From a virus (taxonomy: Duplodnaviria > Caudoviricetes): a stretch of 30,666 nucleotides of DNA. Below the pieces are notes generated by a model. The model saw nothing but the letters and a program-made list of their open reading frames with translations. It was not told the DNA's origin and made no database searches. A program made the translations under genes and the position numbers. The stretch is from IMG/VR virus record IMGVR_UViG_3300038379_000535, positions 1 to 30,666 of that record. One strand, written 5' to 3'. The stretch's first letter is position 1. The number at the start of each line of letters is the position of its first letter. Below, one piece after another: positions 1 to 30,666 of this stretch.

Positions 1-20
1 GGGTCGGGCGTCCGCGAAAG

Positions 21-746
21 TTGACTAGGCAATCGGGTGGGGTGGTGTTAACACCTGGGGCCGTGTTACGGGGGGGCGAAAGTCCGGCCGTAACACCGGG
101 CGAGCCGCTGTCGTTGCGGGCCTATGCCAGGCACCGCGGGACCTCGGCGACCGCGGTCTTCCGGGCGATCCAGTCGGGCCGGTTGAAGGCCTCGCTCGTC
201 ACGGACGCGAAGGGGCACCAGAAGATCCGGGACGCGGCCCTCGCCGACCTCGAGTGGGCGGCGAACACCGACCTGACGGACGCGCCGAACGCCGTCAAGG
301 AGAAGGCCCGCGTCCTGCTGCAGCAGATCGACCAGGCCCGCCCGTCGGCGGCGCCGGCCGCGGTGGCTGACGTAGCACCGGTACCGAGTGGGCCGATGGA
401 CGTGCTGCCGCCAGCGTCGTCGGCCGCCGCAGATGCTGGCGACCCTGGCTTCACGATGCCGTCGTTGGTCGAGGCGGCCGCGGCCGAGAAGTACTGGAAG
501 GCGAAGCAGGCTGAGCTCGACTATCAGGTCGCCACGCGCGAGCTCGTGCCGGCCAGAGAGATCGAGCAGCGCCTGGTCGACACGTTTACGCGGTGCCGCA
601 CGAAGCTGCTCGGGATCACGAGCAAGACGAAGTCGGCCCTCCCGCACCTGACCCACACCGACGTGGTGACGATTGACCGTCTCGTGCGTGAGGCTCTCGA
701 GGACCTGGCCACGTCGGACACGACCGACGCGGGGACGGCCGCATGA
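21..746 (+). CDS. terS: Terminase small subunit (lambda Nu1-like); start codon uncertain
   Basis: N-terminal HTH (LSLRAYARHRGTSATAVFRAIQSGRL), C-terminal coiled segment (EKYWKAKQAELDYQVATRELVP...RTKLLGI) typical of Nu1-like TerS; ATGA overlap with terL. Confidence 0.85.
   Translation: MTRQSGGVVLTPGAVLRGGESPAVTPGEPLSLRAYARHRGTSATAVFRAIQSGRLKASLVTDAKGHQKIRDAALADLEWAANTDLTDAPNAVKEKARVLLQQIDQARPSAAPAAVADVAPVPSGPMDVLPPASSAAADAGDPGFTMPSLVEAAAAEKYWKAKQAELDYQVATRELVPAREIEQRLVDTFTRCRTKLLGITSKTKSALPHLTHTDVVTIDRLVREALEDLATSDTTDAGTAA
44..96. repeat. Cluster of GTGTTA/TAACAC inverted repeats at the terS 5' end (candidate packaging-recognition sites or RNA hairpin)
   Basis: Perfect palindrome GGTGTTAACACC at 44-55; inverted pair GTGTTACGG (63-71) / CCGTAACAC (88-96) enclosing GGGC-GAAA-GTCC. 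Confidence 0.5.
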
Positions 747-2722
747 CATCCGCGCAGGCGGTCAGCATCGACGCACTGCTCGCCGGCGCGATGCAGTCCT
801 GGAAGCCCCCGCGGCGGCTGCGACTCTCTGAGTGGGCGGACGAGCACTTCTATCTGTCGGCCGAGTCCGCCGCCGAACCTGGGCGGTGGCACACGCTGCC
901 GTACCAGCGCGGGATCATGGACGCCTTCACCGATCCGGCGGTCGTGCAGGTCTCGATGATGAAGAGCGCGCGCATCGGGTGGACAAAGTGTCTGAACGCG
1001 ACCGTCGCGTTCTACATGCACCAGGACCCGTGCCCCATCATGGTGGTCCAGCCCACGATCGAGGACGCCGAGGGCTACAGCAAGGAAGAGATCGCGCCGA
1101 TGCTGCGCGACTGCCCCGTGTTGGCCGACATCATCCCCGAGGTGAAGACGCGGGACTCGAACAACACGATCCTGCTGAAGCGCTTCCCGGGCGGTTCGCT
1201 GTCACTGGTCGGGGCGAACAGCGCGCGCGGATTCCGTCGCGTGTCGCGTAAGGTCGTGCTCTTCGACGAGACCGACGGGTATCCACCGAGCGCCGGCACG
1301 GAAGGCGATCAGATCCAGCTGGGCATCCGCCGCACCGAGTACTACTGGGACCGGAAGATCGGCGCCGGCAGCACGCCCACGGTCGCTGGGCGCAGCCGCA
1401 TCGAGCAGCTGTTCTACGCCGGCGACCAGCGGCGGTACTACGTCCCGTGTCCGCACTGCGACGGGATGCAGGTGCTGCGCTTCCCGCATTTGAAGTGGCC
1501 GAAGGGCAAGCCGGAAGCGGCGGTCTATGTCTGCACGGTGTGCGGGGCTGAGATCGAGCACAAGCACAAGCAGGCGATGGTTGCGGCGGGTGAGTGGCGG
1601 CCTGGTCCGCACCCGCAATTCCCCGACGTGCCGTCGCCGCCACCGTTCGCCGGACACGTCAGCTTCCATCTCTGGGCGGGCTACAGCTCCTCGCCGAACG
1701 CGACATGGGGGCAGCTCGCGAAGGAGTTCGTCGAAGCCAATGGCAACGGCGTCGAGCATCTCAAGACGTTCGTCAACACGGTCCTCGGCGAGCCGTGGTC
1801 CGAACGCGGCGACGCGCCGGAGTGGGAACGGCTGTATCAGCGCCGCGAGTCGTATCCGATCGGCTCGTGTCCGATGGGCGTGCTGTTCCTGACCGCCGGG
1901 GTCGACGTGCAGAAGGATCGATTCGTCTTTGAGATCGTCGGATGGGGCCGCGACAAGCGATCCTGGTCGATCGACGCCGGCGTCATCCCCGGCGATACGT
2001 CGGATGAATCCGACCGCGGGCCGTGGCCGCAGCTGAACGCGTTGCTCGCGCGCACCTATCGTCACGCGTCGGGCGTCGAGCAGTCACTCTCGATGCTCGC
2101 GATCGACAGTGGCTTCAACACGCAGACCGTCTACGGGTGGGCGCGCCGGCATCCGATGTCGCGCGTCATCGCGGTGCGCGGCGTGCCGACGGCGCACGTG
2201 CTGATCGGATCGCCTTCACGCGTCGACGTGCTGCTCTCAGGTCGACGGGTGAAAACGGGTTACAAGGTCTGGCCGATCGCCACGAACCTGGCGAAGAGTG
2301 AGCTGTACGGATGGCTGGCGCTCAACCCACCAACCAGTGAGGCGCTCGCCGAAGGCCGTCCGTTCCCGCCGGGGTTCTGTCACTTCCCGGAACACGGTGA
2401 GGAGTACTTCAAGCAGCTCACCGCCGAGCAGCTCGTCAGCCATCGGTCGCACAAGGGCTACACCACGTTCGCGTGGGAGCTGATTCCTGGTCGCGAGAAC
2501 CACTACCTCGACGCGCGGGTCTACGCGCGGAGCGCCGCCGCGGTCGTGGGGCTCGACCGCTTTCGTGAGAGTGACTGGGCGACGCTCGAGCGCGGCCTGG
2601 GGATCGAGCCGCCTCCGGCGGCGCCCACACCACCGCCGCCGGCCGCACCGCCGCAAATTCCGACCGGGCGAAGCTCCTGGTTGAAGCGGCGCGACGGCAA
2701 TTGGCTGAAAGGCGGGCGATGA
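743..2722 (+). CDS. terL: Terminase large subunit, lambda GpA family
   Basis: Motifs MKSARIGWT (Walker A), LFDETDGYP (Walker B), GSTPT, YYVPCPHC, LTAGVDVQKDR, RENHYLDARVYA. Confidence 0.97.
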   Translation: MTSAQAVSIDALLAGAMQSWKPPRRLRLSEWADEHFYLSAESAAEPGRWHTLPYQRGIMDAFTDPAVVQVSMMKSARIGWTKCLNATVAFYMHQDPCPIMVVQPTIEDAEGYSKEEIAPMLRDCPVLADIIPEVKTRDSNNTILLKRFPGGSLSLVGANSARGFRRVSRKVVLFDETDGYPPSAGTEGDQIQLGIRRTEYYWDRKIGAGSTPTVAGRSRIEQLFYAGDQRRYYVPCPHCDGMQVLRFPHLKWPKGKPEAAVYVCTVCGAEIEHKHKQAMVAAGEWRPGPHPQFPDVPSPPPFAGHVSFHLWAGYSSSPNATWGQLAKEFVEANGNGVEHLKTFVNTVLGEPWSERGDAPEWERLYQRRESYPIGSCPMGVLFLTAGVDVQKDRFVFEIVGWGRDKRSWSIDAGVIPGDTSDESDRGPWPQLNALLARTYRHASGVEQSLSMLAIDSGFNTQTVYGWARRHPMSRVIAVRGVPTAHVLIGSPSRVDVLLSGRRVKTGYKVWPIATNLAKSELYGWLALNPPTSEALAEGRPFPPGFCHFPEHGEEYFKQLTAEQLVSHRSHKGYTTFAWELIPGRENHYLDARVYARSAAAVVGLDRFRESDWATLERGLGIEPPPAAPTPPPPAAPPQIPTGRSSWLKRRDGNWLKGGR

Positions 2723-3072
2723 TGCGACGTCGAGGCGGCCGTCGAGCGGAACCGCGCATCGTGGACCCGGCGACGCATCCGCGCAAGCGCGTCGGCCTGC
2801 GTGTCGCGGCGCTGTTTCTGGACGTCGACGAGCGCACGATGCGGGCACGGATTGAGACCGGTGAGATTCCGGCGTGGCGCGACGGACGTGTCTATCGGAT
2901 CGAGGTCTCGGACCTCGTGCGCTATCGCGCCAGAAGGGTCGGCTGGGGGATCTGTTCGTGCGGGGTTGATTCAAAGCCGCAGATAAACGTGGTGCCCAAC
3001 CAGCCCGTCTACTGCAGTCGATGTGGGTGTCGAGTGATGATGGTTCCACGTGCAACGGCATTAAAGACATAA
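2719..3072 (+). CDS. Xis/HTH_17-like DNA-binding protein with C-terminal Cys4 zinc-ribbon-like tail
   Basis: VAALFLDVDERTMRARIETGEIPAWRDGRVYRIEVSDL matches the excisionase-family winged HTH pattern; tail has CSC...CSRC; ATG at 2719 overlaps the terL stop (ATGA). Confidence 0.8.
   Translation: MMRRRGGRRAEPRIVDPATHPRKRVGLRVAALFLDVDERTMRARIETGEIPAWRDGRVYRIEVSDLVRYRARRVGWGICSCGVDSKPQINVVPNQPVYCSRCGCRVMMVPRATALKT
3042..3057. promoter_or_regulatory. parS-like palindrome
   Basis: GGTTCCACGTGCAACG versus the bacterial parS consensus TGTTNCACGTGNAACA; the inner 14 positions fit. Confidence 0.4.
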
Positions 3073-3138
3073 GACACATCATCGGTAACGTGTGAACGGA
3101 CACCGCTGGCATGCTGTTGCGGGCCCCACACCCCCCAG

Positions 3139-3351
3139 ATGCCGTGGACCTCCTCTGATGTCGACACGTTGAAAGCGGCGATCGCGGCAGGCCGCGGGGC
3201 GCGCGTCATTGCCTTCGGCGACCAGAGCATCACATTCCACAGCGTGCCAGAAATGTTGCAGCTGCTTGCGGTGATGCAGGCCGAAGTGGCCGCGACCACC
3301 AACGGTGGCACCCCGCGCACCCGCTACGCGTCCGTCGGTAAGGGTGTCTGA
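3139..3351 (+). CDS. Head-tail joining protein, gpW-like
   Basis: 70 aa, MPWTSSDVDTLKAAIAAG...V..GDQSITFHS..EM; lies between terL and a lambda-type portal. Confidence 0.88.
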   Translation: MPWTSSDVDTLKAAIAAGRGARVIAFGDQSITFHSVPEMLQLLAVMQAEVAATTNGGTPRTRYASVGKGV

Positions 3352-3354
3352 GCC

Positions 3355-4866
3355 GTGGCTGCCCTGCGCGAGCACTGGATCGACCGCCTCACCGCGCCTG
3401 TCGCGCCGATCTGGACGTTGCGGCGCCAGCGCGCGCGCACGGCGGCCGTGCTCCTGCGCCACTACGAGGCCGCCTCTGGCGGCCGCCGCACTCAGAACTG
3501 GTATCGCGCCAACGCCGACGCGAACGCCGTGCTCGGTCCGGCCCTGTCGCACATCCGCGCGTCGGCCCGTGACCTGGTGCGCAACAACCCGTACGCCGAA
3601 AGCGCCCTCTCGACCATCGCCGATCACGCCGTAGGCTGGGGCATCGCCGCCAAGCCCGAGCCGAAGAACGCGCGCGTCGAAGAGGTGTGGAAGTCATGGG
3701 CGGACAGCACCGCGTGTGACGCCGACGGTCGCCATGACTTCTACGGGCTGCAGAAGCTCGTCATGCGCACGGTCGTCGAGTCCGGCGAGGTCCTGGTGCG
3801 CCGCCGCATCCGGCGCGTCGAGGACGGCTGGCCGCTGCCCGTCCAGATTCAGGTGATCGAGCCGGACTATCTCGACACCAGCAAGGATGCCGAGCTGTCG
3901 AACGGCGGCCGCATCACGCACGGCGTCGAGTTCGACGTGCTCGGCCGCCGCGCCGCGTACTGGATGTTCCGTGAGCATCCCGGCTCTGCACGCATGACGC
4001 AGTCCGGCGTCTCGCACCGGGTGCCGGCGAGCGAGGTCCTGCACGTCTTTCGCGGCACGCGCGCGGGCCAGGTGCGGGCGGCCTCGTGGTTGGCGCCGGT
4101 GCTGCTGCGGTTCAAGGACTTCGACGAGTTCGAGGACGCGACGCTCATGAAGCAGAAGATCGCCGCATGCCTCGCGGTGATCACCAGTGACGTCGACGGA
4201 TCGGGCCCCGCCCTCGGCACGGCCGACGATACGGCAACGCCCGCCGTGGACTCGCTCGAGCCCGGCATGATCCTCAACGTGCCGCCTGGTCGCAACATCA
4301 GCGTGGTGAGCCCACCGGCGACGAACGGCGAGTATGGGCCCTACGCGCAGTCGGTCCTGCGCGCGATCGCGACCGGCATCGGCGTGACCTATGAGGACCT
4401 GACCGGCGATTACACGAACATGCCGTTCTCGGCGGCCCGGATGTCGCGACTGCGGCACTGGTCGCGCGTGGAAGACTGGCGCTGGCGGATGCTGATCCCG
4501 CAGTTCTGCATCCCGGCGTGGGGCTGGGCGATGGAGGCGGCCCGGGTGCTCGGGCGCGTCGACGGCGCGCCTGGCGTGCGCTGGAGCCCGCCCCCGATGC
4601 CGATGATCGAGCCCGACAAGGAAGGCCTTGCGTATCAGCGGAAAATCCGGAACGGGCTACAGAGCCTGCCCGAGGCGCTGCGCGAGCTCGGCTACGAGCC
4701 GGACGAGGTCTTCGACGAGATGGCCGAGACGAACAAGACGCTCGACGCGCTCGGCCTCATCCTCGACAGCGACCCGCGCAAGATGACGCAGGCCGGCCAA
4801 TTACAGGGAGCGGCGAAGCCCGACGACACCGGTGCGCCCCCTGACGCGGAGGAGACGGAGCCGTGA
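3355..4866 (+). CDS. Portal protein, lambda family
   Basis: RASARDLVRNNPYA, CDADGRHDFYGLQ, GVEFD..GR..AYW, GVTYEDLTGDY..MPFSAARM, GLILDSDPR. Confidence 0.97.
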   Translation: MAALREHWIDRLTAPVAPIWTLRRQRARTAAVLLRHYEAASGGRRTQNWYRANADANAVLGPALSHIRASARDLVRNNPYAESALSTIADHAVGWGIAAKPEPKNARVEEVWKSWADSTACDADGRHDFYGLQKLVMRTVVESGEVLVRRRIRRVEDGWPLPVQIQVIEPDYLDTSKDAELSNGGRITHGVEFDVLGRRAAYWMFREHPGSARMTQSGVSHRVPASEVLHVFRGTRAGQVRAASWLAPVLLRFKDFDEFEDATLMKQKIAACLAVITSDVDGSGPALGTADDTATPAVDSLEPGMILNVPPGRNISVVSPPATNGEYGPYAQSVLRAIATGIGVTYEDLTGDYTNMPFSAARMSRLRHWSRVEDWRWRMLIPQFCIPAWGWAMEAARVLGRVDGAPGVRWSPPPMPMIEPDKEGLAYQRKIRNGLQSLPEALRELGYEPDEVFDEMAETNKTLDALGLILDSDPRKMTQAGQLQGAAKPDDTGAPPDAEETEP

Positions 4867-5105
4867 TCGAGCGCAGCGATCGCACCAACGACGTGCCGCC
4901 GCCGAACATGCTGCCGTCCCGCCAGCGCGTCATCCTCGAGGTGATTCGCGAGTACTGCGCTGCCACGGGTGAGGGCTGCTCCGCGAGCTATCTCGCGCGC
5001 CGCCTGCGCGTCGATCACTCGACGGTGCGCGAGCACTTGGAGGCCCTGCACCGTAAGGGCTGGCTGCGTGCGCCGAACTCGCCCGCGTTGCCGCGCCAGC
5101 GCTGA
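4863..5105 (+). CDS. Stand-alone LexA-like winged-HTH DNA-binding protein (no peptidase domain)
   Basis: LPSRQRVILEVIREY...G...S...LARRL....STVREHLEALHRKGWL resembles the LexA N-terminal DNA-binding domain; GTGA overlap with the portal stop. Confidence 0.8.
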   Translation: MIERSDRTNDVPPPNMLPSRQRVILEVIREYCAATGEGCSASYLARRLRVDHSTVREHLEALHRKGWLRAPNSPALPRQR

Positions 5106-5113
5106 GAGCGCCC

Positions 5114-5145
5114 CCCTAAAAGATCGGGTACCCCAAAATATAGGG
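5114..5145. promoter_or_regulatory. Tandem operator-like boxes CCC-N9(AT-rich)-GGG
   Basis: CCCTAAAAGATCGGG (5114-5128) and CCCCAAAATATAGGG (5131-5145) form an AT-rich island just downstream of the HTH gene; possible -10 element TAGAAC at 5175-5180. Confidence 0.5.
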
Positions 5146-5182
5146 GGTCTGACTCGACCGCGCGCCGTCGACGCTAGAACGC

Positions 5183-5806
5183 GTGATGCGTGCCACGGTG
5201 ACGACGATCGACATGCCTGCGCTCGACATGCGCGCGGACGTCGGGTCCGTCAACTCCGAAGCGCGCACCGTTGAACTAATCTTCTCCACCGGGGCCGCCG
5301 TCGAACGCTATGACTGGTGGACCGGCAAACGCTACCGCGAGGTCCTCTCGCTCGACCCGAAGCACGTGCGCCTCGACCGCTTGAACAGCGGCGGTCCGCT
5401 GCTCGATTCGCACTCGGCGTTCTCCGTCGGCGACATCCTCGGCACCGTGGTGCCTGGTAGCGTCCGGCTCGAGAAGAGCAAGGCCCTCGCGACGGTGCGC
5501 TTCAGCAAACGGACGTCAGTCGAAGAGATCTGGCGCGACGTCGCGGACGGCATCATCCGCAGCGTGTCCGTCGGCTACCGCGTCCACAAGTTCGAAGAGG
5601 ACGCCAGCCGCGACAACAAGATCCCGACCCGTACCGCGATCGACTGGGAGCCCTTCGAGGTCTCGATGGTGCCGATGCCGGCTGACGCCGGCGCCAAGGT
5701 AAGGAAGGGCGATAAGGGCAGCACCAACCCGTGCGTGATTCGTGTCCCCATCACCGACGCGGATCGGTCCCGACGACTGCAGCTCGCGCACGCGCGTGCG
5801 CGATGA
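5183..5806 (+). CDS. Prohead (maturation) protease, HK97/S78-like
   Basis: RTVELIFSTGAAVER, PLLDSH, DVADGIIRSVSVGYRV, DWEPFEVSMVPMPADAGA; start may be 5183, 5186 or 5213. Confidence 0.92.
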   Translation: MMRATVTTIDMPALDMRADVGSVNSEARTVELIFSTGAAVERYDWWTGKRYREVLSLDPKHVRLDRLNSGGPLLDSHSAFSVGDILGTVVPGSVRLEKSKALATVRFSKRTSVEEIWRDVADGIIRSVSVGYRVHKFEEDASRDNKIPTRTAIDWEPFEVSMVPMPADAGAKVRKGDKGSTNPCVIRVPITDADRSRRLQLAHARAR

Positions 5807-5819
5807 GGAGAGAGAACCC

Positions 5820-7397
5820 ATGTTGAAGAGCCTTCGCAAGACTCGTGCGCAGCTGGTGCGGGACGCCGAGCAGCTCCGGAAGGACGGGGCCTTCCCGGAC
5901 GACGCGGCCCGTGAGGCGTTCGACGCCAAGATGACGGAGGTCGAGCGGCTCGACGAGCAGATCCGGCGTCTCGAGGCGGCCGGCGAGCGGGACGACGACG
6001 CCGAGGGGGGGAGCGGTCCGGCGCCCGCGCCCGCTCCGTCGCCGGCGTCCGACGCGGCCCGCGCCGCGGGTGCCACGGCCGAGCGCGAGCGTATCACGGG
6101 CATCCACGAGGCCGTGCGCCTGGCGAAGCTCGATCCCAGCATGGCCGACGACATGGTGAAGCGCGGCATCACGCTGGATGCGGCCCGCGCGGAGATTTTC
6201 AGGAAGCTCGCGGCGACGAGTGATGAGACCGCGCCAAGGCCTGGTGGCGGCGTGAGCTTCGGTGAGGACGCTCGCGACAAGTGGTTGCGCGGCGCGACCG
6301 CCTGGCTGCTCGTCCGGTCCGGCATGGCCGCACTGGTCGCGAAGCACGAAGGTGTCGCCGTCGACACGCTGGCCCCCGGCGAGTTTCGCGGCCTGTCACT
6401 GCTCGACTTGGCGCGCGAGTCCCTGGTGCGTGCGGGTCAGACCGTGCGCGGCCTCGACAAGATGACGCTCGCCGGCCACGCGATGGCGTTCCGCGCGAAC
6501 TACCAGACCACCAGCGACTTCGCCACCCTCCTCGAGAACACGATGCACAAGGTGCTGCGTGCCGCGTACGGCATCACGCCGGACACGTGGTCGCGGTTCT
6601 GCGGGACGGGCACGGTGTCGGACTTCCGCACGCACAACTGGTACCGCTGGGGCGCGCTGACGGAGCTGGACGCGCTGAACGAGGTGGGCGAGTTCAAGAA
6701 CAAGGCGATCCCGGACGCCGAGAAGGCGACCTACAGCGCGGCCACCAAGGGCAACATCATCGCGATCTCTCGCCAGGTCATCGTCAACGATGACATGGGG
6801 GCGGTCGTGCGGCTCACCGAGATGCTCGGGCGCGCCGGCAAGCTCACCATCGAGAAGGCGGTCTACACGCTGCTGAACCTGAACAGCGGCCTCGGTCCCA
6901 CGCAGAGCGACGCACAGCCGCTCTTCCACGCCAACCGGTCGAACGTCGGGACCGGCGCGGCGCTCGCCGCGGCGGCCCTGGATGCCGACCGCGTGGTGAT
7001 GGCACAGCAGCTCGACCCGAACGGGCAGGACTACACCGACCTGCGTCCGGCGATCCTCCTGGTGCCCGTCGGTCTCGGCGGCCAGGCGCGCGTCATCAAC
7101 GAGTCACAGTACGACCCCGACACGGTGGCCAACAAGTCACAGATGAAGCCGAACATCGTCGCCGGCCTCTTCCGCAACATCGTCGACACGCCGCGGATCA
7201 CCGGCACGCGTCGCTACCTGTTCGCCGACCCCGCGATCGCGCCGGTCATCATGGTGTCGTTCCTCGAGGGCCAGCGTGAGCCGGTGCTCGAGACGAAGAA
7301 CGGCTGGAACGTGGACGGCGTCGAGATGAAGGCCCGTCTAGATTTCGGTGTCGACGTCGTGGACTACCGCGGCGCGGTCACCAACGCCGGCGTGTAA
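5820..7397 (+). CDS. Major capsid protein with N-terminal scaffold/delta-like region
   Basis: RBS GAGGAG before ATG 5820; TTSDFATLLEN..HKVLRAAY, GTVSDFR, ISRQVIVNDDMG, PLFHAN, GVEMKARLDFG...DYRG are typical of capsids found in protease-capsid fusion loci. Confidence 0.93.
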   Translation: MLKSLRKTRAQLVRDAEQLRKDGAFPDDAAREAFDAKMTEVERLDEQIRRLEAAGERDDDAEGGSGPAPAPAPSPASDAARAAGATAERERITGIHEAVRLAKLDPSMADDMVKRGITLDAARAEIFRKLAATSDETAPRPGGGVSFGEDARDKWLRGATAWLLVRSGMAALVAKHEGVAVDTLAPGEFRGLSLLDLARESLVRAGQTVRGLDKMTLAGHAMAFRANYQTTSDFATLLENTMHKVLRAAYGITPDTWSRFCGTGTVSDFRTHNWYRWGALTELDALNEVGEFKNKAIPDAEKATYSAATKGNIIAISRQVIVNDDMGAVVRLTEMLGRAGKLTIEKAVYTLLNLNSGLGPTQSDAQPLFHANRSNVGTGAALAAAALDADRVVMAQQLDPNGQDYTDLRPAILLVPVGLGGQARVINESQYDPDTVANKSQMKPNIVAGLFRNIVDTPRITGTRRYLFADPAIAPVIMVSFLEGQREPVLETKNGWNVDGVEMKARLDFGVDVVDYRGAVTNAGV

Positions 7398-7403
7398 CGA
7401 AGA

Positions 7404-7502
7404 CGCCGTCCCGCTCGACGGCGCTCTACCAGCGCGGTACCGGGGTCCCCTCGCCCCGGCCGCGATCGTGGAGTCAGAAGGCCACCGCGGGCCCTAACGC
7501 GG
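7404..7502 (+). other. GC-rich hairpin series after the capsid gene (mRNA stabiliser or attenuator candidate)
   Basis: CGCCGTC/GACGGCG (7404-7423); CGCGG-CCGGGG/CCCCGG-CCGCG (7433-7464); CCGCG/CGCGG (7485-7502); no U-tract. Confidence 0.5.
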
Positions 7503-7518
7503 GTAGGAGAGACACTTC

Positions 7519-8235
7519 ATGGCGAGCAACTACATTCAGCCCGGCAAGTCCCTCGACCTCACCGCACCGACCGGCGGCGTCACGACCGGTGTGGGTGTGC
7601 TCATCGGCAACGTCTTCGCCATTGCGCTGCAGACCATCGCCGCCGCCCTCGGGTTCTCGGGTGGCACGATCGGCGTCTGGAGCATGGCGAAGACCAGCGC
7701 GCAGGCCTGGGTCGTCGGCGAGAAGATCTACTGGGATCCGACGAACAAGCGTGCGGATAACGTGGCCACCGCGGGCTTCCGGCGCATCGGCGTGTGTGTC
7801 GCGGCCGCGGCGAACCCCTCGAGCACAGGCAAGGTGCGACTCGACTTCGCCATCGGACCGATCCAGAGCGCGGAAGCGTTGCCGGCGGCCGCGTCGAAGA
7901 ATACGGCTGGTGGCGTCACGCTGACCGCTGCGGAGCTGCTCGGCGGGATCGTCGTCGCCGACTGCGCCGGCGCCGGCCGGACGTACACGCTGCCCACGGC
8001 CGCCCTGCTCGTCGCGGCCATGCCTGGCGTCCAGGTGGGTGACATCGTGCGCTTCCTGCTCGTCAACGGGTCCGACGCTGCCGAGGCGATCACGCTGGCG
8101 GCCGGGACCGGTGGCGCGTTCGACGCGAACCAGACGGCGGCGTCGCGCACCGTCGTGCAGAACGACTCGAAGTTCGTGCATATCCGGATCACAAACGTGA
8201 CCCCGTCGTCCGAGGCGTACGTCGTCTACGCGTAA
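7519..8235 (+). CDS. Capsid cement/decoration protein: DUF2190-like N-domain fused to a second decoration-like domain
   Basis: MASNYIQPGKSLDLTAP.GGV..G.GVLIG...G.KIYWD is the DUF2190 pattern; extra C-terminal ~125 aa (TLTAAELLGGIV...RTYTLPTAA); RBS AGGAG. Confidence 0.85.
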   Translation: MASNYIQPGKSLDLTAPTGGVTTGVGVLIGNVFAIALQTIAAALGFSGGTIGVWSMAKTSAQAWVVGEKIYWDPTNKRADNVATAGFRRIGVCVAAAANPSSTGKVRLDFAIGPIQSAEALPAAASKNTAGGVTLTAAELLGGIVVADCAGAGRTYTLPTAALLVAAMPGVQVGDIVRFLLVNGSDAAEAITLAAGTGGAFDANQTAASRTVVQNDSKFVHIRITNVTPSSEAYVVYA

Positions 8236-8244
8236 CGACCGGCC

Positions 8245-8598
8245 ATGTTCTGGCCGATCCGCGCGCTGGCGCAAGACATCGGGTTCGCCGTGCACGGGGT
8301 GCCGGCGACCCTGACCAAGCCGCACCCCGACGACGACGTCGTTATCAGCGCGACAGCCGTCTGGGTCCAGCCGCTCGATGAGCAGGACCCGTTCGGCCAG
8401 CAGCTGAAACGGCGCGAGCCCCGCAAGGTGCTCGCCCTAAAGCGCGACGCGGTCGGCACAGAGGTGCCCCGCGGGACCGTCATCGTGGCGCCGGAGCGCA
8501 CCGGTGATGCCGCGAGGACCTGGCGGGTCGAGGGGCTGGATCGGGTCGAGGTCGACCTGGTCCGCGTCATCGTGACCCCACAAGCGAGCGACACATGA
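8245..8598 (+). CDS. Head-tail joining/closure protein (FII-like)
   Basis: 117-aa beta-rich protein between the capsid cement gene and the gpZ-like gene. Confidence 0.65.
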   Translation: MFWPIRALAQDIGFAVHGVPATLTKPHPDDDVVISATAVWVQPLDEQDPFGQQLKRREPRKVLALKRDAVGTEVPRGTVIVAPERTGDAARTWRVEGLDRVEVDLVRVIVTPQASDT

Positions 8599-9158
8599 TC
8601 TCACTCGAACTGGACGGCTACGACGCGCTCAGAGGGGAGCTCGAAGAGTATCCCAGGCGGGCGCAGCGCACGCTGATCCGCGGCCTCAACCGCGGGATCG
8701 GCGCGGCCCGGACGTTCCTGGTGAAGGAGATCGCGCGCGACACCGGTCTGAAATCGGGCGACGTGCGGAGCAAGCTGTTCCTGCGCGAGGCGACGGCATC
8801 ACTCCCGGTCGCCAGCCTGGCCGCGAGCAAGAAGCGGCTGCCGCTGATTCTCTTCGGTGCGCGAGGCCCTGAGCCATCGCGCGGCAAGGGCCGCGGCGTG
8901 TCGTATCGGCTGCCGGGCGGGCGTGGACGAGCCCCGCACGCGTTCCTCGCGACGATGCGGAGCGGGCACCGCGGTGTGTTTGCGCGGGTCGCACGAGGGC
9001 GCCTCCCCATCCGCGAGCTGCGCGGGCCCTCGCTGGGTCGCGTCTTCGCCAAGTTTCGGCCCGACGCGATCGCGCGCGCGAACGCCGTCGTCCTGTCCAC
9101 CCTCCAGCACGAGATCGCCCGCGTGCAGGCTCGGAGCGCCCGTGTCGCAGCCGATTGA
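8595..9158 (+). CDS. Minor tail protein Z-like (tail completion)
   Basis: Highly basic; RGLNRG, AFLATMRSGHRGVFAR...RLPIRELRGPS. Confidence 0.85.
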   Translation: MISLELDGYDALRGELEEYPRRAQRTLIRGLNRGIGAARTFLVKEIARDTGLKSGDVRSKLFLREATASLPVASLAASKKRLPLILFGARGPEPSRGKGRGVSYRLPGGRGRAPHAFLATMRSGHRGVFARVARGRLPIRELRGPSLGRVFAKFRPDAIARANAVVLSTLQHEIARVQARSARVAAD

Positions 9159-9651
9159 GTTCCTGGTCGTTCGCAGCCTGCAGACGGCGCTGCAGGGCAT
9201 TCGTCGAGGGGTGGGCGACTACCACTTCACGGTGGCCGCGTCGGCCGTGAAGCTGGACCCGAACCAGGCGGCCGAGGACCTGCTCGCGCCGGACGGCCCG
9301 CGGCCGTTCGTGCTGCTCGAGCTGCTCGACGAGGAGTGGGACCACAGCGGGTCCGACCAGCAGCTGAATCTGGTGCTGCCGGTGCGCATCCACTGGGTGA
9401 GCGACAGCCGACTACAGTCCGCTGGTCTCGGCACCCCGACGGACGACAGCGACATGCTCGAGACGTTCTACAAGGGCTGCGCGGACGTCGAGACGGCGAT
9501 CCTCAAGGACGTCACACGGGGCGGGGTGGCGACGTCTACGCACATCGTGCGGCGGACGCTCGACACGACCGTCGAGGGGTTGCAGGTGTGGGCCGCGATC
9601 GACGTCCGCGTGCGCATCTCGCGCACGGCGGGTCTGCCGAACGCCGCGTGA
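9142..9651 (+). CDS. Tail terminator (gpU-like)
   Basis: GTG start at 9142 with RBS GGAG; LQTALQGI...Y...V, ADVETAILKDVTRGGVA; located before the tail tube gene. Confidence 0.7.
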   Translation: MSQPIEFLVVRSLQTALQGIRRGVGDYHFTVAASAVKLDPNQAAEDLLAPDGPRPFVLLELLDEEWDHSGSDQQLNLVLPVRIHWVSDSRLQSAGLGTPTDDSDMLETFYKGCADVETAILKDVTRGGVATSTHIVRRTLDTTVEGLQVWAAIDVRVRISRTAGLPNAA

Positions 9652-9658
9652 GGAGCGG

Positions 9659-9895
9659 ATGCGACGCGCCACCTGTCACAGCGGGGAGTTCGCGGTGCTC
9701 GGCACCAAGGAAGGCGTCCGTATCGCGGCCGGCTGGAGCGGGGATCTCGACCTGGTCGTCGGCGTCAACGGGGACGGTTCGCCGTTGACGCTCGGGGATG
9801 CGCTGGGTCCGCACGTGGCCACGCACTTCGAGCTCGACGAGCCCGCGGCGAAGAAGCGACCGACGAAGCCGGCCACGCCGGCGAGTGAGGAGTAG
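9659..9895 (+). CDS. Small hypothetical protein between terminator and tail tube
   Basis: RBS GAGGAG; fills the gap exactly; K/P/A-rich C-terminus. Confidence 0.6.
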   Translation: MRRATCHSGEFAVLGTKEGVRIAAGWSGDLDLVVGVNGDGSPLTLGDALGPHVATHFELDEPAAKKRPTKPATPASEE

Positions 9896-9900
9896 CGACC

Positions 9901-11067
9901 ATGCTGCAGCTTGGACGACAGGGGCAACTCTACGGCATCGAAGAGGTGACGTACGGCACGATCCCCGCGATCGCGGCCAGCAACGCCGTCCGGCACCGCA
10001 ACTTCACGCTGACGTTCGACAACAAGAACAAGCGATCGACGAACGAGAAGCGGCAGTCGCCCTTCGAGAACGTCTCGATGCGCAGCGACACGCGGAAGAC
10101 GGGCGAGTACAGCTACGAAGGCCTGCTGCGGCCGTCGGGCACGCTGAACACGCTCCCCGAAGTCGATTTCATGCTCAAGGCTGGCTTCGGGGCCCGCACC
10201 AACGTCACGCTCAGCACGACCGTGAGCGTCGGCACCGGGGCGGTGAGCGGCGCGACGCTCGCGTCGACCACGGGCTTGGCCGTGAAGGACTTTGTCCTCA
10301 TCACCTGCCCCGACGGCAAGAAGCGGCTGCGGCAGATCCTGACGCTGCCGGGTGGCGGCGTGGTGACCTGGGCGCCGAACCTGCCGAGCGGTCAGCAGCC
10401 GGCCGACGGCGCCGCCGTGAAGGGCTGCGTGACGTACAAGACGATCAGCGCCGGGCTGCCGTCGCTGTCGTTCGCGCACTACCTGAAGAAGACCGATGGA
10501 TCAGCCGGACTGATGCGCGCGGCGAAGGGCTGCGCGCCGAACGTGCTTGCGTTGTTGTTGGACGCCAACGACGATGTCCGCATCCAGTTGTCGGGCCCGT
10601 GTAAGGAAGTGGTCGACCCGCCGTCGCAGCCCGGCGGTTTCACGATGGTGGGATCGACGCCGGCGTCGATTCAGACCGGTGAAACCTTCATTGGGAACAC
10701 CGCGATCAAGTTCCTGACCATGCAGTTCACGCTCAACAACGGGCTCTGGCTGCGGATGGACGAGTACGGCGAGACGGCCGCGACCGAGATGATTCGCCGC
10801 GAGCCGCCCACGCTGACCGTGCAGCTCAACACGCGCGCCGAAGACGAGGCGACGCTCTATGACCTGACGGAGGCCGGCACCAACGCCGCCGTCTTCCAGC
10901 AGACCGACTTCACCGAGGGCCGCTGCATCGCCGTCCGCGCGCCCCAGGTGGAGTTCAAACCGCCGTCCACGGATGACCCGATGCAGGAAGTCAAGTGGGA
11001 CTACTCCGGCATGGGGCTCGAAAGCGCGGACGGCGCGCTCGACGCGATCTACGTGGCCCTCGGGTAA
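9901..11067 (+). CDS. Major tail tube protein with inserted beta domain
   Basis: GRQGQLYGIEEVTYGT N-terminus, FTLNNGL, IAVRAPQVEF..P; followed by the G/GT chaperones and tape measure. Confidence 0.85.
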   Translation: MLQLGRQGQLYGIEEVTYGTIPAIAASNAVRHRNFTLTFDNKNKRSTNEKRQSPFENVSMRSDTRKTGEYSYEGLLRPSGTLNTLPEVDFMLKAGFGARTNVTLSTTVSVGTGAVSGATLASTTGLAVKDFVLITCPDGKKRLRQILTLPGGGVVTWAPNLPSGQQPADGAAVKGCVTYKTISAGLPSLSFAHYLKKTDGSAGLMRAAKGCAPNVLALLLDANDDVRIQLSGPCKEVVDPPSQPGGFTMVGSTPASIQTGETFIGNTAIKFLTMQFTLNNGLWLRMDEYGETAATEMIRREPPTLTVQLNTRAEDEATLYDLTEAGTNAAVFQQTDFTEGRCIAVRAPQVEFKPPSTDDPMQEVKWDYSGMGLESADGALDAIYVALG

Positions 11068-11077
11068 GACCCCTGAC

Positions 11078-11250
11078 GACGCGCGCGGGGTGGTCGCGCG
11101 TCCCCACAATCTGACGTCGCACACGGGTGCGTGCCCCGGCGTGTCCTGGCCGAAGGGGCGCGCACCCTCCCGCACCGCGGCGTCTCTGATGAGTGCTCTC
11201 GGCAGGTTTGTAACACGGGCGTCCCGCGCGCCCGCACTCGAAGGAGACGC
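11078..11250 (+). promoter_or_regulatory. Structured intergenic RNA element; the last hairpin sequesters the tail-chaperone RBS
   Basis: Stems 11078-85/11095-102, 11125-37/11155-67 and 11180-96/11234-50, the last covering SD AAGGAG up to the base before the ATG. Confidence 0.6.
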
Positions 11251-11979
11251 ATGGCCGACCAGGAATTCAGGATCAAGAGCTACTACGACCGGACCATCAG
11301 CATCGACGACGATGCGCAGGGCGGCGTGGCCCGCCTGCCGATTCGGATTCGACGCTTCACGCTGGATCAGCTGCAGGCGTTCTCCGCGGGGCTGAAGCGG
11401 TGTGAGAACCGCGCGGCCGATCGCTATTTGTCGCGCAAACCGGACGAGGATGAGCAGGCCCGGGTACCCCTGAGCCATCAAGGCACCGTGATCCAGGTGT
11501 ACGCCGTGCCGGACGTCGAGATTCGCCGGCGGCGGCTGCTGGAGATGTCCGACGCGGAGCGCACGGCGTTCGAGCAGGCCGATGCGGAGGACGAGAGAGT
11601 GATCGCGGCCTTCTACGCGTCGGTCATCACCGACTACGTGTCGGTGCAGCCCGGGGTCCGGCTGCTCTTCGAGGATGCCGCAGGCCAGACGCGGCCCCTC
11701 GCCACGGGAGCCGATCTAGTGGCGGGCTTGGCTGGCAACGCGTCGGCGCTCGCCGCGCTTGTGCGGGCCGTGCGGGAGGAGAACACGCTGTCGCCCGAGG
11801 AAAAAAAACGCTTGCGGTCGTCGCCCGATTTGATGCGTTCCTCGACCGGGCCGGACCGGACAGCAAATGGGGGCGGACCGGGCGCGACTGTCGCGCCTGT
11901 CAACGGGAAGGACTCTGCGGCGAGCGCGCCTGCGTCGGACCTGACCGGGCCGATCCCGTCTGGGTCGACCGTGATGTAG
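11251..11979 (+). CDS. Tail assembly chaperone (gpG analogue)
   Basis: ATG 11251 with RBS AAGGAG; between tail tube and tape measure; contains slippery run GAGGAAAAAAAAC (LSPEEKK). Confidence 0.85.
   Translation: MADQEFRIKSYYDRTISIDDDAQGGVARLPIRIRRFTLDQLQAFSAGLKRCENRAADRYLSRKPDEDEQARVPLSHQGTVIQVYAVPDVEIRRRRLLEMSDAERTAFEQADAEDERVIAAFYASVITDYVSVQPGVRLLFEDAAGQTRPLATGADLVAGLAGNASALAALVRAVREENTLSPEEKKRLRSSPDLMRSSTGPDRTANGGGPGATVAPVNGKDSAASAPASDLTGPIPSGSTVM
11802..11808 (+). other. Programmed -1 ribosomal frameshift site A AAA AAA
   Basis: Codons GAA AAA AAA CGC in the G frame; the -1 frame is open from here to the stop at 12221. Confidence 0.85.
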
Positions 11980-12221
11980 CGCTGCACCGGTGTCCGGTGC
12001 GGCTCTACACGGCCGCGGTCGAGGAAGTGTTGTGGTGGTTTCGCTGGACACACCAGTTACAGGTGTGGGGTGGCGTGGTGCGATGGGAGCGTACGTCGCT
12101 GCCGTGTGAGGGCGGGCTGAATCACCAGCCCGCCAAGCTGATGGAGTCGCTGGCGTGGTTACGCGAGCACGCGAACGTCGTGCTGCTGCCGCGCCAACAG
12201 AATCGACGACACGATGGCTGA
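11808..12221 (+). CDS. gpT-like frameshift extension of the tail chaperone (GT fusion about 323 aa)
   Basis: -1 frame reads TLAVVARFDAFLD...RDCRACQREGLCGERAC...HRCPVRLYTAAVEEVLWWF...LPCEGGLNHQPAKLMESL and includes ORF 11997..12221. Confidence 0.8.
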   Translation, partial: TLAVVARFDAFLDRAGPDSKWGRTGRDCRACQREGLCGERACVGPDRADPVWVDRDVALHRCPVRLYTAAVEEVLWWFRWTHQLQVWGGVVRWERTSLPCEGGLNHQPAKLMESLAWLREHANVVLLPRQQNRRHDG

Positions 12222-15200
12222 CGAAGAAGTCACAATCGTCCTGAGAGGCAAGAATCTCTCGACGCCGCAGTTCGAAGAGGCCCGCCGCCAACTGGCGGGT
12301 TTCAAGGACTCCGTCAAGGACACGTCCGGGCAGGTGAGCGGCCTTGGTGGGATCGTGAAGACCGCCGTCGGGACGATGACGGGATTCATTTCGGCGCAGG
12401 CCATCCTGGGCGCGGTGAGCGGCGCGTTCTCGTTCGCCAAGAGCGCGGCGATCGATATGAACGCGTCGCTCGAAAAGAGCACGCTGCAGTTCGCCACCCT
12501 CATGGGTGATACGGCGCGCGCGGAGCAACACGTCCGGTCCCTCTTCAACTTTGCCAAGTCAACGCCCTTCGAAACCGGTCCCGTCATCGAGGCGTCGCGG
12601 CACATGCAGACGTTCGGCGGCGATGCCCTGAATACGATGGACAATCTGCGGCTGCTCGGCGATGCGTCCGCCGCGACGAGCGCCCCGATCGAGGATCTCG
12701 GCTTCTGGGTGGGCCGCATGTATGCCTCGCTGCAAGGCGGGCAGCCGATTGGCGAAGCGACGATGCGCCTCATGGAGCTCGGCGTCCTGACGCCCCAGAC
12801 GCGGGTGCAGATGGAGGCCTTGGCGGCGTCCGCCGGCGGCGGGGAAAAAGCGTTCTCCCTGTTTCAGGCGAGCCTCGGCAAGTTCAGCGGCGCGATGGTG
12901 ACCCAGGCGAACACCTGGGACGGTCTGATGTCGTCAATCTCCGACGCAATCAACATCACGCTGGCGGATGCGCTTAAGCCGTTTTTCGACGCCGTCAAGG
13001 AGGGCGCGCAGATCGTCCTGCATGCTCTCGGCTCTGAGGGGATGTCTGGTGCAGCTGAGGGGCTCAAGAGGACACTGGCCGCAGTCTTCTCGCGGGATAA
13101 CCTGCTTGGCTTTCTCGATGGGTTGCTTGGCCTGGGGAGTGTGGCGCTGACGACCTTCGACGTCGTCAATCGTGCGGCCAACAGCCTCGGTGTGGTGTTC
13201 TCGACAGTGTTCTCCGGCGTCCTTCGGGGCGTTCAGGCAATGGTTGACGGGTTGCGGGCGGTTACCAACGCCGCGAGCTATGTCGATCCATCTGGCGGAT
13301 TCGAGAGGACGACCGAAGCGCTCGACCGCGCCAGTCAGTCCCTTGTAGGCCTTCGCGGCAGATTTGAAGAAGTGCAGTCCTCGACACTAGAAACGGTGAG
13401 AGGGCAGGGTGTCTTTACTCGGGTTGTTGTCGACGGCAAGGCTGCGATCGAGGCGATGCGCGCGGAACTTGGACGCACGACGGTCGCGACCAACGACCAG
13501 ACCCAAGCAACGGTGCGCGCCCGGCCGGCGCAAGAGAAGAGCGTCGTGCTCACCAAGGAGCAGACGAAGGCACTCAAAGAGGCGGCAGAGGCGGCCAAAG
13601 CCTTCGCCGCCTCCGTCGACTTCTTCGGCACGCGTCTCGACGCGTTCAACCACAATGCGCTCCAGCCTTACGCGGCGGGTCTGTCAGACGCCGCCGCGAA
13701 GGCAGACATCTTCGAAGCGACACAGCCGGTGCTCGCGTCATCGGCCACTGTTGCCGCCCGCGCGATCGAAGAGGCGTGGAGAGCGACGGGGAAGTATGTG
13801 CAGATGACGGGGACGGCCGTCAATCAGACCGGGCTCTTGAGCGGCGTCTTCAACAATCTCGGCCAGAACATCCTGGGCGCGTTTCAGGGGGGCGGCAACG
13901 TCGTCAAGTCAATCGGGTCTGACATTGGGTCGCGGCTCGGCGCCAACCTTGTGAAGAACTTCGGCACGAAGATCACGGGGGTCCTCGGCGAGACATTTGG
14001 CGGTGCGCTGAATGCCGCGTTGCCAGGGATCGGCACGTTGCTCGGTCCGCTGATGGAGAAAGTGTGGGGCGGGCTCAAGAGTCTCTTCGGCGGAATCTCC
14101 CCAGAAATCAAGAGAGCCCGCCAGGACGTCGAGGCCTTCCAGCAGGCGCTCGCGCAAACGCTCACGACGACACAGCAACAGGAAGCCGGCGGGGAGCGCT
14201 GGAAGATGTCGGTCATTGCAGTCCGTGACGCCTACCTGGCCACGGGCCGGACCGCCAGCGAAGCCGAGGCCATCGTCCGGCAGCTCTGGGACACCGATCA
14301 TCCCGACCGCGCGAAGGCCGCGATCGAACAGATCAATCTCGTGCTCGGCGAACAGCAGGGCATCCTGCAGGGCAACCGCGACGAATTGGCGCGCCTCACT
14401 GACGAAATGGAGGGGCTGAAGCGCGACGGCGAAATCACGTGGGAAAAGATGCGTGATGCCGCCGGCCGCTACGGCGTGCGGCTCAGTGAGCTCGGGACGG
14501 ACTTCCAGAACGGCCGTCTCCATGAGTCGTTCCAGACCATCTGGGATGACTTCGTGCTGCTCACTAAGGGTGGCGCGTCCGTGGGCGGCGTGTTGTTCGA
14601 CATGAAAGACGAGATCATCGCGCTGGCGCGCGAGTCCGTCGAGTTCGGCACGACGATCCCGGCGAACTTCCGCCCGCTGCTGCAGAACCTCGAGGAGGGG
14701 GGGCACCTGATCGACGAGAACGGGCAGAAGCTGCTCGACCTCTCCCAGGTGCAGTTCGGCGATCCGATCGTCGCGAAGCTCGACGCCATGACCGAGCGGC
14801 TCGGCGTGGTGGCGGACCGGATCACGGCGCTCACCGAGCTGCTCGCCTCCCGGCTGCCGGCGTCCGCCGATGCGGCGGCCCGCAGCCTCGAAGACACGAG
14901 CCGCCGCGGCATCACGGCGATGGAGGATCTCGGCCGGGCGATCAGCGACGAGGTCATCGAGATGCACTCGCCGACGGGGCTCGAAGGCATCGTGCACTAC
15001 GCCGGCCGCGCGCGCGAGGCCGTGATCCGGATGGCCGGCGATTCGATCATCCACGTGCGACAGTTTGCCGATGAGATCGGCCGCATCCCGCTGGTGATGC
15101 GCCAGGTCTCCGAAGGGCGCCTCCTTCCCGCTGGTGGCGGGCTGCTGATGAGCACGCCTCCCGTGCCGCTCGAGCGCGGGATTACCGAGACGATGTGGCA

Positions 15201-15447
15201 GTGGGCGCCGGGGCATGAGATCCCCGAGCTCACCAAGGGCCTGGCCGAATCGATCACGCTGGCGCACCCGTCGAGCCTCGCGATCGCGCCGTCGGGGGCG
15301 CCGGTCCCCGCGGTCAATGTCTTCGTGTCTGTCGATCGGTCGGGCGAGACGCGGCCGTTGACGGAGGCCGAGTTCTACGCGCTGCAGCAGCGCGGGCTGA
15401 CGACGGGGCGGATCACCGTCCCGAGTCGCGCGATTACGGAGCGCTGA
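12214..15447 (+). CDS. Tail tape measure protein
   Basis: 1077 aa, Ala/Gly-rich and helical; tape-measure motif LFNFAKSTPFE...LRLLGDASAA; C-terminal HSP motif; follows G/GT. Confidence 0.95.
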   Translation: MADEEVTIVLRGKNLSTPQFEEARRQLAGFKDSVKDTSGQVSGLGGIVKTAVGTMTGFISAQAILGAVSGAFSFAKSAAIDMNASLEKSTLQFATLMGDTARAEQHVRSLFNFAKSTPFETGPVIEASRHMQTFGGDALNTMDNLRLLGDASAATSAPIEDLGFWVGRMYASLQGGQPIGEATMRLMELGVLTPQTRVQMEALAASAGGGEKAFSLFQASLGKFSGAMVTQANTWDGLMSSISDAINITLADALKPFFDAVKEGAQIVLHALGSEGMSGAAEGLKRTLAAVFSRDNLLGFLDGLLGLGSVALTTFDVVNRAANSLGVVFSTVFSGVLRGVQAMVDGLRAVTNAASYVDPSGGFERTTEALDRASQSLVGLRGRFEEVQSSTLETVRGQGVFTRVVVDGKAAIEAMRAELGRTTVATNDQTQATVRARPAQEKSVVLTKEQTKALKEAAEAAKAFAASVDFFGTRLDAFNHNALQPYAAGLSDAAAKADIFEATQPVLASSATVAARAIEEAWRATGKYVQMTGTAVNQTGLLSGVFNNLGQNILGAFQGGGNVVKSIGSDIGSRLGANLVKNFGTKITGVLGETFGGALNAALPGIGTLLGPLMEKVWGGLKSLFGGISPEIKRARQDVEAFQQALAQTLTTTQQQEAGGERWKMSVIAVRDAYLATGRTASEAEAIVRQLWDTDHPDRAKAAIEQINLVLGEQQGILQGNRDELARLTDEMEGLKRDGEITWEKMRDAAGRYGVRLSELGTDFQNGRLHESFQTIWDDFVLLTKGGASVGGVLFDMKDEIIALARESVEFGTTIPANFRPLLQNLEEGGHLIDENGQKLLDLSQVQFGDPIVAKLDAMTERLGVVADRITALTELLASRLPASADAAARSLEDTSRRGITAMEDLGRAISDEVIEMHSPTGLEGIVHYAGRAREAVIRMAGDSIIHVRQFADEIGRIPLVMRQVSEGRLLPAGGGLLMSTPPVPLERGITETMWQWAPGHEIPELTKGLAESITLAHPSSLAIAPSGAPVPAVNVFVSVDRSGETRPLTEAEFYALQQRGLTTGRITVPSRAITER

Positions 15448-15449
15448 CG

Positions 15450-16217
15450 ATGCCCAAGCTGCGGTTTCTCGCCACGAATCGCTACCGAGCCTCGACGACG
15501 GCCCTCACCGCCTCGTCGGCGGTCTCCGCGCTGCCCGTCGGGGCCTCGCAGAACCCCGACCGGAGTTACATCTGGCGCAGCGTCGCCGGCACCGGCGTCG
15601 CGACAATCGACATCGACCTCGCGTCCGCGGTGGCGATTGATAGCGTGGCGATCGCCAACGTGAAACTCGTCGGTGCCGGCGTGCTCGAGCTCTACGAGCG
15701 CGGGTCGGCCGGCTCGCCGGGGAGTGCGACACTCGTCGCGACGCTCCCCACGCAGGACCGCGACACGCGCGCGGCGTTCGCGTTCTTCGCGTCGCAGACG
15801 AAGCGGCACTGGCAGCTGAAGTGGACCAACCCGGGCGCGGCGAACGACTACGCCGAGCTCGGCTACGCGTTCCTCGGCGCGTACAGCGAGGTGCCGACGA
15901 ACTTCCGGGTGCCCGTCGCCATCGATCGGGCGGATCCGTCGATGGGGTCAGCGTCGGTTGATGGCCAGGAAACCTGGGCGCGGCGGTCGAAGTTCTTCGC
16001 GGGCGCGTGGGAGTTCGTCCGCGTGTCCGACGCGATGCTGGACCAGCTCCGGCTGCTCTGGGACACGCTCGGCGTGAGCGGCGAGTTCTTCCAGGTGGCC
16101 GATACGGGGCTGCCGTGGACCTGCTGGTATGCGCGGTGCTCTGGCGGGCTGCGTGCGGAGCTGATGGAGCTCGCCGGGCGCTACACGGTGACCCTGCCCT
16201 GGCGTGAGGTGCGGTAG
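15450..16217 (+). CDS. Distal tail (Dit-like) protein
   Basis: Directly after the tape measure; N-terminal galactose-binding-like segment (SYIWRS...IDIDL...IDSVAIAN), C-terminal YTVTLPWREVR. Confidence 0.6.
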   Translation: MPKLRFLATNRYRASTTALTASSAVSALPVGASQNPDRSYIWRSVAGTGVATIDIDLASAVAIDSVAIANVKLVGAGVLELYERGSAGSPGSATLVATLPTQDRDTRAAFAFFASQTKRHWQLKWTNPGAANDYAELGYAFLGAYSEVPTNFRVPVAIDRADPSMGSASVDGQETWARRSKFFAGAWEFVRVSDAMLDQLRLLWDTLGVSGEFFQVADTGLPWTCWYARCSGGLRAELMELAGRYTVTLPWREVR

Positions 16218-16658
16218 ATGGCCGACAACATCACCCTCAACCCGGGGACCGGCGGCGATACGCTCGCCGCGAAGGACGCGTCGAGCGTCAAACATCAGCG
16301 GGTGCTGGTCGAGGCCTCGGTGGCGGGGACGCCGACGGACGTCTCCGCGGCGGCGCCCCTCCCGGTCGTGGCGCGGCGCCGCGGGAGCGCGGACCTCCTG
16401 CTCGACTACCACGCGATGGCGACGTCGGAGCAGAACCCGATCACGGCCACGCTGCACGTCGAGGACGGCCTGGTCATCAACCCCACAAGCAGCCAGGTGC
16501 ACTTCACATTGAAAAACGGCAGCGACCAGGCGTTCTTTACGACCACGCCGATCCCGCCCTTCTCGGCGTTTCCCTTGCCCCCGATGACCTTGACCGGCGG
16601 GCTGAAGATCACGGCCTCAAGCGCGTCGATGCGCCTGCATCTGAGGTATACGCAGTGA
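16218..16658 (+). CDS. Hypothetical virion-associated protein (small beta-sandwich)
   Basis: Abuts the upstream stop (TAGATG); MADNITLNPGTGGDTLAA...KHQRV N-terminal arm; beta-rich; no signal peptide. Confidence 0.7.
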   Translation: MADNITLNPGTGGDTLAAKDASSVKHQRVLVEASVAGTPTDVSAAAPLPVVARRRGSADLLLDYHAMATSEQNPITATLHVEDGLVINPTSSQVHFTLKNGSDQAFFTTTPIPPFSAFPLPPMTLTGGLKITASSASMRLHLRYTQ

Positions 16659-17281
16659 GCCCGACTACCGATCGTCTGTTGCGCGTGCTGCTCTCGACCG
16701 CGCTGGCGCTGCTGCTACTCGATGTGGCGGCGCGGGCGACCGGCGCGGGGTCCGCCTCGCGGGTGCTGGCGCAGTTCGGGTCCGTGATCGTCACGAACAC
16801 GGTGACGGTCAACGTCGACGACGCCAGCGTCGAGGACCCCCTTGGCGAGCTGGCCGGCTCGATCAACAGCAGCGTCCTCGACGTCAACGTGAAGCAGGTC
16901 GGGGGCGCGGCCACGGCCGCGAGCCCCTGCCTACAGACCACCGTCACGACCGATCCGATCTCCGTCACGGCCGACACGGTCATCATCGCGAAACACGCGA
17001 CGAAGAAGACCTACATCTGCAACCTACTGCTCGTCGCGACGACGGCCGAAACTGTGTCGATCATTGAAGGGGACGGCACGACGTGCGCGAACAACCGCGC
17101 GGCGCTCGCCGGGTCGACGACGGACGCGAGCGGCATGGCGTTCGGGGCCACGGGCGGGGTCATCGCGGTCGCCGGCGATGGCGTGGTGCTCAACGGCAAG
17201 ACGGCCAATCGGGACGTCTGCCTCAACGTCAGCACGGGCGGCGTGCGGGTCGCCGGGTGGGTGACATGGGCCCAGCAGTGA
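16655..17281 (+). CDS. Putative exported protein (signal peptide/anchor, 4 Cys)
   Basis: MSPTTDRLLRVLLSTALALLLLDVAARA...RVLA-QFG; beta-rich mature part; GTGA and TGATG coupling to neighbours. Confidence 0.7.
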   Translation: MSPTTDRLLRVLLSTALALLLLDVAARATGAGSASRVLAQFGSVIVTNTVTVNVDDASVEDPLGELAGSINSSVLDVNVKQVGGAATAASPCLQTTVTTDPISVTADTVIIAKHATKKTYICNLLLVATTAETVSIIEGDGTTCANNRAALAGSTTDASGMAFGATGGVIAVAGDGVVLNGKTANRDVCLNVSTGGVRVAGWVTWAQQ

Positions 17282-18117
17282 TGCGTCGGCCCCCACTCGG
17301 CGCCGCACTGATGGCGCTCGCGATCGCGCTCCTGCTCGCGACGGTTCCGCTCCGGGCCGCGGTGGCGTTTGCCCTCGTGACCAGCGGCGAGATCAACGAC
17401 TCGACGGATGCGAACAGCTACACCGGCTCGTCGGTCTCGCTGACGTCAAACAACCTCTATCTCTTCGCCGTGACGAATCGGCGATCGACGGCGACCGTGA
17501 CGACGCCGACGGTGTCGGGCACGAGTTGTTCGTGGGACCAGGTCGCGACCCGGCCATTCGACACGGAGGCGTCGCCGACGCAGCGCCTCACGGTGTTCCG
17601 CTGCCTCGATGCCTCTCCCGGCTCCGGCGCACTGACCGTCGACTTTGGCGGCGTGACGCAGACGGGCATCATCGCCCGGCTCGTCGAGGTCACGGGCATC
17701 GACACCGGCGGCACGAACGGGTCCGCGGCCATCGTCCAGACGCCGGCGACCAATTCATCGAATGCGGCGACGAGTCTCACGTGCACGCTCGGCGCGTTCA
17801 GCGATGCCGGGAACGGCACGATCGGGTTCTTCGCGTCGAATGCCAACGCGGCGATCACGCAGGGCTCGGGCTTCTCGCTCCTGTATGACGTCGGCAACTC
17901 GGCGCCGAACCGGCGATTGATGATCGAGACGCGCACCGACAACGACACGACCGTCGACGCCACCTTGAGTTCAGCGTCCGTGGGGTGTATCGCGCTGGAG
18001 ATCAAGGCCGCCAGTGGCGGCGGTGGGGGGACGCCCTGCGTCCGGACGCTGCTCGGCGTCGGCTGTGACACGTGGGCATGGCTGCAGGCCCACGTGGCCG
18101 GCTGGAGGCGCGGCTGA
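17281..18117 (+). CDS. Putative exported Ser/Thr-rich beta protein (signal peptide, 6 Cys)
   Basis: ATG 17281; MRRPPLGAALMALAIALLLATVPLRA-AVAF; two beta repeats, Gly linker, C-terminal CVRTLLGVGC. Confidence 0.75.
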   Translation: MRRPPLGAALMALAIALLLATVPLRAAVAFALVTSGEINDSTDANSYTGSSVSLTSNNLYLFAVTNRRSTATVTTPTVSGTSCSWDQVATRPFDTEASPTQRLTVFRCLDASPGSGALTVDFGGVTQTGIIARLVEVTGIDTGGTNGSAAIVQTPATNSSNAATSLTCTLGAFSDAGNGTIGFFASNANAAITQGSGFSLLYDVGNSAPNRRLMIETRTDNDTTVDATLSSASVGCIALEIKAASGGGGGTPCVRTLLGVGCDTWAWLQAHVAGWRRG

Positions 18118-21100
18118 TGCGACGTCTGCTGCCGCTCGTCCTCGCGCTCGTCGCGCTGCTCGGCCTGACGGCCCCGCTCGCGGGGCAGTTCCCGAGCTTC
18201 CGCGTCATCCCGGCGAGCACGCCGCCGGACGAGGACCCGCCGGGCGATCCAGGCGACTACCACATCGGCTACGCCAGCGCGGCGACCGAGCGGACGCGGC
18301 TGCAGGCCACCGACGCGGCCGGCGGCGAGCGCGAGCGCCTCCAGCACTACGCGAACTGGGCGGTCAATGTCCTGCTGGCGCGGCGCAACGGGACCTCGGT
18401 GCTCGGTGTGCAGGATGCCCCGACGGAGGGCAACTACTACGGCGAGGATGCCGGGACGCTCGCCTCGATGTTCGCGACCTTCGCCAGCCTGGACCCGGGT
18501 CATGCCTCATGGTCGGGCCTCGTCACGTGGCCGGCCGCCATCGACACGGCGCAAGAGAACGCGGACCTGGCGTGCGCCGTGCTGCGCTACTCGACGCGTA
18601 TCCGGTCTGGGGACAACTGGAGCGCCGATGGCCGGACGCTGCTCGAGAAAGCCACGCAGGTCCTGACGAGCGGCAACGCCAGCACTAAGGCCGACGGCCC
18701 GGTGCCGCACATCTGGAAGGCCTGGCCGGCGCAGGTGTACTCCTGGGCGCCGTACGTGCGGCCGCGGCTCGTCGGGCTGGCGTCGGCCGGCTGCCTGGCC
18801 GACATCGACGCGGTGCTCGAGCAGTTCGCGGACGTGGGTCTCGGCCACATCACGAAGGCCAGTAGCGACTACCCGGTCCTGACCGAACAGGAAGGCTGGA
18901 ACAATACCTCCTTCTCGTCGTGGCTGCTCCTCACGCTGCCGGGGCTGGCGGACATCCTCGACCTCAGCGTCTTCGACGCGACCCAGGAGGCCGCGGTCAA
19001 GACGGCGTTGAACCGCTTCTACCTCCGGACGAAGGAGGAGTTCGCCGTTGCCTACACGACGAACGGCGCGCCAGCCCCGGGCTTCCATGAGGGGACGGGC
19101 AGCGAGTACGCGCGCGACAACCTGACCGGGGTGAGTCGGCTGTACCTGTGGACGTGGCCCTTGACCGGGCTCAACGACCTGGTCGCGGGTACCTGGCTGC
19201 GTGACAGCGTGGCGCAGAAGGCGCTCGAGATCCTGCCGATGCAGTGGGGCCATACCCCGCCCCTGAAACCGTTCGCGGTGCGGTGGGGCATCATCCCGCA
19301 GGGCCACTCGAACTTCGACGACGCGGCCAGCTCGTGGGCGCTCTTCAAGGCGGCGCTGAACCGTGCGGGCTACCCGACGCAGGCGGGCCAGTTCCAGTGG
19401 ATGGAAGAGCAGTTCGGGGTCAACTTCACAACGATCCCGAGCACCACGGCGAAAGTGCCGTCGGCCATCTACGACAACACCGGTGGCGGCAACTCGCAGT
19501 ACCAGGCCGCATGGTACTGGCCGATCGTCTTCGGGAAGCTCGGCGGGATGGTTTCGACGCCGATTACGTCGATCTCCACGGCGAAAGGCCCGATGGGCTA
19601 TCGCGTGTGGAACTGCGTGTTCTCGCTGCCGGCGTGTGCGGCGCGTCCGCCGACTGAGGCGACGCTCGTCGCGCTCAACTGGTCGGACGTCGCGTACTAC
19701 GGCCACACCACGAACGACACGAACCGCGGATGGTCGCTGGTCAGCCGCGGCGGCTACGTCATCCTCCCGCAACTCGGCCACGGGAAGACGGGCTTCGGCA
19801 CGCACAGCACGGGCGGCGTGCGGGGGCGCTCGCAGTTCATTCCCTGGGTCGACGGGGCGCTCGATTACACCTTCAGCGGATCGGGCGGCATCATCGGCAA
19901 CCGCACGGTCCATCCGGCCTTCACCAACTTCTCGAACGCGTCCGCCTGGGACCGCATCGCGACGCGCTACGTCGATGACCCGGACAACGTCAATGGCGGC
20001 CTCGTGTGCGACGCCGTGACGATGTACGCGACGGGTGTCATCACGACGAACGGCTGGCAGGAATGCGTCTGGGTCCGCCCTGATGACGATGTCGTCGTCA
20101 CCTTCGCCAAAATCACGCCGGCCGACCCCACCAACGACGTCATCGTCCGGCAATCGGTCCTGCCGGTGCAGCCCGGCTTCGAAAACGGCACGTCCTCGAA
20201 GCTGGCGCTCGGCACCTGGCGCTCGACGAATGCGACGACGATGCGGGTCGTCAACCACAGCGGCGCCGCGGCGACGTTCAGCGCGACCGACCAGGACGGC
20301 GCCTCGTCGAATACCCAGGTCTGGGCCCGCGCGCACGTCAACGCGCTCCTGCACTACCGGTCGGCGGATGCGTTCCACGTCTACTGGTTTGGCCACGACC
20401 CGGCGTATCCCGTCGGCGCGCTTCGAAACAACCTCGAGATTCCAAAGCCGGGCCGCGATGCCGCGCATTGGGGCCGGAACACGCGGAGCTGGCGGCGCTG
20501 TCAGAACGGCGCGTACACGGACGGCGCGAGCACCCGGGTCTATCTGACGTGCGTCTACGACGAGACGGGCACGCCGCGGGCCGTCATCGACGCCGATCTC
20601 CCCGATTCGCTCGCCGGGCAGTGGTTCGCGCAGAGCCAGGGCGGCAACCCGGGCTTCCGCACGATCGCCTCGGTGGATCGCACGACGACGCCGAAGTCCA
20701 TCATCCTGAGCGGCGCGACGGTCAACTGGCCGATCGGGACGCCGCGCCACTTTGATCTCCTGGACGACAGCTCGAGCCAGAACGAGTTGGGCTACGACAT
20801 CGCCGGCGACGGCGCCGATGTCCGCCGCGTGATGGGGGCGGGCCTGCTGGCGATCGTGCCGCCGGGCGCGAACCCGGCGAAGACGGAGTTGTGGGAGGCG
20901 ATTCAACTCGGCGACGATGATGCCCCGCCAACCGCCGCGACTGTGACGCAGTCGGTCGAGACGGACGTCCAGACGCTGCTGTATCAGGCGGGCACGACGC
21001 GGATCGCCTTCACGGTGGGGCGCTCACATATCACGTCTCTCGCGGGCGGCTCGTGCTTGGCGAGCACCGACTACCTGATCGACACGCTCGAAGACGTCGA

Positions 21101-21284
21101 GGCCGACCACGCCGAACTGTGCCCGGGCTCGGCCTGGACGGTCACCGGGGCTGTTGAGAGCGGCACGAAGATTCGGATGACGCTCAGTAATTCGGGCGGC
21201 TCGTTCGTCGTCAACAGCCAGGGCCGGCTGGTGGTCCTGGTGTCCGAGGCGGGCGGCGTCGTCTCGGTGAAGGCGGCCCAATGA
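18117..21284 (+). CDS. Large putative exported polysaccharide lyase-like protein (heparinase II/III-like architecture)
   Basis: RBS GGAGG, ATG 18117; signal MRRLLPLVLALVALLGLTAPLAG-Q; helical N-half with GWNN and FHEGTGSEY; beta C-half with YYGHTTNDTNRGWSL; 10 Cys. Confidence 0.6.
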   Translation: MRRLLPLVLALVALLGLTAPLAGQFPSFRVIPASTPPDEDPPGDPGDYHIGYASAATERTRLQATDAAGGERERLQHYANWAVNVLLARRNGTSVLGVQDAPTEGNYYGEDAGTLASMFATFASLDPGHASWSGLVTWPAAIDTAQENADLACAVLRYSTRIRSGDNWSADGRTLLEKATQVLTSGNASTKADGPVPHIWKAWPAQVYSWAPYVRPRLVGLASAGCLADIDAVLEQFADVGLGHITKASSDYPVLTEQEGWNNTSFSSWLLLTLPGLADILDLSVFDATQEAAVKTALNRFYLRTKEEFAVAYTTNGAPAPGFHEGTGSEYARDNLTGVSRLYLWTWPLTGLNDLVAGTWLRDSVAQKALEILPMQWGHTPPLKPFAVRWGIIPQGHSNFDDAASSWALFKAALNRAGYPTQAGQFQWMEEQFGVNFTTIPSTTAKVPSAIYDNTGGGNSQYQAAWYWPIVFGKLGGMVSTPITSISTAKGPMGYRVWNCVFSLPACAARPPTEATLVALNWSDVAYYGHTTNDTNRGWSLVSRGGYVILPQLGHGKTGFGTHSTGGVRGRSQFIPWVDGALDYTFSGSGGIIGNRTVHPAFTNFSNASAWDRIATRYVDDPDNVNGGLVCDAVTMYATGVITTNGWQECVWVRPDDDVVVTFAKITPADPTNDVIVRQSVLPVQPGFENGTSSKLALGTWRSTNATTMRVVNHSGAAATFSATDQDGASSNTQVWARAHVNALLHYRSADAFHVYWFGHDPAYPVGALRNNLEIPKPGRDAAHWGRNTRSWRRCQNGAYTDGASTRVYLTCVYDETGTPRAVIDADLPDSLAGQWFAQSQGGNPGFRTIASVDRTTTPKSIILSGATVNWPIGTPRHFDLLDDSSSQNELGYDIAGDGADVRRVMGAGLLAIVPPGANPAKTELWEAIQLGDDDAPPTAATVTQSVETDVQTLLYQAGTTRIAFTVGRSHITSLAGGSCLASTDYLIDTLEDVEADHAELCPGSAWTVTGAVESGTKIRMTLSNSGGSFVVNSQGRLVVLVSEAGGVVSVKAAQ

Positions 21285-23293
21285 CCGCCCCGCTCTGGCT
21301 GAACCTCGGCGGCCCGGTCGCGGATACGACCTTCGCGGAGTTCCTCGCGTGGCCGGACCGTACCGAGCACGTCCTGGTGGAGGCGGATCCGTCGATCACG
21401 CTGACGGGGTGGACGGCCACGGGGGGCAGTTACCCGACGACGTATCAGGTCTCGCGGCCGCGGCTGGTGCAGACGACCGAGGTGCCGGGTGGCCTGTACG
21501 CGCCCGTCCTGGGCGTGACGGAGGAGGCGACCGCGCTCACGTCGCGCCCCTCGATCGCGCTGGTCGAGGCGAACCCCGGGAGCTGGTACTGGGACGAGGC
21601 GGCCGGCGTGCTCTACGTCCACTCGACGACCGGCGCCTCACCCGCGAGCTTCGTCCACGTCGAGGCCATTGTGCGTCTGTATCTGGGCACGGCCCCCGTC
21701 GTCCTCAATCGGACCGCCAGCGACCCCGCGACGGGCGTGTACTACCATCCCTGGCTCCGCGGTGACTTGCCGGAGATCGCGTCGATGGTCGAGGACCTGC
21801 TGCACGGGACGAAAATCATCCCGGACGGCAGCGTCACCTTCACGAACGGTCATGGGGCCTGGCATGCGCTGATCGCGCCGGACGGCCCGTGGAACTGGAA
21901 GAACCGCACGATCACCTGCCTGGTGGGCGGGGTGTTCAACGGGCGCACGCTGACGCGGGCGCAGTACGCCACGATGGCCACGATGCGCGTCGAAGACGTC
22001 GCGGCCGACGAGGAGCGCTGCGCGTTCACGCTGACGCCCGTGACCCGCGCGACCGTGCGCCAGGTGCCGGTCACGTCTTTCGACGAGGCGACCTATCCGG
22101 CGCTCGGCGATGGGGTCCGCGGCGCGAAGAAGTGGATCGGCTACGGCCGTGCCACGATGCCGCCGGATCTCACCGACACGACGGGCCACGGGGTCTACAC
22201 GATCGCTGACGCGGCGTCGCAGACGCTCTTCGCGGTCCATCAGGTCTGGGCGATCGACAAGTCCACGGGGGAGTGGACGTCGCTCACCGAGGGGCTCCAC
22301 TACAGTGTCGACCTGGTGGCCTGCACCCTGACGATCCTGGACGCCGCCTATCGCTGGCAGGACGTCCGGCTCGCGGTCGACGTCACCGGGAAGCCGGACG
22401 GGAGCGGTGGCTACCTCCGCACCTTCGCGGCGATCGTCCAGGATCTGCTCGTCACATTCCTCGGGGTCGCGACCGACGCGATCGATACCGAGGCGTTCAC
22501 GGCGGCCGCCGTCGAAGGCGCGGCCGAAGAGATCGCCTGCTGGGTAAAGGATCCCCGCGAGATCGCCTCGCTCTTCACGACCTCGGAGCCGGCGACGCCC
22601 TCGCTCGGCCGCTCGGTGATGGGCACCGTGCAGCAGTCGTCCGCCGGCCAGTGGACCTGCCGGCTGTATACGCCGGCGGTGCCCGAGGCGCTGACGGCGC
22701 TGCGCAAGGAGGACTTCACGCGCTTCACGCCGGCGCCGCAGTTCCAGACCGTCTACGCCGGCGTGCAGGTCTACTACAACTACGACGCGGTCCGCGGCCA
22801 GTGGTCCGTCGTCGAAGAGACGGATCCGGCGACCACCTATCGGACGAAGTCGACGGACGTCCTGCCGATCTATACCTTCCTGCGGAGCGCCGGCGCCGCG
22901 CGCGCGCTGGCGCAGCGCTACTTGCTCCTGGCCGGCAAGGTGCTCACGACCGCGGCGTTCGAGGAGCGCGGCGCCCGGCTGGCGCAGCACATCGCCGGCG
23001 ACAAGGTGCGCGTGACGTTCAGCCCCGCGCCGAGTGCGGCAGGCGCCTACGTGGACAAGCCGTTCGAAATCACCGAACTGCGCCTCAGGTTCGCGCCCAA
23101 GCTCGGCGTCTCGGGCGTGCTGAACGACATCCGGGATCTCGGCGGGAAGGTGGGGCGGTGGATGGACGCGGCGGCGCCGAATTGGGCGAGCGCGACCGAC
23201 CTCGAGCGGCAGTCCAGCGGCTTCTGGACGGACGCGAACGGGCTGGCGGACTCTGGCGATCCGACCTCGGGTGGTCGGTCGCTCTGGTGGTGA
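21281..23293 (+). CDS. Tail tip/hub (Tal-like) protein
   Basis: 670 aa, after the Dit-like gene and before the fibre; AAIVQDLLVTFLGV...ID..AF, ARALAQRYL, GDKVRVT are hub-like segments. Confidence 0.65.
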   Translation: MTAPLWLNLGGPVADTTFAEFLAWPDRTEHVLVEADPSITLTGWTATGGSYPTTYQVSRPRLVQTTEVPGGLYAPVLGVTEEATALTSRPSIALVEANPGSWYWDEAAGVLYVHSTTGASPASFVHVEAIVRLYLGTAPVVLNRTASDPATGVYYHPWLRGDLPEIASMVEDLLHGTKIIPDGSVTFTNGHGAWHALIAPDGPWNWKNRTITCLVGGVFNGRTLTRAQYATMATMRVEDVAADEERCAFTLTPVTRATVRQVPVTSFDEATYPALGDGVRGAKKWIGYGRATMPPDLTDTTGHGVYTIADAASQTLFAVHQVWAIDKSTGEWTSLTEGLHYSVDLVACTLTILDAAYRWQDVRLAVDVTGKPDGSGGYLRTFAAIVQDLLVTFLGVATDAIDTEAFTAAAVEGAAEEIACWVKDPREIASLFTTSEPATPSLGRSVMGTVQQSSAGQWTCRLYTPAVPEALTALRKEDFTRFTPAPQFQTVYAGVQVYYNYDAVRGQWSVVEETDPATTYRTKSTDVLPIYTFLRSAGAARALAQRYLLLAGKVLTTAAFEERGARLAQHIAGDKVRVTFSPAPSAAGAYVDKPFEITELRLRFAPKLGVSGVLNDIRDLGGKVGRWMDAAAPNWASATDLERQSSGFWTDANGLADSGDPTSGGRSLWW

Positions 23294-23295
23294 GG

Positions 23296-23529
23296 ATGCG
23301 GACGATCGAGGTGCGGTGCAACGCGTGCGGGGTGACGATACCCGCCAAGCCGGCGACCCTCTGGACGCTGGACGACGAAGGCACGCCGCGGCGGACGGGC
23401 CCGCTCGACTTCTGCTCACTCCCCTGTGTGGCGCGCTGGGCGCAGGACGACGAGGTGCGTGCCGCGTATCCCGCCGACTTCGCCCCGGCCGTGCGCGCCG
23501 ATGGCCTTACGCCCGAGGAGTCGCGCTGA
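23296..23529 (+). CDS. Small Cys4 metal-binding (TRASH/zinc-finger-like) protein
   Basis: MRTIEVRCNACG...LDFCSLPC; fills the gap; TGATG coupling to the fibre gene. Confidence 0.7.
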   Translation: MRTIEVRCNACGVTIPAKPATLWTLDDEGTPRRTGPLDFCSLPCVARWAQDDEVRAAYPADFAPAVRADGLTPEESR

Positions 23530-25022
23530 TGGCCGTGTTCTCCGCGGTCAACTCGTGCGTGGTCGGGGGCCCGACGAAGAAGGTCCAGCACGACCAACTC
23601 CTGGACAACACGATCGCGATCCAGGAAGGCTCGGTCGCGTTCGCGAAGACCGTGCTCGACGGCGCCACGAGCGATCCGGCTGCGCCGGCGTCCGGGGACG
23701 TCGCGGTGGCCTACCGGAGCGACCAGGCCGAGCCGGTGTTGCGCCGGAGTTCGGGCGCCACGGAGTTCCTCCGCGTGGGCGGCGTGCGGCAGCGGCACGC
23801 CGGGCTCCTCGTGCGGACGCATCCAGACGCGTCGCTACGGCAGTCGCGGATCGTACTGCAGCGGCTGCGCGAAGTGATCTTCGCCGATGGCTATCGGCTG
23901 GCGCCGAGTGAGAGCGCGTTCCCGCTGACAGTCGATCTCGCGGCCAGTGGGGCCAACGGGCTCGACCAGGGCGCCGAAGAGGCCTCGACCTGGTACGGCG
24001 TCTACCTGATTCGCAAATCCACCGACGGGACGCTGGCGCTCCTGCTGCACAAGGCGAACCGCCTCGTGGTCACGGAGCAGACGACGGTCGATGCGTCGAC
24101 GGCGCTCCGGGATGCGAGCGCGCGGACGAAGATCGCGCAGTCGTTTCAGGTGTCGTCGGCCGGCACGCTGCGCGCGGCGCTCCTCCAGTGGGGGAAGACC
24201 GGCACGCCGACCGGTGGCAACGTCGAGTTCTGGGTGACGGTGGAAGCCGACAGTGCCGGCGACCCGAGCGGCACGCCCCTGGCGACCGGCGCGAAGTTGC
24301 TCGCGACCGACGTCAACACAACCGCCCGGGGCTACGCGCACACGTTCTTCGGCGCGCAGGCGATCTCGCTGCCGGCGAGCACGACGCGGTGGCTCGTCGC
24401 GCAAGGAGACTTCACGCTCTCCGGGGCGAACTACCTCGCCGCGAGTCGGAACAGCGCCGGCGGCTACGGGTCGGGGTCCGCGAAGAGCTTCGATGGATCG
24501 ATCTGGTCGGCGCTGAGCGGCGACCTCGCGTTCGTCGTGGTGCACGAGGTGGACGACGCCGCGCTCGTGTTGCCGACGGGCTACGACCAGTCGGTGCTGC
24601 TCGACTACGCCTACAACAACAGCAGCGGCCACCTCGAGCCATTCGTGACGCACGGTGAGTGGCACCTCTCGCTGAGCGCGAGCGCCATCGGCACGAAGCT
24701 CGGCATCAGCGATACGGCGTCGATCGGCAACGTGCTCTACGACGGCACGCAACTGCCGCCCGTCGCGCTCGTGGAGGTGCGCGGCGTCGGGTTCAATCAA
24801 GCCGGCGCGGGGTCGATCCTCGGCCTGGGCCCGCTCGACGGCGGGATGTCCGTCAGCGGCGCGATGGGAGATCCGCGCGTGGCGCTCAAGGTGGCGGGCA
24901 GCGGGGGGGACGAGTACGCGCACATGACCGCGTACTTCCAGTGGCAGATGGCCCAGATGTACAAGGGCGGCGGCAACAACAATCAGAGCTTTACACCGAA
25001 GGCGTGGCGGGTGCTCGGATGA
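23529..25022 (+). CDS. Tail fibre/receptor-binding protein
   Basis: RBS GAGGAG, ATG 23529; GANGLDQGAEEASTWYGVYLI and LPTGYD fibre motifs; central inserted beta-sandwich domain. Confidence 0.7.
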   Translation: MAVFSAVNSCVVGGPTKKVQHDQLLDNTIAIQEGSVAFAKTVLDGATSDPAAPASGDVAVAYRSDQAEPVLRRSSGATEFLRVGGVRQRHAGLLVRTHPDASLRQSRIVLQRLREVIFADGYRLAPSESAFPLTVDLAASGANGLDQGAEEASTWYGVYLIRKSTDGTLALLLHKANRLVVTEQTTVDASTALRDASARTKIAQSFQVSSAGTLRAALLQWGKTGTPTGGNVEFWVTVEADSAGDPSGTPLATGAKLLATDVNTTARGYAHTFFGAQAISLPASTTRWLVAQGDFTLSGANYLAASRNSAGGYGSGSAKSFDGSIWSALSGDLAFVVVHEVDDAALVLPTGYDQSVLLDYAYNNSSGHLEPFVTHGEWHLSLSASAIGTKLGISDTASIGNVLYDGTQLPPVALVEVRGVGFNQAGAGSILGLGPLDGGMSVSGAMGDPRVALKVAGSGGDEYAHMTAYFQWQMAQMYKGGGNNNQSFTPKAWRVLG

Positions 25023-25417
25023 TGCGCTGGACCGCCTGCGTCGAGCGGCTGACGGGCCGCCTGGTCTGGGTCGTGCCGCAGTGCCGGGACTTTGTCGCGG
25101 CGGACGCGCAGACGCAACAGATCGTGCACGGCGAGTCGGAGACGTGGCCGGACCCGGCGGTTGATGTCTACGTCGGGGGCACGCTCCGCCGCGCGACGAC
25201 CGAGGAGCGCGCCGCCGTCAAGGACGCCGTCGAGTCGGCGGCGGCCGACCAGGCGCTCGCGTCCGGCCGCGCCATCATCACGGCCGCGGCCGACTCGCTG
25301 CGGCTGCTCTACCCGTCGCTCCCGGAGCCGACGGCGGACCAACGGGCAGCGTTCGTGGCAGCGGTCACGGCGACGGCCAGGACACTGCTGCGGGCGCAGC
25401 AGGGGAGGGGGCGGTGA
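25019..25417 (+). CDS. Putative tail fibre assembly chaperone
   Basis: ATGA overlap with the fibre gene; YVGGTLRRATTEERAA followed by a helical C-terminus; positional inference. Confidence 0.5.
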   Translation: MMRWTACVERLTGRLVWVVPQCRDFVAADAQTQQIVHGESETWPDPAVDVYVGGTLRRATTEERAAVKDAVESAAADQALASGRAIITAAADSLRLLYPSLPEPTADQRAAFVAAVTATARTLLRAQQGRGR

Positions 25418-25773
25418 GCGAGCAGGGCATCACCATCGGGGAGATTGGCCGCCGCTTGGCCGCCATGGAGGCGACGCAGCGTGAGCGGCACGAAGAGAAC
25501 GGCGCCCGCTTGGATCGCATCGACGACAAACTGGCGCAGATCAACGGGCGTGTCGGGCGCGGCGAAGAGCGGCTCAACGCCCACGACCGCGAGCTGCGCG
25601 ACGTCAAGCGGGACCGGCAGGCCGTCATCGGCGATCGCCGCGAGGGCGAAAGTCTCACCGTGCGGATCACACCGAAGATGTGGGCCGCGCTGGCGGCGGC
25701 GTGGAGCGGGCTGATGCTGCTGGCCCAGATGCTGGGGCCGCTGGTCACCAAGTTGCTCGGGGTGCAGCCGTGA
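25414..25773 (+). CDS. Putative holin/lysis-associated membrane protein
   Basis: Coiled coil (RLDRIDDKLAQINGRVGRGEERL) plus one C-terminal TM helix; directly upstream of the endolysin. Confidence 0.55.
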   Translation: MSEQGITIGEIGRRLAAMEATQRERHEENGARLDRIDDKLAQINGRVGRGEERLNAHDRELRDVKRDRQAVIGDRREGESLTVRITPKMWAALAAAWSGLMLLAQMLGPLVTKLLGVQP

Positions 25774-26195
25774 CGCTGTCGCCGCACCTCACGCTCGCGG
25801 AGCTGGCGTGTCACGACGCCGCGCGAACGCCGTACCCGGCCGCGTGGGTTGAGTCGCGGGCGATGCCGCTCGCGCAGGAGTTCGAGCGCGTGCGCGCGCT
25901 CTGCGGGGGGCGGCCGATCGCGGTGCTCTCGGGGTATCGCACCGAGGCGCACAACCGGGCGATCGGTGGCGCGCGGAAGAGTCAGCACGTCGAGGGGCGC
26001 GCGCTGGATCTGCGCCCACCGGGGCGGATGTCGGTCTCGGCGTTCGAGGCGCTAGTGCTCCAGGCTGCCGCCATGCCGGGGAGTGTGATCCGTGGGGTGG
26101 GCCGTTACGCACGGTTCGTGCACATGGACATTCGGCCTGGTCAGTTGAAGCACTGGACGCACGGCGCGCGCGAGCGAGCGGACGTGAACGGATAG
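25770..26195 (+). CDS. Endolysin, peptidase M15A (Peptidase_M15_3) family
   Basis: LSPHLTLAELAC, SGYRT..HN.AIGGARKSQHVEGRALD, GVGRY..FVHMDIR. Confidence 0.93.
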   Translation: MTLSPHLTLAELACHDAARTPYPAAWVESRAMPLAQEFERVRALCGGRPIAVLSGYRTEAHNRAIGGARKSQHVEGRALDLRPPGRMSVSAFEALVLQAAAMPGSVIRGVGRYARFVHMDIRPGQLKHWTHGARERADVNG

Positions 26196-26204
26196 GAGAG
26201 TTCC

Positions 26205-26627
26205 ATGGATCTACGAACAGGAAAGACGTACGCGAGCGTCGTGGTGCTCCTGGCGCTGCTCGGAGGCGTCGTCGATGCCGCCGCCCAGCCGAAGCCGGTG
26301 ATCCCGGTGCTCGGCGTCGGCGAGCTCGTGCTCGTCGTGGATGCGCCGCTGGCCAGAGCGCAGGCGCAGACGTATCGCGCCTACATCGACGCACGGCCGG
26401 CGCTGGCGCTCACGGTGACGTGTGTGGCGGTTGGGAGCGGCAGCGAGTGCGCGGCACCGCTCAGCGCGCTCAAGCTGACCGGGCAGCATGCGATCGAGGT
26501 GACGGCCGTGGTCGTGGCCGCGGACGGCGAGCGGGAGAGTCCGCGGGTGGCACTCCCTTTCGACTTGTCGTTGGCGGCTCCCCCTGTCGCCCCGAGCGCG
26601 TCGGGCAAAGTGCGCCCGCAGCCGTAG
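26205..26627 (+). CDS. Putative exported Ig/FN3-like protein
   Basis: RBS AGGAG; signal ...YASVVVLLALLGGVVDAAA-QP; Cys pair; C-terminal PVAPSASGKVR. Confidence 0.7.
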   Translation: MDLRTGKTYASVVVLLALLGGVVDAAAQPKPVIPVLGVGELVLVVDAPLARAQAQTYRAYIDARPALALTVTCVAVGSGSECAAPLSALKLTGQHAIEVTAVVVAADGERESPRVALPFDLSLAAPPVAPSASGKVRPQP

Positions 26628-26700
26628 CGATCGGGGTGATGGCGTGGACCCAATGGGACATCGAAGTGGACGCGCTGGGGCGTGTGCTGGCGAGGCCGCG

Positions 26701-27171
26701 ATGCTGACCAAAGTGGGCGTGACCTATCAGGACTGGGTACGCGAGACGGCCGATCAGGCGTGGCGCTACCGCGCGATGCGCGCGTTCATGACGTGTTGTG
26801 TGGCCGTGGCCCTCGTCCTCGCGATGGTCACGCTCTGGATCGTGACACTCAGCGCGCAGAAGCCCGCACCCGCCCGCGTCGGCGCGCCGATCCTCCTCGA
26901 GTGGGACGCGGTCGAGGGCGCGGAGTCGTATCGGGTGACGGTGCTCTCGAATGGGCATCGGTGGCCGTGGGATGTGAGGGAGCCGCGGATGTTGATCCCC
27001 GCGCCGCTCGTCGGGCAGGTGTTCGAGGTGCGAGTCGCGGCGGTGATAAACGGCGAGGCTTCGTCGCCGGCGAGCGTGACCGTGGTGGGGCGATCGAAGA
27101 TGGGGACGAGTCAGGCACCGAGTGCGCCGATTCGCGTGAGGATTCGGCGGCCGGAGGCTGGAGACGAGTAA
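26701..27171 (+). CDS. Putative exported FN3-like protein (alternative start 26776)
   Basis: MRAFMTCCVAVALVLAMVTLWIVTLSA-QK; FN3 signature LEWDAVEGAESYRV...FEVRVAAV.NG..S. Confidence 0.75.
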   Translation: MLTKVGVTYQDWVRETADQAWRYRAMRAFMTCCVAVALVLAMVTLWIVTLSAQKPAPARVGAPILLEWDAVEGAESYRVTVLSNGHRWPWDVREPRMLIPAPLVGQVFEVRVAAVINGEASSPASVTVVGRSKMGTSQAPSAPIRVRIRRPEAGDE

Positions 27172-27786
27172 ATGGCCGACCTGTGCACGGGATCGTCGAG
27201 TCCGAACAGCTGCTCGCACTTCGTCGTCCAGGGCGTCGACGACGGAGAGGCATGGTCGCTCCATACGAGCGACGGCGAGTTGTCCGAGCCATTGACCGCA
27301 GAGGAGTCCGCCACGCTCCGGCGGCTCTTGCTCAGGAAGCTGCGACAGAAGGGGATTCCGCTGCCGCAGTTTATTGGCCGCGTGGTGCGCGGCGAGGAGG
27401 CAACAAACGTGAAGAGTTGCAACCTGCTTGGCCCTGGCGTGACCGTGACGAAGACGAACATCGGCACGTCGTGGGTGAACGTGCTCCCTGGGGCCAACGG
27501 TGAGCGGTCGCTGGTGGACTTCACGGGCTGCACCGAGTATCGGCTCATCGCGAGTGCGAACCTCGTGGGGAGTGGCCCCTTCGGTCTGCGTGTCGTACGG
27601 GACAGCGACTCGGTGGCGCTTTACGAGAACGCGAACATCGCGCAGACGGGCGAGCGCGAATTGGACACCGATTGGCAGACGCTTCCGGCGGAGGCAAGTG
27701 GTCTCGCGTTGGTGCGCGTGCAGGCAAAGTCGGTCACGGCCACGGATGACCCGGTGTTTCGCCGGGTGACGATGCTGGTGAAGTAG
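27172..27786 (+). CDS. Hypothetical virion-associated protein
   Basis: RBS GGAG; abuts the upstream stop; beta-rich C-terminal domain. Confidence 0.65.
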   Translation: MADLCTGSSSPNSCSHFVVQGVDDGEAWSLHTSDGELSEPLTAEESATLRRLLLRKLRQKGIPLPQFIGRVVRGEEATNVKSCNLLGPGVTVTKTNIGTSWVNVLPGANGERSLVDFTGCTEYRLIASANLVGSGPFGLRVVRDSDSVALYENANIAQTGERELDTDWQTLPAEASGLALVRVQAKSVTATDDPVFRRVTMLVK

Positions 27787-27787
27787 C

Positions 27788-28891
27788 ATGCCCTACAACC
27801 CGTTCAGCCTCACCGGGATTGCCCCCGAATCCGTGATTATGTCGTCGTCGACGGGGTATGGGGATATATCCCTGATGATCCTGGATGGGACCACGGAGAA
27901 ACTCGGCTTTCGGTTTTTCGCCTCTGGTGCATCAGCGATCACCCATGTGAATGTCCGGCTCAACATCGTCGGGACACCGGGAAGTTTTCGCACGGGGATC
28001 TTCACGGACGACGGCACGGGCAACACACCAAATGCGCAAGTAGGCGATTGGACGGGGACTTGGGCCGCGCCCGGCGCTGATGGCATGTCCGGCGCGCAGG
28101 CCCTCGCGACGGACACGGGTGACTTGACGCCAGGGGCCGCCTATTGGGTCGTGATTGAGTATGTCAGTGGCACACTCGATGGGTCGAACTACATCCAACT
28201 ACAACGGCTCGCGAACGTGGGGGCCAGTCTCAGCATGGTGCTGTGTCGTCACCATAATGGCACGAACTGGACCACCACTACCTCACAGACGGCAACGCCG
28301 ATCTTCACGTTAACACACGCGGATGGCGATCTCACGGGCTATCTCGCGGGACAGTCGGCGTCCATCAGTAATTCATCGGCCACGGCGATCTACGGCAGTA
28401 ATCGTGAGGCCCTGCGGTTCCGGTCGGGCGCACAGATGCGGGTGTACGGGTGCCTGTTCATGATCGACAAGGTCGGGACACCGACCAGCGGGTTGGTCAT
28501 CAGTGTCTACGAGGGTGACACCCTCAAGAGCACGATCACGCATGCGGCTGGGTTTGTGGCGGACTCCAGCGGTTCGACATTCCCGGCGTTATTCGATGAT
28601 CCCCCGCTGCTCTCGGCGGACACGGACTTGTTCATCGTCTTCGAGCATGAGAGTGCCGGCGGGAGCGGGAGTCAGTACTATCGCCTGTGGGTCACGCGCT
28701 GTATATCGGAGGCGGAAGTCGAATTACTGGCCGGCGAACATTGGAAGATGGTGTATGGGTCTGGGAATCCATCCACGATGACGCCGGTCACGACGGAGAT
28801 TCCTTTTGTGACGCTGCTCACCAAACTGCCTGCGGAAGGGTTTGACCAAGCGCGCGTCTCCCCCCGCACACGCCCCCTAAGGAGGGCCTAA
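27788..28891 (+). CDS. Putative carbohydrate/receptor-binding protein with two tandem beta-sandwich domains; lower GC
   Basis: Repeated F-R-F...(N/K)xxGTP pattern, LTPGAAYWVVIEY; related to the domain inserted in the fibre. Confidence 0.65.
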   Translation: MPYNPFSLTGIAPESVIMSSSTGYGDISLMILDGTTEKLGFRFFASGASAITHVNVRLNIVGTPGSFRTGIFTDDGTGNTPNAQVGDWTGTWAAPGADGMSGAQALATDTGDLTPGAAYWVVIEYVSGTLDGSNYIQLQRLANVGASLSMVLCRHHNGTNWTTTTSQTATPIFTLTHADGDLTGYLAGQSASISNSSATAIYGSNREALRFRSGAQMRVYGCLFMIDKVGTPTSGLVISVYEGDTLKSTITHAAGFVADSSGSTFPALFDDPPLLSADTDLFIVFEHESAGGSGSQYYRLWVTRCISEAEVELLAGEHWKMVYGSGNPSTMTPVTTEIPFVTLLTKLPAEGFDQARVSPRTRPLRRA

Positions 28892-28892
28892 C

Positions 28893-29405
28893 ATGCCTGC
28901 CCCGCCTGCTCTCGACAACGCCCGCACCGGCACGCCGGACGGTTCGAGTGGGATTCAGATCGCGACCGTCGTCGTCCAGGAGGGCACCTTCGAGGCCCCG
29001 GCCGGCATCGCGCTCACCGACCGGCTCGCGGCCGGCCTGACGCCGGACCGCAACGACATCAGCGCCGTCGACACGGCGACGGACATGTCGACGACGGACT
29101 TCGCCGGCAGCTCGGGCGCGAACCTGTTCGCGATCAACAACCGGGGGGCGATCGTCGTCTGGTGCACGTTCGACGACGCGGTCGCCTCGGCCACGGTGCG
29201 GCTGATTTACTACGACGGCAGCAACAACCCGCTGTTCGTCGGGCCGCCGCTGACGTTCACGGCGCTGGCGCAGCGCATCTCGTCCTCTGGTCACTACATG
29301 ACAGAGCCGCAGATCGTCGAGTCCTACGGGGCGAGCAAGTGCCGGCCGTATCTCGTGACGCTCGGCAGCGGCAACGTCGCGGACATCTTCGCGCACCCGA
29401 TCTGA
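28893..29405 (+). CDS. Hypothetical virion-associated protein (small beta-sandwich)
   Basis: RBS AAGGAGG; high-GC3 codon usage; beta-rich C-terminal domain. Confidence 0.7.
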   Translation: MPAPPALDNARTGTPDGSSGIQIATVVVQEGTFEAPAGIALTDRLAAGLTPDRNDISAVDTATDMSTTDFAGSSGANLFAINNRGAIVVWCTFDDAVASATVRLIYYDGSNNPLFVGPPLTFTALAQRISSSGHYMTEPQIVESYGASKCRPYLVTLGSGNVADIFAHPI

Positions 29406-29419
29406 GGTAATGGACCGAC

Positions 29420-30118
29420 ATGAGCTTCGGCGCGATCCCGCTGCTGTTCTGGCGGACGTCAGCAGGCACAGCCTACTCGCTCGTCTGCGAGGCCGGCAGC
29501 GTCACGATCGCCGGCCAGTCGGCAGCGCTCGAACGTGGGCTGAGGCTCGTTGCTGCGGCGGGGACGGTCGAGGTCGCGGGACAAGCGACGACGCTGCGCG
29601 CGTCCCTGACACTCGCGTGCGGATCTGGGGCGGTCGAGATTGCGGGCGGCGCGGCGACGCTGATCCGGGGCAAGTTCGTCGTCGCCGAGAGTGGGAGCGT
29701 CACGGTTGCCGGGAGCGCGGTCACCCTGCGCGTCTCGCGGCTGTTGGCTCTGGCCGCCGGGGCGGTGCTGGTCGTCGGCTCGTCAATAGGGCTGACGGTG
29801 CACCGAGAGGTCGTAGCCGAGGCTGGTGCCGTCGTCGTCAGCGGGCAGGCGGCGGCGCTACGGCACGGCCGCGCGATCGTCGCGGGGTCTGGTGCCGTCA
29901 CGATCGCGGGATCGTCGGCGGGTCTGCGGGCGGATCGACGACTCGTCCTCGGGGCCGGCACGGTCGTGGTGGCCGGCACGGACGTGACGATGACGGTCGG
30001 CGTGATCTCCGCGATCACGCTCCTGTCGCTGACCGACGAAGTGCTCCGTGTCGCGGGGGCGACCGGCGAAGTGTGGCGCGTGGCGGGCGTGTCGGGTGAG
30101 ACGCTGCGACCGAGGTGA
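29420..30118 (+). CDS. Repeat protein: eight 22-aa beta repeats plus 10-aa C-terminal repeats
   Basis: Exact 22-aa periodicity (L/V)xAxxGxVxxxGxxxxL over aa 21-196. Confidence 0.75.
   Translation: MSFGAIPLLFWRTSAGTAYSLVCEAGSVTIAGQSAALERGLRLVAAAGTVEVAGQATTLRASLTLACGSGAVEIAGGAATLIRGKFVVAESGSVTVAGSAVTLRVSRLLALAAGAVLVVGSSIGLTVHREVVAEAGAVVVSGQAAALRHGRAIVAGSGAVTIAGSSAGLRADRRLVLGAGTVVVAGTDVTMTVGVISAITLLSLTDEVLRVAGATGEVWRVAGVSGETLRPR
29480..30007 (+). repeat. Degenerate 66-bp coding tandem repeat, 8 copies
   Basis: LVCEAGSVTIAGQSAALERGLR / LVAAAGTVEVAGQATTLRASLT / ... / LVLGAGTVVVAGTDVTMTVGVI. Confidence 0.85.
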
Positions 30119-30144
30119 CCATCAGAGATCGGGAGGACTGACGA

Positions 30145-30576
30145 ATGGCTGCGTTCAACCGCTACAACATCTTCGCCGAGGATCTGGCGAACAAGATTCA
30201 CGACCTCTTCGGCACGACCGACACGCTGAAGGTGCTCCTCTCGAACACGGCCCCGAACGCGGCGACCCATGCCGTGAAAGCGGATGCCACCGAGATCTCG
30301 GCCGGCAATGGCTACTCGGCCGGCGGGGTCGACATCGACAACGACGGCACGCGCAGCACGAACGTGGTGACGGTGACGGCCGCCGACAAGACGATCACAG
30401 CGTCGGGCGGATCCATCGGCCCCTTCCGCTACGCGATCCTCTACAACGACACGCCGACGTCACCCGCTGACCCGCTGATCGGCTGGTGGGACTACGGGTC
30501 GAGCATCACGCTCGCGGACGGGGAGTCCTTCACGTTGGACTTCGGCGCGAGTCTGCTGACGATCACGGCGAGCTAG
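30145..30576 (+). CDS. Conserved phage virion structural protein (fibre/appendage subunit candidate)
   Basis: RBS GGAGG; DTLKVLLSN.AP, EISAGNGYSAGG, ASGGSIGPFRYAILYNDT, LIGWWDYGSSITLADGESF match a widespread phage protein pattern. Confidence 0.8.
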   Translation: MAAFNRYNIFAEDLANKIHDLFGTTDTLKVLLSNTAPNAATHAVKADATEISAGNGYSAGGVDIDNDGTRSTNVVTVTAADKTITASGGSIGPFRYAILYNDTPTSPADPLIGWWDYGSSITLADGESFTLDFGASLLTITAS

Positions 30577-30580
30577 GCCG

Positions 30581-30666
30581 ATGGCGATCACGCGGTTCGA
30601 GTCGGACGACGCGGTCAACGAGCGGACCGACGCCGAGTACGCGACGCGGTTCATCGAGGCCTCCGG
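30581..30666 (+). CDS. Partial ORF truncated by the window end
   Basis: ATG 4 nt after the previous stop; MAITRFESDDAVNERTDAEYATRFIEAS... open to the end. Confidence 0.55.
   Translation, partial: MAITRFESDDAVNERTDAEYATRFIEAS

Follow-up and report, generated by a model that had tools for sequence, protein, structure and literature searches.

In the late operon of an uncultured tailed phage of lambda-like type (with a GpA terminase and a lambda portal; GC 68%), four coupled genes form an insert between a Dit-like gene and a tail hub-like gene, and three of them encode leader-bearing proteins that are likely exported by the Sec pathway and disulfide-bonded outside the cytoplasm. The balance of evidence tilts towards these products being appendages that would attach to virions during lysis or later, by contacts of the peptide-in-knob kind, by analogy with the head spike of RcGTA. 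The prevailing view has the particles of tailed phages assembled entirely within the cytoplasm, and a signal peptide is often taken to exclude a structural role for the protein that bears it. That exclusion rule is challenged by a family of approximately 2,800 sequence clusters, marked by leaders and by fixed pairs of cysteines, which recurs in structural operons of unrelated phages.

The window, which is the whole stretch of 30,666 nucleotides analysed, was compared with a syntenic relative, L001, in which counterparts of 12 window genes were found in the same order. There the counterpart of the Dit-like gene (15450 to 16217, plus strand; 52% identical) directly adjoins that of the hub- or Tal-like gene (21281 to 23293, plus strand; 45% identical over 616 columns). 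Because these flanking genes abut in L001, the four genes between them, which are open reading frames where the first-pass annotation had placed them, are regarded as an insert. Both of its borders are spanned without differences by contigs of one sequencing run, possibly the run from which this DNA came. The two flanking genes, which come after the tape measure gene, are labelled by that position; no family in Pfam, PHROG or NCBIfam names either of them, and the sole family match of the Dit-like gene is phrog_8610, of unknown function. The same three collections hold no naming family for the four cassette proteins, and comparison of the latter with the sequences of solved structures gave no useful match. 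No match to 16218, 16655 or 17281 (genes being named here by their first nucleotide) was found among cultured phages in the collection searched, and a viral-locus search gave none for the hub-like gene and 18117.

It had been argued that the cassette is not a typical moron, and the sequence bears this out. Every junction is coupled (TAGATG, GTGA, TGATG, TGATG and ATGA are all present), and a scan of 14.5-22.5 kb, confined to sigma-70, yielded 0 promoter-like sites, with no terminator on the plus strand. Codon adaptation of the cassette genes is 0.68-0.74, as in core genes, with a GC3 of 0.88-0.92. Of the traits of morons, sporadic insertion between conserved genes is present, the cassette being absent from L001; a promoter and terminator of its own and an atypical composition are absent.

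Leaders were called with a Sec-signal heuristic of our own, not with SignalP. It flags four of the 34 called genes in the window (16655, 17281, 18117 and 26205), including all three cassette genes for which a basic-hydrophobic-cleavage leader had been proposed; its background is 1-8% for composition shuffles and 0/1226 for pseudo-starts within the products of those three. All cysteines of the cassette proteins lie outside the predicted leaders, and the ORF translations match the even mature counts of 4, 6 and 10 noted earlier. Leader-bearing genes also cluster: the 17281 family, in 63 non-redundant loci, has 10 adjacent pairs of them, compared with 3.2 in within-locus shuffles (p 0.0002); 16 of 84 loci of this family had been removed as near-duplicates.

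The 16655 gene (16655 to 17281, plus strand) encodes a protein of 208 amino acids with a predicted signal peptide, a short fibre-like stalk and a C-terminal jelly-roll knob (residues 88-208) with cysteines at positions 92, 122, 144 and 189. Its family, searched with a profile built from leader-bearing sequences, comprises 2818 representatives. A leader is present in 135 of the 153 members examined, and across these 135 proteins the leader sequence varies while its pattern is constant: a small residue followed by Gln occurs within positions 15-42 of 127/135 leaders, as against 25/135 for a control stretch. The four knob cysteines are near-invariant (82-83 of 83 at each column); the mature cysteine count is even in 134 of the 135 leader-bearing proteins, and the count outside the conserved domain in 99 of 100, where about half would be expected. 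This family-wide conservation strongly supports the export and disulfide formation that the first-pass annotation had suggested for the cassette, a suggestion that fares less well for 17281 and 18117, whose disulfide positions are mostly unconserved: conserved, paired cysteines are found in 16655, in 17281 only the clamp in the tail recurs, and in 18117 only the parity is seen. The Bacteroidetes Q-rule was considered as an account of the Gln after the leader and rejected, as it has no tested fit to a phage of such high GC; in the accessible part of the paper describing it (PMC5837995), a term search returned nothing on other phyla.

The AlphaFold model of 16655 (pLDDT 95) matches jelly-roll proteins at Z 7.1-8.2; such scores are typical of a common arrangement, and non-virion proteins are among the matches. 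The fold is like that of capsid cement, turret and spike proteins: among the weak matches of the same fold class are the cement and turret proteins of KHP40 (7DOU), GP4 (8H89), Pam1 (7EEL), HFTV1 (8QPG) and STIV (4IND), although none matches at E <= 0.001 and these proteins are not known to be exported by Sec. The knob is also akin to domains at the C-terminus of MADN-type phage proteins (prob 89 and E 2e-6 by hhalign, from seven hand-picked rows), which have no leader and few cysteines, and it is distantly related to phage-fibre knobs with the same two traits. At other knob loci a capsid or terminase gene was confirmed nearby in 6/10, and of the 54 neighbours no more than three genes away, 25 are leader-bearing; L218 and L219, in which the pattern matched without a knob, and L222, a duplicate of L213, were left out. 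Together with the jelly-roll fold, this recurrence beside capsid and terminase genes, which involves at least five different capsid families, upholds the description of the products as appendage-like.

The 17281 gene (17281 to 18117, plus strand; 278 amino acids) encodes a predicted signal peptide, a Ser/Thr-rich domain of ~220 residues that is likely a beta-sandwich adhesin or lectin, a Gly linker and a C-terminal peptide, with cysteines at positions 83, 108, 168, 236, 253 and 262. A Pfam row with E 0.063 was disregarded. The search returned 60 homologues and 79 viral loci. Only 13 of 130 family rows were flagged as leader-bearing, about nine in ten being leaderless, and the leaderless homologues begin at the would-be cleavage point of the leader; the domain, mostly leaderless in phages, has changed its leader state several times. 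Members with a leader have no excess of cysteines in the core (1.6-1.75 versus 1.5-1.7), and the association between the leader status of 17281-type genes and that of their neighbours is not significant (p 0.053). Because the domain is also present in large bacterial proteins, with a leader in 19/54 matches, it is regarded as a general extracellular module; matches to its pattern come mostly from Acidobacteriota assemblies and represent a diverged subfamily of the domain, in large proteins (E about 1e-8 to 1e-19).

The C-terminal peptide of 17281 is a cysteine-clamped sequence of the type C-x(4)-LLGVG-C (18037 to 18066, plus strand; residues 253-262) and a candidate docking tag. The same LLGVG tail closes the gene that follows the knob gene in five other loci (L081, L082, L213, L215 and L216). 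The cysteine clamp is missing from 13/13 leaderless tails and is found only in exported forms. By peptide rules that were set, for the LLGVG type and for the hub N-terminus alike, after inspection of the data, 6/15 MADN genes are immediately preceded by a gene that ends in LGVG, compared with 11/1040 other positions.

The largest product, encoded by the 18117 gene (18117 to 21284, plus strand; 1055 amino acids, 10 cysteines), has a predicted signal peptide, a Pro/Asp linker and a large helical-then-beta protein; a single-sequence model, too poor to use (pLDDT 33), has a helical N-terminal and a beta C-terminal half. Its one homologue, P0062, is 48% identical, leader-bearing and, counted by eye, has 12 cysteines, to which 1/10 of those in 18117 is matched in position. 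The proposal that an enzyme is among the products survives as a lead, namely that 18117 might be a heparinase-II/III-like polysaccharide lyase: its ESM Atlas neighbours bear PF07940 at 0.91 (152/256 features), and it resembles such lyases in size and, by the low-confidence model, in its helical N-terminal and beta C-terminal halves. Unlike them, 18117 lacks a Pfam, HMM or profile match to PF07940, four sequence tests, among them one with a purpose-built profile of 8 lyase family members, being negative.

The first gene of the insert, 16218 (16218 to 16658, plus strand; 146 amino acids), is leaderless, encodes 0 cysteines and consists of an N-terminal MADN module of ~50 residues, common to 13 viral loci, followed by a small predicted beta domain. 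Its suspected role as a leaderless partner gains from L083, where the gene for a 152-residue homologue (E 1.1e-5) is coupled to one of the 16655 family, and it is a candidate for a cytoplasmic, virion-side adaptor. It is not a universal anchor, because L082 and most knob loci are without a nearby MADN gene; homology between its C-terminal domain and the knobs is unsupported by hhalign (prob 4 and 0.2). At the other border, the hub-like protein has an N-terminal extension, residues 1-16 with WLNLG (21281 to 21328, plus strand), that is missing in cassette-free L001, the alignment starting with residue 17 of the window protein opposite residue 4 of that from L001. By a post hoc rule, 6/14 MADN loci and 2/66 others have a similar peptide at the N-terminus. 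This extra peptide, which by sequence tracks with 16218-type genes, is a candidate docking tag on the virion side.

The preferred explanation takes the four genes as an optional insert of the late operon, whose three leader-bearing products would leave by Sec, would probably acquire their disulfide staples once in the periplasm and, during lysis or later, would dock on the tail tip to serve as appendages for host recognition. The oligomeric jelly-roll knob of 16655 would grip the cysteine-clamped LLGVG tail of the adhesin-like 17281, leaderless 16218 would bind the extra N-terminal peptide of the hub in the cytoplasm and offer a landing site, and 18117 would be cargo that cuts surface glycans. 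Of these steps, the contact between the exported parts and the cytoplasmic ones has the least support. In the RcGTA head spike (Rcc01079 base, Rcc01080 fibre), a capsule-binding protein is held at the surface of the particle by its short terminal peptide of hydrophobic-Gly type, which sits in a small jelly-roll oligomer, according to the accessible portion of PMC7296036. The 16655 knob and the hydrophobic-Gly terminal peptide of 17281 resemble this pair, the link between them here being genomic co-occurrence; they differ from it in having leaders and cysteine pairs, in the C-terminal placement of the peptide and in being encoded in the tail-tip region, and Rcc01079 is not among the fold matches listed for the knob. 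Overall, the earlier reading is supported in part: it stands as regards export, disulfides, the non-moron character of the cassette and appendage-like products, and is qualified by the mostly unconserved cysteine positions of 17281 and 18117 and by an enzyme that is still a lead.

If such parts dock at lysis, phages could use periplasmic folding and host-type secreted adhesins or enzymes for host recognition, and these could be swapped through short peptide tags; the cassette offers two small, testable candidate interfaces. Somewhat short of probable is the broader proposal that many uncultured diderm tailed phages finish their virions outside the cytoplasm, as a second assembly compartment, where Sec-exported, disulfide-stapled knobs, lectins and lyases would be snapped on at lysis by portable peptide tags (the cysteine-clamped LLGVG tail, and an N-terminal WLNLG graftable onto different structural proteins). 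The filamentous phage proteins pIII and pVIII are virion proteins with Sec signals, and the disulfides of pIII form in the periplasm; inoviruses, however, assemble at the membrane without lysis, whereas the cassette phage is of the lambda-like tailed, cytoplasm-built kind. A literature search found no paper on an exported, disulfide-bonded appendage cassette in tailed phages, and the LME-1 paper leaves signal peptides unmentioned.

Less probable, though still to be reckoned with, is that the products are exported late and never bound to virions, acting instead on the host envelope or surroundings by loosening capsule or biofilm for progeny release, by masking receptors or as soluble decoys. 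XepA of a Bacillus subtilis prophage is a jelly-roll late protein that, in the available sections of PMC6834076, is exported, absent from particles and linked to lysis in a monoderm host. Its fold is similar to that of 16655 (Z 7.1, rmsd 4.8, 100 aligned; YomS, Z 7.4), in a tie with unrelated jelly-rolls, and the 16655 family differs from XepA and YomS in its classical leaders, four conserved cysteines and variable stalks (142-1419 amino acids). Such an off-virion role would also suit the resemblance of 18117 to secreted lyases in language-model features, the differing position of the module between operons, and a fourth leader-bearing gene, 26205 (26205 to 26627, plus strand; 140 amino acids, 2 cysteines), directly after the M15 endolysin; the latter, for which no homologue was found among the loci compared, could be a further member of the exported set or be part of lysis. 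Against such a role, these domains and terminal peptides are also found without leaders among structural genes, where Sec export is impossible, and the hub-like protein gained a matching peptide along with the insert.

It is improbable that the cassette is lysogenic-conversion cargo, that is, host-type surface or secreted proteins under an internal prophage promoter. Its sporadic occurrence and the presence of the 17281 domain in leader-bearing bacterial proteins would fit, as would the MAT fibres of Bdellovibrio, phage-fibre-like adhesins that leave the cytoplasm and are displayed on cells, in the accessible part of PMC10769870. The latter, however, are encoded by chromosomal genes, whereas the cassette genes are coupled within a phage structural operon, with core-gene-like codon use and no promoter or terminator in the sigma-70 scan. 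Moreover, a sample of 401 genomes from the phylum to which G004 belongs (with no positive control) contained no member of the 16655 family, and neither did the species genome collection when searched with two patterns.

In the least probable reading, the leaders either do not act as Sec signals or are skipped through internal starts, and the proteins are ordinary cytoplasmic tail decorations; the heuristic origin of the leader calls, the many leaderless 17281-family rows and downstream in-frame GTGs in 16655 and 17281, which lack a clear ribosome site and could provide a second, leaderless start, would accord with it, but the leader pattern is kept across 135 varied sequences, an even-cysteine rule would be hard to explain in a reducing cytoplasm, and 18117 has no alternative in-frame start within its first 70 codons.

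The four coupled ORFs at 16218..21284 on the + strand, each named by its start, are an insert in the late operon, because in L001, a cassette-free relative sharing 12 genes with the window in the same order from protease to hub, the Dit-like gene directly adjoins the hub-like gene. The first-pass annotation had described these flanking genes (15450..16217 and 21281..23293 in the window, labelled Dit and hub from gene position only) as normally adjacent, and L001 agrees. Its coupled junctions and cysteine counts of 0, 4, 6 and 10 (16218, 16655, 17281 and 18117) were recovered as first stated. The leaders, or predicted Sec signal peptides, that it had read on the last three were flagged by our own signal-peptide heuristic (not SignalP), which falsely passes 1-8% of shuffled sequences and calls leaders in 4 of the window's 34 called genes, the three cassette genes and 26205. 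Likewise, the proposal that the cassette lacks a separate promoter or terminator held: a sigma-70 scan of 14.5-22.5 kb detected neither a promoter-like site nor a terminator on the + strand. Codon use and GC3 resemble those of core genes, and the cassette observation is real, not an artefact. The window spans an entire virus record (30,666 bases, linear, 62% complete) and encodes a terminase of GpA type, a portal of the lambda family, a protease, the capsid, neck (gpZ-like), tail tube and tape measure proteins, and an M15 endolysin. A freshwater metagenome, the one run found to contain this DNA, may be where it came from.

Leaders go together with paired cysteines in a large phage family, defined by the C-terminal 120 residues of 16655 (208 aa), the knob, a predicted jelly-roll domain. 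The family numbers 2818 representatives at E <= 0.001; the 153 examined comprise the 150 best-scoring ones and three found separately. A leader occurs in 135 of the 153, a count biased by a profile built from leader-bearing sequences; this does not bias the parity of cysteines outside the domain, which are even in number in 99 of the 100 proteins having them, where about half would be expected. The mature cysteine count is even in 134 of the 135 leader-bearing proteins, and most of the 18 leaderless members look truncated or mis-started. At least four cysteines lie within the domain in 150 of 153, its four cysteine columns being occupied in 82-83 of the 83 rows aligned. The leader-bearing products are likely to be exported by Sec and to form disulfides in the periplasm. 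The domain model (pLDDT 95) found no Foldseek match at E <= 0.001; the VIA-align matches, at Z 7-8, were single jelly-rolls (STIV turret, Ena fibres, the Bacillus subtilis prophage proteins YomS and XepA, KHP40 cement protein), a resemblance at common-fold level that shows no function. Because the C-terminal domains of leaderless proteins with the N-terminal module of 16218 (MADN) align to the 16655 domain (profile alignment probability 89, E 2e-6, seven hand-picked rows), 16655 looks like an exported, cysteine-stapled form of a cytoplasmic phage knob.

Ten other non-redundant knob loci were recovered, making eleven with the window. A Pfam-confirmed capsid or terminase gene lies near the knob in six of the ten (L081, L082, L213, L215, L216, L220), the remaining four being unchecked or without such flanks. 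Among genes no more than three positions from the knob gene, 25 of 54 across the 11 loci have leaders, the rough background being 26 of 704 for genes 100 aa or longer. The L081 knob is encoded by an ORF distinct from the leader-bearing one upstream of it, and the L215 leader sits after a start that was probably mis-called. No family member was found in a sample of 401 genomes from G004's phylum, a search with no positive control, in the species genome collection (two patterns) or in cultured phages. In L213, L216 and L217, which are unrelated phages, the gene before the knob gene encodes a leader-bearing peptide of 60 aa that has two cysteines. The gene after the knob gene in L217 and L221 has a Gly-rich hydrophobic peptide at the mature N-terminus, not the C-terminus, and in L217 its leader has a twin-arginine look.

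The domain of 17281 (278 aa; 60 protein matches, 79 viral loci) presents a different distribution. Leaders were flagged in 13 of 130 non-redundant rows, one falsely (P0015), and in 92 of the 117 other rows the domain begins at residues 1-4, where cleavage would remove the window's leader. On a quick tree the leader label needs 10 changes, at least four of them forced by well-supported branches, and therefore repeated gain or loss of leaders is indicated. The viral members with a leader at this domain (in L026, L035 and L042) are each located amid consecutive genes that likewise have leaders and many cysteines, in a region downstream of capsid genes from other families. In 63 non-redundant loci, adjacent leader pairs numbered 10 versus 3.2 in within-locus shuffles (p 0.0002), and cysteine counts were even in 12 of 17 proteins with a leader versus 162 of 406 without one (p 0.02); tested directly in the 63 loci, the association of the 17281-gene leader with neighbours' leaders was not significant (p 0.053), and the core cysteines show no conservation across the family. 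Since large bacterial proteins contain the domain too (matched in 53 of 106 pattern loci, with leaders in 19 of 54 matched proteins), it is a general extracellular module. Its close relatives include domains of very large bacterial proteins, leader-bearing in some cases (L148 from Geobacter, L162, L144, L154); the Geobacter protein has 28 cysteines. In other phages, leader-bearing enzymes of metallophosphoesterase and M11 peptidase types adjoin leaderless 17281-family genes (L020:5294-7936, L077:5284-7950, L063:9570-10835).

At its C-terminus 17281 carries an LLGVG peptide between C253 and C262. By rules that, for tail and N-terminal peptides alike, were set after the sequences had been seen, LLGVG-type tails (fixed rule) end 4 of the 16 genes that follow a knob gene by one or two positions, versus 14 of 991 elsewhere; in leaderless loci, 6 of 15 MADN genes have such a tail at the end of the gene immediately before them, versus 11 of 1040 other positions; and WLNLG-like N-termini, borne by unrelated proteins, occur at 6 of 14 MADN loci versus 2 of 66 others. 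Two more tails near knobs (L082, L215) were found by eye. A cysteine clamp surrounds the tail in the window, L081, L082, L215 and L216, not in L213, and all 13 leaderless tails lack it. The hub-like protein of the window carries ~13 additional N-terminal residues, including WLNLG, that its L001 counterpart lacks. The N-terminal W-x-NLG peptide behaves as a portable tag would; it stands on unrelated proteins beside MADN genes at L199:10026-10532, L190:8597-9664 and L193:3871-4386. 16218 itself (146 aa) has no leader and no cysteines. Thirteen viral loci share the module formed by its first 50 residues, frequently amid structural genes, and L083 has a full-length homologue whose gene is coupled to that of a 16655-family member of 1243 aa; profile alignment did not support homology of its C-terminal domain with knobs.

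Export of the cassette proteins is well supported and their putative docking on the virion plausible. We lean, by a narrow measure, towards a scheme in which the knob of 16655 would hold the clamped tail of 17281, 16218 would bind the tag of the hub-like protein, and lysis, by mixing the compartments, would let the exported parts join the tail tip. A precedent for jelly-roll-held terminal peptides is the RcGTA head spike, in which a jelly-roll pentamer holds an Ile/Leu-Gly repeat peptide of the capsule-binding fibre (PMC7296036). The main rival, to which we give distinctly less credence, is that the proteins are exported and never bind virions; XepA, of the same fold class as the knob, is a published case, exported and not virion-bound (PMC6834076). 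A legend in bioRxiv 10.64898/2026.09.13.751334 presumes a tailspike with no need for export. Among titles and abstract beginnings, subscription journals being mostly uncovered, no paper was found on Sec-exported structural proteins of tailed phages.

The largest product, 18117 (1055 aa), has a single homologue, P0062 (48% identity), which likewise begins with a leader; of its 12 cysteines, only one shares a position with a cysteine of 18117. The ESM Atlas places 18117 near heparinase II/III-like clusters (0.91, 152 of 256 features); Pfam and our own profile tests for that assignment were negative, and a glycan lyase is a lead only.

Elsewhere in the window, an 80-aa gene with a helix-turn-helix look (4863-5105) lies between portal and protease, and a 77-aa gene with two CxxC motifs (23296-23529) between the hub-like and next tail gene. 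The gene at 27788-28891 (367 aa) has the lowest codon adaptation (0.45) with GC near 62%, and is likely a recent acquisition. In cassette-free L001 the hub is followed by a tail-fibre-like gene with its own leader (L001:13118-14278) and a weak, below-cut-off Peptidase_S74 chaperone match (E 0.0075). Past the endolysin, seven further genes (26205-30576), including leader-bearing 26205, have the look of small beta-domain decoration proteins, and 29420 and 30145 have numerous homologues in the structural regions of other phages.
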